From Candidatus Thorarchaeota archaeon (GTDB taxonomy: Archaea; Asgardarchaeota; Thorarchaeia; Thorarchaeales; Thorarchaeaceae), in assembly GCA_046482545.1 (NCBI GenBank), contig JAWOEX010000024.1:32001-96000 (forward strand): 64,000 bases of DNA. The letters are read 5' to 3'. The notes under the pieces were generated by a model. The model searched no databases, was not told where the DNA came from, and saw nothing but the letters and a program-made list of their open reading frames with translations. This document shows positions 1 through 64,000 of this stretch, piece by piece; within the stretch, counting starts at the first letter, position 1, and every line of letters begins with the position of its first letter. The translations under genes were made by a program, and so were the position numbers.

Positions 1-1
1 C

Positions 2-181
2 ACTTCCATAACAAAATCAGTCCTTTTCATAGAATCCCTGATGCCTTCTGCAGTTCTTACGGTGGTCTATGCATCTGATTTCAGGTTGGATGCGCAGATT
101 GCCGCTACGATAGTGACAATCGGCACAGTTCTCTTGCTGCCCTTTCTACCATTGATTCCTTTCATACTCTCATTCATTTAA
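2..181 (+). CDS. AEC (auxin efflux carrier/malate permease) family transporter, C-terminal part (truncated by window edge)
   Basis: Frame 2 reads TSITKSVLFIESLMPSAVLTVVYASDFRLDAQIAATIVTIGTVLLLPFLP...* with the typical 'MPSAV' and hydrophobic C-terminus of AEC transporters; not in the ORF track. Confidence 0.65.
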   Translation, partial: TSITKSVLFIESLMPSAVLTVVYASDFRLDAQIAATIVTIGTVLLLPFLPLIPFILSFI

Positions 182-252
182 TCAGTAGGAGTATTTCCAC
201 TATGCGCTCCATCTCAAAGCTAATATCCGATGCCCGTAGAGATTAAATTGCG

Positions 253-576
253 GTGAAGAAATTGCCAGACGAGAAGGAAAAAGATTCGGTCCGGATAAAG
301 CGGGAACTGGATGAAACAGTAGCAAAACTCGAGCAATCTCACCCCTCAAGTGAAGATTGGGAAGAGACAATGGCTGCCAACCGCAAAAAATGGGAGAAGA
401 TGAAGAAGAAAATACACGAGCGCCAAACGGCGCTGAAACGACTGGTAAAGGAGAAACGAGCCGGTACCATCGGTGAAAGAGAATTCAGAGAAAAGTATAG
501 AAAAATCCAGGACGAGTTAACAGCCTTGGAGTTTGCTGTATACAATCTTCGACTAGGTACTGACATTGCTGTTTAA
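253..576 (+). CDS. Hypothetical coiled-coil protein
   Basis: 107 aa, highly charged and helical; includes a SHOCT-like 'GTIGEREFREKYRKI' segment. Confidence 0.6.
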   Translation: MKKLPDEKEKDSVRIKRELDETVAKLEQSHPSSEDWEETMAANRKKWEKMKKKIHERQTALKRLVKEKRAGTIGEREFREKYRKIQDELTALEFAVYNLRLGTDIAV

Positions 577-625
577 GACGGCCGAATCATATAGTTTCGT
601 CACTTTCTTGTGGCCACTTGAGCTT

Positions 626-1666
626 CTAGTCTGCTTTTGACTTCTGATAAAGCAGTATTCCTTCGGTTAAGGAGATAATACCAAGCACAGCTACAGCAGC
701 TAAGAGTATGAGATTGAGGGCATTCGGTCCGAAGGGAGAATCTGTATTTTCAAGCCCTGACGTTACTGCTCCAAGATTATATGTCATAATCGAGAGATAA
801 TCCGAGAGACCCTCTACAAAAACCCCACGAACCCAGATGAGGGGAGTACCGTAATCCTCTGCGAGCTGCTGTGCAAATTCTCCCGCATTTTGAAGACGAG
901 CCACATCTGAACCGATAATGACATCAACGCTCCCATTCGCAAGAGCATTTTGGACTTGGACAAGCTCCGTCCCCGAAACGAAGGTCCCTTCTTCTTGCAG
1001 AATAGTCACAATTTCTATATCAAATGCTTCAGCAACATACGCTTCCGCTGGAAAAACTCCTATTGCCCTGATGGATGCAAAGCTGTATTCTTCCTTCTGT
1101 GTGTCTACGAAATTCACGAAGGCCTGCAGATCGGAAAGGAATGTGTCTAACTGTAGGTTCCAGTATTCCGAATAGCTAGGTTCAATTCGATTTAGAGCTG
1201 CAACTGTGGTATTAGCTATAGATGCGGCATTACTCGGAAGGAGCCACCATGCATGTGGATTCTCTCCCCCCTCTTCTTCTATTCTTGGGATCGGAGAAAG
1301 TTCTGCACCATAATCTGAATATCTCTCAAAAGCGTTTTCGTCGTGGAGTGTTATATACCGTACGTCCGTCTGGCTGACCAAATCATCTTCAAAAGCAAAG
1401 TGGCCTGTAAGGGCCAGTAAATCTGCTCGATTTGCCTTCTCCACAGCTTCTGTCGGCAGCTGTGAAGCATGCGGTTCAACGCCCTCCGGCAGTATGACTG
1501 AGATATCCAAGTATCCACCCCCGACTCTTTTGATAATACCTCCAAGTGGTGCGATTGCAACTGCAATTTCTAGGTTGGGTTCTTGAGCCCTGACTGCTGG
1601 TGGAATGAACGAGACAACCAACAACGAGAGCATCAACATTACTACCAGATAACCCTTCTTTCTCAC
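626..1666 (-). CDS. Metal ABC transporter substrate-binding protein (ZnuA/MntC cluster A-I family)
   Basis: Signal peptide, 'LPEGVEPHAS' and 'ENPHAWW' His motifs, C-terminal TM anchor; probable GTG start at 1666 after a GAGG. Confidence 0.88.
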   Translation of the reverse strand: MRKKGYLVVMLMLSLLVVSFIPPAVRAQEPNLEIAVAIAPLGGIIKRVGGGYLDISVILPEGVEPHASQLPTEAVEKANRADLLALTGHFAFEDDLVSQTDVRYITLHDENAFERYSDYGAELSPIPRIEEEGGENPHAWWLLPSNAASIANTTVAALNRIEPSYSEYWNLQLDTFLSDLQAFVNFVDTQKEEYSFASIRAIGVFPAEAYVAEAFDIEIVTILQEEGTFVSGTELVQVQNALANGSVDVIIGSDVARLQNAGEFAQQLAEDYGTPLIWVRGVFVEGLSDYLSIMTYNLGAVTSGLENTDSPFGPNALNLILLAAVAVLGIISLTEGILLYQKSKAD

Positions 1667-1711
1667 CGCGTATCGCCTCTTGTTAATAAAGAAATGAAAC
1701 AAGGTTTATAA

Positions 1712-1728
1712 CATGTATCGGATACATG
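1712..1728. promoter_or_regulatory. Perfect inverted repeat CATGTATC-G-GATACATG in the divergent promoter; candidate operator of the NikR-type regulator
   Basis: 8-bp perfect palindrome arms directly beside TTTATAA (1705-1711), between the SBP gene and the NikR/ABC operon. Confidence 0.55.
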
Positions 1729-1822
1729 CGTAAATTATTAAGGTTTTCGGCATGAATATTAATCAGAAAAATACAGTTAGCTGGAAGGAAACTACCCGCT
1801 GACTAGATGTTGATGTGATTAT

Positions 1823-2215
1823 ATGCCAATTGTAGCTGTTTCGATGTCAGAATCCCATCTGCACACACTTGAAAACCTTCAGAAGCAAGGCGGATTCTCC
1901 AATCGGTCCGAGGCGATTAGACATGCTATCCAGTCGCTTATGGCCGAGCATGAGGATCTTGAACAGGAGACGGGTGAAGTCACTATTGTTTTGACTGCAG
2001 TATACTCCGATAAGGGTAAGAACAACCGATGCAGTCGCGTGCAGCATGAGTATAGCCATATGATTAGTTCTATGATGCATTCTCACTCGAATCGTGGTGA
2101 ATGCGTTGAAGTGATGGTTCTCAAGGGTGATGCCGAGGAAGCTAGAAAATTCATTAAGAAGATACGTTCACAGAACCGGGTTGTTCACGTACAAATCAGC
2201 GTTGTGGGGCGATAG
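1823..2215 (+). CDS. nikR: NikR-type ribbon-helix-helix metal-responsive regulator
   Basis: RHH N-terminus 'NRSEAIRHAI'; ACT-like C-domain with 'QHEY...MHSH.....C', matching the three His plus Cys nickel ligands. Confidence 0.8.
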   Translation: MPIVAVSMSESHLHTLENLQKQGGFSNRSEAIRHAIQSLMAEHEDLEQETGEVTIVLTAVYSDKGKNNRCSRVQHEYSHMISSMMHSHSNRGECVEVMVLKGDAEEARKFIKKIRSQNRVVHVQISVVGR

Positions 2216-2241
2216 CTCTGATAGAACAACAGCTCTCCAAT

Positions 2242-3033
2242 GTGCTATTGCATGCAGAAGATTTGGCTGTGAAATATCCGAACGGGGAACTTGCTCTTTA
2301 TGATGTAGATTTCAAGATTGATGCACCTTCGTTTACCGCTATCATCGGGCCTAATGGGTCCGGGAAAAGCACTTTACTGAAGACTATTCTAGGGTTGCTG
2401 GAACCGCTCCGCGGCTCAATTGAACTGTTCGGGTTTGATTCTGCTGAAGAAAAAGACGACATCCGCAAGCTCGTACGTTACGTGCCGCAGCGAGATCGTA
2501 TTGAATTCAACGTGCCTATGAAAGTAAAAGATATCGTGCTTATGGGGCGGCTGCTGAAAAAATCGCCCCCTCGATTTACGTCAACGGAAGATAAGGAACG
2601 GGCACACGAAGCATTGGAACAGGTAAACATGAATCACCTTTGGAATCGTCCTTTTCCGGAGCTATCGGGGGGTCAGTGGCAACGAGTTTTGGTAGCCCGT
2701 GCTCTTGCGAGTGAGGGGCCTGTGCTGATGCTTGATGAACCCCTAGCCGGTACTGATATAGCGAGCCAAGATATGATTGTCGAGGCCTTAGATAGATATC
2801 ATAAGGAACATGATGTCAGCGTGCTTATCGTTACCCATGACCTCAATCCGATTCACACAATGGTAGATGACGTACTTCTCCTCAAGAACACAGTTGTTGG
2901 TATTGGAGAGCCGTGTAGCATAATGGATCCAGATCTCATGAAGAAGGTGTACGGTCGCTCCGCCAGAATCATCGAACACTCAGGCCACAGATACTGCGTA
3001 ACAAGAGATTCGGGGCTTGATAGACATGCTTAA
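2242..3033 (+). CDS. Metal ABC transporter ATP-binding protein (ZnuC/MntA-like)
   Basis: Walker A GPNGSGKST, 'YVPQ', LSGGQ signature, 'LDEP', 'THDL'. Confidence 0.92.
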   Translation: MLLHAEDLAVKYPNGELALYDVDFKIDAPSFTAIIGPNGSGKSTLLKTILGLLEPLRGSIELFGFDSAEEKDDIRKLVRYVPQRDRIEFNVPMKVKDIVLMGRLLKKSPPRFTSTEDKERAHEALEQVNMNHLWNRPFPELSGGQWQRVLVARALASEGPVLMLDEPLAGTDIASQDMIVEALDRYHKEHDVSVLIVTHDLNPIHTMVDDVLLLKNTVVGIGEPCSIMDPDLMKKVYGRSARIIEHSGHRYCVTRDSGLDRHA

Positions 3034-3961
3034 CATACTACAAACTATATTGCAGAGTCCTTTTCTACAGCGGGCTTTGATTGGAGCTTTCCTAATAGCC
3101 ATACTAGCATCTGCATCAGGGACCTTCCTCGTCTTCAGGGGACTCTCGTTCATGACCGCAGGTGTTGCCCATGCGGCCCTAGGTGGTGCAGCTCTGGGAT
3201 TGTTTATGCAGGAATCCGGGCTTGTGCCGTGGTTCGATCCTATTTTGGGGGCTCTCATGTTCAGCATTTTCGTAGCCATAGTGACTGGATATGCTGGTGA
3301 GTCGGGTATTGCTCAGAAAATGGAAGTTGCAGTGGGTGTCTCGTTTGCGTTATCTATGAGTCTTGCTGTTTTCCTGATGTACTATATTCCACCAACAAAA
3401 GTACCCCAGATTTGGGGCTATTTGACCGGTGACATCCTTCTACTCGATAACCTTGACATAATCCTGCTAGGAGCCACTACAGTAGTGCTGGTCTTTCTCA
3501 CTGCACTCTTTCGACAGGAATTCGTGTATGTTAGTGTTGATATGGAAGGGTCAACAGCTCATGGCCTAAATACCAAGGCATATCATTACTTGATGTTGAT
3601 TATGGCGGCGTTAGCTATATCGCTTGCAACAAAGGCCGTCGGAGCTATCCTTGTATATGCTATAGTGGTTGCACCAGCAGCTGCCTCAAATGAGGTGTTC
3701 AATTCTGTGAGGGCTGTGATGATTGCTGTCTTTGCAATTGCGTTGATATCTCAACTCATCGGGATTACGGCCTCATTCACATTCAGGACTTCTCCTAGTG
3801 CCATTGCTGGTATTCTGGCTGCTCTATCTTATCTTGTTGCGGTGCAAATCAAAAAGATTCGTGACAGAGCCAGAATTGAAAAACAGATAGACCGGAGGAA
3901 AGGCCAAGTAGTAGGTAGGTCTCCGAAAGAAATGTCTACCTCGGGGGAAACTGATGTTTAG
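3026..3961 (+). CDS. Metal ABC transporter permease (ZnuB/MntB-like)
   Basis: 'FLQRALI...GTFLVFRGLSFMTAGVAHAALGG', 'YLTGDIL', 'KAVGAILV' ABC-3 motifs; overlaps the ATPase stop. Confidence 0.92.
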   Translation: MLNILQTILQSPFLQRALIGAFLIAILASASGTFLVFRGLSFMTAGVAHAALGGAALGLFMQESGLVPWFDPILGALMFSIFVAIVTGYAGESGIAQKMEVAVGVSFALSMSLAVFLMYYIPPTKVPQIWGYLTGDILLLDNLDIILLGATTVVLVFLTALFRQEFVYVSVDMEGSTAHGLNTKAYHYLMLIMAALAISLATKAVGAILVYAIVVAPAAASNEVFNSVRAVMIAVFAIALISQLIGITASFTFRTSPSAIAGILAALSYLVAVQIKKIRDRARIEKQIDRRKGQVVGRSPKEMSTSGETDV

Positions 3962-4054
3962 CGGCTGATTCCTATCTTCATACAACCCTGAGCTCGTCGG
4001 TATCTTTAAGTGGGGACCTCAGATTTTCCAAATCCAAGGTCGGTGTGAAGAGTA

Positions 4055-4450
4055 GTGAGCCAAGAAATTGATCGTAATGAGATGATTCGGTCAACAGTGA
4101 TTACAGTCGTACTTGCGGCTGTTCTCTTGAGTCTCGGGCTTCTTTTCTGGGCGTGGTCATCTCCTGATGTTGTAGATTCCACCTTCGTTGGAACATTAAA
4201 TGACATCAACCCATTTTTGGTAACCGTCATAGAAATCGCACTGATGTTCGGCTTCTATGTTTTCCTGACAGTCACACTGGTTAATCTTCGATTATTCATA
4301 ACCAAAATCCGTGCAGGTTGGCTGGAAATTCTGGCCCCCCTTATTCTTGTTACTGTGATTAGCTACTTTATGTTTCAAGAATATGTTGCAGCTGCGACTT
4401 TCGTACTATCGCTCGGATTTGTTGTCTATCTCTACTTGCTGCAGGAATAG
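4055..4450 (+). CDS. Hypothetical membrane protein (about 4 TM)
   Basis: 131 aa with four hydrophobic segments. Confidence 0.65.
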   Translation: MSQEIDRNEMIRSTVITVVLAAVLLSLGLLFWAWSSPDVVDSTFVGTLNDINPFLVTVIEIALMFGFYVFLTVTLVNLRLFITKIRAGWLEILAPLILVTVISYFMFQEYVAAATFVLSLGFVVYLYLLQE

Positions 4451-4515
4451 ATAGCAGTCCTTATTAGGGTCACCAGAAGGTTTATCACAACTCACCAATT
4501 AGCCAATTTGAGCAA

Positions 4516-4628
4516 CCTAATGGCGTAATTGCTAGTAGCTGGCATTATTGAAGATCACAGCCAGCACCGTAGAACTTTCAGGGACTGCATAATTCTGAGG
4601 TTCTGATTTCTGGCAACTTGCGGTTAGG
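4516..4628 (+). ncRNA. Candidate structured 5' leader (three-way junction) of the proteasome/exosome operon
   Basis: Nested complementary segments cctaa/ttagg, cgtaa/ttgcg, ttgctag/ctggcaa enclose hairpins gctggc/gccagc and agaactttcag/ctgaggttct; TATA-like TTTATCA at 4481. Confidence 0.45.
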
Positions 4629-4648
4629 CTTATTTGGAGGAATACTTG

Positions 4649-5383
4649 ATGTTTGGAATGTCCCGCAAGGGATATGATAGGTCGACTAGCATATTTAGCC
4701 CGGAAGGTCGTATTTTCGCTGCCGAATATGCGAAGAAGGCTGTCGAACAAGGTGCCACATCTATTGGCACACGTTGTGAAGAAGGAGTGGTCCTGTTGGC
4801 TGAAAAGAAAGTCATGCCTTTACAGGAGCCTGACAGTGTCGAGAAAATCTCTAAAATTGATGAACATATAGGAGTTGCGACTTCCGGTTTCATGGCTGAT
4901 GCCAGAACCTTGATACAAGAGGCGAGGGTCAAAGCGCAGTCCTATTGGTTGACCTACGAAGAGTCAATACCTGCAGAAGCTCTTGCTGACCATATTTGTG
5001 ATATCAAGGCGCAGTTCACTCAGGGTGGCGGTGCCAGGCCTTACGGAGTTGCGATGATAATTGGTTCCGTTGATGACAATGGTATCCCACAACTCTTTGT
5101 CACGGACCCTGTGGGAACTTACTGGGGCTTCTTTGCTGCTGTCATTGGCAGGGGCAATACAGACGCAGGAGAATATTTGCAGGAGCATTACGAAGAAGAC
5201 TTGAACATCACTGAATCAACAAATCTGGCCCTCAATGCTTTGAAGGCGACTACTGAGTCCGGGTTGACTGCTGACAATGTTGAAATTGCTCAGATTCCAG
5301 TTAGCACCAGCAGATTCACGAAACTATCAAACAATGAGGTTACAACGTTATTGGAACAGAATTCAGAAGCCGAGAAGAAATAG
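4649..5383 (+). CDS. psmA: Proteasome subunit alpha
   Basis: 'GYDRSTSIFSPEGRI..AEYAKKAV..GATSIG', 'SGFMADAR', 'TQGGGARPYGV'; ATG at 4649 after GGAGG. Confidence 0.97.
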   Translation: MFGMSRKGYDRSTSIFSPEGRIFAAEYAKKAVEQGATSIGTRCEEGVVLLAEKKVMPLQEPDSVEKISKIDEHIGVATSGFMADARTLIQEARVKAQSYWLTYEESIPAEALADHICDIKAQFTQGGGARPYGVAMIIGSVDDNGIPQLFVTDPVGTYWGFFAAVIGRGNTDAGEYLQEHYEEDLNITESTNLALNALKATTESGLTADNVEIAQIPVSTSRFTKLSNNEVTTLLEQNSEAEKK

Positions 5384-5395
5384 TTACCACGTGGG

Positions 5396-6124
5396 GTGTA
5401 TGGGAGATTGCAACGAAAATCAGGTGAAGAATGGCTAGACCTTGATGCAGTAGTTGTTGGATTGAAGAAGGGACACCTCAACTTCGAAATCTTCGTCGAC
5501 CCCGACTTGGCATTCAAGTTCAGACGTGGCGAAGACATTCCGCTCGAATCTGTTTTGAAATCCTATGACCTTTATGAGGACGCTCGAAGAGGAGAACATG
5601 CTTCTGAAGACTTGGCAGAGGATTTCTTTGGAACTAGCGAAATCTTTGAAATAGCATCAGAGATAATCAAACGTGGCAAGTTCAAGCTAACTCATGAGCA
5701 ACGAAGACAGCTGAAGGAAGAGAAAACCGAAAAAATCATTGAGAACATATCCAAGAAAGCAATGAACCCTAAGACCGGTCACCCACATCCTCCTGATAGA
5801 ATACGTCAAGCAATGGAAGAAGCTAAAGTGAACGTAGATCCATTTGTCCGAGTTGAAGAACAAGTACCTCGGATTGTCAAGGCATTGCGAGTTATCATTC
5901 CAATATCCTTTGAAAGCGTCAAGCTGCGAATTATGATACCTGCAGCATATGTTGGAAAGGGCTACAATGTGGTTGCTAACACCGGAGTCATTACCGAGGA
6001 GTCTTGGGACCGGGATGGGTCGTGGAACGGCCTTGTTGAGATTCCAGCCTCTCAGAGGCAGGATCTGTACGACGAGTTGAACAAGCTCACGAAAGGTCAG
6101 GTCAGGATAGAATTAGTCAGATAG
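5396..6124 (+). CDS. Ribosome maturation protein SBDS/Sdo1
   Basis: 'FEIFVDPDLA', 'DARRGEHAS', 'NPKTGHPHPPDRIRQAMEEA'; canonical position after psmA. Confidence 0.95.
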   Translation: MYGRLQRKSGEEWLDLDAVVVGLKKGHLNFEIFVDPDLAFKFRRGEDIPLESVLKSYDLYEDARRGEHASEDLAEDFFGTSEIFEIASEIIKRGKFKLTHEQRRQLKEEKTEKIIENISKKAMNPKTGHPHPPDRIRQAMEEAKVNVDPFVRVEEQVPRIVKALRVIIPISFESVKLRIMIPAAYVGKGYNVVANTGVITEESWDRDGSWNGLVEIPASQRQDLYDELNKLTKGQVRIELVR

Positions 6125-6201
6125 ATCTTGCACTACTACATCACTCTTACAATACTAATCACATGAATTAACTAAAGTAAATTGAATTGAGGAAATACAT
6201 A

Positions 6202-7020
6202 ATGGCAACATTTTTCGAGAATCGCGAAGTAGTTGTACCTGGGCAGCTTTTGGCCGAGGGAAGATACAAATCATCTTTTGGCACATATGTGTCTGCAGAT
6301 GACGAAGTTTTCTCGGCTCTTGTCGGATTGGCAGAGCTGCGCGGTAACACAGTACGAGTTGTCCCTCTCCATGGCGTATACATTCCAAGAGAGGGTGACC
6401 GAGTTATCGGTACCATAACTTTTGTTGCCGGTAACAATTGGAAAGTAGATATCGGGGGCCCATATGGTGCCTCATTGCATGCTAATAACGCTCTGAGAAA
6501 ACCCTACGATGATGATATCTCCAAGTACTATGACGTAGGAGATGTCATAGCTGCCGAGGTTGCAACCTATGACAGGACAACTGGTCCATACCTTTCAATG
6601 AAAGGCAGAGGATTAAGAAAACTCGAGGGTGGACTACTTGTCGAGATAAGTCCTGCAAAAATCCCTCGCATCATTGGACGCAAGGGCTCTATGATTAACA
6701 TGATAAAGAGTAAACTCGATATCCAAGCTATGGTTGGCCAGAATGGTCGAATCTGGATACGAGGGGCTGAACTCGATTCCTTACAGATCGCTAAGAAAGC
6801 TTTCAGAATGGTTGCTGAGCAATCTCATACCACGAATCTAACAGATAGAGTTGCTCAGATGATTGATGAGAAACTAGTAGAACTGCATGAGGAAGAGAAA
6901 GATAGTGTTGCTGAACAAGAAGTAGAGAAATCTAATGAAAGTGAAGAACCCTCGGAACCCGGAGACGGTGAAGAGGACGAAGATAATGAAGAAGAAATGG
7001 AGGAAGTGAACGAAGAATGA
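6202..7020 (+). CDS. rrp4: Exosome RNA-binding subunit Rrp4 (S1+KH) with acidic tail
   Basis: 'VVPGQLL', 'YIPREGDRVIG', KH 'PRIIGRKGSMI', 'VGQNGRIW'. Confidence 0.95.
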   Translation: MATFFENREVVVPGQLLAEGRYKSSFGTYVSADDEVFSALVGLAELRGNTVRVVPLHGVYIPREGDRVIGTITFVAGNNWKVDIGGPYGASLHANNALRKPYDDDISKYYDVGDVIAAEVATYDRTTGPYLSMKGRGLRKLEGGLLVEISPAKIPRIIGRKGSMINMIKSKLDIQAMVGQNGRIWIRGAELDSLQIAKKAFRMVAEQSHTTNLTDRVAQMIDEKLVELHEEEKDSVAEQEVEKSNESEEPSEPGDGEEDEDNEEEMEEVNEE

Positions 7021-7820
7021 GCGGAGGAGAAAAGAAGCCGGACTATTTAATAAATCCGGAAGGTCTTCGGCTGGACGGTAGGCGTCCAGACGAAATGAGA
7101 CCCTTAGAACTGAAGGTGGGCGATGTAATTCGAACCGCTGACGGTTCAGCATCAATCAGACAGGGTAACACCTACATCATAGCAGCTGTTTACGGTCCCC
7201 GGGAATTACATCCGCGGCATCTTGCCCTCCCTGATAGGGCATACTTGCGATGTAACTACCGGATGGCGACATTTTCAGTTCCTGACAGGAAACGGCCAGC
7301 TCCATCCAGAAGAGAGCGAGAAATTTCTATGGTTATTCGGAACGCACTGGAGCCATCGCTGTTCCTGGAAGAGTTTCCTGAAGCCGTCATAGATGTCTAT
7401 GTTTATGTTCTTCAGGCTGATGGCGGAACTCGATGTGCTTCAATTAATGCCGCATCACTGGCATTAGCTGATGCAGGAGTTCCGATGAGAAGCTTGGTAC
7501 CATCAATAGCCGTTGGTAAGGCTGATGATACTTTGATAGTTGATTTGGGCGATAAAGAAGACAAGTATGGCGGAGGAGATATCCCAATGGCCATCATTCC
7601 CCAAACAGAATCAATTACCCTTCTCCAACAAGACGGATCCTTTAGTCGTGAAGAATTGATGGAGGCGATGCGCATGGGAATAAATGCTTGTAAAGTGTTA
7701 CATGAACGTCAAAAGGATGCAATAAAGCGGGCATATGTTAGAGAGCCCGGTGAAGATGATGACTACGAGGACGACCTCGAGGCTGACCTCGGGGACGCAG
7801 CAATTCCAGGGGAGGACTAG
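7017..7820 (+). CDS. rrp41: Exosome exonuclease Rrp41
   Basis: RNase PH motifs 'RLDGRRPDEMR', 'YGPRE', 'QADGGTRCASINAASLALADAG'. Confidence 0.97.
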   Translation: MSGGEKKPDYLINPEGLRLDGRRPDEMRPLELKVGDVIRTADGSASIRQGNTYIIAAVYGPRELHPRHLALPDRAYLRCNYRMATFSVPDRKRPAPSRREREISMVIRNALEPSLFLEEFPEAVIDVYVYVLQADGGTRCASINAASLALADAGVPMRSLVPSIAVGKADDTLIVDLGDKEDKYGGGDIPMAIIPQTESITLLQQDGSFSREELMEAMRMGINACKVLHERQKDAIKRAYVREPGEDDDYEDDLEADLGDAAIPGED

Positions 7821-7822
7821 AA

Positions 7823-8650
7823 ATGGGAGATTTTAGCTCAGAAATTATCAGTCAAGTAGACCGAGGATGGATTTCGAAATTATTGGATAATGGCAAGAGA
7901 GTAGATGGACGGAAATTTGATGAGTACCGCCCGATCGAAATTGAACTTGACCCAATAGCTGAGAAGGCGGAAGGTTCCGCTACCGTTCGCATGGGTGAAA
8001 CTACAGTAATTGCCGGTGTAAAAATAATACTCGGCGAACCATATTCAGACAAGCCCGCAGACGGTGTCACAATGGTTACAGCTGAAATGACACCCATAGC
8101 CTCTCCCATGTTTGAACCTGGACCACCACGGGAAGACGCTATTGAACTAGCAAGGGTTGTTGACAGAGGAGTCCGTGAAAGCGAGACAGTGGACACTTCT
8201 GCGCTTTGCATTGAGCCCGGCAAAAAGGTCTTCTTGGTCTTTTGCGATGTTTATCCGCTAGAATATGACGGCAACCTCTTCGATGCTTCGTCTCTTGCAG
8301 TCAATGCGGCCTTGAAGAGAACCGAATATGAGGACTACACCTGGGAAGATGGCAAAGCCGTGGCAACCGGTGAGAAGAAGAAATTACCACTGAACAACAT
8401 GGCTTTAGAGCTTACTGTGGCCAATATTGGTCCACATATGGTAATTGACCCGGTACTAAAGGAAGAGTTTGTAATGGACTCACGGCTTACTATGGCCATC
8501 GATAAAAACAATCATTTTGCCGCCATACAGAAAGGTGGTGGTATTGGCCCCATCACACTGGATCAGATTGACCGAGCCATGGGGATGGCACTAGATAGAG
8601 TCGAGGATCTGCGTGATGTATTGAACGCAACCCTTGAAGAAGTTGAGTAG
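7823..8650 (+). CDS. rrp42: Exosome subunit Rrp42
   Basis: 'RVDGRKFDEYR', 'AEGSA', 'FEPGPP..AIELARVVDRGVRES', 'DGNLFDAS'. Confidence 0.97.
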   Translation: MGDFSSEIISQVDRGWISKLLDNGKRVDGRKFDEYRPIEIELDPIAEKAEGSATVRMGETTVIAGVKIILGEPYSDKPADGVTMVTAEMTPIASPMFEPGPPREDAIELARVVDRGVRESETVDTSALCIEPGKKVFLVFCDVYPLEYDGNLFDASSLAVNAALKRTEYEDYTWEDGKAVATGEKKKLPLNNMALELTVANIGPHMVIDPVLKEEFVMDSRLTMAIDKNNHFAAIQKGGGIGPITLDQIDRAMGMALDRVEDLRDVLNATLEEVE

Positions 8651-8662
8651 AGCAATTGATGT

Positions 8663-8783
8663 GAGCCATGTGTAACACAACCGCATGGTTCCCCTCATGG
8701 ATTCTACCAGAACTCTAATAAGTAGAGTTGAGGGGCGAAAACCAGACTCCAGTTGTCCCGAGTGACTATAATGCATGGGAGTC
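8663..8783 (+). ncRNA. Candidate structured leader upstream of eL43
   Basis: Hairpins gagccatgtg/cgcatggttc, cccctca/tgagggg (enclosing aactcta/tagagtt) and gactcc/ggagtc fill the 165-nt gap. Confidence 0.4.
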
Positions 8784-8815
8784 AAATTTGATACATACAT
8801 AGGAGACCACAGAGA

Positions 8816-9316
8816 ATGGCGAGAAGAACAAAGAAAGTTGGCTCAACCGGTAGACTTGGCGCACGATATGGTTCACGACTTCGTCGAGCTGTCTATGAAA
8901 TAGAAGCCAGAAGGGCCGAGCCCCATCGTTGTCCTTCTTGTGCTACTCGTGCATTGAAGCGGAAAGCAGCTGGTCTCTGGATTTGTAGGAAATGCGGTCT
9001 CCGGTTTGCAGGTGGGGCCTATGTCCCATTCACTGATGCTGGGAAAGCTGCACAACGTGCTATTGCTCAGCGGATTAGTGGTGATTTCTTGACGTTGAAA
9101 GAAGAAGGCGAAGAGGAACTTGACTTCTTGCCCAATGTTGAAAGCGAGGAGATGACTGCCATGGAAGAAGCTATTGCTGCCAGTATCGAAGAAACTCCTG
9201 CAGCAGTTGAACCTACTCCTCTTCGAGTTGAGGAAGAAACGGTAGAAACCACCGAAGACGAGGAAGAAGAGGAAGACGAAGAAGAGGAAGTCATTCCTGA
9301 AGTTGGCGAGCTTTAA
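8816..9316 (+). CDS. rpl37ae: 50S ribosomal protein eL43 (L37Ae) with long acidic C-terminal extension
   Basis: 'GRLGARYG..LR', zinc ribbon CPSC...WICRKCG..FAGGAY; about 75 extra Glu-rich residues. Confidence 0.95.
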   Translation: MARRTKKVGSTGRLGARYGSRLRRAVYEIEARRAEPHRCPSCATRALKRKAAGLWICRKCGLRFAGGAYVPFTDAGKAAQRAIAQRISGDFLTLKEEGEEELDFLPNVESEEMTAMEEAIAASIEETPAAVEPTPLRVEEETVETTEDEEEEEDEEEEVIPEVGEL

Positions 9317-9340
9317 GTTTGAATAGCCAAGTGACCTAAT

Positions 9341-9895
9341 TTGACATCAGTTCTGATTACCACCTCACGTAGAACTTGTAATCGTGTTCGTAGTTTTGTT
9401 AGTGACCTGGCAGTTGCTTTTCCTGATAGCACCAGATTCAACAGGGGAAGTATGAACCTAGCCGAATTAGCAGGCCGAATCAGGGCTTCTGGAGCGAATG
9501 CAGCTCTTGTAGTCACGACCTACAAGGGGAACCCAGGCGAGATTCAGGTCTATGATTCCGACGGGAATCGTACTCACGTTATCAGAATTGACGGTGTGGT
9601 TCTGCGTAGAGATGTTGCACCCTCGTACAAGAGCAGAATCAAGGCTATTCATGAGCTGAGAGCCAAGAAGGATTCATCTCATCAAACGTCTTCTCTAGCT
9701 GAGCTTGTTGCTTCCTGGATTAATCGAGATGTTGTAGAAGCGGATTCAGCTCTACCTGTGGGTGCCTCTTCGAAAGGAGAGGTAATCTACTGGTTTGAGG
9801 ATCTCCCTGCTGGTGAAACACTCTGGACACTTCATCATGCCGCCAGCGGTATTGAAGTAGGCCCCAGAATCCGCATAGACCAAATCAAGACCTAA
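9341..9895 (+). CDS. Brix-domain ribosome biogenesis protein (Imp4-like)
   Basis: 'LITTSRR..NRVRSFVSDL...FNRGSMNL', 'KGNPG', 'GPRI'; conserved superoperon position. Confidence 0.88.
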   Translation: MTSVLITTSRRTCNRVRSFVSDLAVAFPDSTRFNRGSMNLAELAGRIRASGANAALVVTTYKGNPGEIQVYDSDGNRTHVIRIDGVVLRRDVAPSYKSRIKAIHELRAKKDSSHQTSSLAELVASWINRDVVEADSALPVGASSKGEVIYWFEDLPAGETLWTLHHAASGIEVGPRIRIDQIKT

Positions 9896-9964
9896 TGCTT
9901 TCTACATCATTACGGTCAAACACAATGCTCTTTTTGGCTAGTTGCTACAGTATATTGGCTGTCT

Positions 9965-10243
9965 GTGATGGACTCTGAAGTATCTGAGATTGATGCTGTT
10001 TTTACCATGGATTTTAAGACTGAACAGCTTGCGCAAACGATAGCGGGGGCCTTGGAACCTGAAACTCGGTCTATTGAATCCGAACGTGCCAACACAACAG
10101 TCAGTGTGGAAGGTTCAACACTACGGATTCATGTTTCTGCTGAGGATGTAACTTCTCTGCGTGCCGCTATGAACTCCTTTCTAGCTTGGGTTTCCAGCTC
10201 TACAAAATCGATGGATCTAGTTTTGTCTGACACTTCTCTCTAA
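9965..10243 (+). CDS. pcc1: KEOPS complex subunit Pcc1
   Basis: 'ALEPET', 'AEDVTSLRAAMNSFLAW'. Confidence 0.88.
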   Translation: MMDSEVSEIDAVFTMDFKTEQLAQTIAGALEPETRSIESERANTTVSVEGSTLRIHVSAEDVTSLRAAMNSFLAWVSSSTKSMDLVLSDTSL

Positions 10244-10337
10244 TTACACCGTAGAGTATCCATGCCAAAATCCTTAAGTTCCTACAAAGGTGCCGCACAT
10301 TGAATACCCCCTAGTTGTACTTAGGGAGAGAAATGTT

Positions 10338-10700
10338 ATGGCCCAGACTTTACCGCCGCAACTTGAAGACAAGCTCCGGAAATTTGAGAATATGCGCAAG
10401 AACCATGAGACGTTGCAGGCAATGGTTCAACAGCTCCAAGCACAGTTGAATGAGACCGAGGCAACACTTGACGAGCTGAAGGATCAGCCTGATGATACAA
10501 TCACATACAAGAATGTAGGTCAAGTTATGTTTCGTGTGGATAAGGCCGAGATTGTGGAAGAGCTCTCGGATAAGCAAGAGACACTCAGTATGAAGCTAAA
10601 GTCAACAAAGAAACAAAGAGATACTCTTCAAGAGAAACTCCAATCTCAGCAAGAAGAGATTCAACTTGAGCTTGGTAAGCACAATCTCCAGTTACAGTGA
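10338..10700 (+). CDS. pfdB: Prefoldin subunit beta
   Basis: Coiled coil with 'TYKNVGQVMF' beta hairpin; 'LPPQL' N-terminus; ATG at 10338. Confidence 0.92.
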   Translation: MAQTLPPQLEDKLRKFENMRKNHETLQAMVQQLQAQLNETEATLDELKDQPDDTITYKNVGQVMFRVDKAEIVEELSDKQETLSMKLKSTKKQRDTLQEKLQSQQEEIQLELGKHNLQLQ

Positions 10701-11005
10701 GTGACATGAGTGCAGTTCTTCGCATAGGTCTGCCGGAGCTAACAGAAGAGGATATAGCTAGCTTGGCAGAACTTTGTGAAAAACAAATTACCGGCTATAT
10801 CTTTGAAGAACTTGGCAGTAAGAGCATTGAAGAAATGACCGTTACTTGTATTCTCGAACTGGAGGATGGGTTACAGCTAGATGTCCAGATAGATATCGCG
10901 CAGAAATTTGAGACAGGACATGATTTGGATACTCTACTGGATGAAGCAACCCAAAATGGGGTCAAATGGTTGGAAAAACAATTGATGGAGATGAAAGATG
11001 ATTGA
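10697..11005 (+). CDS. DUF3194-like archaeal protein
   Basis: 'IGLPELTEEDI..LAE' N-terminus, acidic 102 aa, conserved position after pfdB. Confidence 0.7.
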   Translation: MSDMSAVLRIGLPELTEEDIASLAELCEKQITGYIFEELGSKSIEEMTVTCILELEDGLQLDVQIDIAQKFETGHDLDTLLDEATQNGVKWLEKQLMEMKDD

Positions 11006-11982
11006 GCATAAAGCCGCTGCTAGAGGGTGCAGACTCAGTCCTCATCATAGGCCATCAGAATGCTGATCCTGACGCAGTTGCATCAGTGATTGCTTTTAGC
11101 GAACTCTATAAGAACGTGAATCCTGCTGGAACTTCTGTTCTGGCGTGTACTGATGTCAGCAAATTATCACAACAAGTCATTGATACCTTTGCTCCTGAAA
11201 TCGAGATTCTCAAAGAGCCCGATACAGAACCAGACCTGGTTGTCCTTCTTGATACTAATAGTCGGGAACAAGTCAACGGAGTGCTAATGAACTACCTGAG
11301 TGAGCCATCAAAAACACTTGTCGTCGACCATCATGAGCCTAATCCAGCAATCGACGAGTTAGCCTCTCACGTTATTCAAGAGCCTGACAGCTCATCGACC
11401 TGTGAGCTTCTTGTGGGCATATTCTACGAGATGGAAGTCGAACCGTCGAAGATGGCGGCGAATCTTCTTCTAGCGGGTCTTCTCTTCGACACGCGCCGCT
11501 TCTTTTACACGGACAAGAAGACACTATTAGCTGCTATGGATTTGATAGAAGCAGGGGCTAACTATGAAGCATGTGTATCCTCTCTCATTATACGACCAGA
11601 ACGCTCTGAACGGATAGCTCGATTGAAGGCGGCTCAACGTACAAAAATCCATAAGATAGACGAATGGGTACTTGCTACATCAATAATCGGGGCCTTTGAG
11701 GCTAGTTCTTGTCGCGGACTAATCAGTTTGGGGGCTGATGTGGCTATCGTGGCTGGAAAACAGGCGAAGGATTCAGTGAGATTGAGCTCACGATCCACCA
11801 AGGAATTCTACAATAAAACTGGCGTGAATCTGGCGTCAGATGTCATGGAACCGGTAGGTCAAATTATTGGCGGGAAAGGCGGTGGTCACCCCAATGCGGC
11901 AGGAGCAAATGGAACGGGCCACCTCAAAAGGGCACTGAATAAGTCGGTAGAACTAATTAAGAAGGCAATACATACCGATTAA
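11002..11982 (+). CDS. DHH/DHHA1 family phosphoesterase
   Basis: 'HQNADPDAVAS', 'LLDT', 'DHH', 'GGGHPNAAG'. Confidence 0.92.
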   Translation: MSIKPLLEGADSVLIIGHQNADPDAVASVIAFSELYKNVNPAGTSVLACTDVSKLSQQVIDTFAPEIEILKEPDTEPDLVVLLDTNSREQVNGVLMNYLSEPSKTLVVDHHEPNPAIDELASHVIQEPDSSSTCELLVGIFYEMEVEPSKMAANLLLAGLLFDTRRFFYTDKKTLLAAMDLIEAGANYEACVSSLIIRPERSERIARLKAAQRTKIHKIDEWVLATSIIGAFEASSCRGLISLGADVAIVAGKQAKDSVRLSSRSTKEFYNKTGVNLASDVMEPVGQIIGGKGGGHPNAAGANGTGHLKRALNKSVELIKKAIHTD

Positions 11983-12007
11983 CATAACGGGAAGAGGACT
12001 GTTCTGA

Positions 12008-12850
12008 ATGCCGATTGTTTCGTTCAAGAATTTCAGCTTCAGGTATCTAGGATCCGAAGTTCTGGCATTACATGACATATCCCTGAACATAGACCAAGGA
12101 GAATACATTCTCGTTTCTGGTCCTTCTGGATGCGGTAAGACGACCTTCTGCAGGGCAATAAACGGTCTTATCCCACATTTTCACCGGGGGTACCTGTCAG
12201 GAGATGTTTTCGTTGCCTCTCAGAATACCAAGGAAAAATCGGTAGCGGAACTTGCGAAAACCGTCGGGATGGTTTTTCAGAATCCCAGCAATCAGCTGGT
12301 AACGCTTAACGTTGAAAAAGAGTTGGCTTTTGGTCCGGAAAATCTAGGTGTTCCCCCTGCTGAAATCCGGAAGAAAGTTGATGAAATGATTGAGCTACTT
12401 GACCTTGACCACTTGCGTGAAAAACATCCACACGAAATGTCCGGTGGGGAGCAACAGGCTGTGGCTTTGGCTGCAACACTTGCATTAGAGCCCGACATAC
12501 TGATAGCTGATGAGCCAACATCTAATCTTGATCCACAAAGCGCAGAACGAATCCTCGGAATTATTTCCTCGCTCAATAAGCAGGGGCTGACTGTAGTCTT
12601 AGTAGAGCACAGATTGGACATTGTCTCAAGTGATGCAACAAGGTTACTCCTCATGAATGATGGAGAAATTGTTGCAGATGGACCGCCAAGACAGGTGCTC
12701 GTTTCTGAGATATGTGAGGAGATTGGAGTTGGTATTCCAAAGGTTGTACAGGTCTACAAGCGGTTACGCAATCATGGTATCGATCTAGATAGAGTCCCCC
12801 TAAGCGGTGATGAATTAGCACGGTTGGCTAAGGAGGTATATATTTCATGA
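12008..12850 (+). CDS. ecfA1: ECF transporter ATPase A
   Basis: GPSGCGKTT, 'VFQNP', 'SGGEQQ', 'DEPTSNLDP'. Confidence 0.9.
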   Translation: MPIVSFKNFSFRYLGSEVLALHDISLNIDQGEYILVSGPSGCGKTTFCRAINGLIPHFHRGYLSGDVFVASQNTKEKSVAELAKTVGMVFQNPSNQLVTLNVEKELAFGPENLGVPPAEIRKKVDEMIELLDLDHLREKHPHEMSGGEQQAVALAATLALEPDILIADEPTSNLDPQSAERILGIISSLNKQGLTVVLVEHRLDIVSSDATRLLLMNDGEIVADGPPRQVLVSEICEEIGVGIPKVVQVYKRLRNHGIDLDRVPLSGDELARLAKEVYIS

Positions 12851-13671
12851 TACTAGTGGATAATGTTCATTATGCCTATGACGGCATCTACACAGCTCTA
12901 CAAGGTGTCTCACTTCAAATAGACTCTGGAGAGCGCATTGCCATTATGGGGGAAAACGGAGCTGGCAAAACAACCTTACTTAAGCATCTCAACGGTTTGC
13001 TTCGCCCGCAGAAAGGACACGTTTACTTGGACGGTAAAGATACCTCAAGGAGCTCAGTAGCCGAGCTTTCGAAAAAGGTCGGGTTGGTGTGGCAAAACCC
13101 AGATCTTCAGCTCTTTCTTAACAGCGTGGAGGAAGAGGTCATGTTTGGTCTGAGGAATTTGGGTTTAGATGAGGACGAATCCAAAGCCCGGTGTGAAGAG
13201 ACATTGGAATACCTGTTATTGACCCCTCTTCGTAATCGATCGCCCTTTTCCTTATCTGGTGGTGAACGAAAAAGAGTTGCACTTGCATCAGTTCTTGCGG
13301 TGGAGCCGCAGATTCTTGCGCTTGATGAACCAACTATTGGACAAGATGCCCGGCAGAAAGAGAAACTGGCTGAACTAATTATCCGCCTTAACAACAAAGA
13401 AAAGACCGTTATTGTGGTAACGCATGATACGGAATTTGTTATTGAACACTGTCCCAGAACTATCGCAATGGCGGACGGGAGAATTATTGCAGATGGCCCC
13501 ACTAGTTCGGTTTTGAGCAATTCTAAGGTTTTGGATTACTGCTCATTGTCTCCTCCTGAAATGACGAGAGCCGCCCGAGCTCTCAGTTCGATATTCGACC
13601 AAGTTCCTGACCGTTTGACCCAAGTTCCAGAGATAGAAGGGGCATTGTTGAGACTACTCGGAGGTGCCTGA
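12847..13671 (+). CDS. ecfA2: ECF transporter ATPase A'
   Basis: GENGAGKTT, 'LSGGERKRVALA', 'LDEPTIGQD'. Confidence 0.9.
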   Translation: MILVDNVHYAYDGIYTALQGVSLQIDSGERIAIMGENGAGKTTLLKHLNGLLRPQKGHVYLDGKDTSRSSVAELSKKVGLVWQNPDLQLFLNSVEEEVMFGLRNLGLDEDESKARCEETLEYLLLTPLRNRSPFSLSGGERKRVALASVLAVEPQILALDEPTIGQDARQKEKLAELIIRLNNKEKTVIVVTHDTEFVIEHCPRTIAMADGRIIADGPTSSVLSNSKVLDYCSLSPPEMTRAARALSSIFDQVPDRLTQVPEIEGALLRLLGGA

Positions 13672-14446
13672 GTTGGCATCAATGCTAGATGTCTTCCAAT
13701 ACACGAAGAAAGATTCGCCCATCCATAGACTTGATCCTCGTTCCAAGATGGTTTTCTCCATTGTATTTTCGGCGATTTCTCTCATGTTTCTCAACATTCT
13801 CCCTCTTCTTCTTCTCATTATTGTCCTCTTGCCTATCATCGCAGCGGCTAAATCATTGCAGAGATGGAGCAAGAGCATGCGGGGTCTTGCAGTTCTTATC
13901 CTATTTATTGTGGTTTTCAACACCCTCTTGTCAGCAGTGGACAATCCTTTCTCCCGCTCACTTGCTCTAGCGACTAGACTAGTTGCCCTCATGACTGCAT
14001 TCTCAGTATTTTTTCTCACAGTTCATCCTGATGAGCTCTCTCAGGCGCTCATTCAGATGCACGTGAAATTCGAGTTCGCGTTCGCTATGAGTATGGCCAT
14101 GCGATACGTCCCAACGCTTACACAAGAAGCCTATGCCATAATGGACGCTCAGAGGGCTAGGGGTGTTGAGCTTGATAAAGGAAACATCATCACGCGCGTT
14201 AAGAACACAGTACCCATAATTGTCCCGCTTATTATTGTGTCAATCAGAAGAGCTCTCTCGATAGCGGAGAGTATGGAATCTAGAGGTTTTGGAGCGTCTC
14301 AGAATCGTACATATTTGGAACGCCTCACTTTTGATACTCGAGACTGGGTTATCTCTATTCTTTCTGTGAGTCTCCTCATCCTAAGTGTGTATTTCAGATT
14401 CTTTGTAGGTTTACCTGAGTGGATGCTGTGGGGCTTCCCCTTCTGA
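13664..14446 (+). CDS. ecfT: ECF transporter transmembrane T component
   Basis: 'HRLDPRSK', 'AQRARG' and 'MESRGF' XRX motifs. Confidence 0.92.
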   Translation: MPELASMLDVFQYTKKDSPIHRLDPRSKMVFSIVFSAISLMFLNILPLLLLIIVLLPIIAAAKSLQRWSKSMRGLAVLILFIVVFNTLLSAVDNPFSRSLALATRLVALMTAFSVFFLTVHPDELSQALIQMHVKFEFAFAMSMAMRYVPTLTQEAYAIMDAQRARGVELDKGNIITRVKNTVPIIVPLIIVSIRRALSIAESMESRGFGASQNRTYLERLTFDTRDWVISILSVSLLILSVYFRFFVGLPEWMLWGFPF

Positions 14447-14788
14447 TTACTAGATAATCATATTTCAGGTTCACTGGAACAAATCCTATTCTCGCTCTAC
14501 TGTTCATTCTGAAAGGGGCTAATTTCAGAGAAATGGGTAAAGGGTGTAACTGATGCAAATTTTCCCTAGTGAGTATGTGCTATATCGGATGCAGTAATCC
14601 CAGTGTTCCGAGAACAACCGAGTGCCAAACACCTAAAGCGCAAACTCGACATAGAACAGTTTATTCGCCACATTCTTGGCTGGGCCTTAATTGAATGGTG
14701 ATTCAACTGCTCAACTTCATGTGCATACTATTTATGAATTAAGAGGCTGTATTATATACAAAGATGAAAGTCGTCTTGGTGATCAATT

Positions 14789-15370
14789 ATGACTGACTTA
14801 CTTGACAAAATGCCGATGAGGTCCCAGTACACTATAGAGCAGTTCTTGGAAGATTTAGAAAAAGTTGAGCCGACCCCAGGTACCGTTTATCGAGTTGGGA
14901 CAGAGCTGATATACTATGAATGGGCTAGTTGTAAGAGAGTCCGCGGAGAGGATGACCCGCTTACAAGGGAATTCAAGGAACTCCTTGACTTCTTCGAAGA
15001 AGATTATGAAGAGAAATTGATTAGAGGTGAATTGACTGAAAATGAGGAGACCCCGGCGTCTGTCATTGATGGTCTTATCGATCAGTTATCATCAGATTTA
15101 GCCAATACGGTGATTGGGCGGCCCGGTGATTACATCTATGACCTGCTTTTGGCTACACATAAGGCACGTCAAAAAGAAATCGTGGAATATTCCAACTTAG
15201 AGGAAGATGTACGTAAGGAAGTCAAAGAACACCCAGAGGATCCTGATGCTTGGAATGAGCTACGATTAGTTCTTTGGGTCCTAGCCGAATATGATGCAGC
15301 TAAGAAGGCCATGAAAAACGCACGGAAGCTTGGCTGGAATGCAGAGACATCCGAAATTGTTGCTCTCTAG
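14789..15370 (+). CDS. Hypothetical acidic protein with C-terminal TPR-like repeat
   Basis: 193 aa; 'PEDPDAWNELRLVLWVLAEYDAAKKAMKNA' resembles a TPR; GGTGA upstream. Confidence 0.65.
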   Translation: MTDLLDKMPMRSQYTIEQFLEDLEKVEPTPGTVYRVGTELIYYEWASCKRVRGEDDPLTREFKELLDFFEEDYEEKLIRGELTENEETPASVIDGLIDQLSSDLANTVIGRPGDYIYDLLLATHKARQKEIVEYSNLEEDVRKEVKEHPEDPDAWNELRLVLWVLAEYDAAKKAMKNARKLGWNAETSEIVAL

Positions 15371-15441
15371 TATCTGATTTGGATGAGTGGTATATCATAC
15401 CGTAGGATATCTTATCCTAAGAGCTAGGTTGGGCATAGCGT

Positions 15442-15798
15442 TCAGCAATTGACCTCAGGCACCTCATGTAGGAATGCCTGAAACTCCAAAGCACGCCCTT
15501 CCGGGTCCTCAGCGAACCACTGATAGATTCCGTACTTCTGATTCTCCTTCGGCTCTGTGTCTGCAATATCCTTCAGCTGATAATACATCTTGTCAACTTC
15601 TGCCTTGCTGTTGTAGTAGAAGGTTATCATACCCTCAGTTTCGGCTCCTTCTCGCTGACAAAAACCCAATAGCAGATTATGGTGACTGAGTATGGTACAG
15701 CCTGCTTGGTCTAGCCATATATTCATACCAATTCTACTTTGGTAGAACTCCACTATCTCATCGAGCATCTCTGTTCTGAAGAAAACAATGCCACCCAT
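15442..15798 (-). CDS. VOC/glyoxalase family protein
   Basis: 'EFYQSRIG', 'YQWFAEDPEGRALEFQ'. Confidence 0.85.
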   Translation of the reverse strand: MGGIVFFRTEMLDEIVEFYQSRIGMNIWLDQAGCTILSHHNLLLGFCQREGAETEGMITFYYNSKAEVDKMYYQLKDIADTEPKENQKYGIYQWFAEDPEGRALEFQAFLHEVPEVNC

Positions 15799-15815
15799 AG
15801 TATCCTCCCTCTTTC

Positions 15816-17876
15816 CTACTCCCTAAATTCTTCTTTAACGATGTTTTCGATAAGTCCTTCTTCTGGTACATATGGAATAGTAATCTGTCCTTTATCCGCT
15901 GACGCCTCATTCCAATTAATCGCAGTTTCAATAGCGTGAGAGTTGCGGGCCCAAGCTCTGCGCGCAATGCCTCCTGTAACGTCCCAATCTATTGCGGATT
16001 GGATGATTTTATCGACTCGTTCACTACCGTCCAGAACCAAACCAAATCCTCCGTTGATTGCTTTTCCTGTGCCAACGCCTCCGCCATTCGAGAGAACACA
16101 CATGGTCATGCCTCTAGCCGCATTTCCGGCCCAGCTCTGGTGTGCCATATCGCTTGTAATTCGGCTCCCGTCATAGATATTCGAGGTCTCTCGGAAGGGC
16201 GAATCTGTGGCACCGGTGTCATGGTGGTCCCGACCTAGCATAACCGGACCTATCTCACCCTTTCTGACAAGATCATTGAATTTTAGTGCAATCTCCTGGC
16301 GCCCCTGTCCATCTGTGTACAAGATCCGAGCCTGCGATCCTACAACCAAGTCGTTTTCATCGGCATCTCTGATCCAAGCGTAATTATCTCTGTCCTGTCC
16401 TCTGCGTTCGGGATTAATGAAAGACATCGCGGCTTTGTCCGTCTTAACTAAATCCGCGTGTTCTTGGCTCAGACACACCCATCGGAAAGGTCCATAGCCA
16501 TAGTCAAAGCACACTGGACCCATGATATCTTCAACGTAAGATGGGAAAATGAAACCGTCACTCGTATCTTCGCCGTTTTTCGCGATTTCTTTGACCCCTG
16601 CATCGAAAACAGCCTTCATGAAGCTGTTTCCATAATCCCAGAAATGCGTACCGCGCTCGGTCATTGTCTTTATGAATTCAAATTGTTTCCGAAGTGATTC
16701 ATTGACCAGTTGCTTGAACCTGCTGCGGTTAGCTTTGAGCAGTTCTCGTCCTTCCTCAAAGGACAGTCCTTGCGGAGTATACCCTCCATCGTATACTGCA
16801 TGACAGGAGGTCTGATCTGAGGCCAGTTCCACTTCGATGTTGTTTTTGACTACATATTCCCATAGGTCGACTATGTTGCCATAATAACCGATTGATACAG
16901 CTTCTTCCGACTTACGATATTTTCCCACCCAGTCGAAGATTTCATCCAAGTCATCAGACCACTCGGATAACCAGCCCTGTTCGCTGCGGGTATCAATTCT
17001 GCTCTTGTCTACTTCTGCAATGACACCAACGCCACCAGCAATTTCTACGGCTTTTGCTTGAGCACCACTCATGCCACCGAGACCGGAGGAAATGTACAGC
17101 TTACCAGCCAAATTCTGATCTTCTGGAACTCCAAGGTACAATCGTCCTGCGTTGAGAAGAGTGATGTAAGTTCCGTGAACTATTCCTTGGGGGCCTATAT
17201 ACATCCATCCCCCTGCAGTCATCTGACCATAATTCGCCACTCCCATTTCAGTGGCCCAGTGAAAATCCTCAGGCGTGTCGAACATGCCAACCATCAGCCC
17301 ATTGGTTAGAATTGCTCGCGGTGCATTTCGATGCGAGAGAAACAGGCCTACTGGATGGCCAGAGCTAACTACAAGTGTCTGTTCTTCAGTCATATTCTCT
17401 AGGTATTCCTTGATGAGTCTGTATTGTAGCCAGTTTTGACACACTTGGCCTGATTCACCATAGGTAACGAGCTCATATGGATAGAGAGCCACATCAAAAT
17501 CTAGATTGTTGTCAATCATGGCTTGGATTGCTCGAGCTTCTAGGATTCCTTTGTATTCCTCAACAGATTTCGCCTTAATTTCACCTGGTGGTCGATAACG
17601 GTATGCGTAGATTCTACCGCGTGTTTTCAACTCCTCAAGAAACTCTGGAGCGAGTTTCTCGTGGAGACTCTCGGGCACGTATCTGAGAGCATTTTTTACG
17701 GCAGTGACCGTATCCTCATAGTTGAGGTTGTACCCTCTATTAGGGGCACGTCTGATTGAAGGGTTGAACTCAGGGTATTCAGGAAGATCGTCTGGTAACC
17801 TAATCTTCATCGCTTTTGATGCATCGAACTCCAAAGGCTTCACCTTTCCAGCTTGTATCTTCCGTTCGTTGGTCAT
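15816..17876 (-). CDS. hutU: Urocanate hydratase (long form)
   Basis: 'NNLDFDVA..PYELVTYG', 'YGQMTAGGWMYIGPQGIVHGT', 'GLGGMSGAQ', 'DQTSCH', 'GRDHHD'. Confidence 0.96.
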   Translation of the reverse strand: MTNERKIQAGKVKPLEFDASKAMKIRLPDDLPEYPEFNPSIRRAPNRGYNLNYEDTVTAVKNALRYVPESLHEKLAPEFLEELKTRGRIYAYRYRPPGEIKAKSVEEYKGILEARAIQAMIDNNLDFDVALYPYELVTYGESGQVCQNWLQYRLIKEYLENMTEEQTLVVSSGHPVGLFLSHRNAPRAILTNGLMVGMFDTPEDFHWATEMGVANYGQMTAGGWMYIGPQGIVHGTYITLLNAGRLYLGVPEDQNLAGKLYISSGLGGMSGAQAKAVEIAGGVGVIAEVDKSRIDTRSEQGWLSEWSDDLDEIFDWVGKYRKSEEAVSIGYYGNIVDLWEYVVKNNIEVELASDQTSCHAVYDGGYTPQGLSFEEGRELLKANRSRFKQLVNESLRKQFEFIKTMTERGTHFWDYGNSFMKAVFDAGVKEIAKNGEDTSDGFIFPSYVEDIMGPVCFDYGYGPFRWVCLSQEHADLVKTDKAAMSFINPERRGQDRDNYAWIRDADENDLVVGSQARILYTDGQGRQEIALKFNDLVRKGEIGPVMLGRDHHDTGATDSPFRETSNIYDGSRITSDMAHQSWAGNAARGMTMCVLSNGGGVGTGKAINGGFGLVLDGSERVDKIIQSAIDWDVTGGIARRAWARNSHAIETAINWNEASADKGQITIPYVPEEGLIENIVKEEFRE

Positions 17877-18002
17877 AAAGCCTCTGTTCTAGAGATTGAG
17901 TCGTCACCGGTAGAAACTTCTGAAGACAACTATCCTACCTTTGAACTGCCCAAGAGAATCTACGGTTCTAGCTTGCTTCTTCTATGACTCCTAGTACCCC
18001 TC

Positions 18003-18443
18003 CTACTGGTTCTGGTCTTCATCTTCCCCTAATCCATTCCTTCGATTTGGAGCCATTTTCCCTTCCAAAACTTGATAATCCACGTGAAGTCCCTCGGTTT
18101 TCCACCAGATTTCCTGCAAATACTGCACATAGCCGCGAGTTACCTTGTCTTCTTTGAACTTGTTGTCGCTAACACAATCATACTCTTTTGTCAGACATTT
18201 TACACACCATCGACAATCTGACCAGAGTGTAACATGCTTATCGTCTAGATCAAGCGATTTGACCCTATCCAACGCCCTCAGAATAGCCATTAGCTTCATC
18301 TGTCTGCCTGTCGTTCCGCTGGAAGTGCCCTTGTCTGAAATCTTGAGCGGTTCTTGGGTGATTAAATCATCGTATTCGATGTGGTAGACCCATTTGCCAT
18401 ATCCTGCGGTACAGTCACCACTCGTCCACACTTTGACAACCAC
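18003..18443 (-). CDS. RNase H-fold protein, catalytic residues largely lost
   Basis: 'VWTSG' for YTDG, 'TTGRQMKLMAILRAL' for TNNRMELxAxxxAL, 'VTLWSDC'. Confidence 0.65.
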   Translation of the reverse strand: MVVKVWTSGDCTAGYGKWVYHIEYDDLITQEPLKISDKGTSSGTTGRQMKLMAILRALDRVKSLDLDDKHVTLWSDCRWCVKCLTKEYDCVSDNKFKEDKVTRGYVQYLQEIWWKTEGLHVDYQVLEGKMAPNRRNGLGEDEDQNQ

Positions 18444-18602
18444 GGTACTATCACCCTTAACGCAATAATACCACCTATCTACATGAGTATTGTTTCTTTG
18501 CGTTTTAGTGAGACTGAACGATTAGCCATCAGAAATAGACTCGTTGAGCACACTTACCTATGCTGAGGTAAGATGCTGTCCCCTTCCTACTGTAGGAGCC
18601 AC

Positions 18603-18977
18603 TTACTCCTCCTCTTCTTCGCTAATGTTTTCATAGTAGAAAACCATGCTATCAGTGTCATACCCTGCTAGCTCATATTCTTGACTCATCGTAATCGCGT
18701 CTACTGGGCAAGTATCCGCACACTGGCCACAGAAGAGACAGTGATGCTGAAGATAGATTATCGTTGCTTCATCACGTCGCCCTTCCATCTCAATAGCCGC
18801 ACCAGGACAGATTCTCTCACATGCGCCACACCCTATACAGGTCTCCATATCCCATACCGGGCGCCCTCTGAAACCCTTCGGGACTTCCCTACGCTCGAAG
18901 GGATACTTCAGTGTTGCTGCTTTTTCGAAGAGTTCTTTCAATGCATCTCTAAGGATCTTTATTTTATCCCCCTCCAA
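18603..18977 (-). CDS. Group 4 hydrogenase/complex I 2x[4Fe-4S] subunit (NuoI/MbhN-like)
   Basis: 'TLKYPFE...GFRGRP', CIGCGACERICP and CLFCGQCADTCP. Confidence 0.92.
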   Translation of the reverse strand: MEGDKIKILRDALKELFEKAATLKYPFERREVPKGFRGRPVWDMETCIGCGACERICPGAAIEMEGRRDEATIIYLQHHCLFCGQCADTCPVDAITMSQEYELAGYDTDSMVFYYENISEEEEE

Positions 18978-19929
18978 TGCTTAACTGTATGAGAATTATT
19001 TGTAGGACCGCCATTGGAATGACATATTTCCACATTCCCGATACCATTTGCTCTATTCGGGACCGAGCAAATGCTGCTCGTATAACTGATAACAAGATAA
19101 TGACAAAGATTGTCTTTATAAGAAAGATGAAGACGGGAGGTATGAACCAGACTCGGTGGGCACCGCCAAGGTACAGGGCAGCAGCTATACCCGACCCTAG
19201 AACGAGTTGTAAATTCTTTCCTAGCTGAATCAGAGCGAGCTTTCTACCACTGTATTCTGTCTTCCAGCCTGCCACAATCTCCGTATTAGCATGCGGCATA
19301 TCAAAGGGGACAAATTCCAATTCTGCAAGTAAAGATATGATTAGGACTGCAAAGCCGATTGGTTGCAGGAGGATGAACGAGGCTTCGTGTCCTAACTGCC
19401 ATTGTGCAATACCACTAAATGACAGGCTTCCCGAAGCGATTGCGGGCCCAATCATAGCAAGTCCCAATGGAATCTCGTATCCTACCATCTGAAGAGCGGC
19501 TCGGGCGCTGCCGATGGTAGCGAATCTACTCCTTGAAGAAAACCCTGCGAGAAATATCACAATCATAATAAGACTGAACAGGAACAGCATGAATATCACA
19601 TCACCCTCAAATGCTATCATGCTGGTTTGTGCTGCGATAGGAATAAGGAATAGCCCTGAAAGCGGTACAGTAAGCAATACTATCGGTGCAAGATTGAAGA
19701 CATGGCTATCGGCCGCATCGGGTGTAAGATCCTCTTTTTGCAACAGCTTGAGAAAGTCTGCAAAAGGCTGTAGAATACCTGATGGGCCTGTATACAGAGG
19801 ACCGACTCTCTTCTGGATTCTTGCAACTACTTTCCTATCAATCCATTCATAGAAGAATGCTAGGATAATTAAGAAGAGTGCTCCGGGGAAAATCAAGAAC
19901 TGAATCACTAAGATAAATTCTTCCATCAT
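18964..19929 (-). CDS. Membrane anchor subunit (NuoH/MbhM/HycD-like)
   Basis: 'DRKVVARIQKRVGP...GILQPFADFLKLLQKE', 'PFDMPHANTEIVAGWKTEYSG'. Confidence 0.93.
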   Translation of the reverse strand: MMEEFILVIQFLIFPGALFLIILAFFYEWIDRKVVARIQKRVGPLYTGPSGILQPFADFLKLLQKEDLTPDAADSHVFNLAPIVLLTVPLSGLFLIPIAAQTSMIAFEGDVIFMLFLFSLIMIVIFLAGFSSRSRFATIGSARAALQMVGYEIPLGLAMIGPAIASGSLSFSGIAQWQLGHEASFILLQPIGFAVLIISLLAELEFVPFDMPHANTEIVAGWKTEYSGRKLALIQLGKNLQLVLGSGIAAALYLGGAHRVWFIPPVFIFLIKTIFVIILLSVIRAAFARSRIEQMVSGMWKYVIPMAVLQIILIQLSIGGG

Positions 19930-19945
19930 CTATGTTCTACTCCCT

Positions 19946-20419
19946 TTAGTTCTCGAGCTCTGGAATCCGCTCCGGTGCCTCATCCTTTTCGGCGGAATCT
20001 CCCCGCTTTAGCTTCGCAAGGAGTTTTGAAACTCCATCTATTATTGCCTCGGGCTTTGGTGGACATCCGGGCACATATGCATCCACAGGAATCACCTTGT
20101 TTACCCCGCCACATATACTGTAACACCTTTGGAAGGGTGCACCACTGCTTGCACAGGCCCCGATTGCTATCACGAATTTGGGCTCAGGCATCTGCTCGTA
20201 GATACGTTTGAGTCGTTTCTCATTTTGGAGGGTAACAGGACCTGTTACAACTAGAATATCTGCATGTCGTGGACTTCCCTTCAGTACTGCCCCGAATCGC
20301 TCTAAATCGAATCTTGGCATAAGAGCTGCTACTAGTTCTATGTCACAGCCGTTACATCCACCACTTGGGAAATGTAATAGCCAAGGACTAGATACTTGTG
20401 CCCATTTCAAGATTCCCAT
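19946..20419 (-). CDS. Group 4 [NiFe]-hydrogenase small subunit (NuoB/MbhJ-like)
   Basis: 'GGCNGCDIE', 'SPRHADIL', 'GACASSG', 'PGCPPKP'. Confidence 0.94.
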   Translation of the reverse strand: MGILKWAQVSSPWLLHFPSGGCNGCDIELVAALMPRFDLERFGAVLKGSPRHADILVVTGPVTLQNEKRLKRIYEQMPEPKFVIAIGACASSGAPFQRCYSICGGVNKVIPVDAYVPGCPPKPEAIIDGVSKLLAKLKRGDSAEKDEAPERIPELEN

Positions 20420-20420
20420 T

Positions 20421-20759
20421 CTAGGAAACCCTCCTAGAATATACGAGCAATGAGGTCGCTGCTAGTAAAATCATCGAATAGATGGCTGGCCTAAATCCCG
20501 CTGATGGTGGGCTTATTACCAGCATGAAGATGAGCACATCAAAAATCAACAAGTAGACTGCAAAGATGTAGAAGTACCTCATCTCAATCTGAATATCCTC
20601 GGTGGGAAAATCTTCTCCACAAGCATAGAGGCTTCTCTTAGCTTCAATATCCTCGGAGGTGGCATCGGCTGAAATCCTTCCACCATACGAGTAGATAAGC
20701 AAGGCAATGGCAATTGAAAGTCCAAAAACTACGGGTAAGAGATGTACGAGAGTCGACAT
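20421..20759 (-). CDS. NuoA/MbhI-like membrane subunit
   Basis: Three TM segments, 'YACGE', 'LIFDV'; probable ATG at 20759 (the ORF-track extension overlaps the divergent promoter). Confidence 0.8.
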   Translation of the reverse strand: MSTLVHLLPVVFGLSIAIALLIYSYGGRISADATSEDIEAKRSLYACGEDFPTEDIQIEMRYFYIFAVYLLIFDVLIFMLVISPPSAGFRPAIYSMILLAATSLLVYSRRVS

Positions 20760-20953
20760 TGCACACCCTGATGTTAGAGCAATTCCGTAGTATCTTAAAG
20801 TTGGCGGTCTATCACTCACCAGAAATCCTTTGCCCTTGCCCTTGTTTGATTGTGGTACTTCACTGACTTTCTTCAGGGAGACCCCCTTTGAGAAGGTTTT
20901 TATCCTACTCCTTGGGTCTGCAAAAGCGGCGGTCTGTAACGCAGGAGTTTGCC

Positions 20954-21208
20954 TTGACACTCGGTGATATCCTCATTATTCTTCTAATGCTTTTGATTTT
21001 AGGGCTTGCATTGGCAACAGTAGAGGTAAGGGACCCTCTTTATAGTATTCTCTCATTCTGTGGAATGAGTATTGGGATAGGGATGTTATACTGGCTTCTT
21101 ATGGCTCCGTACGTAGCACTTTACCAACTTCTCGTCTATGCGGGAGCTGTTGTAGGACTATATCTTGCTGCAATCATGCTGACAACTCGAAAGGAGGCTA
21201 TAGAATAA
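20954..21208 (+). CDS. NuoJ N-terminal-like (MbhD-type) membrane subunit
   Basis: 'APYVALYQLLVYAGAV'; TTG start at 20954 after AGGAG. Confidence 0.82.
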   Translation: MTLGDILIILLMLLILGLALATVEVRDPLYSILSFCGMSIGIGMLYWLLMAPYVALYQLLVYAGAVVGLYLAAIMLTTRKEAIE

Positions 21209-21209
21209 T

Positions 21210-21497
21210 ATGAGCTATGATAGAATGCAGATTATAGGTTCAGTCTTAGTTCTGCTGGCAATCGTGACTTTGAGTGCACTTCTTATCCAAGTTCCTTTTC
21301 CAGCGTTCGAATATGCACTCTCCGATGATAGTTTGATTGAGATAACGAGACCAATTGGCGAGGAAATGAGCGAATTCATGTGGAGCGTAAGAAACATTGA
21401 CTTACTGGCTCAGGCGTTTGTTCTCTTTAGCACTGCTGTAGGATCCTTAGCTGTTCTTTTCGAAATCGAACACATGAATGCGGAGGAAACCGAATGA
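21210..21497 (+). CDS. NuoJ C-terminal/MbhE-like membrane subunit
   Basis: 'RNIDLLAQAFVLF' resembles the MbhE/MrpA 'RxxDTxxE' helix; lies between J-like and K-like genes. Confidence 0.65.
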   Translation: MSYDRMQIIGSVLVLLAIVTLSALLIQVPFPAFEYALSDDSLIEITRPIGEEMSEFMWSVRNIDLLAQAFVLFSTAVGSLAVLFEIEHMNAEETE

Positions 21498-21808
21498 TTC
21501 CTCTATCGTACTTTCTAGCCTTCTCAGCAGGCCTATACATCATTGGCATTTATTGCTTGGTATCTAAACGAAATATGATTCGGCTTGTTTTAGGTATAGA
21601 GATTATACTTAATGCTGCAAATATCAACTTCATTACTTTTTCAATATTCCGGAGTGACGGTTTCGTTGACCCCTTTGCTCAATCCTTGGTGGTCATATCA
21701 ATAACCTTGGCGAGTTGCGTGAGTGCAGCAGCGCTTTCCTTGGTTATCTACGCTTACCGACATTATGAAACCTTGGACGTACGAGAACTTCGCAGACTTC
21801 AAAAGTAA
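21494..21808 (+). CDS. NuoK/MrpC-like subunit
   Basis: 'IGIYCLVSKRNMIRLVLGIEIILNAANINF'. Confidence 0.9.
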   Translation: MIPLSYFLAFSAGLYIIGIYCLVSKRNMIRLVLGIEIILNAANINFITFSIFRSDGFVDPFAQSLVVISITLASCVSAAALSLVIYAYRHYETLDVRELRRLQK

Positions 21809-21824
21809 CGAGGGAGAAATAAAG

Positions 21825-23282
21825 ATGTTCACGTTGCCACTTAACCTACTTTTCATCTTTGCAGTAACGACTCCCCTTATTGACTATTTGATTACGAAAT
21901 ATGAGCAGAAGTATCTGTGTGGAGTCTATCCTCTGATAGGAATGACACTCACAGGATATGCAGTGTACAGCCTATGGCTATCTGTTTCCGCAGGCGCATA
22001 CGTGTTTCCACTTGATGCCACCCCTTTCTTCGCATGTTTCAGAATTGATACACTCAGCTTTTTTATGGCATTCATTCAAATTGGTTTGGGTTTCTTTATT
22101 ACCCTCTATTCCATTCGTTATATGGAGAAGGATTGGCCCATACCTCTCTACTATTCCTTACTATTGTCCATGGTTGCCGGCATGGTTGGTGTGGTCTTCG
22201 CCGGAGATTTGTTTACGCTCTTTGTCTTCTGGGAGCTGATGTGTCTTAGCTCGTACATGCTCGTTGCTTTCAGAAGGGAGAGATGGGAGGCTATTGAAGC
22301 TGGATTGAAATACCTCCTAATGAGTTCTGTAGGGTCCGCAACTTTCCTATATGGTATATCCCTCATCTATGGATTCACTGGTTCACTACACTTTACTACC
22401 ATAGCCGCAACTATGGGGCAAGCTCCGACAAACATATGGTTCAACTACACCTTCTTGCTCATTTTCATCGGTCTTGGAATCAAGGCTGCAATCGTTCCTC
22501 TGCATACTTGGTTGCCAGATGCTTACTCTGCGGCTCCTACACCTATATTGGCCTTAAGTTCAGGCATAGTCATTGAGACTGGTCTCTATGTCATGTTTCG
22601 TGTTTTCTTCATGGGTTTCCCTCTAGTTCGTGCAGAATGGGCACCCATCTTCGCACTTTTTAGTATCGCCACCATGACTATAGGCAATATCTCGGCCCTT
22701 TTACAGACTGACTTGAAGAGACTACTGGCATACTCCAGTATCGCGCACGTTGGGTACATGCTCGTTGGTTTAGCAGCAGGTAACGAATCGGGGCTGACAG
22801 GTACCTTTTTACATATCCTCAACCATGGTTTGATGAAGAGTACCGCTTTTCTCTGTCTTGGTGCCATTATATGGAGGCTAGGAGAGAGAGATATAGAGCA
22901 TCTAGAGGGTGTAGGAAAGAAAATGCCCTTTACAGTCACAGCTTTTTCGATATCGCTTCTTGCACTATTAGGTATGCCTGGTCTGAATGGATTTGTAGGC
23001 GAATTGATTTTATTCTTTTCAACTATTCAACAGAACCTATTCTGGTTAGGGATTGCAATGATTCTCAATACCGCCATATCCGCAGGATACTACTTGAGAA
23101 TAATGTACAGAATGATGCAAACGACTCCTTCGGAGTTGGTTGAAGAGGCTGAAGAAGTGCCAGTCAGCATGCTGGTACCTATTTACGTGATGACTGTATT
23201 CATTGTGCTGTTTGGTATTTGGCCTGATTTAGTACTCGACTTAGCGAGACAAGCTGCAGCAGGACTTCTGTTTATGATTTAA
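21825..23282 (+). CDS. Antiporter-like subunit (NuoN/MbhH/MrpD-like)
   Basis: 'DLFTLFVFWELM', 'EAGLKYL', 'KAAIVPLHTWLPDAY', 'LKRLLAYSSIAHVG'; ATG at 21825. Confidence 0.92.
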   Translation: MFTLPLNLLFIFAVTTPLIDYLITKYEQKYLCGVYPLIGMTLTGYAVYSLWLSVSAGAYVFPLDATPFFACFRIDTLSFFMAFIQIGLGFFITLYSIRYMEKDWPIPLYYSLLLSMVAGMVGVVFAGDLFTLFVFWELMCLSSYMLVAFRRERWEAIEAGLKYLLMSSVGSATFLYGISLIYGFTGSLHFTTIAATMGQAPTNIWFNYTFLLIFIGLGIKAAIVPLHTWLPDAYSAAPTPILALSSGIVIETGLYVMFRVFFMGFPLVRAEWAPIFALFSIATMTIGNISALLQTDLKRLLAYSSIAHVGYMLVGLAAGNESGLTGTFLHILNHGLMKSTAFLCLGAIIWRLGERDIEHLEGVGKKMPFTVTAFSISLLALLGMPGLNGFVGELILFFSTIQQNLFWLGIAMILNTAISAGYYLRIMYRMMQTTPSELVEEAEEVPVSMLVPIYVMTVFIVLFGIWPDLVLDLARQAAAGLLFMI

Positions 23283-23295
23283 GGAGAAAGAAGAA

Positions 23296-25323
23296 ATGCT
23301 ACTTGATATCAACCTACTTGCTTGGCTTTGTTGGATATTTCCCTTGGTGGGTGCAACAACCTCTCTGCTCATGTCACGAGTGAAGGAACAGACTCGCGGA
23401 TATGCGGCTGTTCTGTTTTCTTTCTTGGGCTTCCTCATGGCACTTCTTATGCTTCCGGAGGTATTTTCCCCTCAAGCCATTGATAACACTGCATTCTGGG
23501 TAATCCTGCCCGGTGGTATCTCTGTATCTATTGGCATGCTCATTGATCCACTTGCAATCATCTTTGCGAACATCGTCAGTTTTCTGGCCTTTCTGATAAT
23601 GGTCTACTCTGTCAAGTATGTTGAAGATGAGCCTAGCAAGACTCGCCTCTGGTTCTTCATGTCTCTTTTCATCGCTAGCAAATTGCTACTCGTGCTGGCA
23701 GATAACTTCATTCTGCTCTTTGTAGGCTGGGAGCTGGTTGGTGTGTGCAGCTATGCACTTGTCGGTCACTGCTATAGCGACAAAGACGAGCAGTTGATTG
23801 ACGGCTCCTCTCCATTCCTGAAACCTTCAAGGGCAGGATTGAAGGTGCTCCTTTTCACAACGTTCGGAAATATTTCCCTTCTTGGCGGGATGATCCTCAT
23901 CTATACGTACTCGGGAACATTGAATTTCATTCAGCTCTATACGACTGTGTCTGTATGGCTTCCTGCTATGGCTGCTAATCCGGGAATACTGACGCTTGCG
24001 TCGGTCTTGGTTCTCGGTGGTCCTATTGCCAAGTCAGCTCAATTCCCTCTGCACGAATGGTTGCCAGATGCAATGACTGATCCCGCTCCTGTTCCAGCGC
24101 TGCTACATGCCGCAACGATGGTGGCAACCGGTGTATACTTTATTGCTCGGATGGTTCCAATTTTCTTCTATGGTTATTGGGTTGGTGGTTTCCCTGAAGC
24201 GGGTACCTTCTTCTTGATAACTGCAGCAGTTGGAGCATTTACTGCATTTCTTGCTGGTACGCAAGCGATGGTAGCTCTTGAACTGAAGAAGATACTCGCC
24301 TTTTCCACTATGAGCCAGATTGGCTACGTGACACTTGGTCTAGGAGTAGCAGGTTTGACCCCTCAAGCATTTACTGGTGGCCTTACCGCGGGCATCTTCC
24401 ACTTGGTGAGCCATAGTATTTTGGAGGTGACACTATTCCTTTCAGCAGGCTTCATCCTTCACGCCACTGACACAATCTACATATCTGAGATGAACCTTTC
24501 AAGGACGCGACTGAAGCTCACTTGGGTAGCCATGTCGATAGTCACACTCTCGTTGATGGGTGTACCACCGCTTTCAGGATTCTGGAGCAAGGAAGAGATC
24601 TTGACCGTTTGCCTTAATAGTGGTCATTTCATCCCATTTGCTTTTGCTCTATCTACGGTTGCCATCACTGCGTTCTATTCAGTCCGCTTTGTAGGGATGG
24701 TCTTTCATGGTCCACAAGAAGAGAGCTCTTCTCATGATGAGGCGCATCCGATAATGCTTGCTCCATATGGCATTCTTGCCATCCTTACCATGGGTTTTGG
24801 CATAATTGGTCCTTGGTTCGGTGAGAGCCTCCATCATCTATTCGAGGAGTACTTTGTTCATACACTGGGCTTCGAAGTAGTTGCAGAAGCTGCTACCATT
24901 ACCCCCTCCATGGCCCTTTCCGAATCAATACCGTTTTTGGTGCCTATCCTTTCGCTTTCTATGCTTCTTCTTGGTGCCATTCCTGCTTACAGGTTGTATA
25001 TATCTCGGCAGAACCACCCTGAGGATGTAATTGGAACTGAAGGTGTACTCAAGAAGATACACTCCTTCCTCTGGAACCGCTGGTACATCAATACAGCCTA
25101 TCTGGCAATAGTTGATGGGGTATTTTCTATGCGAGAACCATTGAAGAAGTATGTAGAACGCCCCATGGACCGTGCTTTGAACGATGGTATTCCTAATCTC
25201 TTCTCTGCGATAAGCAAGAAGGTGGGGAAAATTCAAACGGGCATCTTCTCAATTAATATGCTTTACATGTTCATTTTGTTAGTGCTGGCTGGAATCGTGA
25301 TTCTAGTAACGGGGGTGCCCTAA
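23296..25323 (+). CDS. Antiporter-like subunit NuoL/MrpA-like
   Basis: 'GWELVGVCSY', 'KSAQFPLHEWLPDAM', 'KKILAFSTMSQIGY', 'GFWSKE', lateral helix and 'QTG'. Confidence 0.93.
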   Translation: MLLDINLLAWLCWIFPLVGATTSLLMSRVKEQTRGYAAVLFSFLGFLMALLMLPEVFSPQAIDNTAFWVILPGGISVSIGMLIDPLAIIFANIVSFLAFLIMVYSVKYVEDEPSKTRLWFFMSLFIASKLLLVLADNFILLFVGWELVGVCSYALVGHCYSDKDEQLIDGSSPFLKPSRAGLKVLLFTTFGNISLLGGMILIYTYSGTLNFIQLYTTVSVWLPAMAANPGILTLASVLVLGGPIAKSAQFPLHEWLPDAMTDPAPVPALLHAATMVATGVYFIARMVPIFFYGYWVGGFPEAGTFFLITAAVGAFTAFLAGTQAMVALELKKILAFSTMSQIGYVTLGLGVAGLTPQAFTGGLTAGIFHLVSHSILEVTLFLSAGFILHATDTIYISEMNLSRTRLKLTWVAMSIVTLSLMGVPPLSGFWSKEEILTVCLNSGHFIPFAFALSTVAITAFYSVRFVGMVFHGPQEESSSHDEAHPIMLAPYGILAILTMGFGIIGPWFGESLHHLFEEYFVHTLGFEVVAEAATITPSMALSESIPFLVPILSLSMLLLGAIPAYRLYISRQNHPEDVIGTEGVLKKIHSFLWNRWYINTAYLAIVDGVFSMREPLKKYVERPMDRALNDGIPNLFSAISKKVGKIQTGIFSINMLYMFILLVLAGIVILVTGVP

Positions 25324-26811
25324 GTGGAAATTCCATTCTTGCTTCTGCAAACGGTGCTCATCCCAGTACTATCCATGCCAGTCATGGCATTGCTTGGCAG
25401 AAAAATAGGCACACGTGTCGGCTGGGTTGCTGCAGTAGTCCTATCGTATACCACGATTCTTCTCCTCCTCGGTGGTATTGATTTTTGGATTAGCGGGTCA
25501 CCTCTCATTGAGCACTATTCTTGGAGTACAGCAGTATTGAATATCGAGTTCGGATTCTTGGCCGACGGCCTCAGCTATCCAGTTGCCATTCTCATGAATA
25601 TCATCTCAACCGTGGTCGTCGTCTATTCCATTCGATATGTTGAGCATCCCATAGAGGAGATTCACGACGAGAAAGAGAAGGGCCTAAATGAGCTCTATTT
25701 TTCCCTCTTTATGCTTTTTCCCACAGGACTCCTAGGGGTATCATTTGCAACTAACTTGGTAGAGATTTACCTATTTCTCGATATCCTTCTGATACCTCTC
25801 TATTTTATCATAAGCTACTTTGGACTTATCCAGCGAAATCGGATTGCAACAATGGTATTCATGTGGGGTTTCATAGGCGGTTCGCTGTTTCTCATCGGAT
25901 CAGTAGTCGTTTATTCCCAAATAGGAAGCCTAATGGTTTCGGATTTGCCCGCTCTCGTGGGGTCCCCTCTTGCCCTCTGGGCAACCGTTTTCATGCTTGT
26001 AGGCATACTCATGAAGATGGCTGTTTTTGGTTTTCATGTATGGCTACCTTGGGTGCATTCAGGAGCTCCGACACCGGTATCTGCCATACTGACAGTTTTT
26101 GTTGGTATCATGAGCTATCTACTGGGTAGGATTTTTGTCCAGAATCTTGCGGTCATCATCCAGTCGTTTTCTAGACCGCTTATGATTTGGGCATTGATTA
26201 CTATGCTTTATGGGGGACTTCTCACCCTTGCTCAGGACGATATCAAGCTCGTGTATGCTTGCTCTACGATAAGCCAGACCTCGTATTCCCTCCTTGGATT
26301 GGCAAGTCTTACAGCTACTGGAGCCGCGGGTGGTGTGTTCTACTTCCTGAGTCATTCTCTCGGGAAGGTCATCCTATTCTCGTGTGCTGGTATGGTCATA
26401 CTCAGGACAGATGTCAGAAATATCAACAAGATGGGCGGCCTTGCAAAGAAGATGCCGGTGACGGCAATACTTTGTGTGATTGGCTCTCTTATCCTGTCTG
26501 CTATTCCTCCATTCAGCGGACTACCAGCAGAATGGATTATGTTCATGGGTATTTTCGAATATGGCATTACAGCTGGCTCCCTTCTGGACATAGTGATACC
26601 GATTGCAGGCATATTCATCACCTTCATATCTACCGTCTATACATTCTGGCCTGTGATGCGAATATTTTTTGGTCCTCTACCTGAGTCCATGAAAGATGTA
26701 CGAGAAGCGCCACTTCAGATGATTATACCCACTGCAGTTCTTGCCCTGATATCTCTCCTGATTGGTGTCTACCCTGAGTTGGTTATGCGTTTTCTGTCTA
26801 CTGCATTCTAA
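25324..26811 (+). CDS. Antiporter-like subunit NuoM-like
   Basis: 'DGLSYP', 'KMAVFGFHVWLPWVHSGAPTPVSAIL', 'MGGLAKKMP', 'SGLPAEW'. Confidence 0.92.
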   Translation: MEIPFLLLQTVLIPVLSMPVMALLGRKIGTRVGWVAAVVLSYTTILLLLGGIDFWISGSPLIEHYSWSTAVLNIEFGFLADGLSYPVAILMNIISTVVVVYSIRYVEHPIEEIHDEKEKGLNELYFSLFMLFPTGLLGVSFATNLVEIYLFLDILLIPLYFIISYFGLIQRNRIATMVFMWGFIGGSLFLIGSVVVYSQIGSLMVSDLPALVGSPLALWATVFMLVGILMKMAVFGFHVWLPWVHSGAPTPVSAILTVFVGIMSYLLGRIFVQNLAVIIQSFSRPLMIWALITMLYGGLLTLAQDDIKLVYACSTISQTSYSLLGLASLTATGAAGGVFYFLSHSLGKVILFSCAGMVILRTDVRNINKMGGLAKKMPVTAILCVIGSLILSAIPPFSGLPAEWIMFMGIFEYGITAGSLLDIVIPIAGIFITFISTVYTFWPVMRIFFGPLPESMKDVREAPLQMIIPTAVLALISLLIGVYPELVMRFLSTAF

Positions 26812-26941
26812 GTCACTAGCTACATACTCATAGACCGTTTCTTTCCAATAAACCATTCCTTCGGATGTTTCCATAGAACAAGTCTTTTATCTCGTTGCTC
26901 TCCTAGGACAATTGTCGGATAAATAGGTCTGAGGAAAAGTC

Positions 26942-27784
26942 ATGACCCAAGCACAAACTACTCTGAAGCATCCTATGGCGAAATACATACGCGAAGACCG
27001 TCAACCGTGGATATATTGCCCTGGCTGTAGTATTGGCATCGTCACCAATATGGTTGCACGGGCAATCGATAATCTTGGTCTAGATTACCATGACGTGGTA
27101 GTAGTCTCAGGTATTGGTTGTACTGGACGCACTTCTGGATACTTTGAAACAGGTTCTTTTCATACCACTCACGGTCGTGCTATCGCCTTTGCAAGCGGTG
27201 TGAAGATTGCTAACCCGGATTTGGAGGTCATTGTTGTATCTGGAGATGGTGATATCGCAGCTATTGGAGGGAACCACCTAATCCATGCCTGCAGGCGAAA
27301 CGTTGGCATAACTGTTGTTTGCGTCAATAACTTCAACTATGGTATGACTGGTGGACAATTCGGACCAACTACTGAACACGAAAGATACACTCAGACATCA
27401 CCAAGGCCAATTGGCAATATTGAGCACCCCTTCAACCTTGTCAAGCTAGCGGCTTCGTCAGGAGCGACTTTCGTGTCTCGTTGGACTGCAGTCCAGGCAC
27501 GCAGAGCCACAAAATCCATACAGAAAGGCATAGCAAAGGATGGCTTTTCCTTTATCGAAATTGTCGGTGCTTGTCCTACTGCGTATGGTAGGCGGAACGA
27601 TATGGGTACCGGCCTTAAGATGCATCAGCATCTCCTTGAAGTAGCAGAAATACAGAATGGGCTCCCAGCCCATGAAGCAGAACTGGATTATGATAACAGA
27701 ATTGTGTGCGGAGAATTCCTAGACATAGACAAACCTGAGTATACTGCGATATTGAAGGCCGCGCGTCAGAAGGTAACGAGGTGA
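26942..27784 (+). CDS. korB: 2-oxoacid:ferredoxin oxidoreductase beta subunit
   Basis: 'YCPGC', 'SGIGCTG', 'HTTHGRA', TPP motif 'GDGD...NN..YGMTGGQ', 'CPT'. Confidence 0.95.
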   Translation: MTQAQTTLKHPMAKYIREDRQPWIYCPGCSIGIVTNMVARAIDNLGLDYHDVVVVSGIGCTGRTSGYFETGSFHTTHGRAIAFASGVKIANPDLEVIVVSGDGDIAAIGGNHLIHACRRNVGITVVCVNNFNYGMTGGQFGPTTEHERYTQTSPRPIGNIEHPFNLVKLAASSGATFVSRWTAVQARRATKSIQKGIAKDGFSFIEIVGACPTAYGRRNDMGTGLKMHQHLLEVAEIQNGLPAHEAELDYDNRIVCGEFLDIDKPEYTAILKAARQKVTR

Positions 27785-28356
27785 TTATCTTGGCACGTTT
27801 CGAAGTACGCATGGGTGGTTTTGGAGGACAGGGTATAGTCACTATGGCTGTTGTGCTTGGTGAGACAGTATCATTAATCGAAGGAAAAGAGTGCGTACAG
27901 ACACAATCCTACGGTCCCGAGGCCAGAGGAGGAGCAAGTAAGAGCGAGGTGGTAATCAGCGATAAGTCGGAGGTTGATTATCCGAAAGTCATTGCTCCTG
28001 ATGTCTTTATCGCCCTGAGCAGGGCTGCCTATCTGTCCTACAAGGATGACCTGAAGGATAATGGAACACTCATCGTTGACGAGGACCTTGTTGAGATCGA
28101 GGGTAATCTTCCAAAGGGCGTCAAGGTATACAAGATTCGTGCTACCCATATTGCCGACAACGAAGTGGGCTCCAAGCTGGCCACGAACGTCGTTATGCTC
28201 GGGGCTTTCTCAGCGATTACAGGCGAAGTCACACTCGATGGCCTAAGGGAGCGAGTAGCCCAGCGCTGGCCTCGTTTCAAGGATACTAATCTGAAAGCTC
28301 TTGAACTTGGTTTTGAAGCTGGTAAGAAGGCAGTAGAAAAGGCAGGCAATGCTTGA
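27781..28356 (+). CDS. korC: 2-oxoacid:ferredoxin oxidoreductase gamma subunit
   Basis: 'GFGGQG', 'QSYGPEARGGAS', 'NVVMLGA'. Confidence 0.94.
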   Translation: MIILARFEVRMGGFGGQGIVTMAVVLGETVSLIEGKECVQTQSYGPEARGGASKSEVVISDKSEVDYPKVIAPDVFIALSRAAYLSYKDDLKDNGTLIVDEDLVEIEGNLPKGVKVYKIRATHIADNEVGSKLATNVVMLGAFSAITGEVTLDGLRERVAQRWPRFKDTNLKALELGFEAGKKAVEKAGNA

Positions 28357-28513
28357 GTCCTTTATTTGGGTGACGGCTGATGTATCTGGTTTGACTACAT
28401 CTTAATTTGACCGTATGTCGAACAAGAATTCTGAAACACAAAGAAACTACGAGTGGATACCATGTGACTTCTGGACGGAATTGCCGCTCAGGTTGATAGG
28501 ATTTCTTCTTCCT

Positions 28514-29734
28514 TTACTGGTGCTCATCGTACCATTTGTTTGCCCTCACCCTGAGCTGCTCCTTTGATACAATTTCGATTGAATCGTCTTCTGCATCAAC
28601 AAGGGCAATCCGGTCTGTGCAGCTGTAGCATGGGTCTATTGCGGCCAATATGATTGGTGCGTCTGCAATCTGGTAGCCTTTCAAGGTATGCTCCATCGAT
28701 ACCCAGTTGGCATGTGTTGGGGCGCGTATCTTAACTCTTTCTGGCTTACTTGTGCCATTAGTGATCAGGTAGTGTATGAGTTCCCCACGTGGAGCCTCGT
28801 GTCTAGCCAGTACCTCGTTTGGTTGAATCCTTGCACCCATTTTCTTGCTTATAGGTCCATCAGGCAGGTTCTCAATAAGCCATCGTGACATCTGAATTGC
28901 CTGAACAATTTCCTTCAATCGTACAATTGTCCTTCCCGCGACGTCACAACGTTTTGACAGAATCACGTTAAAATAGTCGATATCATTGAGATGGGGATAA
29001 GCTTGTGTAGGATCGGTGAAGCGTACGTCTGTGGGGACGTTACTTCCTCTAGCTGTAGGGCCTACAGCTCCATGGCTTCTTGCCACGGCAGTCTCAAGGA
29101 TACCGACGTCCTCAACACGATTCAGTAGGCTTCTGTCGTTCATTGCTGTGTTAAGGTAATAGTCCATCCGCTCCTCAAGCTTATCTAGACGCTTGATGAG
29201 ACTCTGTGCCAGCTCGTCTGAAATATCTCTTCTGACTCCACCAATGGTATTCATATCATGATGTATACGTGCTCCGGATAAATCCTCCAGCATATCAAGA
29301 GCTAGTTCACGATCTCGCCAAGCGTACATGAACAACGTTTCGAATCCAATTTCGTGACATGCAACGCCGAACCAGAGCATATGTGAGTGAATCCGGTCCA
29401 TTTCCCATGTCAATGTTCGGATGAACTTGGCGCGTTCAGGAGGCTCCTCCTCAGCAGCGAACTCAACTGCTTGGGCGTAGTTGCCATTATGTGTTGCAGA
29501 ACAGATACCACAGATTCTCGCCAGCAAGTACAGATTCTGAGTGTGAAGATTCCCTTCCGTTGCTTTCTCGATACCTCTGTGGTTATAGGAGATATTGACT
29601 TCTGCATCCACAATACGTTCACCCTCCAACGTGAGCTTGAACATGCCCGGCTCTTTCAGAGCCGGATGTTGTGGTCCGATTGGGATGGTAACCCGTGGCG
29701 GTACGATGGTCTTTCGTTGTTCACTTCTGGTCAT
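28514..29734 (-). CDS. Group 4 [NiFe]-hydrogenase large (catalytic) subunit
   Basis: L1 'RICGICSATH' and L2 'DPCYSCTDR' supply all four Ni-ligating Cys; 'GPQHP', 'EAPRGEL'; C-terminal extension after L2. Confidence 0.95.
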   Translation of the reverse strand: MTRSEQRKTIVPPRVTIPIGPQHPALKEPGMFKLTLEGERIVDAEVNISYNHRGIEKATEGNLHTQNLYLLARICGICSATHNGNYAQAVEFAAEEEPPERAKFIRTLTWEMDRIHSHMLWFGVACHEIGFETLFMYAWRDRELALDMLEDLSGARIHHDMNTIGGVRRDISDELAQSLIKRLDKLEERMDYYLNTAMNDRSLLNRVEDVGILETAVARSHGAVGPTARGSNVPTDVRFTDPTQAYPHLNDIDYFNVILSKRCDVAGRTIVRLKEIVQAIQMSRWLIENLPDGPISKKMGARIQPNEVLARHEAPRGELIHYLITNGTSKPERVKIRAPTHANWVSMEHTLKGYQIADAPIILAAIDPCYSCTDRIALVDAEDDSIEIVSKEQLRVRANKWYDEHQ

Positions 29735-29735
29735 C

Positions 29736-30299
29736 TTATTGCTTCTCCCTTTTTCCTACCGGTGGTCTCTTTGCCCTCTCCATAACTCCTCTCGGATCAT
29801 CCCAGTCTTTCCTGAGAGGATGCTCATCCTCGGGCCAATCTTCGGGAAGCTCAACCCTGTGCTTCTTTTTAAGGCCCACAGGAATTATCCCATACATCTC
29901 ATGAAGCTCATTTTCAACATACTCGAAACCAGGAAAGAGGTCAGTAATTGATGGATATTCGGGATTGCTTCGCGGCACATTTACCCGAACTGTTAGGGCA
30001 ATCCTCTTGTTCCTCAGAAAGAAATGATAACAAGCTTGGAGGTCATCCCCCAAATCCCTACCCGAAACCGTTGAACATTGCCAAACATTGAGTTCTTCCT
30101 TCAGGTATTTTGCAAAATCTCGGAATTTATCCTTTCTTACCTGAAGAAAAATCCTGCCTGGTTGCTTGTGAACATATGAACCCTCTTCAATCGTAGCTTC
30201 TGGATTATCATTTACCAAGGTCTCAAAAAACTCGTATTCTCTTTCGTGACTTTCCCTATCAGCGGGGTGGTGTTCATCTTGTTCTTCCTTTTGACTCAT
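29736..30299 (-). CDS. NuoC/MbhK-like subunit
   Basis: 'PSITDLFPG..YVENELHEMYGI', 'LPEDWP..HPLRKD'. Confidence 0.92.
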   Translation of the reverse strand: MSQKEEQDEHHPADRESHEREYEFFETLVNDNPEATIEEGSYVHKQPGRIFLQVRKDKFRDFAKYLKEELNVWQCSTVSGRDLGDDLQACYHFFLRNKRIALTVRVNVPRSNPEYPSITDLFPGFEYVENELHEMYGIIPVGLKKKHRVELPEDWPEDEHPLRKDWDDPRGVMERAKRPPVGKREKQ

Positions 30300-30530
30300 A
30301 GCTTAGCAGCCTCTTTGAGCTAGCTAGATTGTGCCGTCAACTTTCAGCACTGGAGAGTCGTTGTGGGCTGCACCCGTTGCTTCCTCTCTCTCATATAATT
30401 AATTTGGTTCATTACTAATCAACTCATGGATATGCCTCTGTAGAAATTTCCATAGGACGATCAAAATGCTCAAAGCACCAACCATTGGGATGTATCTGCT
30501 CCACAATAACAGCAGATTGCACCTATCTAC

Positions 30531-31304
30531 TCACTTGAGCGATAACAAAGCTGCGCCCAGAGCTCCTGTAAATTGAGCTCTCTGTGGTACCAGTACCTTT
30601 TCCTCAAGTGACTGCTCCAGATACTGAACGAATGCTGGATTAAGGGCAACTCCACCTGTTGCCACGACTGGAGAGACAATACCAACTCGCTTTGACATGT
30701 TTGCAATCTTGCTTGCCATGGATAAGTTAACTCCCGCTGCTATATCCTCCGGAGTTTCACCTGAACTTATCTGACTGATGACCTCACTCTCAGCAAAAAC
30801 GGTACAGGTGCTGCTGATTGAACACGGATTTTTGGACCGAAGAGCTAGTGGTCCCAGATCCTCGATTCGTACATCCAACACACTTGCCATAACTTCAAGA
30901 AAGCGACCCGTTCCAGCTGAACATTTGTCATTGAGTTCAAAATCGATGGGCCTCCCATCTGCTCCAACTCGTATTGCCTTTGAATCTTGTCCACCAACAT
31001 CTATAACGAGCTGTACTTGTGGGAACAGATGATGTACTCCGAGACTGTGGCATGTGATTTCAGTCACATTCCTGTCTGCAAGTGAAATGAGCCTGCGTCC
31101 ATAGCCGGTACTGACAATTGATTCATCTACGGTTCTGCCATATTGATTCTCTATTTCATCCAAAACAGTTTGAACTGCTTTGTTTGCAGATGCACCAGTG
31201 GGGTGAATAGATGAAGCTAGAATCTCGCCGTCACTGTTAATGATGACCCCTTTCGTGGTAGTGGAACCAACATCAATACCGATGCCTATTTGCTCATGGC
31301 TCAC
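30531..31304 (-). CDS. 2-hydroxyacyl-CoA dehydratase activator (HgdC/HadI-type ASKHA ATPase)
   Basis: 'GIDVGSTTTK', 'TGYGR', 'DVGGQDSK', 'NDKCSAGTGRFLE', 'STCTVFAESE'. Confidence 0.95.
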   Translation of the reverse strand: MSHEQIGIGIDVGSTTTKGVIINSDGEILASSIHPTGASANKAVQTVLDEIENQYGRTVDESIVSTGYGRRLISLADRNVTEITCHSLGVHHLFPQVQLVIDVGGQDSKAIRVGADGRPIDFELNDKCSAGTGRFLEVMASVLDVRIEDLGPLALRSKNPCSISSTCTVFAESEVISQISSGETPEDIAAGVNLSMASKIANMSKRVGIVSPVVATGGVALNPAFVQYLEQSLEEKVLVPQRAQFTGALGAALLSLK

Positions 31305-31314
31305 GCGTTTTCAC

Positions 31315-32532
31315 CTACTCAACCATCTCAATCAGGGCATCGATTCTTGTCTGTATCTGGGCGTCATTGAAGAGCCGACTGTCAACCATGTCTCCTTCTA
31401 TGACCACACCCGGAACTCCTGTTCTTTCCGTCACCAAGTCCTTTGACACAAGCTGACCGAGGGAATACCTCTTACATGATCTAACTGAAAACATGACAAA
31501 ACCGTCCAAGTCATACTCCTCGATTAAACCACACATTTTGCTTACTTTCGCTCGTAACCCTTTGTTGAGATAAACGTTGGAATAGATGTCTACCAATCGG
31601 TCTAGAATCTCATCACCTTCCAATGAACCCGTCCATGCATGTGTGTATGTATCAGCAGGAAAAACTACCCCTCTCTTCGCTAGGCCATTGAAGAATTTGT
31701 AAATGCTGAACCAAGGTGGAATATTATCCCAGAGCAAGCGAATACTTTCGTCTCGAATGGCTCCAATGCCTTCTGCTACCCGATTTTTGACCTCATCAAG
31801 AAGTTCCTCATAATACTCTAAGATATGCTTCTTCCCCCGCATGGAAACTACTGGAGCCATTGCGAGAAACCTGTCGGCACAATTGAGTGGTGATGGCTTA
31901 TTCTTGCATGCTTCAAGGGACTTGGTCCAAAGATCGATTGCTCTCGTGGAATTTGATGCTACATCTTGAAGTTTCTCTTCTTCGAGACTGGTATCGAACT
32001 CCTCACCCAAGAAATCTATCAGCTCTTCAAGACCCGCTCTCACGTAACTCTTATGATGGGATGGTTGCCTCCGTTCAACTGGTGGTGTATCGAGAAGAAA
32101 TACCGGAGCACCTGTAAGCTCAGAAACAGCTTCATACCAGCGAAGAACCGTCCCGCAAATATTGTTACAGGCCAGCAGTACCTGAGGCTCAGGAAGACCT
32201 CCTAAGGGGCTATCATCTGGTCTATTTGTAGATCCGATACCAGCTCGAGCATATGAGCACAGTTCCTGTGAGTATCCGAGCTCCTCAGCAAATCCGCAAA
32301 CTTCAGGTCCTGCCTTTTCGGAGCCCACAACAGCAGTATACTGCTCTGGATAGCTGACTCCTAGGTCCATCGCCAAGGGAATTTCCACGGGAAAGCCGGA
32401 AGTCACCCATGCAAGCTTTCCCTCCTCGCTCGCAGCCTGAGCCTCAAGCATGTATCTGAACATCGTTTGCTGCAAAAGGCTACTCGACTCAAGCTTCCTG
32501 TATGCTTGTTCTTTCCCATTACTCCTTGCCAT
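31315..32532 (-). CDS. 2-hydroxyacyl-CoA dehydratase alpha subunit (HadB/FldB/HgdA-like)
   Basis: 'FPVEI..AMD...YPE', 'GYSQELCSYAR', 'CNNICGTV..WYE', 'RSCK', 'IEGDMVDSR'. Confidence 0.9.
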   Translation of the reverse strand: MARSNGKEQAYRKLESSSLLQQTMFRYMLEAQAASEEGKLAWVTSGFPVEIPLAMDLGVSYPEQYTAVVGSEKAGPEVCGFAEELGYSQELCSYARAGIGSTNRPDDSPLGGLPEPQVLLACNNICGTVLRWYEAVSELTGAPVFLLDTPPVERRQPSHHKSYVRAGLEELIDFLGEEFDTSLEEEKLQDVASNSTRAIDLWTKSLEACKNKPSPLNCADRFLAMAPVVSMRGKKHILEYYEELLDEVKNRVAEGIGAIRDESIRLLWDNIPPWFSIYKFFNGLAKRGVVFPADTYTHAWTGSLEGDEILDRLVDIYSNVYLNKGLRAKVSKMCGLIEEYDLDGFVMFSVRSCKRYSLGQLVSKDLVTERTGVPGVVIEGDMVDSRLFNDAQIQTRIDALIEMVE

Positions 32533-32534
32533 CT

Positions 32535-33752
32535 TTAGACCTCCACCTCAGGAGACAGTGTTTCTAAGAAACTCTGCACTCTTCCTTCTAACCGAGCCCT
32601 ATCGGAGAACTCCGCATCCACTGGTAGCCTTAAGGTAGGGACTCCAGTTTCTTTTGCAGCTTTCATCAGTGAAGGTGTTTCAAACTCATCCGGATCACAG
32701 AACGACATCTCGGAAATGATTAGACCATCAATCGAGAAGTTTCGGAGTAGATTCTTGAGAAATGCTACTCGCGATGCGAGCCCTTTCTGTGTGGGTGCAG
32801 AAGGAGCTCCAAGAATGCCCCTTGCAAGATCCTTGAACATGTGTTCGCCAAGATTCACAGCTGGCCTGAAAACCATCCTGTAGCCAAGAGACAATAGATC
32901 AAGTACAATAGCCGCATCAGATTGATTTGCCACAGCATCAAACAGCTCACCAATGCGAACAAGGTCAGTCATTCCTCCTGCCACAACAATCCGCGCGGGG
33001 GGCGACTTTACTGGAAAGCCCATCTGATTCATAGGAGTATGGAGAAGAGCTTGCCTTATTTCAGAAGCAGTATTTGGTCTTTTTACCATGCTCTTGACCC
33101 TGCGATGGACGCTTTCTATCTCTTCTAGGCCCACAATAGATGGCGCCTCCAGGAACGAATATAGCAATTGAGCGAACTCTGTATATCGGAGAAGATCTGG
33201 TTGGAGCACTCTTGCTGCATAAATCTCTTGACACATGCTTCGAAACCAATCGAATACATTCAGCGCTTTTCTGAGTCTCATCATGTTAAGCGAATGGTAA
33301 ACTATACCTTGAACACTTGCGCTCAGTTTTCCGAGTTCTCCTGCCAGATATTCCACAGACTTTTCCCCAGCTTCAACAACAGGATATCCTACCCGTAAAA
33401 CATTGTCTCTTGGGAACTCCACTTCCCAGATATCGTGAAGATTTTGCATTGAATCACACATATTGCTTGGAAACAGCAGCCCCTCGAGATTTGAAAGGTT
33501 TCCTTTTGTTCTCTGACTCAGAAGGTTCCGGCTGAAGGAGCATGCAAATGTCTGTAAACTCGCTTCGAAACCAGTACTTGTTCCTCCGGTAGACCTAACA
33601 AGGGACGGTATTGCTTGATGGGCTACAATCATCTCAAGTGGGGCGCGATGATCGAAATAACCGACGGTAGGCATTTGAGATTCGTCAGACGTGGGAAGTA
33701 TCTCCTTGGCCTCAAGCAGAACTTGGTCTCCGCTCAATCTCTTAGTTTTCAT
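32535..33752 (-). CDS. 2-hydroxyacyl-CoA dehydratase beta subunit (HadC/FldC/HgdB-like)
   Basis: 'PLEMIVA', 'ACSF', 'NMCDS', 'FCDPDEFE', 'RVQSFLE'. Confidence 0.85.
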   Translation of the reverse strand: MKTKRLSGDQVLLEAKEILPTSDESQMPTVGYFDHRAPLEMIVAHQAIPSLVRSTGGTSTGFEASLQTFACSFSRNLLSQRTKGNLSNLEGLLFPSNMCDSMQNLHDIWEVEFPRDNVLRVGYPVVEAGEKSVEYLAGELGKLSASVQGIVYHSLNMMRLRKALNVFDWFRSMCQEIYAARVLQPDLLRYTEFAQLLYSFLEAPSIVGLEEIESVHRRVKSMVKRPNTASEIRQALLHTPMNQMGFPVKSPPARIVVAGGMTDLVRIGELFDAVANQSDAAIVLDLLSLGYRMVFRPAVNLGEHMFKDLARGILGAPSAPTQKGLASRVAFLKNLLRNFSIDGLIISEMSFCDPDEFETPSLMKAAKETGVPTLRLPVDAEFSDRARLEGRVQSFLETLSPEVEV

Positions 33753-33930
33753 TTAACGTCCCAACAATTCACTGTTACACTTGGCTGTCTTATAGGTTGC
33801 GGCCGGGCTAGATGTGCCGCTGCCAAGAGAAGAAGTTATCAGTCTTGGTTACAAAACATTGACGATATACCTTGGCCCACTTGGGGAAAAAAATGGACCA
33901 AGGAAAGAGAAAGTAGAGGAGAAACGCATT

Positions 33931-35679
33931 ATGGATGAAATGTTATGGCACAAACACAAGTGGCCGGCGGATGCACCGAAGAGCATAGAGTATCCGGAGG
34001 AGTCTCTTTTTGCGATGCTAGACCGATCCGCTGAGAAGTGCGGTGATCAACCCTTTACCCTATGGGAAGGTAAATCACGGACTTTTGCTGAGGTAAGAGA
34101 CGACGCGAACAGGATTGCTAACTTTCTGGCAAGCAAGGGAATTGGTGAAGGTGATACGGTAGCAGTTTTCCTACCTAATACACCCCACTTCCCAGTAATC
34201 TTCTTTGGTATTCTGAAAACGGGAGCAAGGATTTGCACCTGCAACCCGATGTACAAGACTGCCGAGCTCAATCACCAACTCAATGACAGCGGCGCAGTTG
34301 CCGTTTTTGTCCTTGACCACCCGACATTTACACCAACCTGCTATGAAGCGGTCAAGAATAGTGATGTAAAAACAGTCGTGGTATGTAGTGTCAAGAGCTT
34401 CCTACCGAAAATAAAGGCAATTCTTGGAGGTCTGCTTGGCAAGATTCCGAAGAGCCCGTCTTACGAGGAAGACAAGACAGTCTTCTATGATGAAATAATG
34501 GACAACTACGAACCCGTTGCTCCTGATGTAGATGTGGACCCGCATGAGATTGCACTCATACTCTACACAGGTGGAACAACTGGGACACCAAAAGGAGCAG
34601 CACTTACGCACCGCAATATGGTGGCTAATGTTAAGCAGGTTTACCAATACGTTAATCTAGATCCTGAGGACATGGATGCTCCGAGAAAGATTGTGTACGG
34701 GGAGGAGGTCTTTGTTGGCGCACTACCATGGTATCATAGTTACGGTCTAACACTCACTATGTTGATGGCAACGGAATATGCTGGGCAGCTTATTTGCATA
34801 CCTGATCCGCGGGATGGTGACCCGCCTCTCTCCGTTCTTCTAGAAGACATCGAGAAGTATGGTGGTACTATTCTGAATGCAGTCCCTGCCTTGTATGCAG
34901 GAATTGTTGAACATCCCAATGTAAGTGATTACGATTTGAGTTCGATTAAGATTTGCAGTTCTGGTGCTGCACCTCTTCCTCCTGAATTGGCGAAGAATTT
35001 CGAGAAAGTAACTGGAGCTGTCATTTTTGAGGGCTACGGTCTAAGCGAGACCTCTCCAGTCACCCATGTTAATCCCACCAACAGAAAGGATCGGAAGTTC
35101 GGATCCATAGGTCTACCCGTTCCAGACACTATCGCCAAGATAGTCGATATTGAAACAGGAACCCGTGAACTCCCTCAGGGAGAAACTGGGGAAATTGCTG
35201 TTTACGGACCACAAGTGATGGACGGATACTGGAACAAGCCTGAAGAGACAGAGAATGTCATGCGTGAATTCGACGGAAAGCGGTTCTTCCTAACAGGTGA
35301 CATTGGACACATGGATGAGGAAGGCTTCTTCGTCGTTTCAGATCGCAAGAAGGACATGGTAAATGTGGGCGGCCTCAAGGCATATCCGCGAGAAATCGAG
35401 GATTATCTCTATGAACATCCCAAAGTAGCCATGGCTGCAGCTATTGGTGTCCCGCGGGAGGAGGATCCAAGCAATGAATTTGTTAAGGCGTTCATTGTGC
35501 CGAAAGAGGGAGTTGATGCTACGCCTGAGGAATTCATCGAATGGGCTCGGGAGAAGATGGCAGGGTACAAGCGACCACGGGAAGTAGATCTCGTTGATGA
35601 ACTTCCTCTCAGCAGTGTGGGTAAGGTCTTGAGAAGAGTACTCAGAGAACAGGAGCTGAAGAAGAGAGGTATGGACTAG
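33931..35679 (+). CDS. AMP-forming acyl-CoA ligase (FadD-like)
   Basis: 'YTGGTTGTPKG', 'EGYGLSETSP', 'TGDIG', 'DRKKD', 'VGKVLRR'; ATG at 33931. Confidence 0.95.
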   Translation: MDEMLWHKHKWPADAPKSIEYPEESLFAMLDRSAEKCGDQPFTLWEGKSRTFAEVRDDANRIANFLASKGIGEGDTVAVFLPNTPHFPVIFFGILKTGARICTCNPMYKTAELNHQLNDSGAVAVFVLDHPTFTPTCYEAVKNSDVKTVVVCSVKSFLPKIKAILGGLLGKIPKSPSYEEDKTVFYDEIMDNYEPVAPDVDVDPHEIALILYTGGTTGTPKGAALTHRNMVANVKQVYQYVNLDPEDMDAPRKIVYGEEVFVGALPWYHSYGLTLTMLMATEYAGQLICIPDPRDGDPPLSVLLEDIEKYGGTILNAVPALYAGIVEHPNVSDYDLSSIKICSSGAAPLPPELAKNFEKVTGAVIFEGYGLSETSPVTHVNPTNRKDRKFGSIGLPVPDTIAKIVDIETGTRELPQGETGEIAVYGPQVMDGYWNKPEETENVMREFDGKRFFLTGDIGHMDEEGFFVVSDRKKDMVNVGGLKAYPREIEDYLYEHPKVAMAAAIGVPREEDPSNEFVKAFIVPKEGVDATPEEFIEWAREKMAGYKRPREVDLVDELPLSSVGKVLRRVLREQELKKRGMD

Positions 35680-35737
35680 TAGGAGGGCTTTTCGTCGTTC
35701 CTCTTACAGCAAGAAGGAACTGGATATGGCAGTACCT

Positions 35738-36250
35738 TCACAATTGGTCTCTGTAAGACCTTCCTAGCTCAACATAGACCTTTGCACCGGTCATGAACGA
35801 ATCCTTGAGTTCATCAGAGACCTTCTTCTTTACCTTCCCTGGAATTCCCAGCACCAGCGATTCTGGGGGGATTTCAGTATTCTCGGTAACTACAGACCCT
35901 GCACCAATCACACTATCATGTCCTACCTTTGCCCCAGTCAGCACTATTGCCCCAATTCCTACAACCACCCTATCTCCAATCTTGGCACCATGAATGACAC
36001 AGTTGTGACCCGCGGTGACGTAATCACCAATGTGAGTTGGGTGAGTGATTTCCGTATGAACAGTACAGTTATCCTGAATCGAAGTCCCCTTTCCTACAGT
36101 TATCCTATTCATATCCCCTCTGAGGACTGCCGATTCCCAGATACTCGAATCAGATCCGATTTCAACATCTCCGATGACTGAAGCCCGTGGTGAAACATAG
36201 GCTTCATCGCTAACAACTGGCATTTTACCTTTGAATTCGTAAAGTCCCAA
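35738..36250 (-). CDS. Gamma carbonic anhydrase family protein
   Basis: Hexapeptide repeats, 'LRGD', 'IQDNCTVH', 'GHNCVIHG'. Confidence 0.93.
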   Translation of the reverse strand: MGLYEFKGKMPVVSDEAYVSPRASVIGDVEIGSDSSIWESAVLRGDMNRITVGKGTSIQDNCTVHTEITHPTHIGDYVTAGHNCVIHGAKIGDRVVVGIGAIVLTGAKVGHDSVIGAGSVVTENTEIPPESLVLGIPGKVKKKVSDELKDSFMTGAKVYVELGRSYRDQL

Positions 36251-36377
36251 ACTCTACACCTTTGCCTAGAGGGAAATAAGCCACTTCATAAGGATATTGT
36301 ACGATTATATGTTTACAAGAATTTCAATAATTCAAACAGCTAGATTCTATAATCTAGACGGAAGGACAAATGTCACT

Positions 36378-36947
36378 ATGCCTTTCACCTTATTTCACTA
36401 CTCGGTTGCCTATGCTATGCATAGGGCGGACAAGAGACTTCCTCTTCCAGCCCTAGCGGTGGGATCCGTCATTCCCGACATTGAAGTTCTCATACTGACT
36501 TTCTTCTTTTCAGGCATTTTGCCGGACCATCTAGTACTTCATAGTCTAATAGGAGGTTTGACTTTGGGCACACTTGGTGCGGTTCTGACAACGCTATTCA
36601 TTTATCCTCAAATAATGTCAGTTCTGTTCGGTATTGAGAAAGAACGACTAGTAGAAGCGTGCAGAATCTCACCTCTAATGGTACTATCATGTGTTATAGG
36701 TATCCTTGGGCATATCCTACTCGACTACCCTATGCATTGGTACAATGCCATATTCTGGCCATGGGTGGAACCCACAGCTGTGGTCGGGCCGCTTGTACTC
36801 TATTTCTCTTCTATTGGTGAGATCTCTGGCATTGCTTTCACTCTTGCAAACGGAACAGCAAATCTCTTGATGCTACTCATATTCGTGTACATTCTGGCAC
36901 AAGAAAGGGAGGAGAGATGGCTACATGTATGGCTTGGCAAAGACTGA
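36378..36947 (+). CDS. DUF4184-like membrane metal-dependent hydrolase
   Basis: 'MPFTLFH', 'GSVIPDIE', 'HSLIG', 'HILLDYPMH'. Confidence 0.75.
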   Translation: MPFTLFHYSVAYAMHRADKRLPLPALAVGSVIPDIEVLILTFFFSGILPDHLVLHSLIGGLTLGTLGAVLTTLFIYPQIMSVLFGIEKERLVEACRISPLMVLSCVIGILGHILLDYPMHWYNAIFWPWVEPTAVVGPLVLYFSSIGEISGIAFTLANGTANLLMLLIFVYILAQEREERWLHVWLGKD

Positions 36948-36960
36948 TTGACTTCACTAT

Positions 36961-37920
36961 TTACGAGGAAGGCAATGTTGAGGCAGGGACAAACCATTCC
37001 TCCAGCGAGATTTGCGACTTGGTGTCAAGTACGTTCTCATTCTGATAGAGCGTCCTGAGAAATCTGTTATACTCATCAACGCTGGCAGCCCTCACAGTAG
37101 CAAACAGACAGTATTCTTCCCCGGTACGATGCAGGTCCCAAACTTCGTCCATCGAACTTACATACTCTGCTGTCTCGCCTATTGTTCCCGGTGAAGGCTT
37201 AATTTGAAGGAAGAATTTGACAGGCAATCCTACATAACTGAAATCAAGATCTATGGACTGTCCTATAATGACATTTTTGTCGATTAGGTCTGAAATTGTT
37301 TTCGAAACTGATGGTTGACTGATTTCTGGACTCATCTTCTGACCGATTTCACGCTGTGATAAGCTCGATGGGTGTCTTTCGGTAGGCTGTTGTCGATGGA
37401 TGACATTGAGAAGATTCCATTCCTTAGCGGTCAACGGCGTAATTGGGGTATCATCCACATCAAGTTTGAAACCATGGGTCTTGTAAGTGGTTAGTACCTG
37501 AACAAGATTATACGTCTTCGCTTCTGACCTTGCGACAATCTCATCTATTCGGTCAAGAAAATCAGAGAACGCACCAGCTTGCCGAAAACGAAAGAGCCCG
37601 AGAAGTGAATGTTCTCCCGATATTCCATCAAGCGACTCTAGTTCTGACATCTGAAGCAGCAGTCGACTTATGACCTCTTCACGAGGATTTGATTTCAGAA
37701 GCAGAATCGTACTGCTTTCAGCATATACTTTCGCAGGATTGAATACTGTGATGTAGGCCCTCAGTATTCTTTCATTTACCAGTTTCTTGATTTTTCGAGC
37801 TACCCAGTTACGCCCCTTTTCGAGTTCCTCACCTAATTCTGATGTTGTACTTCGCGAATCGTGCAATAGCAATGCAAGTAGCTGTTGTTCTTTTGGCTTA
37901 AGTGGCCTGATAGATTGCAT
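36961..37920 (-). CDS. Tandem-duplicated Lrp/AsnC family regulator
   Basis: Two HTH plus RAM units ('DSRSTTSELGEEL'...'ISGEHSL'; 'SQPSVSKTI'...'TGEEYCL'). Confidence 0.85.
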   Translation of the reverse strand: MQSIRPLKPKEQQLLALLLHDSRSTTSELGEELEKGRNWVARKIKKLVNERILRAYITVFNPAKVYAESSTILLLKSNPREEVISRLLLQMSELESLDGISGEHSLLGLFRFRQAGAFSDFLDRIDEIVARSEAKTYNLVQVLTTYKTHGFKLDVDDTPITPLTAKEWNLLNVIHRQQPTERHPSSLSQREIGQKMSPEISQPSVSKTISDLIDKNVIIGQSIDLDFSYVGLPVKFFLQIKPSPGTIGETAEYVSSMDEVWDLHRTGEEYCLFATVRAASVDEYNRFLRTLYQNENVLDTKSQISLEEWFVPASTLPSS

Positions 37921-38433
37921 CGATATATTCCTCTAAACGTACAATCTATTATTCGAAATGATTAGTGTCTCATAAAAGTTAGGGTGCATAATGTGAAGCA
38001 ATCTAATATGCAATAGAATCAGTATTCGCTTGCAGGGGAGAACCGTTCAAGCAATTCACGGATCTCCCCGAATAAAGCTTTCAGCCTCTTCTTCTACTTA
38101 GTTTTCCTTAAGGTTAAATCTTGTCGTCCTACTCGAGCTTTTCTACCAATTCTTTGATTGTAGCCACACCATCTCTAATCTGACACAGTAGCATCAGCAT
38201 TTCTTATTGGACGGTTCATTCGAACTCTCTTGCTGGGCAATGCGATATTTGAGACACTATTCAATGCATTGCGACTTCACTTGTTTTTCTTATCGGACTA
38301 GTCATGACAAGGGCTGGTGTGACGAGCCTGTCGCGTCCAGACTAATCATGAACCTCATTCTGTTTTTTAAGATACAGCCATATTTACAAAGAAATGGGAA
38401 AGATTCGTAGGGCAGCTAGAGAGAAGCAAGCGT

Positions 38434-38895
38434 ATGAAAGTTGATGCATCTAATCGAAGGGGTTTCAGACTGCAGTTCTATACCAGAAGTACAAAATTGG
38501 TTGCACGGAGAGCAATGCTTCTGGGGGACGCAGCAGGGTTAGCATCGCCCATATCAGGTGAAGGCATCTATTATGCAATCCGGTCAGGAGCAATAGCTGC
38601 CCAAGTCGCAAAAGAGACCGTTGAGATGAAACGAATTTCACATGTCAATTCATATGAACACAGAATCAGAGAAGAGATTGGAAGAGAACGTGAAATTCAG
38701 AAATTCATAGCAAAGACCCTCTTCGAGTCCAACGACACTGTAGAACGGATATTGAGACTGCTCTCCAAGGATGAAGTTCTACAGCGCTACGCAAAACAGA
38801 TTATTTTAGGTAATCAGAACAAGAACATAAAACAAAAAATCATACGGAGAATACTAACTAAACATCCCTTGAAAGGACTTCGTTTCGCTATCTGA
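38434..38895 (+). pseudogene. C-terminal fragment of geranylgeranyl reductase-family flavoprotein
   Basis: 'LLGDAAGLASPISGEGIYYAIRSG' is present but the N-terminal GxGxxG FAD domain is missing; 153 aa against roughly 390 for the family. Confidence 0.7.
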
Positions 38896-38906
38896 GGTGA
38901 TGCATA

Positions 38907-39848
38907 TCATGGGCGGAGTATTTGCTGATTGCCATCCGTATCCATCTTGATACGCATCAAATCTTCAGCAACGATTGAGTTGGAGAATATCTCCTGAGCA
39001 TCATGTGCGACTTGTGTACTATTCTCATATCTAGGGCTATAATGAGTCAGCACCAATAGATTGACTCCTGCTTTCTTTGCAAGCTGTGCAGCTTCTGCTG
39101 CTGTCATATGACCGCGAGGGTCGGCTAAATCCGCGTGTTCTGAAGTATACATCGCTTCGGAGATGAGCACATCTGCGTTTCTTGCGGCTTCCATCAACGT
39201 ATCACAGTATCTTGTATCACCGGAATAGACAATTTTCATGGGTGGAGGTTTGGGGCCCGTGACCTCCTCTGGTTCTATAACTCGACCATCCTCCAGCTCA
39301 ATATTCTCACCAGAAGATAGCTTGCCCCATAGTATCCCCTCCGGTATTCCAAGATTTCTAGCCGTTTCGGGAATAAACGGGCCTGTAGGTCGCTGATACG
39401 TAAGAGAGTATCCGAGAGCAAATCCACGGTGATCCACTTCAAAGGCGCTAATAGACAGGTCATCAATATCCAGAACCGGACCATCTTCGATTCCGTACAC
39501 AGTTGTTTCGAACGTTGTTCCTAGATGTATTGTATCCTGCCATGATTTCACGTATTCAATTAATGGCGGAGGACCGTATATTTGTAGAGGTTTAATCCTG
39601 CCAAGCAATGAGAATCTGAGCAGAAGTCCCGGCAGGCCCAAGATGTGATCCGCGTGCATATGGCTTATGAAAACAGCCATCTTCTTGTTGAGTCCCAAAT
39701 TAGCCCGTTGGAATTGTCGTTGAACATCTTCTCCTGCATCAAACAGGAAAACCCACTCTTGAAACCTCACAGCGATTGCGGGAAGATTGCGACCTTCGGT
39801 TGGCATGGATCCGCCGGTTCCCAAGAAAACAATCTCAAACATGGTCAT
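38907..39848 (-). CDS. rnz: Ribonuclease Z
   Basis: 'FLGTGGSMPT..RN', 'SHMHADHILG', exosite 'GIPEG', 'YSGDT', 'THYSPRY'. Confidence 0.96.
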   Translation of the reverse strand: MTMFEIVFLGTGGSMPTEGRNLPAIAVRFQEWVFLFDAGEDVQRQFQRANLGLNKKMAVFISHMHADHILGLPGLLLRFSLLGRIKPLQIYGPPPLIEYVKSWQDTIHLGTTFETTVYGIEDGPVLDIDDLSISAFEVDHRGFALGYSLTYQRPTGPFIPETARNLGIPEGILWGKLSSGENIELEDGRVIEPEEVTGPKPPPMKIVYSGDTRYCDTLMEAARNADVLISEAMYTSEHADLADPRGHMTAAEAAQLAKKAGVNLLVLTHYSPRYENSTQVAHDAQEIFSNSIVAEDLMRIKMDTDGNQQILRP

Positions 39849-39909
39849 GGCATCCTTCGCATGGAGTCAAAACAATCTAGGTAGCCAAATATTCATTGTG
39901 ATTCTAATG

Positions 39910-41253
39910 TTACCAAGTCAAATCGAGAGGAATATCTTCAGGAGATGCGCTTCGTCTAAGCGTTCTGTACCCTACAGCATCAAAGAAATTATTGTCCCAA
40001 GCCCAAGCGCCTTTCTTGATATCATACATTGTCTCAACAGAAACACAATCCGAAATCCCGCTTTGCAGTCTATGAACAACGACGTTATCGACAAGCGAAG
40101 TAGCACGAAGTGCTAGATTTTTCATCTCGGCTGTCGACCCCTTTTTGCAGAATGACAGCAGTAATATTCGCTGCTCCGACGTCTCTAGATTCTCTATTCG
40201 TGAAATGTACGTTAAAGGCAGGTAACGAGATGCAGCAAGCAGGTCTCCTGCTGCGTCCGACATGTGAAAAATAAGCATTTCGCGTAAGGTGGGAATCCGC
40301 AATCTTGGACGGGGAAGCACAACCCGCTCGTTAAGTAGACGCAAGCGTGTGTCTACGACCGTGGTTTCCGATAGACCGGTTCTGGATGAAATTTCTGAGA
40401 CTGCCATATCATAGTATTGTAGAAGAACCTGCAGAATCTTGGGCTCAGAGTTTGCCAGCGTAACCTCATTGTCACCGACATTACGACTTGATTCACCAAA
40501 AACTAGTTCTTGACCTCCTTGCCTAAGCAGCATGCCGAAATGCAATGGTTCGATGTCCCATGATCGTTTATCCTTCGAGTAATAAGATGGGCTAAAATGA
40601 AGCGTACCTCTAGAAAGCTTATAGGCAGTGACACTTCTAGCGTCTGTACGCAACGAACGAACCATATTTAGAAAATCCGACTCCTTTTGCTTCGGTATCG
40701 TCGCAACAATGAAAACCTTCTGAGCTGATGCAGTGAATAGGAATTTGTGGAAATACGGACTTGAAGGAATGAGGTTCGGGGACTCGAGAACAATCAGGTA
40801 TCGCTGTAGTCCAAGCTTGGATGCGTTCAAGAGACCACGAACTGCATAGATGCCAGTTTCTCTAAGGCGAGACATAGCACGCCGGACCTGGTTATAGCTG
40901 AGATTGGGAATCTTCTCGCTCATCTGTTTCATAGATATGCTAGGTTTCTGGACAGCCACCGACAGGACCTGTAATTCTGGTTCTCGTAGAATCGATGCAT
41001 TCTCGCCCATAATCTCGGTAACAATAGACCAGATATCGCGTTCGGTGACAAGTTGAACACCACCAGGATTTAACACTTCTTTGAGCCGATTGATTACAGC
41101 ATCATGAAGGTTCCCCCTGTAATTCTGGACTATTTCTTGAAGCCGCATATGTTGCTCTCTCACAGTGTCACTATCTTGAGAATACTGAAAGTGCCGAATT
41201 GTATCAATGAATGCTTGGGCGTTCGGCGTGAGCTTCGGTTCTAATTCAACCAT
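39910..41253 (-). CDS. Multi-domain protein with two Lrp/AsnC-like HTH units
   Basis: HTH-like 'SMKQMSEKI..SYNQVRRAMSRLRETG' and 'AVSEISSRTGLSETTV..RLRL', each followed by a ferredoxin-like domain. Confidence 0.65.
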   Translation of the reverse strand: MVELEPKLTPNAQAFIDTIRHFQYSQDSDTVREQHMRLQEIVQNYRGNLHDAVINRLKEVLNPGGVQLVTERDIWSIVTEIMGENASILREPELQVLSVAVQKPSISMKQMSEKIPNLSYNQVRRAMSRLRETGIYAVRGLLNASKLGLQRYLIVLESPNLIPSSPYFHKFLFTASAQKVFIVATIPKQKESDFLNMVRSLRTDARSVTAYKLSRGTLHFSPSYYSKDKRSWDIEPLHFGMLLRQGGQELVFGESSRNVGDNEVTLANSEPKILQVLLQYYDMAVSEISSRTGLSETTVVDTRLRLLNERVVLPRPRLRIPTLREMLIFHMSDAAGDLLAASRYLPLTYISRIENLETSEQRILLLSFCKKGSTAEMKNLALRATSLVDNVVVHRLQSGISDCVSVETMYDIKKGAWAWDNNFFDAVGYRTLRRSASPEDIPLDLTW

Positions 41254-41326
41254 TCTTGAACACCTTAGAACTTACAGTGGATAGTCCTCAGAAAGTTGTC
41301 CTTATCGAGTCTAAAAAGCTCATGTA

Positions 41327-42085
41327 TCAAGTGGGAGCAGTACTTTCTTGCCATAGTGAATCGAAGTAAGCGTTTGCAATAGCTGCAAACACCGCATGCG
41401 AAGAATAAACACCGACAAAACTGGTTTCATCTTCTCCACCCACAATGATGATTAGCGTCTGTTCAGAATCTACAACTAGCCCAGCACCGAAAACCCGATC
41501 ACGTGTTCTTACTTCAAAGTCTCTCGGTATAGAAGGTTCAATCGCTTCATCCACATTTGCTGTTAGAATTCGTACTCGTTTTGCCTTCAGCTCGAGAACT
41601 CGTTTAACAACAGCATCGAGATTCTCAAGTGATAAATCTAGCTCCGGCAGAGATAACTTCACTTCGTCCCTCGCCTGCTCAAGCATTTCTATCGCTTTGG
41701 CAAGGATAGCTGCTCGACCATGAAGTACCCACACATCGCGCGTTGTAGCCTGTGTATCTTTCTCGAAACGCGGTTGAAGCTCTTCCACTACCCGCTCTGA
41801 ATGTTTTTCCAGACGCCGTTCCCATTCCAGTCGTACTAAGCGAACCACCTCTGTCGGGGCCTTCGCCACATAGATAGTCGGCCGCCCCCCTCGGACTTGA
41901 ATGAATCCTTTGTCTTCTAGGCGGTTCAACACATCATAGACCCTGCTGTAGGGCACATCGGAAGCCGAGCTCACTTCAGAGGCGGACATCTCACCACCAG
42001 AAACTAGAGCTACGTAAGCTTGTAGCTCATACTCAGTTAGGCCTAATTCTTTCAATGCCTTCTTCGTAGCTTCACTAACAGACAT
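41327..42085 (-). CDS. TrmB family transcriptional regulator
   Basis: 'LGLTEYELQAYVAL...ASEVS..SDVPYSRVYDVLNRLEDKG', 'GRPTIY'. Confidence 0.93.
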   Translation of the reverse strand: MSVSEATKKALKELGLTEYELQAYVALVSGGEMSASEVSSASDVPYSRVYDVLNRLEDKGFIQVRGGRPTIYVAKAPTEVVRLVRLEWERRLEKHSERVVEELQPRFEKDTQATTRDVWVLHGRAAILAKAIEMLEQARDEVKLSLPELDLSLENLDAVVKRVLELKAKRVRILTANVDEAIEPSIPRDFEVRTRDRVFGAGLVVDSEQTLIIIVGGEDETSFVGVYSSHAVFAAIANAYFDSLWQESTAPT

Positions 42086-42121
42086 ATACCACCACTATGA
42101 ATGGTAATATTATTTAGGTAT

Positions 42122-42685
42122 TTAAGTTGTGTACCAATCCAAGAATTGAGTGAAAGCCCGCGTGCGGTGAGAAATTTTCACTTTTTGTGAAAAGCCAAGC
42201 TGGGCGTATGTGCGCTCGAAACCTTCTGGTATGAAAATTGGGTCATATCCGAATCCTCTGCCTCCAGCTTCCTTTGTCCCTATTCTACCCTCCATAACAC
42301 CTTTGAAGGTCTTGGTCTGCTCCCCGTTATAATATCCAACACAAGTAACGAATCGTGCGTTTCTGTTGGTAGTGTCTTCCATGAGCTTCAGGATGCCCGC
42401 GGTGCCAACTGTATCAAAGACAAAAGCCGCATAAGCACCGGGAAAGCCGTTGAGATAATCGATATAGAATCCCGTATCATCCAAGACTACTGGACACTTG
42501 AGAGAATCATATGCAAATTTTGCAGCTTTCCTCGCAATGACTTCCACACTTTGCGAGCGAACTTCCTTTTTTTCTAATGAGGATGTTTCAAACTCAACAT
42601 CATACCGCCCGAATAATGGGATGAGTTCTTTCAGTTTATGTTCATTCTGCGTAACCAGTACGAGTCGTTGATTATTCCTTGGCAT
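42122..42685 (-). CDS. Non-canonical purine NTP pyrophosphatase (RdgB/HAM1)
   Basis: 'TQNEHKLKE', 'DDTGF', 'GFPG', 'GFGYDPIF', 'SHR'. Confidence 0.95.
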   Translation of the reverse strand: MPRNNQRLVLVTQNEHKLKELIPLFGRYDVEFETSSLEKKEVRSQSVEVIARKAAKFAYDSLKCPVVLDDTGFYIDYLNGFPGAYAAFVFDTVGTAGILKLMEDTTNRNARFVTCVGYYNGEQTKTFKGVMEGRIGTKEAGGRGFGYDPIFIPEGFERTYAQLGFSQKVKISHRTRAFTQFLDWYTT

Positions 42686-43796
42686 AGGAAAGTACTTGCT
42701 TCAATATACTGTAAGAGTCTTTGGTCTTGTCCAAATCGAACATACCCGTGGAATTCCAAAGAATGATATGCTGCAGACCTTGCTTCTGGTACTCCTCAAG
42801 AGCTGATATTATGTCTTCAGCAGAACCATGTAGATAGAACTCTTTGAGAATTTCGAGCGGTACTTGCTCAATGGCCTTCAGTGTAGTTTCGCGGTCAAGT
42901 TTTTGGGGAATGTAGTCACGCAGAGAGTAGAAATCATCTCCTAAGGGATGTGAAAAGCTGTGTTTTTGCCACTCCGAAGCGGGGTAGAGAAGAGTGAAAG
43001 CCTTGGCAAGTGGAGTGTCCATCATCTCTTCGCAAACCGATGGCTCGTCATCCAAGATGCACCAACTCCACAACGCAGGTGTGAAATCTCCCTGCTTGTC
43101 GATGCGATCCCTATGATTCTCGATTATCTTCAAGCGTTCTCCATACTGCTTAGGTTTGAGCAGTGTAGGTATCCATCCATCAGCAAACTCAGCAGTTATC
43201 TCTAGCATCTTCGGTCCATGCGCCCCAATCCAAATCGGAGGTGGATGACCCTCTCTCGCAGGTCTCAGAGACATCACTGCATTCTTCAGCTTCCAGAAGT
43301 GGCCATCGAAGGAGATAGGCTCATGTGTTTCCCAAATCATATGGATTATCATCAGGGCTTCTCGGAGCTTGCCAACCTGAGCTGAATACGACAGGCCATA
43401 CGGCTCGATATTCTCAATCTCTCCTGCCCCGAGTCCCATGATGGTGCGACCTTGGCTAATATGATCCAATGTCAAGAACGTCTGAGCAAGCAGAAAGGGG
43501 TGCCTTCGGATGGGTTCGGTCACTGCAGAGATTAATTTGACTCTTTCAGTCACTACCGCACAGGCAGACATTATGCTACTAAGCTCGAAGTAGGTGTGCG
43601 GGGATTGTTGAATGAGTGCCAACGGGGTTATATCAGGTGTCCATATGCTGTCAGGGACAAAGCCCGCAAAATGGTCCGGAAACGCCATACTATCATAGCC
43701 TAATGAGTCAATTAAGCGGGCATTTTTCTTCACGTTACTCCATGGTGGAAGAAATGGGCCCGGGGCGCCTATCTCCAAGTTGGAAAGAGATCTCAT
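42672..43796 (-). CDS. LLM-class flavin/F420-dependent oxidoreductase
   Basis: 'GYDSMAFPDH', 'TLDHISQGR..MGLGAG', 'PPIWIGAHGPKML...ADGW'. Confidence 0.9.
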   Translation of the reverse strand: MRSLSNLEIGAPGPFLPPWSNVKKNARLIDSLGYDSMAFPDHFAGFVPDSIWTPDITPLALIQQSPHTYFELSSIMSACAVVTERVKLISAVTEPIRRHPFLLAQTFLTLDHISQGRTIMGLGAGEIENIEPYGLSYSAQVGKLREALMIIHMIWETHEPISFDGHFWKLKNAVMSLRPAREGHPPPIWIGAHGPKMLEITAEFADGWIPTLLKPKQYGERLKIIENHRDRIDKQGDFTPALWSWCILDDEPSVCEEMMDTPLAKAFTLLYPASEWQKHSFSHPLGDDFYSLRDYIPQKLDRETTLKAIEQVPLEILKEFYLHGSAEDIISALEEYQKQGLQHIILWNSTGMFDLDKTKDSYSILKQVLSYAKE

Positions 43797-44990
43797 TTAC
43801 GCACTCCTCTCTGCGAATCGTATAAGGAGATTCTTTACTTTATCAAAATCGGCCAACCGCATGAATTCGTCAACCCCATGGAAGTTGCAATCTCGAGCTA
43901 TTACACCATAGCAAACAGTAGGTATGCCAACCTTGCTGAAGTATGTTCCGTCATTTCCACCGAGTTCTCCACACAGTGTGATATCCGGACTTACTACGGC
44001 TTTGGCCGCATCATGGAAAGCGGTAACCAAGAAGTGTTGCGGGTCTGTACACCATCCGTCAATTTGGTGCTCGATTTCCAGACTTGCGTCGACAAAGGTT
44101 TCTTCCTTGACTAATTCGAAAAAGCTCCGGAATTCGGCGATGATTTCATCAGCACTTTCTTCGGGGATCAAACGAAGATCGAAGTGAACCTCCGCCTTGC
44201 CGGGGATTATGTTGGTCTTTGTTCCGGCATGATACATAGTAATGCTGAATCGGCCCCAGAGATTCCGGTGGGGCGAACCTGGCGGAGCGGGAACCATGGA
44301 CTCCACATTCTGCCTTGTATCAGAAAATCGCATTATCCCATCTAGGAATGGTAGTGAAAGGTGTATAGCATTTCTAAACATGAAAGGGTAACCGGCATGG
44401 CCTTGCTTACCTTTGATGGTAATTCCTCCAGCGACTACCCCACTTGCACCTATACTGACAAATTCTGGTCCACTATCCACGACCACCGCAAAATCGCCAC
44501 GAATTTTTGGTGGCCCGTTGATTATGTAGTCAATACCAAGCTCACCTCCGACTTCTTCATTTGGTGAGACAAGTATCTTCAGATTCACTTTAGAAGTCCC
44601 TTTCTCGACGAGTTCTTTTGCAGCACTGACAGCAGCGACAACATTGCCCTTATCATCGCTAACACCTCTACCGTATGCCTTGTCTTTTTCAATGGTCAGA
44701 GTAAAGGGGTCCCTTATCCATTCGTCCAAATCTCCAGCCGGTACAATGTCATAATGTGTGCATAACAGTACAGTCTGTTCAGCGCCTGCATCCATGGTGG
44801 CAACGATATTTGGTTGAGATATTCCACCTCCCTCAGAATCGAATACTTCCACTTCTAGTCCCGCATCTTTACAGTAATCCATCAATACTTCTGCACACTG
44901 AGGGTAGTTTACTTTCTCAATACTGTTAGTATCTAGTTCAACCAGCTGCCGGAGAAACTCAGTTTCCCACTGATTCATGTGTCTTGTCAA
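43797..44990 (-). CDS. M20/ArgE/DapE family metallo-hydrolase
   Basis: 'HYDIVP', 'GRGVSDDKG', 'EEVG', 'HAG', 'NIIP', 'HGVDE'. Confidence 0.93.
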   Translation of the reverse strand: MTRHMNQWETEFLRQLVELDTNSIEKVNYPQCAEVLMDYCKDAGLEVEVFDSEGGGISQPNIVATMDAGAEQTVLLCTHYDIVPAGDLDEWIRDPFTLTIEKDKAYGRGVSDDKGNVVAAVSAAKELVEKGTSKVNLKILVSPNEEVGGELGIDYIINGPPKIRGDFAVVVDSGPEFVSIGASGVVAGGITIKGKQGHAGYPFMFRNAIHLSLPFLDGIMRFSDTRQNVESMVPAPPGSPHRNLWGRFSITMYHAGTKTNIIPGKAEVHFDLRLIPEESADEIIAEFRSFFELVKEETFVDASLEIEHQIDGWCTDPQHFLVTAFHDAAKAVVSPDITLCGELGGNDGTYFSKVGIPTVCYGVIARDCNFHGVDEFMRLADFDKVKNLLIRFAERSA

Positions 44991-45130
44991 CCCTGTGAAT
45001 GGTGCATCTTATAGCAAATTGGCATAAATTACTTGTGAGAGAAGGTCGTGAAGGGAATTGTTCATATATTCTTCCAACATCGGTTGCACGAAAAGGGGCC
45101 GAAGGTCTCAAACACAGAATGGGAATTTGA

Positions 45131-45754
45131 ATGTCTGAAGCGGTGGTTTACTATATTGTCAAGGGCAGACTCATTCGCATGCCCAGAAAAGGAGCATTCG
45201 GAAAGAGTGATTGTTACTTGGTAGATGCAGGTGAAGAATTGTATCTTTGGGTAGGCTCTGAACAGGAGACAGAAGAACATACACTAGCTCAGGCAGCGGA
45301 AGTACTCAAACAGATGAAAGAGAAAGATATCGAACTACTTCGTCTTCCAGCCGGACACGAACCTCGAGAATTCCGAGATCTTTTTCCAGCCTTTCGCGTA
45401 ACTACAGAAAGTGCAGAGAGGTTCGTACAAGAAGTAGCTACTAGGCGGCATGAACACAGGCTCTGGATGGTGCACAAGATAGAAGGTGAAGTCTGGTTTC
45501 GCGAAGTACCCGCACACGAAGATTCGCTCGAAAGCGATAGCGTTTTTGTTCTTGATACGTGGGAGAAATTCTACATCTGGAGAGGAAAAGATGCAGATAC
45601 AGCCGACTTGGATCCAATGGTCATAGTTAGAGGCTATGATGCCCGTAGAATTGGACCGCGGGACGTCTCCGTAGTGGATGAAGGTGAAGAATCAGAGGGT
45701 TTCAAGCAGGATCTCATTACAGATCAAGAAGAAAAGCTCTATTCCAACATGTAA
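45131..45754 (+). CDS. Two-domain gelsolin-like protein (Asgard 2DGel-type actin regulator)
   Basis: Two gelsolin repeats: 'SDCYLVDAGEELYLWVG...GHEPREFRDLF' and 'SLESDSVFVLDTWEKFYIWRGK...VDEGEESEGF'. Confidence 0.88.
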   Translation: MSEAVVYYIVKGRLIRMPRKGAFGKSDCYLVDAGEELYLWVGSEQETEEHTLAQAAEVLKQMKEKDIELLRLPAGHEPREFRDLFPAFRVTTESAERFVQEVATRRHEHRLWMVHKIEGEVWFREVPAHEDSLESDSVFVLDTWEKFYIWRGKDADTADLDPMVIVRGYDARRIGPRDVSVVDEGEESEGFKQDLITDQEEKLYSNM

Positions 45755-45758
45755 ATCG

Positions 45759-47213
45759 TTATACCAATCTGTAATGGCCGGACCGTGGTTCATAAGCCGC
45801 AGCGTCCTTTTTCATTTCCTCAAGCGTTCTTGCAGCGACTTGAAGTTCTACCTCAGCTTCATCAGCAATCTCTTGCAAAGTGGGCCCTAGCGAGTTCGCC
45901 TTACCAGTATCAAGACTTCGTAATGCACGGTGTACCTTGGTATTATAGCGATGTAGCGGACGGCCTTTACCCCAATCGGCCTCCGCACCCTCTCTAAGTG
46001 CAGCAATCTCAGCGAATTCCTTCAGAGCGGGTTCCAGTATATTGTCCCATGCCCGCTTCAAATCCTTAGCGGTTACTTTTGTGTCCCAGTCGGCCCGGGC
46101 CGTAGACCGCGCTAATCGTATTGTACTCAGAGGTCGCCCCATCCGGTCAGCATCTAGTAGATGACCCCGTCCCAGAACCGATTTTTCAAAGCCGAAACTA
46201 TCTCTCAACAGCTGTAATCGGGAAACTACATGTTCTGTAGCAGACTCTATGGCTCTCTCAGAAATTTGGGGCGTCAAAAGCTGGTAGGTTATAGATGATT
46301 TCAGAATTGGGAGGCTCAAAGCCTCCGCATTACTACTTTCAACCCAGAAGTCCTCCGTTGCCAATGCCAATGGGACATCAGGGAGTGCTGCAGTTTCGCT
46401 ATCGGTGAGTGCTCCCATCGACACTTCGCGGAACCCGGAAGGGTCAATCCGTTCGACACAGAGCTTTCTAATTTTGGATTTATTCGTCTTTCCTACATCA
46501 AGACGCCAGCGTCTAGGAGTAGTTACCTGCAGTCCACGGACATTCCTGTTAACAGGCCAATTTCCTCGAAGAGTGGGTGGAACAGCCTTTTTCATGAATG
46601 AGAATAGGCGGCGCACCTGTTTCTTGGATGCGATGGCTTGGATACCTGTGGCTAAACCCCCCACAGCATCCTGAAATGGCGGACTTGATACGAAAAGACG
46701 AGCGAAAACTCGCTTACTGGCTTCAGCCATACCCACATCCTTGAACAGCAACCCAGAAAGGTCCTTGAGTGACATCGGTGGCTGAATCTCCGAAAGAAAA
46801 TCGAAGTCGACTGTCTCCAAAGCCTCAGCTGAAATCGCCCTCACAGTCTCATCTGACTGCTGTAGGACCGAAGGAACGGCTATGTTCCTGCCTTCCACCT
46901 CTACTATGGCTCCGTCTGGAGGCTGTGTTTGATTCTCGTGGAGATATACAAAAACACCCCCAAGCATGTAAGGACTTGGAGAAAGCAGGAAAACCGAATC
47001 ATTGGCGGTATGCCGTACGAATCCCTTGTATCTCCTCCGGCGACTGCTGACCTTTTGGCTGAATTCCCTGTGGAATCTGTGCTCCCATGCAGTGAGCTGC
47101 GAACCGAATTCTCTATCGAATATATCAGCTGCTGTTGAGACATCAGCCAATCTATCACGCGGCTTTCCGTAATCCTCTATCAGGTCAATCGGTTCCAGAA
47201 TGACCACCTTCAT
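45759..47213 (-). CDS. MCM-derived protein with degenerate ATPase core (OB, AAA lid, winged helix)
   Basis: MCM-like segments 'PDGAIVEVEG', 'TPQISERAIE', lid 'RPLSTIRLARSTARA...VTAKDLKRA', C-terminal WH 'YEPRSGHYRLV'; no Walker A/B. Probable start 47213. Confidence 0.65.
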   Translation of the reverse strand: MKVVILEPIDLIEDYGKPRDRLADVSTAADIFDREFGSQLTAWEHRFHREFSQKVSSRRRRYKGFVRHTANDSVFLLSPSPYMLGGVFVYLHENQTQPPDGAIVEVEGRNIAVPSVLQQSDETVRAISAEALETVDFDFLSEIQPPMSLKDLSGLLFKDVGMAEASKRVFARLFVSSPPFQDAVGGLATGIQAIASKKQVRRLFSFMKKAVPPTLRGNWPVNRNVRGLQVTTPRRWRLDVGKTNKSKIRKLCVERIDPSGFREVSMGALTDSETAALPDVPLALATEDFWVESSNAEALSLPILKSSITYQLLTPQISERAIESATEHVVSRLQLLRDSFGFEKSVLGRGHLLDADRMGRPLSTIRLARSTARADWDTKVTAKDLKRAWDNILEPALKEFAEIAALREGAEADWGKGRPLHRYNTKVHRALRSLDTGKANSLGPTLQEIADEAEVELQVAARTLEEMKKDAAAYEPRSGHYRLV

Positions 47214-48186
47214 ATCGCTTGTTTGTATTTTGATTCTCGCGCTGCGCATAAACTTCATAGGCTTTGGGATATTTTTCGGCCAACTCTTCTATTGATGGAA
47301 GCCTGTCTTTGTAAGGCTTATACAGCTCGCCTAAATCTCTACGAGAAAGTTCGGACTGGATAATCGGTTGCAGTTCATCATTGATTTCATAGCCAAGATA
47401 ATGGCGGTAACCTGTCTTGCATGCAGCTGCAGTGGTTCCATTTCCCATGAACGGGTCTAGGACTAGGTCCCCAGGCCGAGAAGAGTAGTCGACGCATCTC
47501 ATAACCACTTCTAAAGGCAAGCGAGTTCCGTTCTTGGCGCAACCAGCACGATACTGCCGGTTCATATTCCAGACATCAAGTGGATAATGCTGAATTTTAT
47601 TGAAGAAGTATGATTGTGGGTACTTCACGAAAAGAAGTACATGATAGTGGCTAGTAACGAACTTTTTGCGGGTGAAGACACCGAATGGATATTTCCAGAT
47701 GACATGATTGAGAATCGAAAGGCCCGCTAGGCGTCCTCCCCTAAGAATGGATTCTAGGTTGCTCCAACCACTGAACACGTATGCCGAACCATGCTTTTTC
47801 AGGAGGCGTGGTATCTCAGCCATCCAGTGCCTCGTGAAATCCATATATGAACCATTAATTTCCTCGTAACCATCTACCACATGTTCTTGATTTCGATTGT
47901 AGACACTGCTTTTCCCGTCAAATTCTATCCCAAAAGGCGGATCAGCGATTACCAAATCTGTGCACCCATCTGGGAGTTTGCTCATCGCCTTGACACAATC
48001 TTGGTAGTGTATCCTGTCACAAATGTCTGATGGAATCTCTTCGGCTTTTTGTTGGTATAGGTTTCTCGCTTCATCCACAGTCCAGTCATAGGTCGGTTCG
48101 AAATAGAATTCGGCAAGATTTGGAACATAGCCTGAGCTACTTGCGTCAGAACTACTGCTATCATTGTTGCCATCGTTTACAGTCAT
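47185..48186 (-). CDS. Beta-class N4-cytosine/N6-adenine DNA methyltransferase (orphan)
   Basis: Motif IV 'ADPPF' precedes motif I 'DPFMGNGTT' and 'GYEI'. Confidence 0.93.
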   Translation of the reverse strand: MTVNDGNNDSSSSDASSSGYVPNLAEFYFEPTYDWTVDEARNLYQQKAEEIPSDICDRIHYQDCVKAMSKLPDGCTDLVIADPPFGIEFDGKSSVYNRNQEHVVDGYEEINGSYMDFTRHWMAEIPRLLKKHGSAYVFSGWSNLESILRGGRLAGLSILNHVIWKYPFGVFTRKKFVTSHYHVLLFVKYPQSYFFNKIQHYPLDVWNMNRQYRAGCAKNGTRLPLEVVMRCVDYSSRPGDLVLDPFMGNGTTAAACKTGYRHYLGYEINDELQPIIQSELSRRDLGELYKPYKDRLPSIEELAEKYPKAYEVYAQRENQNTNKRYEGGHSGTD

Positions 48187-48248
48187 ATTCCAAGCCGCTA
48201 AGACTATCTTCGTACTTTCTCTTTAAAATATACGCAGGTATTCCAAAA

Positions 48249-48641
48249 TTAGGTATGTTTCCAGTGTGCCTTCAGATTGTCCACTCTTGTACGAAGGGGT
48301 GGGACGTAAGGATAAACTATGTACAGAATGGCAACAAGGCACCAAACAATCCACAATCCCCCGTAAATGAAAACGGTATAAACGAAAGCATCAAGGGGAC
48401 TAAGCGGACTTACCATAGGAGTCCACGAACCGAAATCCCTTGGTATGGGGAAAAGCACCATATTGGGTCTAGGCCAGAAGAACCCATTGAGCGGGTCGCC
48501 CATTATCATCCTTCCAAACCATACCATACCAATTAAGTCAAGCAACAAAGCTACGACTATGAGTCGCCGAACCTTGGCCAAACGGCTTAGCCCGTTCTTA
48601 GATGAAAGCCACGCATTTTGAGGGTCAGAATCGTCAGCCAA
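48249..48641 (-). CDS. Hypothetical membrane protein (2 TM)
   Basis: 130 aa, two hydrophobic helices separated by a Pro-rich loop. Confidence 0.6.
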   Translation of the reverse strand: MADDSDPQNAWLSSKNGLSRLAKVRRLIVVALLLDLIGMVWFGRMIMGDPLNGFFWPRPNMVLFPIPRDFGSWTPMVSPLSPLDAFVYTVFIYGGLWIVWCLVAILYIVYPYVPPLRTRVDNLKAHWKHT

Positions 48642-48947
48642 AGTCCATCAGCCTTTGTTCATTGTGTTCGCTCTTAGAAACATAAGGCTTGGCTTCAGTG
48701 CTGCCATTCTCTATGAACAGAAAGAAACTAATTCACATTATGTTTCAGAGGGCGATTTATTGTCCATTAAAATCCACTGGAGTTCTTCAATTGAAATCTT
48801 CCTGAAGTCCCTCTCTTGGCGTCGAGCATTATCTATCTCAAATCCCTTTACTGTTACTTTGACTAATGCTCTATTTTCCGCTTATTCTCTTGTTTGATTT
48901 TTGTCCAAGTAGAAGTTTCACAGCACCCTACACCCTTGAAAAGTACA

Positions 48948-49086
48948 GACCCTCGTGTCTCGGTCCAGCTGCGTAGCATCATAGACGGTGTTACCGTTAC
49001 CTCATATGTCTGCTGTTTATCCTTTTGAGCACATTTCAAGAGTGCCTTGGACCGGCGTGAAAATCGAACGAGTGAGACCTAGGGTT
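48948..49086 (+). ncRNA. Candidate structured RNA upstream of hdrC
   Basis: Nested pairs gaccct/agggtt, gtctc/gagac, ggtcca/tggacc enclose hairpins gacggt/accgtt and gcac/gtgc. Confidence 0.4.
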
Positions 49087-49184
49087 CGAGTTGTTCATTC
49101 AAATCCGTCTAATTATTCATTGCGAAATATTAATACTGAGCACTCCTGTCGAAGACAAGAGATATCTTGCAAAGATTGCTGTGA

Positions 49185-49748
49185 GTGGAATACATGACAG
49201 AAGAAGCGACAGAAAGGAGAGAACCTATATCACGTCGGCCGGCTAGGGTCGACCCAGAATTCAAGCACGAAGTGTTGAGAGAGCCGGGTGGCGAGAGCCT
49301 GAAACAGTGCTTCCAGTGTGGTACGTGTACAGCAGGATGTATCATCGCAGAACATAGTAAAGAGTATCAAGGACCTCGAAAAATCATAAGGATGGCTCAA
49401 CTTGGTCTAGTTGAAGAACTTCTCTCAAGTCCTGAGCTCTGGTACTGTAGTACCTGTTATTCCTGCACAGAGGTCTGCCCACAGGGAGTCACGGCCAAGG
49501 ACATCATCAGGGTGCTTCAGAACATAGCTGTGAAACGGGGTTACGTGCCCAAGGGGTATCAGAAGATAGCTGAGAGTATCCTGAAAACCGGCTGGGCACA
49601 AAAGGTCAGTAGATTCAAGCTGAAGAAGAGGGAGAAACAGGGGCTTCCACCGCTCCCCGATACGGATCGGGATGAGGTTGAGAAGCTAATGAAGACCACC
49701 GGGCTAGATGAGATTGCTGGAGCTGAAGAAGCGGAGGAAGAAGAATGA
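49185..49748 (+). CDS. hdrC: Heterodisulfide reductase subunit C
   Basis: CFQCGTCTAGC and LWYCSTCYSCTEVCP. Confidence 0.93.
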   Translation: MEYMTEEATERREPISRRPARVDPEFKHEVLREPGGESLKQCFQCGTCTAGCIIAEHSKEYQGPRKIIRMAQLGLVEELLSSPELWYCSTCYSCTEVCPQGVTAKDIIRVLQNIAVKRGYVPKGYQKIAESILKTGWAQKVSRFKLKKREKQGLPPLPDTDRDEVEKLMKTTGLDEIAGAEEAEEEE

Positions 49749-50695
49749 GCAGTACAGAACCAAAGGACATCTCGATTCCTGAAGTAGAGGAGCATACTGA
49801 GCCCATCAAATACAGCTTCTTTTTGGGCTGTGTTATACCAAACAGAGAGGTTGCCTATGAAATCTCTACACGACGTGTGTGCAAGGAACTGGGAATTGAG
49901 CTTCTCGACATGAAAGGCGCAAGCTGCTGTGGTCTTCCTGTGGACACGGTTAGTCATGAGTCTTCATTGGCACTTGCTGCTAGGAATCTGACTATTGCTG
50001 AGGAAATGGGGCATGATATTTTTACTATTTGTACTGGCTGCACAGGAACACTCGCAAAGGCAAATTGTCAGTTGAAAGAAAACAGAAGAACCCGGGAACG
50101 CGTCAATGCGGAGCTTGGTGAGATTGGCCGAGAGTTCAAGGGTACGATCGAGGTCAAGCATCTCGTTCGGAGCCTTGTGGAAGATTTCGGTCTGAACAAC
50201 CTTAGGAAACGAATCAAGCGCCCTCTGAAGAGCCTGAGGATTGCGGGACACTACGGCTGCCATGTACTGATGCCCAGCAAGTATCTCCGTTTCGATGATC
50301 CAGGGAATCCCCACATTCTGAATGAACTGATTGAACTGACCGGGGCAGAGTTGGTGCGATATGAGGGCGAGCGGGACTGTTGCGGAGCCATGATACTCAC
50401 GGTCAATACAGACCTCCCCAGTGAGCTTGCTGCAACTAAGCTACACAACGTGAAAGGGGCGGGAGTAGACGCACTCACCACGATTTGTCCGTCGTGTCAC
50501 CGTCAGTACGACGGTAACCAGCGAGCTGCAGAGAAGAGGTATGACGAGGAATTTGGCGTTCCAGTCTTGCACTACCCACAGCTACTCGGGCTTGCTCTGG
50601 GTATCCCGCCAGAGGAGCTCGCGCTTAATGATCTGAAGGTCAAACCCACATCTCTTGTGGACAAACTGGAAAGAGAACGAGAACAAGACAGTTAG
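49745..50695 (+). CDS. hdrB: Heterodisulfide reductase subunit B
   Basis: Two CCG domains: 'LGCVIP..SCCG..CTGC' and 'HYGCH..DCCG..CPSC'. Confidence 0.95.
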   Translation: MSSTEPKDISIPEVEEHTEPIKYSFFLGCVIPNREVAYEISTRRVCKELGIELLDMKGASCCGLPVDTVSHESSLALAARNLTIAEEMGHDIFTICTGCTGTLAKANCQLKENRRTRERVNAELGEIGREFKGTIEVKHLVRSLVEDFGLNNLRKRIKRPLKSLRIAGHYGCHVLMPSKYLRFDDPGNPHILNELIELTGAELVRYEGERDCCGAMILTVNTDLPSELAATKLHNVKGAGVDALTTICPSCHRQYDGNQRAAEKRYDEEFGVPVLHYPQLLGLALGIPPEELALNDLKVKPTSLVDKLEREREQDS

Positions 50696-50707
50696 GAGCT
50701 CTGTATC

Positions 50708-51229
50708 ATGTGGAACTACCATGCCGTCTGGAAAGTTTTGGAAGAGTTACTGGGCGACCTGAAGCAAAGGGAGGCTGAGATACCTGAAGACTTCTTGACG
50801 AAACTGAAAGCAGCCCATGGGAATATCAACATCATGAAGGCCGACCCTACTCATGAAGACATCATGGACAAGGTAGAAGAGCAGTTGAACAATCTGGAGG
50901 GACAACTAATCTATCTCGCTGAGGACAGAGTCGGTCCCGACTATGCCGACAAATGGATAACCAAGATTAAAGAGGCCAGAGAATCAGAGCCTGAGGTATC
51001 AAGGGCAAAACCATTCTCTCCAGGAGTTCCACGGGCAGACTACTGGATTCGCCTCACAGTAGGAGATGTGATAAAACGTCCGGACATAGAGAAGATGGCC
51101 TCAGAACTGGGTCTCTCAATAAAAGAGGATGCTGCTAGTACAATCATAGTCCATGGCGATGAAACCAAGGTGAAAAGTCTGGTAAAGGTCATGACTAGAA
51201 AGATGGGGGAAGAGAAAGGCAGAGAATAG
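50708..51229 (+). CDS. DUF2096-like protein
   Basis: 'WKVLEELLGDLK...IP....LKAA..NINI', 'FSPGVPR...WIR'; follows hdrB. Confidence 0.7.
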   Translation: MWNYHAVWKVLEELLGDLKQREAEIPEDFLTKLKAAHGNINIMKADPTHEDIMDKVEEQLNNLEGQLIYLAEDRVGPDYADKWITKIKEARESEPEVSRAKPFSPGVPRADYWIRLTVGDVIKRPDIEKMASELGLSIKEDAASTIIVHGDETKVKSLVKVMTRKMGEEKGRE

Positions 51230-51246
51230 TCTCTGCCAAACTCGTT

Positions 51247-51738
51247 CTATTGCTCTGCTTCTGAGGCTTCAGCTGCTGTAATCCGTGCGGTGGTTGCAGC
51301 TATTCGAGATTTCCTTGCTGTGGTCTCTCGGGTCTGCAACGAGAGGGCCTCCACCGGACAGGCCTCTATACACTCTGGTTCCCCATCACAGAGATCACAG
51401 GCGATGGCTATGCCGTCAGGATTAATCGTGATGGCACCGAAGTCGCATGCCTCAACACACCAACCACATCCATTACACTTGTCCTCATCAACAATAATAT
51501 GACCATCTTCCTCACTTTGCTGCAAGGCATCTCTTGGACAAGCGATGACACATGGAGCGTCTTCGCACATCATACAAGTTATTGAGAGATTACCGCTCGG
51601 ATAGACACGAACAGCCCTGATTCGAGACCTGAGGGGATTGAATACACCCTCTTTCTCAAGGGAACACACATATTCACAGACAGTACAACCTGTACAAAGA
51701 TCTGGGTCACAACCCACAAACTTGTGTAATTTTGCCAT
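51247..51738 (-). CDS. 4x[4Fe-4S] electron-transfer subunit of AOR (DmsB/AorA-like)
   Basis: CTGCTVCEYVC, CMMCEDAPCVIACP, CNGCGWCVEAC, CDLC..PECIEACP. Confidence 0.9.
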   Translation of the reverse strand: MAKLHKFVGCDPDLCTGCTVCEYVCSLEKEGVFNPLRSRIRAVRVYPSGNLSITCMMCEDAPCVIACPRDALQQSEEDGHIIVDEDKCNGCGWCVEACDFGAITINPDGIAIACDLCDGEPECIEACPVEALSLQTRETTARKSRIAATTARITAAEASEAEQ

Positions 51739-51751
51739 TTTCTTACCTCCA

Positions 51752-53662
51752 CTATCCCTTTGTTTTCTTCTTCTTTGATGATTTCTTTTTCCCGTCTTTC
51801 TTCTTCTTTGAAACAGCCTTCTTCACGTCTTCTAGGTATTCTGCATAATCCATGAGTCCCAACTCCTTGAGCTTGGCATTTGTTGGAATACCCTCTTTCG
51901 ACCAGCCTCGCGTTTCATAGTAGTCATCAAGAAGGAGGTCTAGTTCTTCCTGAGTGACAAGCGAACCCTTTGCGATTCCCGATTTGATGGGATCTTTCAT
52001 GCATCGAATTGGCAATGTGTCCTCCTCACGACCAATCCCCTCTCTGAGGTTGTAGATCTTGCCCAAGTTGCTAATCCGCTCACCACAGCGTTGCATCTCC
52101 TCGGCAGTCATCGGAATACCGGTAGCCAGAGAGTACATCTTTGCATACATCTCGTAATCCCAAATGCGTCTTGAGAACTTGCATATGATAAGAGAGTCCA
52201 TGATGCTGTAGAGGTCCTCTCCATCAATGACCAGTTGCCCTCTTCCCTTTTCAGCCTTGAAACGGTCGACTTGACCTTTCAAATCCGGTCCGTAGGCGCC
52301 ATGTCGCTGATGGTCTGCGCCTCTGCGGGATACCGCATAACCCAAAGCACAGGTCTTAAGGCCTCGTACGTCATAACCCGTCATCTCTACACCTTTGATA
52401 TGCATGGCGAACTTCTCTGAGCCCTTTCCTAGCTTCGCAGCTGCACGTTTCACACCCCCAGCCAAGAGATCACCAATATCTTCTCTGAGGGCAATCTTCT
52501 CTACCATTTCACACATGCCTTCGGCGTTACCGAACTCAAGCTCGATACCACCTGTATCCTTCTTGGTGATGATGCCTTTCTCATAGGCCTCCATAGCAAA
52601 TGCGATTACAACACCTGTGGATAGAGCATCTGTTCCATAGAGATCACAGAGCTGTACTGCTCGAACGATGGCATCTGGTCTGTCGACACCTGTGCACGAA
52701 CCAAAAGCATAGGTCGGCTCATACTCGATACGACCGATTGCACCTTTGAAGGGCCCCTCTCTTACAATGGCGACATGCTCACAGCGCATTCCACAGCTGT
52801 CGCAGGCCTGTATTTTCTCAACGTGCATTTCATTGAGAGCCTCTCCGCTGATTTTGTCCGCCTTTTCGAATACTGCATCCTGCCAGTTTCTCGTGGGCAT
52901 GGCAGCCTGTTTGTTCAGTGCTAGAACGTTGGCAGCAGTACCAAGATTCCGGTACTTCTCTGTGGCAGGTCCCTTTGCCTCCTCATAGATTTCAGATGTC
53001 ATTTCTTTGAAGCCTTCAACATCTGCAATCTCAACATCATTAAACCCTCTTACTGCGAGAGCCTTGAGGTTCTTAGATCCCATTACCGCGCCCATTCCGG
53101 TGCGGCCAGCTGCCCTGAGTCGGTCATTAATAATGGCTGAAAAACGGACGAGATTCTCTCCTGCTGGACCGATTGATGCAATTCTCACCCCGGGATCTCC
53201 CAAGTCCGATTTGATCGTATCCTCCGTTTCCCAGTTACTCTTACCCCACAGGTGGCTGGCGTCCATAATCTGCACGCTCTCATCCTCCAAGTAGAGATAT
53301 GACGGGCGCTCAGCTCTTCCTGTCACCATCACGATATCATATCCAGCTCTGCGGAGCTCTGAACCAAAAAAGCCAGTTGAATATGCCTCGCCAAGTCCTT
53401 GGGACTGGGGAGACTTCGCTGCGACACCCCACTTACTGGCGCTCCCGGGTATCATCATGCCACAGAACGTCCCGCACGAGAATACTATCGGATTCTCGGG
53501 GTCGAAAGCATCTGTACCAGGTCGCTGGTGATCTGTAATCATTTTAATACCGAATCCAGCACCGCCAAGGAATTTCTTAGCCATTTCCTCGCCGAGCGGT
53601 TTGGTCTTCGTCTTTCCAGTGCTCAGGTTAACGTACAAGATATTGTTCGCGTATCCTTTCAC
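51752..53662 (-). CDS. aor: Tungsten-containing aldehyde:ferredoxin oxidoreductase family protein
   Basis: 'LGGAG', 'KSPQ', 'IGPAGEN', 'GRTGMGAVMGSKNLKA', CxxC...C, 'EYE', 'DLYGTDALSTG', 'RGADH'; GTG start at 53662. Confidence 0.95.
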   Translation of the reverse strand: MKGYANNILYVNLSTGKTKTKPLGEEMAKKFLGGAGFGIKMITDHQRPGTDAFDPENPIVFSCGTFCGMMIPGSASKWGVAAKSPQSQGLGEAYSTGFFGSELRRAGYDIVMVTGRAERPSYLYLEDESVQIMDASHLWGKSNWETEDTIKSDLGDPGVRIASIGPAGENLVRFSAIINDRLRAAGRTGMGAVMGSKNLKALAVRGFNDVEIADVEGFKEMTSEIYEEAKGPATEKYRNLGTAANVLALNKQAAMPTRNWQDAVFEKADKISGEALNEMHVEKIQACDSCGMRCEHVAIVREGPFKGAIGRIEYEPTYAFGSCTGVDRPDAIVRAVQLCDLYGTDALSTGVVIAFAMEAYEKGIITKKDTGGIELEFGNAEGMCEMVEKIALREDIGDLLAGGVKRAAAKLGKGSEKFAMHIKGVEMTGYDVRGLKTCALGYAVSRRGADHQRHGAYGPDLKGQVDRFKAEKGRGQLVIDGEDLYSIMDSLIICKFSRRIWDYEMYAKMYSLATGIPMTAEEMQRCGERISNLGKIYNLREGIGREEDTLPIRCMKDPIKSGIAKGSLVTQEELDLLLDDYYETRGWSKEGIPTNAKLKELGLMDYAEYLEDVKKAVSKKKKDGKKKSSKKKKTKG

Positions 53663-53997
53663 GTTGTCCACTCTCAGGCAATCCGTGACGTATATATTGG
53701 GGATGAAGAGAAAGTCAATCCATGATAAAGGTATCGAAGCCCGACCACTCAATTATCAATACAGTTAACCTCGGATTAGCAATGATATGAGTCGTCGATT
53801 CAACAACCTCTAAGATGAAACAGAGATTCGTGTGACATGCAGGTACCCATTCATGATTGAGAGTCACAAACGTCGAGGATTATACACAAGATTATCCATC
53901 TCTGTTTTGGCTTCTTACAAAACAGATTTAATATATCCAGCTTTGCGAAACGCATCACGGTCACGACACAGCAAGCCAATAAAGGGAGAATAGACAT

Positions 53998-54864
53998 TTG
54001 CCGCTACGACTGAAAAAGACAGAAACCGATTATAGTCTGGTCATCGAACGAAACCTCTACACGAAGCGCTTTCTGCTTACCGTGGACAGAGAAAAGTGCA
54101 GAGGCTGTGGTATATGTGAAACAGTCTGCCATTCTGATGCAATCTCCCTCGTCAACAGAGAGAAGACAGTGGTTGATGGGGAAGAGGTCACGCAAAGAGC
54201 TATCGTTGATATTGACGAAAACCTTTGCGACCACTGCGGTATGTGTGAAGCGATATGTCCGTTTTGGGCAATCGAGCATACCGTCAATGGTGAGCCGGTC
54301 GTGTGTGTCCATGAAACAGAGAGTTTTCCGCAGTATATTCGTGAGATTCGAGTGGACGAAGAGGAGATATCTCCATATCTGGAAAAGGCAGATGAGTTAT
54401 GCCCGTTGAATCTCGTCTCAGTGGAAGACGGAGAACTGTTCATTGATGAGAAATCGTGCCCTTGCTGTAGGCAGTGCGAAGACAGGACAAACGGTGCGAT
54501 TCTAGTTCGTCCCATCTTCATGGGTTCTATCATTATCAATCAGGAAGTGTGCCCCGAAGACTGTAAGAGCTGCTTAGATATCTGTCCTGTCGAGGCTCTG
54601 GAACTCCACGAGGACGGCAAGGTCTATCCCTTGGATAGATATTGCGTCTACTGTGAGGCCTGCATCAAGGTCTGTCCAGAACCGGACGAGGCACTTATTG
54701 TCACGCGGACATCAGTTCGACACACCCCTGTGAAGTCTGGGGCGTGGAACAAAGCATTAGAAAAACTAGCGACGTCTGATGCGTTCGAGCGTGAAGTTCG
54801 GACAAAAAGGACAAGCAAAGTTGCGGAGGCCATGAAACGACGAAACTTGGGCGGAGGAAAGTGA
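53998..54864 (+). CDS. Polyferredoxin (FwdF/MvhB-like)
   Basis: Several CxxCxxCxxxCP motifs; FwdF-like N-terminus. Confidence 0.85.
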   Translation: MPLRLKKTETDYSLVIERNLYTKRFLLTVDREKCRGCGICETVCHSDAISLVNREKTVVDGEEVTQRAIVDIDENLCDHCGMCEAICPFWAIEHTVNGEPVVCVHETESFPQYIREIRVDEEEISPYLEKADELCPLNLVSVEDGELFIDEKSCPCCRQCEDRTNGAILVRPIFMGSIIINQEVCPEDCKSCLDICPVEALELHEDGKVYPLDRYCVYCEACIKVCPEPDEALIVTRTSVRHTPVKSGAWNKALEKLATSDAFEREVRTKRTSKVAEAMKRRNLGGGK

Positions 54865-54870
54865 TTAACG

Positions 54871-57387
54871 TTGAATGACAAACAGACCGAAGAAAATGAT
54901 GAGAAACTCGTGGCGGAAGAACCCCGAATTGGCGTCTTCATCTGTCACTGCGGCTCGAACATAGCCGGCACTCTGGACATCGACGCGCTGGAGGAATATG
55001 CTAAAACACTTGATTCTGTTGTCTACGTGAAGCAGAACCGATACACATGTGCTGATCCTGGTCAGGAGGAGATTCGTGAAGGAATTAAGGATTACAAACT
55101 CGACAAGGTGGTGGTAGCTGCATGTTCGCCCCGGATGCATGAACCCACCTTCAGGGTCACGGTCTCCGAGGCAGGAATGAACCCGTATAACTTCATTATG
55201 GCCAATATCAGGGAACACTGCTCATGGTGTCATGAGGAAAGTGAAGACTCTTTGCAAAAGGCAAAAGAGATAATCAGGATGGCTGTTGCGAAGGCTGCAC
55301 TATCCGTTCCCCTCGAGAAGTTTGAAGTGCCTGTGACGGACAGGGCCATGGTCATTGGAGGTGGAGTTTCCGGAATACACGCTGCTCTTGACCTCGCCAA
55401 TATGGGCTACAAGACCTACCTTGTTGAGCGTGATGAGAGTATTGGCGGTCACATGGCTCAACTCGACAAAACTTTCCCTACACTAGACTGTTCAATCTGC
55501 ATCGAGGGGCCAAAGATGGTCGAGGTGGGCAGACACCCCAACATCGAAATTATCAGTTTCTCTGAAGTTGTAAATGTTGATGGTTACGTCGGAAACTTTA
55601 AGGTGAGAATCCGAAAGAATCCCCGATACGTCATCCAAGATAATTGTACAGGCTGCGGCGAGTGTTCAGATGTCTGCCCAGTCGAGTATCCTAATGCGTG
55701 GGAACAGAATCTCGGAACACGAAAGGCAATTTCCGTCCCATTCCCACAGGCTGTCCCTCTCGTGTACACTATAAATCGCGACCACTGTATCGAGTGTTAC
55801 AAGTGTGTTGATGTCTGTGGCGAACGGCAGGCTATCGACTTCGAACAGGAGCCTGAAGAGATTGAAGTGGAGGTGGGGACTATCACAGTGGCCACGGGCT
55901 ACCACTCCATGTACGAACCTGTCAGTGGCGGTGAGTTTGAGTCTGCCCAAGATGGTTATTATGGCTACGGTCGGTTTGAGAACGTTGTCACGGGCCTTGA
56001 AACAGAGCGACTTGTCTGTGCGGGAGGACCTACGGGAGGCGAGGTCATTCGTAGGTCTGATGGGAAGCATCCTCATCGTGTAGGCTTCATCCAATGTGTG
56101 GGCTCTCGAGATGTCAATAAGTACGAGTATTGCTCCAATTTCTGCTGCATGTACACTCTGAAGAATGCCATTCTCATCAAGGAGCACGAGCCTGATACTG
56201 AGATATTCATCTGGTATATCGACATGAGGACTCCTGGAAAGGGGTATGAGAACTTCTACACCAGAGCAAGAGATGCCGGTTTCACCTTCATCAAGGGGCG
56301 ACCATACGAGGTCATCGAGGACCCGGAAACCAAGAACCTGATTGTACGTTCTGAAGATGTGCTTCTCGGGAAAGAGGTAGAGGTAGAGGTCGATTTGCTA
56401 GTCCTAGCTACAGCCTGCGAACCAAGTTTCGGAACTGGAGATCTTGGTGGGAAGCTTCACATCACCAGAAGCGCCAACGGATTCTTTATGGAGGCGCACC
56501 CGAAGCTCAAGCCTCTGGATACACCTGTTGACGGGATTACCCTGTCGGGGGCTTGCCAGGGTCTAAAGGACATCCCTTACTCAGTATCATCTGGTAGCGG
56601 TGCAGCGTCACGGGCTGCGACCATCCTGTCGAAAGATACCGTTGAGATTGAGCCCATTGTAGCTGTGGTTGACCCTGACAAGTGCATGAATGTGGACCGG
56701 AACTGTGGCATCTGTGTGGACAAGTGCCCCTACGTAGCTATCACGGCTGTCGAAGGTGAGGCTGCTGCAGTAAACGTCGCCAATTGTCATGGTTGTGGAA
56801 CATGCGTTGCTTCCTGTCCCCACGATGCTATCGACCAGATGCATTTTACTGACTCCATGATCTTTTCACAAATCAGAGCAGCGTTGGATGACAAGCCTGA
56901 GGAGAAGATTTTGGTCTTCGCCTGCAACTGGTGCTGCTATGGAGGATCCGACCTTGCGGGAACGAGTCGATTCACCTATCCTCCCAACACCCGCATCATC
57001 AGAGTGATGTGCTCTGGTCGGGTTGATACTGACTTTGTCGCTGAGGCCTATAGGCTGGGTGCTGGAGCGGTCATGGTGGGTGCGTGTCACAGACCTACAG
57101 ACTGTCACTACATCAGTGGAAACCACGTTGCATATGAGAGATTCCAACGATATCAAAAACGACTTGAAAGAGCAGGCATCAGCCCAGAGAGATTTCTCTG
57201 GAAGGAAATATCTGCCGCGGAGGGGCTTATCTTCGCAAAAACAATGAAAAGACTGAACGAGAACATTCAGGACATAGGAATCGACAGAATCAAGGAAGAG
57301 AATGAACAGGCTCGAAAGAGAATTTCAGCTTCTCTAAAGCGGAAGGGCCTCATCCCGGAGACAGAGAAATCTAACCAAGAGGAATAG
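54871..57387 (+). CDS. hdrA: HdrA-MvhD fusion protein
   Basis: 'GVFICHCGSNIAG', 'AACSPRMHE', FAD 'IGGGVSG', 'QCVGSRD...CSNFCC..LK'; C-terminal MvhD 'CNWC..GGSDLAG...RVMCSGRVD...GACH...CHY..GN'. Confidence 0.96.
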   Translation: MNDKQTEENDEKLVAEEPRIGVFICHCGSNIAGTLDIDALEEYAKTLDSVVYVKQNRYTCADPGQEEIREGIKDYKLDKVVVAACSPRMHEPTFRVTVSEAGMNPYNFIMANIREHCSWCHEESEDSLQKAKEIIRMAVAKAALSVPLEKFEVPVTDRAMVIGGGVSGIHAALDLANMGYKTYLVERDESIGGHMAQLDKTFPTLDCSICIEGPKMVEVGRHPNIEIISFSEVVNVDGYVGNFKVRIRKNPRYVIQDNCTGCGECSDVCPVEYPNAWEQNLGTRKAISVPFPQAVPLVYTINRDHCIECYKCVDVCGERQAIDFEQEPEEIEVEVGTITVATGYHSMYEPVSGGEFESAQDGYYGYGRFENVVTGLETERLVCAGGPTGGEVIRRSDGKHPHRVGFIQCVGSRDVNKYEYCSNFCCMYTLKNAILIKEHEPDTEIFIWYIDMRTPGKGYENFYTRARDAGFTFIKGRPYEVIEDPETKNLIVRSEDVLLGKEVEVEVDLLVLATACEPSFGTGDLGGKLHITRSANGFFMEAHPKLKPLDTPVDGITLSGACQGLKDIPYSVSSGSGAASRAATILSKDTVEIEPIVAVVDPDKCMNVDRNCGICVDKCPYVAITAVEGEAAAVNVANCHGCGTCVASCPHDAIDQMHFTDSMIFSQIRAALDDKPEEKILVFACNWCCYGGSDLAGTSRFTYPPNTRIIRVMCSGRVDTDFVAEAYRLGAGAVMVGACHRPTDCHYISGNHVAYERFQRYQKRLERAGISPERFLWKEISAAEGLIFAKTMKRLNENIQDIGIDRIKEENEQARKRISASLKRKGLIPETEKSNQEE

Positions 57388-57412
57388 TCTTTCCTGCAAA
57401 ATGGTCCAAGTT

Positions 57413-57681
57413 TCAGCATTTTCTCCTTGGATGACCTATGGAAGTGAGGTCTATGATACTGTCTGACGTGCTGTCCAAATTCAGCAAGTTATTTATCTCA
57501 TCATCACAGATTGCTCCAATTTGACAGCTGCCAAGATTCTGCCTTCTGCAGCTAGAACAAGATTCTCTTCAATGCGGCCGCCACCTAGGATGATGTAGCC
57601 ACGGGCCCGCTGAAGACACATCCGTTTTGACCGCCAGAATCTCAAATTCCATATGGCCCCAGCCATCACTTTCCAAACCAT
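57413..57681 (-). pseudogene. Frameshifted remnant of SagB/ThcOx-like nitroreductase
   Basis: 'RGYIILGGGRIEENLVLAAEG' continues after a 1-nt shift near 57540 as 'NLGSCQIGAICDDEINNLLNLD...IGHP'; matches the family C-terminus LDAGHxxQNLxLAAExxxLGxCxIGAFxDDxxNxLLxLD. Confidence 0.65.
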
Positions 57682-57801
57682 TTACCGTTTATCGCTTTCA
57701 GGAGAGGGTGTCTGTGGAATTCCATTTCATAAAGTAAAGTAATAAGCCAAACATGTAGAGTACTATCTGAGAACCTTCCCGGTAAAATATACTGAGAGAA
57801 G

Positions 57802-58521
57802 ATGATAATGGAGAACGAACAAAGGTCAGATTTTCGACCGGAGCCCCTAGACCTGGTCATAGCGATTATTGCAGCATTTGGACTGCCAATTTTCAGCGGA
57901 TATCTCTATGCCACCATGGGAGCACTACCTGTTCTTGTAATCTATTACGGGGTCTTCTGCATTGGGCTTAGAAAATGGCGATACGGAAACTTGGGATACA
58001 AGTTGGAGAAGGGCAGCATCATTGAGCAGTTTAAGGGCTACACCACGAAACCATTCATTATTGCATTGGTTGCCCAAATCGGTCTCGTTATCGATAGCTG
58101 GATTGTGGTGGAACATGTCACCAATAGCACCCTACTGGGATTTTTGGGAACCTTATTGCTATGGGCCCCCATAAACGCCTTCTCAGAACAGCTTTCGTGG
58201 TTGTATGTCTTTGAATCGTTCTCAGAATTTTCTGATGAAAAAACAAAACGGCGGATTGGCACGGCGATTGGGATACTTCTGTATGTGGCGTATATAGGTC
58301 TGATACACGCGCTTTTCTGGGGTCGATTTCTTCTGGGTAGTGTAATTATTTCACCCTTCACCGAGATTTTCTTCATTCTACAATTTGTGGTGTCACTCTG
58401 TTACTTGGCAATTTACAGACAATCAAGGAGTATGTGGCCCATTGGTCTTATCCATTTTCTTCTTAATTTCACTAGTGTCCTCTTCTCAGGTTATTCGATG
58501 GTTCCGTATCTAATCAGATAG
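57802..58521 (+). CDS. CPBP (Abi/CAAX) family intramembrane protease-like protein
   Basis: Multi-TM; 'NAFSEQL', 'GLIHALF', 'SRSMWPIGLIHFLLN'. Confidence 0.7.
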   Translation: MIMENEQRSDFRPEPLDLVIAIIAAFGLPIFSGYLYATMGALPVLVIYYGVFCIGLRKWRYGNLGYKLEKGSIIEQFKGYTTKPFIIALVAQIGLVIDSWIVVEHVTNSTLLGFLGTLLLWAPINAFSEQLSWLYVFESFSEFSDEKTKRRIGTAIGILLYVAYIGLIHALFWGRFLLGSVIISPFTEIFFILQFVVSLCYLAIYRQSRSMWPIGLIHFLLNFTSVLFSGYSMVPYLIR

Positions 58522-58522
58522 A

Positions 58523-59965
58523 ATGGGGAAAAAACAAGTCATGAGTTCCATTGTTGTTACTGACGGCATTCTTGTAACGCCTAGTCCGAAAGGAGTTAGG
58601 GTCATTGAAAACGGTGCTGTTGCCATAGAGGATGGGCGAATTGAGGATGTTGGAAAATCTGCAGAAATGAAAGCAAAGATTTCTGCGGAAATTGTGATTG
58701 ACGCCAAGGGCAAGGCGATTCTTCCAGGATTCATTGATGCTCATGTCCACAGTCCATTGAGCTTATTCAGGGGTCTTGCGCAGGATGTACCTGAATCCGA
58801 GTGGATGACCAAAACAATTGACCCTCTAGCTAACAAGATGACAAAAAAGGCGGCAATTGTAGGTTCCAAGCTGACCGTCATAGAAGGGCTGAAAGCTGGA
58901 ACTACATGCTTCTGCGATTTTTCCACGTCAATGGTAGACCTCATCAAGAACGTCTACTTGAGTGCTGGTGTCCGTGCCAATGTTTGCTCTACGATCAATG
59001 AGGTTGGTGCAAAGAAGGAAGGAAATGGAGTATTGTACCCATTCGATAGGACTCTTGGTGAGAAGAGACTTCAAGAGAATATCGAATTGGTGGAGAAATG
59101 GCATGGAAAGGGAAATGGCCGGATTACATGTCTATTCGGTCCCCAAGCTGCTGATATGCTGAGCAAGGAGCTTCTTCTACAAGTCAGAGATACTGCGATT
59201 GAATATGATTTGCCAATTCACACCCATGTCGCTCAAGGTGGAAGAGAACGCAAACAGATGATGGAGCGATACGGGAAGTCAACAGTAGAATTCTTGGATG
59301 AGATAGGGTACTTGGATAACCGGTTGATTGCAGTTCATTGCCATGATACCACTAGAAAAGAACTAGAAATTCTTGCAAACAGAAACGTGAGAATGGTGGG
59401 CTGTCCGGGTTCCATTGGTATGATAGACGGCATTGTACCACCATTGGCAAGTTTCAGTGGATTTGGAGGTGTTACAGGACTTGGCTCAGACCAATGCCCG
59501 CCTGATGGACATAACATGTTGAGAGAAGCTAAGTACGCAGCAATCCTATCAAAAACCAAACACCAAAATCCAACTATCTTACCAGCCGGAGAAGTCTTCA
59601 GAATGGCAACCATTGGTGGGGCCATGTGCCACAGTCTTCACAGGGAGATCGGGTCACTCGAACCAGGCAAGAAGGCGGATCTCATACTGATTGATATCGA
59701 ACGACCAAATCTCGTACCAATCCTAAATTCGCCCGTTAGAACCATCATCCCAAATTTGATGTACCATGCTATGGGCCCTGAAGTTGTTACTGCACTTGTT
59801 GATGGACAGATAGTGCTAGAGAACGGCAAGGTCACGACGATGGATGAAGGAGCCGTTGTGAAGGAAGCACAAAGGATCGCTTCTGAACTAGCGGAAGAGG
59901 CAACCGATGATTTCATGACGGCTGGGTCAGAGCTAACAGATTTACAGAATAGAGGCCTCCTATGA
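58523..59965 (+). CDS. Amidohydrolase (MTA/SAH deaminase / chlorohydrolase-like)
   Basis: 'PGFIDAHVH', 'GTTC', 'HTHVAQ', 'VHC', 'GSD', 'GSLEPGKKADL'. Confidence 0.9.
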   Translation: MGKKQVMSSIVVTDGILVTPSPKGVRVIENGAVAIEDGRIEDVGKSAEMKAKISAEIVIDAKGKAILPGFIDAHVHSPLSLFRGLAQDVPESEWMTKTIDPLANKMTKKAAIVGSKLTVIEGLKAGTTCFCDFSTSMVDLIKNVYLSAGVRANVCSTINEVGAKKEGNGVLYPFDRTLGEKRLQENIELVEKWHGKGNGRITCLFGPQAADMLSKELLLQVRDTAIEYDLPIHTHVAQGGRERKQMMERYGKSTVEFLDEIGYLDNRLIAVHCHDTTRKELEILANRNVRMVGCPGSIGMIDGIVPPLASFSGFGGVTGLGSDQCPPDGHNMLREAKYAAILSKTKHQNPTILPAGEVFRMATIGGAMCHSLHREIGSLEPGKKADLILIDIERPNLVPILNSPVRTIIPNLMYHAMGPEVVTALVDGQIVLENGKVTTMDEGAVVKEAQRIASELAEEATDDFMTAGSELTDLQNRGLL

Positions 59966-60100
59966 TATAATGCTGAAACAAGTATATTGGAGCCTGATTC
60001 CTAATTGATGAGACGAGTTTATCACACTCGAAATGAATGATAATAGGAGAGCACAAAATCGGTTCTAACCCAGATCCATTAGGACCTGCAACAAGGAGCG

Positions 60101-60808
60101 ATGCTAGTGGTCAAAGTCCTGAGGAAAAGCGACTTGGTGTATCTCTCAGGTCGGGCTAGATTCTTCCATAATGAAGCCATAGTACTGCTGATTGTTGGTT
60201 CCATAATTATGTTTGCAGTTCCTTATGTCGGTTTTCTGCTGGGTCTAGTAATACTAACATTGGCTACGGCATACTGGAAGCAGTATACTGATTATGACAC
60301 AGGCATTCAGGGGGAGCAATTGGTAAGTCAAACGCTGAAAGAACTAGATGAAGAGTACTACCTTCTTGAGGATGTCAATTTGCTTTCCGTAAAAGGAAAT
60401 ATTGACCACGTTCTAGTTGGCCCAAATGGTATTTTCGCAATAGAAGCAAAGAACTACAGCGGGAAAGTATCCTGTCACAAGGATATGTGGTATCACACGA
60501 AACGGTCAGGAATGCATAAGACGGAGATACAGAGCGTCAGCATTCAAGTAAAAAAGAATGCTGCTAACCTGAATAGAACACTTACGAATTTTCTCGGCAC
60601 TCAATTCACAAATCGGCTTTTTGTGGAACCAGTAGTTGTTTTCACTGATGATAAGATGGAGCTCAAGACCAAGGAGCCAACAGTCCTTGTTGCCAGAGTG
60701 GACAGCCTGCTGGATATCCTTCAAAGACACAGAATGCAGTATCATTATAGCACGAATCAAGTTGATACGATAGCACAAGCTGTCCCAGGCGCTTGTGGAG
60801 GAAGATAA
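60101..60808 (+). CDS. Membrane-anchored NERD (nuclease-related domain) protein
   Basis: Two TM helices, then 'GIQGEQLV...IDHVLVGPNGIFAIEAKNYSG'. Confidence 0.88.
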   Translation: MLVVKVLRKSDLVYLSGRARFFHNEAIVLLIVGSIIMFAVPYVGFLLGLVILTLATAYWKQYTDYDTGIQGEQLVSQTLKELDEEYYLLEDVNLLSVKGNIDHVLVGPNGIFAIEAKNYSGKVSCHKDMWYHTKRSGMHKTEIQSVSIQVKKNAANLNRTLTNFLGTQFTNRLFVEPVVVFTDDKMELKTKEPTVLVARVDSLLDILQRHRMQYHYSTNQVDTIAQAVPGACGGR

Positions 60809-60853
60809 TATCAACCTATCATGGAACAATCTATCTAAGTGGAGAAATATAAA

Positions 60854-61630
60854 ATGAGCAATGAACTAGATGATAAAATCAAGAAGAATCTATTGGAATT
60901 CGCGGTTAGGAGTGCGGAACAAGCTGGTGATCTAACCCTAGAATACTTTCGTGCATCTATTGACGTAGAAAGGAAAGATGATGAAACTCCGGTAACGGTA
61001 GCGGACAAGCACTCCGAGCGAATACTTCGTGATGCTATAGAAGCGGAATATCCTAACCATGCCATTCTTGGTGAAGAATACGAGAACAAGAACACCGACT
61101 CATCCTTTAGATGGATTCTCGACCCTATTGACGGTACACAGTCATTTGTACGCGGTGTGCCTTTGTATGCGGTTTTGGTTGCTCTTCAGTATGAGGGAAA
61201 TCCCCTTCTAGGAGTCATTCACATTCCACCGCTCCACGAAACAGTTGCAGCGGCGATTGGAGTGGGATGTTTTCATGATCATAAACTATGTCATATAGCT
61301 GAGACCAAATCACTCTCAAATGCGTGGGTACAGGTCACCGATGTGGTGTCGCTGGCAAAACACAGACCGACTCTTCTTGAGCGTCTTCTAGCGGAAGTTG
61401 GTTTTCTGAGAACTTGGGGGGATGCTTATGGGTACCTGCTTCTTGCTACTGGCCGAGCTCACGTTATGATTGACCCAGTCATGGAAATCTGGGACATCGC
61501 CCCCTTGATGCCAATCATAACCGAAGCAGGAGGATGGTTCGGAGATCTCGACGGTAAAGCCAACGCTTTAGGAGAATCAGCTCTGGCTTGTGTGCCTTCC
61601 CTTCGTGAAAGTCTATTGACCCTTTTCTGA
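60854..61630 (+). CDS. Inositol monophosphatase family, histidinol-phosphatase HisN-like
   Basis: 'PVTVAD', 'ILGEE', 'WILDPIDGTQSF', 'GDAYGY', 'WDIAPL'. Confidence 0.9.
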   Translation: MSNELDDKIKKNLLEFAVRSAEQAGDLTLEYFRASIDVERKDDETPVTVADKHSERILRDAIEAEYPNHAILGEEYENKNTDSSFRWILDPIDGTQSFVRGVPLYAVLVALQYEGNPLLGVIHIPPLHETVAAAIGVGCFHDHKLCHIAETKSLSNAWVQVTDVVSLAKHRPTLLERLLAEVGFLRTWGDAYGYLLLATGRAHVMIDPVMEIWDIAPLMPIITEAGGWFGDLDGKANALGESALACVPSLRESLLTLF

Positions 61631-61771
61631 AAAGGGGCGAAACTCAAAACCAATATGTGGTAATCAAGGTGAGCTATGTGTTCTCTATTTCACTTAGTAT
61701 CTTAATTAACATCACAACTTCGATTCCAATCTTCTCAAACTCATCGTAATCACCGTAAGAACGGGCTGATA

Positions 61772-61942
61772 TCAATTTGGCTCCTCAAAAGGCGCTGTTG
61801 CAATACGCAAGAACCTCAGCCAGCCAATCATAATACCTAGCCCACCAAGATTGAGTATGATTCCAAGATTAATCTTCTCAGCTGTAATCAGAATCAATAC
61901 AATTGACACAAGAATATGGCTTCCACCCAAAGAGAATCTCAT
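61772..61942 (-). pseudogene. Short hydrophobic ORF, possible YczE/YitT-like membrane protein remnant
   Basis: 56 aa MRFSLGGSHILVSIVLILITAEKINLGIILNLGGLGIMIGWL... with GGTGA upstream; below the ORF-track cutoff. Confidence 0.3.
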
Positions 61943-62057
61943 TTCACCCTATACCATTGGAGCCCTTTTGAAGGAATAATGTTCCAATGCATATGAATAC
62001 TGTCAGAGACTACTGTTGTGATGAAGGACAGTCTTTCTTGGTTTTCTGGCTCACATA

Positions 62058-62098
62058 GAAAAAGGAGATTTGAAGGAGGGCATTGCAGCCCATCCTTC
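62058..62098 (-). terminator. Hairpin plus U-tract downstream of actin
   Basis: Minus strand reads GAAGGA-T-GGGC-TGCAAT-GCCC-TCCTTC then AAATCTCCTTTTTC, starting about 20 nt after the actin stop. Confidence 0.5.
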
Positions 62099-62117
62099 TG
62101 AAACTAATTGCCTTGCA

Positions 62118-63263
62118 TCAGATACAGCGGTGAATGACTTCCGGCCCAGCTTCTTCGAACTCTTTCTTGCTGACCCACATCTTCTGGAAGGTCTTAAGTG
62201 AAGCAAGAATGGAGCCGCCAATCCAAACTGAGTACTGTCTCTCAGGAGGAGCAATGATGCGAACCTCGAGGTTCTCAGGTAGTTGTTCAGAGACCTCCTT
62301 GTGGAGCCTCTCCTTGAGACCTGGGAACATGGTTGAACCACCAGACATTACGATGTTGGCATAGAGCTCACGTCGCAAGTCAACGTCACACTGCTTAATT
62401 GACTCGACAATGTGATCATCCATCGGGATGGTATCAAGTCCAATTGCGCTCGGATTGAAGAATAGCTCTGGCGCTTGGAACCGTTCTGCGCCTATGGTAA
62501 TTGTTTCACCATCAGGCAACATGTAGGGTTTGTCTACGCCGGCCTTGTCGGCAACCTGTCTTTCCTTCTCAGGATCAAGTGCAACGTAGCATAGCTTCTC
62601 CTTGATATCCCTCACAATTTCCTTCTCCGCACCACTTACGAAGGTATAACCACGCTGTCTCAGGAGTCTCCGGAGGTATTCAGTTATGTCACGACCTGCC
62701 AGATCGATTCGCCTGATTGCATGAGTAATAGCAAAACCCTCGTAGATAGGTACAATGTGAGTAACACCATCTCCTGAGTCAATAACAAGCCCTGTGGTTC
62801 TGCCTGATGCATACAGTGATAAGACAGCTTGTGTCGCCACGTAAACCGCAGGAACTCCAAAATTATCAAACATGACAGATGCCATGCGCTCTCTATTCTC
62901 TCGTGGATTGAATGGTGCTTCAGTAAGCAGTACGGGATTCTCGCTGGGGTCAACCTTCAAGTCATTATAGAATGTGTATGACCATATCTTCTCAATTGCA
63001 TCCCAGTCATCAATCACACCGTGTGTAATAGGATACACCAGTCGAAGGACACCACGTAGGTTGATTGCCTCTTCACCGATATAGTAGTCCCGAGTGTAAT
63101 GGTCAACATCAGTCATTATTGACTCATACCGGGGATACCCAATCAGTGTAGGCCAAACACTACGGGGCTGGTCTTCTCCCGCGTATCCGTTCTTACTCAG
63201 GCCTGTACCGTTATCAATCACAATGGGCTTCGCGCCCAAGTACTCGTCTTCCGCCAAATTCAT
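62118..63263 (-). CDS. Asgard actin (conserved Lokiactin-type)
   Basis: 'VIDNGTG', 'LLTEAP.NP', '[28 protein letters not shown]', '[18 protein letters not shown]', 'GGSTMFPG', '[12 protein letters not shown]'. Confidence 0.97.
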
Positions 63264-63606
63264 CAGTCCTCTTTTTTATTTTTGATTCGTGCTAGAACAG
63301 GATTTCCAAAACCATTTGCGAATTAACAGTTCGTAATGCCGTATTTAAGCCTTGTTTGCATGCTTTCGATAAATCGCCAATTACTTTCAATACCTATATG
63401 AACTATATATGAATGACAGGAAGAGGAAATGCACGGGTTCAAATCAACCCTCACCTTATTGTTGAAATGATATTAGAAGTGTTCTGGAGTGTGTATTCTC
63501 TGGGTATTACTGTCAGTAATATCAGCATAGCAAAGCCGTGTATCCTGAGAGGACATCACAATATCATATATAGATATTATATTCGTCTTACGAATTGGAG
63601 TGTCTG

Positions 63607-64000
63607 ATGTTAATAGAGTCTCCTGAAGAAATCATTCGTGAAGAGGTTTCAAGTGTCCGTGCGAGAAAAATCATTCTAGAGGAACTACAACAGGGACAGA
63701 GGACTGGTACTGAGCTCAGAGAAGCAATAAGGGAAGACTTGATTGCTCGAGAAGAAGAAAAAGGCAATGGTCAAGAAGAGGTAAAGGTAACCGATCCAAA
63801 GCTCTACTTCAATACTAAGCATCTTGAGAAGAAAGGAATAATCTCTAGTTCTAAGAAGGGGCGACAGAGGATATATCAGCTTTCTCCTAAAGCGATTCAC
63901 CCAGTTCGAAGAGTTCTCAATTTCGGTAGGCCTAATCTACTCATCACATCCGTAGCAATGCCCGATGACCAACGACCTCTTGCTAAGTGGTTAAGCCGAG
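63607..64000 (+). CDS. ArsR-like winged-helix protein, N-terminal part (runs off window)
   Basis: MLIESPEE...RKIILEELQQGQRTGTELRE...KLYFNTKHLEKKGIISSSKKGRQRIYQL; open to the window end. Confidence 0.7.
   Translation, partial: MLIESPEEIIREEVSSVRARKIILEELQQGQRTGTELREAIREDLIAREEEKGNGQEEVKVTDPKLYFNTKHLEKKGIISSSKKGRQRIYQLSPKAIHPVRRVLNFGRPNLLITSVAMPDDQRPLAKWLSR

Follow-up and report, generated by a model that had tools for sequence, protein, structure and literature searches.

Non-catalytic relatives of the MCM helicase are known from eukaryotes, where MCM-BP modulates active MCM rings. The opening, loading, and unloading of MCM rings is of interest in archaea, which are not known to have Cdt1, MCM-BP, or ubiquitin-driven unloading. 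Canonical archaeal MCMs (8x7t; SsoMCM, 4fdg/6mii; PfMCM, 4r7z) display an OB fold, an AAA+ domain, a lid, and a winged helix in that order. MCMDC2, which lacks the Walker motifs, has been proposed as a modulator of active MCMs (PMC5070785). In archaea, the MCM homologue MCM2 of Methanopyrus kandleri (3f8t) has been described as inactive and as carrying natural internal deletions (Bae et al. 2009, as cited in PMC2933578 and PMC3972481). A survey of Asgard replisomes describes MCM as mostly single-copy, with no mention of the protein family considered here (PMC12680538).

An unannotated gene within the 64,000-nucleotide stretch of Candidatus Thorarchaeota DNA analyzed here (the window) was confirmed to encode an MCM-derived, catalytically dead paralogue, as judged from motif loss in its sequence and model; we refer to it as pseudo-MCM. 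The gene (45759..47213, minus strand) would specify 484 aa from an ATG at 47213 or ~479 aa from the likely CTG at 47198, and Pfam and NCBIfam both miss it. A first-pass annotation had read it as an ATPase-dead MCM paralogue on the basis of several landmark peptides, all of which occur in MCM order in the minus-strand ORF that stops at 45759. In two same-genus genomes, AAG takes the place of the ATG at 47213, which is thus unconserved there, while CTG 47198 is retained and matches the initiator methionine of other orthologues in the alignment. A Shine-Dalgarno-like AGGTGG (47204..47209, minus strand), found as AGGTGA in two same-genus genomes, stands 5 nt before this CTG; translation probably begins behind this motif, at GTG 47207 or CTG 47198. 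GC content at the locus is ordinary for the window, and a sigma-70 promoter scan was uninformative, the host being an archaeon. Decay to a pseudogene was ruled out by the intact frames and by dN/dS values of 0.02–0.12, at most 0.12, indicative of purifying selection.

Searches of Pfam, NCBIfam, PADLOC, and the PDB with the single pseudo-MCM sequence returned only sub-threshold matches, among them weak ones to MCM_lid (E 0.064) and the archaeal MCM 8x7t (E 0.16). More than 200 close homologues were retrieved, mostly named as hypothetical proteins of Thorarchaeota, and an exhaustive profile search added diverse relatives of 400–525 aa. The resulting 96-sequence family profile matched archaeal MCM across its lid and winged helix with an E of 7.6e-13, and the NCBIfam MCM model gave weak matches in 16 family members. 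Profile–profile comparison with 19 canonical Asgard MCMs yielded probabilities of 97.7–99.0 and alignments that are collinear over 421–448 columns, from the OB fold through the last strand. An AlphaFold model computed from a deep alignment reached a pLDDT of 90.7 and a pTM of 0.85 (a first fold from close orthologues only had given a pLDDT of 61), and with this model the 50 top Foldseek matches were all MCMs. In a VIA structure search, eleven MCM chains ranked first (Z 12.9–16.9), including the PfMCM AAA+ domain (4r7z; Z 16.6, rmsd 3.7 Å over 221 residues), and structural comparison of the model with MCMs gave Z values of 16–19 at an identity of only 11–16%. The collinearity with archaeal MCM proposed in the first-pass annotation is borne out by the profile–profile alignment, and with the Foldseek and VIA results the MCM homology of pseudo-MCM is beyond chance. 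An origin from BrxL, RavA, BchI, or ComM was considered and rejected, as Z was 8–12 versus 16–19 for MCM and the MCM-type winged helix would be left unexplained; in the VIA search, RavA, BchI, and BrxL (Z 8.9–11.6) ranked below the MCM chains.

The architecture of active MCMs, an OB fold followed by a clade-7 AAA+ domain and a lid, is present in pseudo-MCM, and canonical archaeal MCMs are its best matches in both sequence and structure. Relative to them, however, the protein is ~200 aa shorter. Its N-terminus is a family-specific segment (residues 6–50; 47064..47198, minus strand) with a conserved R..G.E....E......F pattern, which replaces MCM subdomain A; structural matches to MCM begin at about model residue 49. 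The MCM-type OB fold (residues 52–135; 46809..47060, minus strand) is supported by five strands in the model and by the profile alignment, with a short turn standing in for the Zn-finger insertion. No Cys is present there in 87 of 96 members, and all 96 aligned members lack both Zn finger and subdomain A. The AAA+ core (residues 143–295; 46329..46787, minus strand) has shrunk to four core strands, consistent with the shortened ATPase core noted earlier, and leaves no room for a pre-sensor-1 hairpin; it includes a basic hairpin at residues 218–248 (8 K/R, 1 D/E). Both C-terminal elements are intact: the MCM lid helices (residues 296–414; 45972..46328, minus strand), with the invariant R373, and the archaeal MCM-type winged helix (residues 419–484; 45762..45959, minus strand), which is recognized as MCM_WH_arc in 6 members.

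Loss of the catalytic motifs is uniform. The eroded P-loop (residues 188–203; 46605..46652, minus strand) consists of a three-residue loop after strand 1 and has no glycines; among 56 orthologues, position 197 thereafter is occupied by Q 25 times and by K 19 times. Walker A (GDPGxxKS), present in 19/19 canonical Asgard MCMs, is missing at this position in 96/96 members. At Walker B (hhhhDE) no acidic pair is found, and a single Asp stands on the probable strand in Thorarchaeota. The Arg-finger position is occupied by L277 (Leu in 54 and Met in 2 of the 56 Thorarchaeota orthologues), with D279 aligning with the Asp of SRFD. The absence of Walker A, Walker B, the SRF Arg finger, and the Zn finger, which had been read from one protein, thus extends to all 96 aligned members, and no cryptic intact Walker motif came to light. 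The one plausible vestige of catalysis is basic residue 360, at the sensor II position or adjacent to it, with alignments placing the sensor II arginine on G359, a gap, or R360. Its conservation as R/K in 56/56 Thorarchaeota orthologues, together with T270 near sensor I (invariant in Thorarchaeota), D239 on the probable Walker B strand, and E263 (92 of 96 members), could be taken to signal nucleotide binding or ATPase activity through a noncanonical site. We give this idea very little credence: P-loop glycines, a conserved lysine, and the Walker B acidic pair are all gone, Leu or Met replaces the Arg finger, and the three invariant residues of the family (G185, G186, and R373) coincide with structural MCM positions.

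A dead archaeal MCM is already known in M. kandleri MCM2. The two proteins share their archaeal provenance, loss of Walker A, internal deletions, and a similar length (506 aa for MCM2), and superimpose with Z 16.3 and an rmsd of 6.6 Å over 297 residues. In M. kandleri MCM2, however, ~107 residues precede the matched OB fold and the chain stops after the lid (match 108–492 of 506), whereas in the pseudo-MCM family the A region is missing and the winged helix is retained. Since the family profile matches 3f8t far more weakly (E 1.4e-4) than active MCMs (7.6e-13), the two are probably independent inactivations.

Pseudo-MCM was found in 86/86 genomes of its own Thorarchaeota family (85/85 relatives), half-complete ones included, in essentially single copy, and the Thorarchaeota sequences form one clade with a support of 100. 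Searches of the open literature, the part of the record that was covered, yielded no description of the family; the earlier reading of a dead MCM paralogue stands, and the gene is conserved as well as unannotated. Elsewhere among Asgard archaea, a full-length member occurs in only 7 of 314 genomes; the remaining matches are weak and, among the matches listed, correspond to canonical MCM tails. Two of the seven lie on short contigs and are nested among sequences of the Bathyarchaeia type, which may reflect transfer or misbinning. Further members were identified in Bathyarchaeia (9 of 331 genomes; the class of Ca. Bathyarchaeum tardum), Methanomethyliaceae, Methanoregula, one Thermoproteota MAG, and plasmid pMETHO01 of Methanomethylovorans hollandica, and the nearest predicted structures are unnamed archaeal Atlas clusters of 412–527 aa (score 0.95–0.97). 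A genome scan using one distant family protein gave no match. The family is thus broad, patchy, and archaeal, fixed in Thorarchaeota and not pan-Asgard, and the proposal of an Asgard-specific module does not hold.

This distribution also bears on a link to eukaryotic dead MCMs, for which pseudo-MCM had been suggested as a parallel or a precursor. Its rarity in other Asgard genomes argues against a eukaryotic precursor, and its winged helix is of the archaeal type, which sets it apart from MCM-BP and MCMDC2. MCM_bind (PF09739) matched 0 of 96 members at E 0.01 and nothing in the genome at E 1, results that leave room for a very remote link. The Atlas score for MCM-BP (0.83) was below the lead threshold, and no MCM-BP chain appeared among the structural matches, which is evidence neither for nor against a relationship. 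At a structural identity of 11–16%, a tree with MCM2–9 would be of little reliability. Precursor status is accordingly unsupported, and the parallel is fair as an analogy only: by that analogy, pseudo-MCM may work like MCMDC2 or MCM-BP.

Patchiness is also what would be expected of a domesticated mobile or defense gene, a dominant-negative decoy that poisons viral, plasmid, or host MCM rings and that was transferred and then fixed in Thorarchaeota. Several homologues reside in defense or mobile settings, including that on pMETHO01 and others beside a PstI-type RM system, GmrSD/BrxL/integrase genes, or a DUF1156 MTase, Cdc6, and Cren7, and extra archaeal MCMs often derive from integrative elements (PMC3914693). 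Unlike defense genes, however, pseudo-MCM of Thorarchaeota occurs once per genome within a stable region of housekeeping genes, most distant contexts are likewise housekeeping, and PADLOC gave no match. No viral relative was found with three queries against IMG/VR or GenBank phages, searches that are insensitive, and a viral origin was rejected on this basis. Overall, we regard domestication as improbable.

The first-pass annotation attached particular weight to the neighboring gene (47185..48186, minus strand), which encodes a 333-aa β-class N6/N4 DNA methyltransferase (MTase; PF01555, E 1.7e-31, 110 bits against a cutoff of 26.7). Its DPPY-type motif (DPPF, at ~82) precedes the SAM-binding motif (DPFMGNG, at ~244), and its nearest solved relatives are 8urk and CcrM (6pbd). 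It resembles these in β-class domain order, in having no adjacent nuclease, and in being near-core in a lineage, yet its score against CcrM (98 bits) is far below the cutoff of 830. The MTase occurs in 81/86 genomes of the Thorarchaeota family and is apparently solitary, near-core, and under purifying selection. As had been noted, no restriction enzyme lies nearby: no restriction enzyme or nuclease-like ORF is recognizable among the flanking genes, no restriction enzyme adjoins the MTase in linked loci, and DpnII is absent from the genome. On the other side of pseudo-MCM, a two-repeat gelsolin gene (45131..45754, plus strand) is convergent with a 4-bp gap; it served as a synteny control and stands outside the mechanism considered below. 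Other flanking genes encode an M20 peptidase, a small membrane protein, and a heterodisulfide-reductase-like cluster.

Adjacency of the two genes extends well beyond one genome. By hand counts from coordinate tables, which apply to all synteny tallies given here, the METHYLTRANSFERASE link (MTase directly upstream of pseudo-MCM and co-oriented) is present in 63/85 relatives and 10/16 genera; the MTase is one gene away in 4 relatives and elsewhere in 12, with 6 uninformative. The gap is 0–58 bp in most linked loci (median 15 bp), and the pair shows real synteny and is probably co-transcribed. The overlap that had been reported fared less well. The MTase does end at 47185, inside the start of the pseudo-MCM ORF, and with ATG 47213 unconserved and a start at GTG 47207 or CTG 47198, the overlap amounts to 14–29 bp; an overlap of any length is seen in just 3 of 33 linked loci, which rules out translational coupling through a conserved overlap.

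Whether the pair forms a module, with pseudo-MCM reading methylation or targeting the MTase to time replication, can be weighed against the same counts. The frequent, closely spaced, co-oriented arrangement, the near-core status and purifying selection of both genes, and a family-wide depletion of GATC are in keeping with such a role. However, in 12 genomes spanning 6 genera, the sole MTase homologue is encoded elsewhere while pseudo-MCM is retained; these unlinked MTases form a separate clade, and some genomes have both kinds. Gelsolin is as stable a neighbor, adjoining pseudo-MCM in ~66/85 relatives, including 11 of those 12, within a generally conserved block. No close MTase homologue is present in the 27 non-Thorarchaeota loci searched, or by annotation in three more. 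Moreover, many genomes of Asgard families devoid of pseudo-MCM encode this kind of MTase (f8, 24/27; f13, 8/10), and none was found in the four families f9, f6, f30, and f32, which do have pseudo-MCM. Pseudo-MCM itself has no methyl-reader domain. The MTase is therefore a frequent neighbor and not a required or fixed partner, and a dedicated module or methylation reader, as first suggested, is very improbable given that the pair separates in 12 Thorarchaeota genomes and in every non-Thorarchaeota locus.

The genome also encodes a canonical MCM that has every motif plus an intein; it follows GINS and RFC on contig C28, and pseudo-MCM lies on contig C40. In Thorarchaeota, pseudo-MCM is thus not near MCM/GINS. 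Among distant members, in contrast, a homologue is located 3 bp upstream of a GINS-MCM-Hel308 run, with RFC on its other side, both in B. tardum and in a sister genome, and a homologue from another clade is 5.6 kb from MCM-GINS. Two such cases among ~20 lineages would arise by chance at ~1%, a back-of-envelope and post hoc estimate that makes this context suggestive only. Across ~30 distant loci there is no constant partner gene and most lack replication neighbors. Repair genes are frequent neighbors (Fpg in Thorarchaeota; UvrD, Mre11-Rad50, HhH-GPD, and PolB elsewhere).

The absence of a constant partner and the repair neighborhoods would suit a stand-alone nucleic-acid binder, a monomer or homo-oligomer acting on ssDNA, forks, or specific sites in repair, chromatin, or transcription without contacting MCM. 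Retention of the OB fold and the winged helix, both DNA-binding-type domains, and the strongly basic residues 218–248 point the same way. A simple DNA binder would nonetheless have no need of the entire AAA+ and lid scaffold, the repair neighbors are variable and may reflect chance, and both the GINS-MCM operon and a weak predicted contact with MCM speak for an interaction. We consider this explanation unlikely, if a serious competitor.

That contact emerged from complex prediction of pseudo-MCM with a same-genus canonical MCM, which scored 0.54 (runs of 0.54, 0.62, and 0.46) against 0.00 for the best control, with at least 85% of contacts common to the runs and a partner pLDDT of at least 75. 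In calibration, 58 of 80 solved complexes passed the mark, as did 2 of 110 mismatches; of these, only 7 of the 80 but both mismatches did so with a score of 0.60 or under. The score may also reflect likeness to solved MCM rings. Prediction thus weakly supports an interaction between pseudo-MCM and canonical MCM, as does the B. tardum gene run, and the earlier suggestion that pseudo-MCM acts on the helicase is upheld to this extent.

We tentatively favor, at a little short of an even chance, an old, conserved MCM duplicate that has come to serve the canonical helicase as a non-enzymatic accessory, acting as a cap or brake. From established AAA+ chemistry, the motif losses exclude a motor role, and the retained OB/AAA+/lid scaffold suggests that selection keeps a protein interface. 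Pseudo-MCM would dock on a canonical MCM subunit via the surfaces of its retained OB fold, AAA+ core, and lid. As pseudo-MCM has neither an Arg finger nor an ATP site, the interface so formed could not hydrolyze ATP, and pseudo-MCM would consequently act on MCM rings while they are assembled, loaded, or unloaded, by capping them, holding them open, or braking them. Attachment to DNA or Orc1/Cdc6 could be provided by the winged helix and the basic hairpin. Universal retention in the family, purifying selection, the intact canonical MCM encoded at another locus, and the analogy with MCMDC2 favor an accessory function. Against it stand the separation from MCM/GINS in Thorarchaeota, the replication of most archaea without pseudo-MCM, the low structural identity to MCMs, and an evolutionary rate higher than that of MCM (cross-genus identity of 47–56% versus 71–79%).

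More broadly, and with somewhat less assurance, pseudo-MCM may represent a widespread, unrecognized archaeal family of non-catalytic MCM regulators, a core gene in Thorarchaeota, that form heteromers with MCM and gate ring assembly or unloading, which would constitute an independent invention resembling MCM-BP and MCMDC2 and imply heteromeric MCM in an Asgard lineage regarded as having single-copy MCM. Retention of a dead paralogue throughout an Asgard family offers a means of testing whether pseudoenzyme control of the helicase arose more than once, and the members in the GINS-MCM run of Ca. Bathyarchaeum tardum and on the plasmid of the cultured Methanomethylovorans hollandica provide handles for such a test.

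Relatives of the pseudo-MCM, the ATPase-dead MCM paralogue encoded on the minus strand of the window (45759-47213), are found beside replication genes in two genomes, that of Ca. Bathyarchaeum tardum and a sister, where pseudo-MCM, GINS, MCM, and Hel308 constitute one tight, co-oriented run (loci L087:4968-11258 and L102:6880-13208) that adjoins RFC. Other neighbors were also observed: a 525-aa family member (L126:8677-10239) is convergent to a RecJ-like gene with DHH and OB-fold domains, and many Thorarchaeota relatives carry an Fpg/Nei glycosylase two genes downstream of pseudo-MCM (e.g., L050:3985-4758), a position from which it is absent in the window. The canonical MCM of the source genome (contig C28; L034:5974-9633) contains an intein of ~530 aa after Walker B, while two genomes of the same genus encode an intein-free MCM of 690 aa.

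In ~66 of the 85 relatives compared, pseudo-MCM is convergent with a gelsolin gene, represented in the window by a two-repeat gene at 45131-45754. An actin-like gene replaces the DNA methyltransferase (MTase) just upstream of pseudo-MCM in two genomes (L041 and L042). Further upstream in the window (49185-57387) lie genes assigned by eye as HdrC/HdrB-like, aldehyde ferredoxin oxidoreductase, polyferredoxin, and HdrA-MvhD-like.

In Thorarchaeota genus g9, an MTase homologue unlinked to pseudo-MCM abuts a ~230-aa gene (L116:4685-5368; also L113, L115, and L118), which lacks a Pfam match and, judged by eye, looks like a PD-(D/E)xK nuclease. A 47% identical homologue is encoded in the source genome (C20:211597-212256), far from its MTase. 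The ~230-aa protein is possibly a former cognate nuclease.

GATC is strongly depleted across the source genome (observed/expected 0.41), and pooled Thorarchaeota loci display ratios of 0.42-0.60, compared with 1.08 in other Asgard loci. Neither DpnII nor a D12-class Dam was found in the source genome, and the conserved beta-class MTase (47185-48186, minus strand) is a candidate GATC enzyme.
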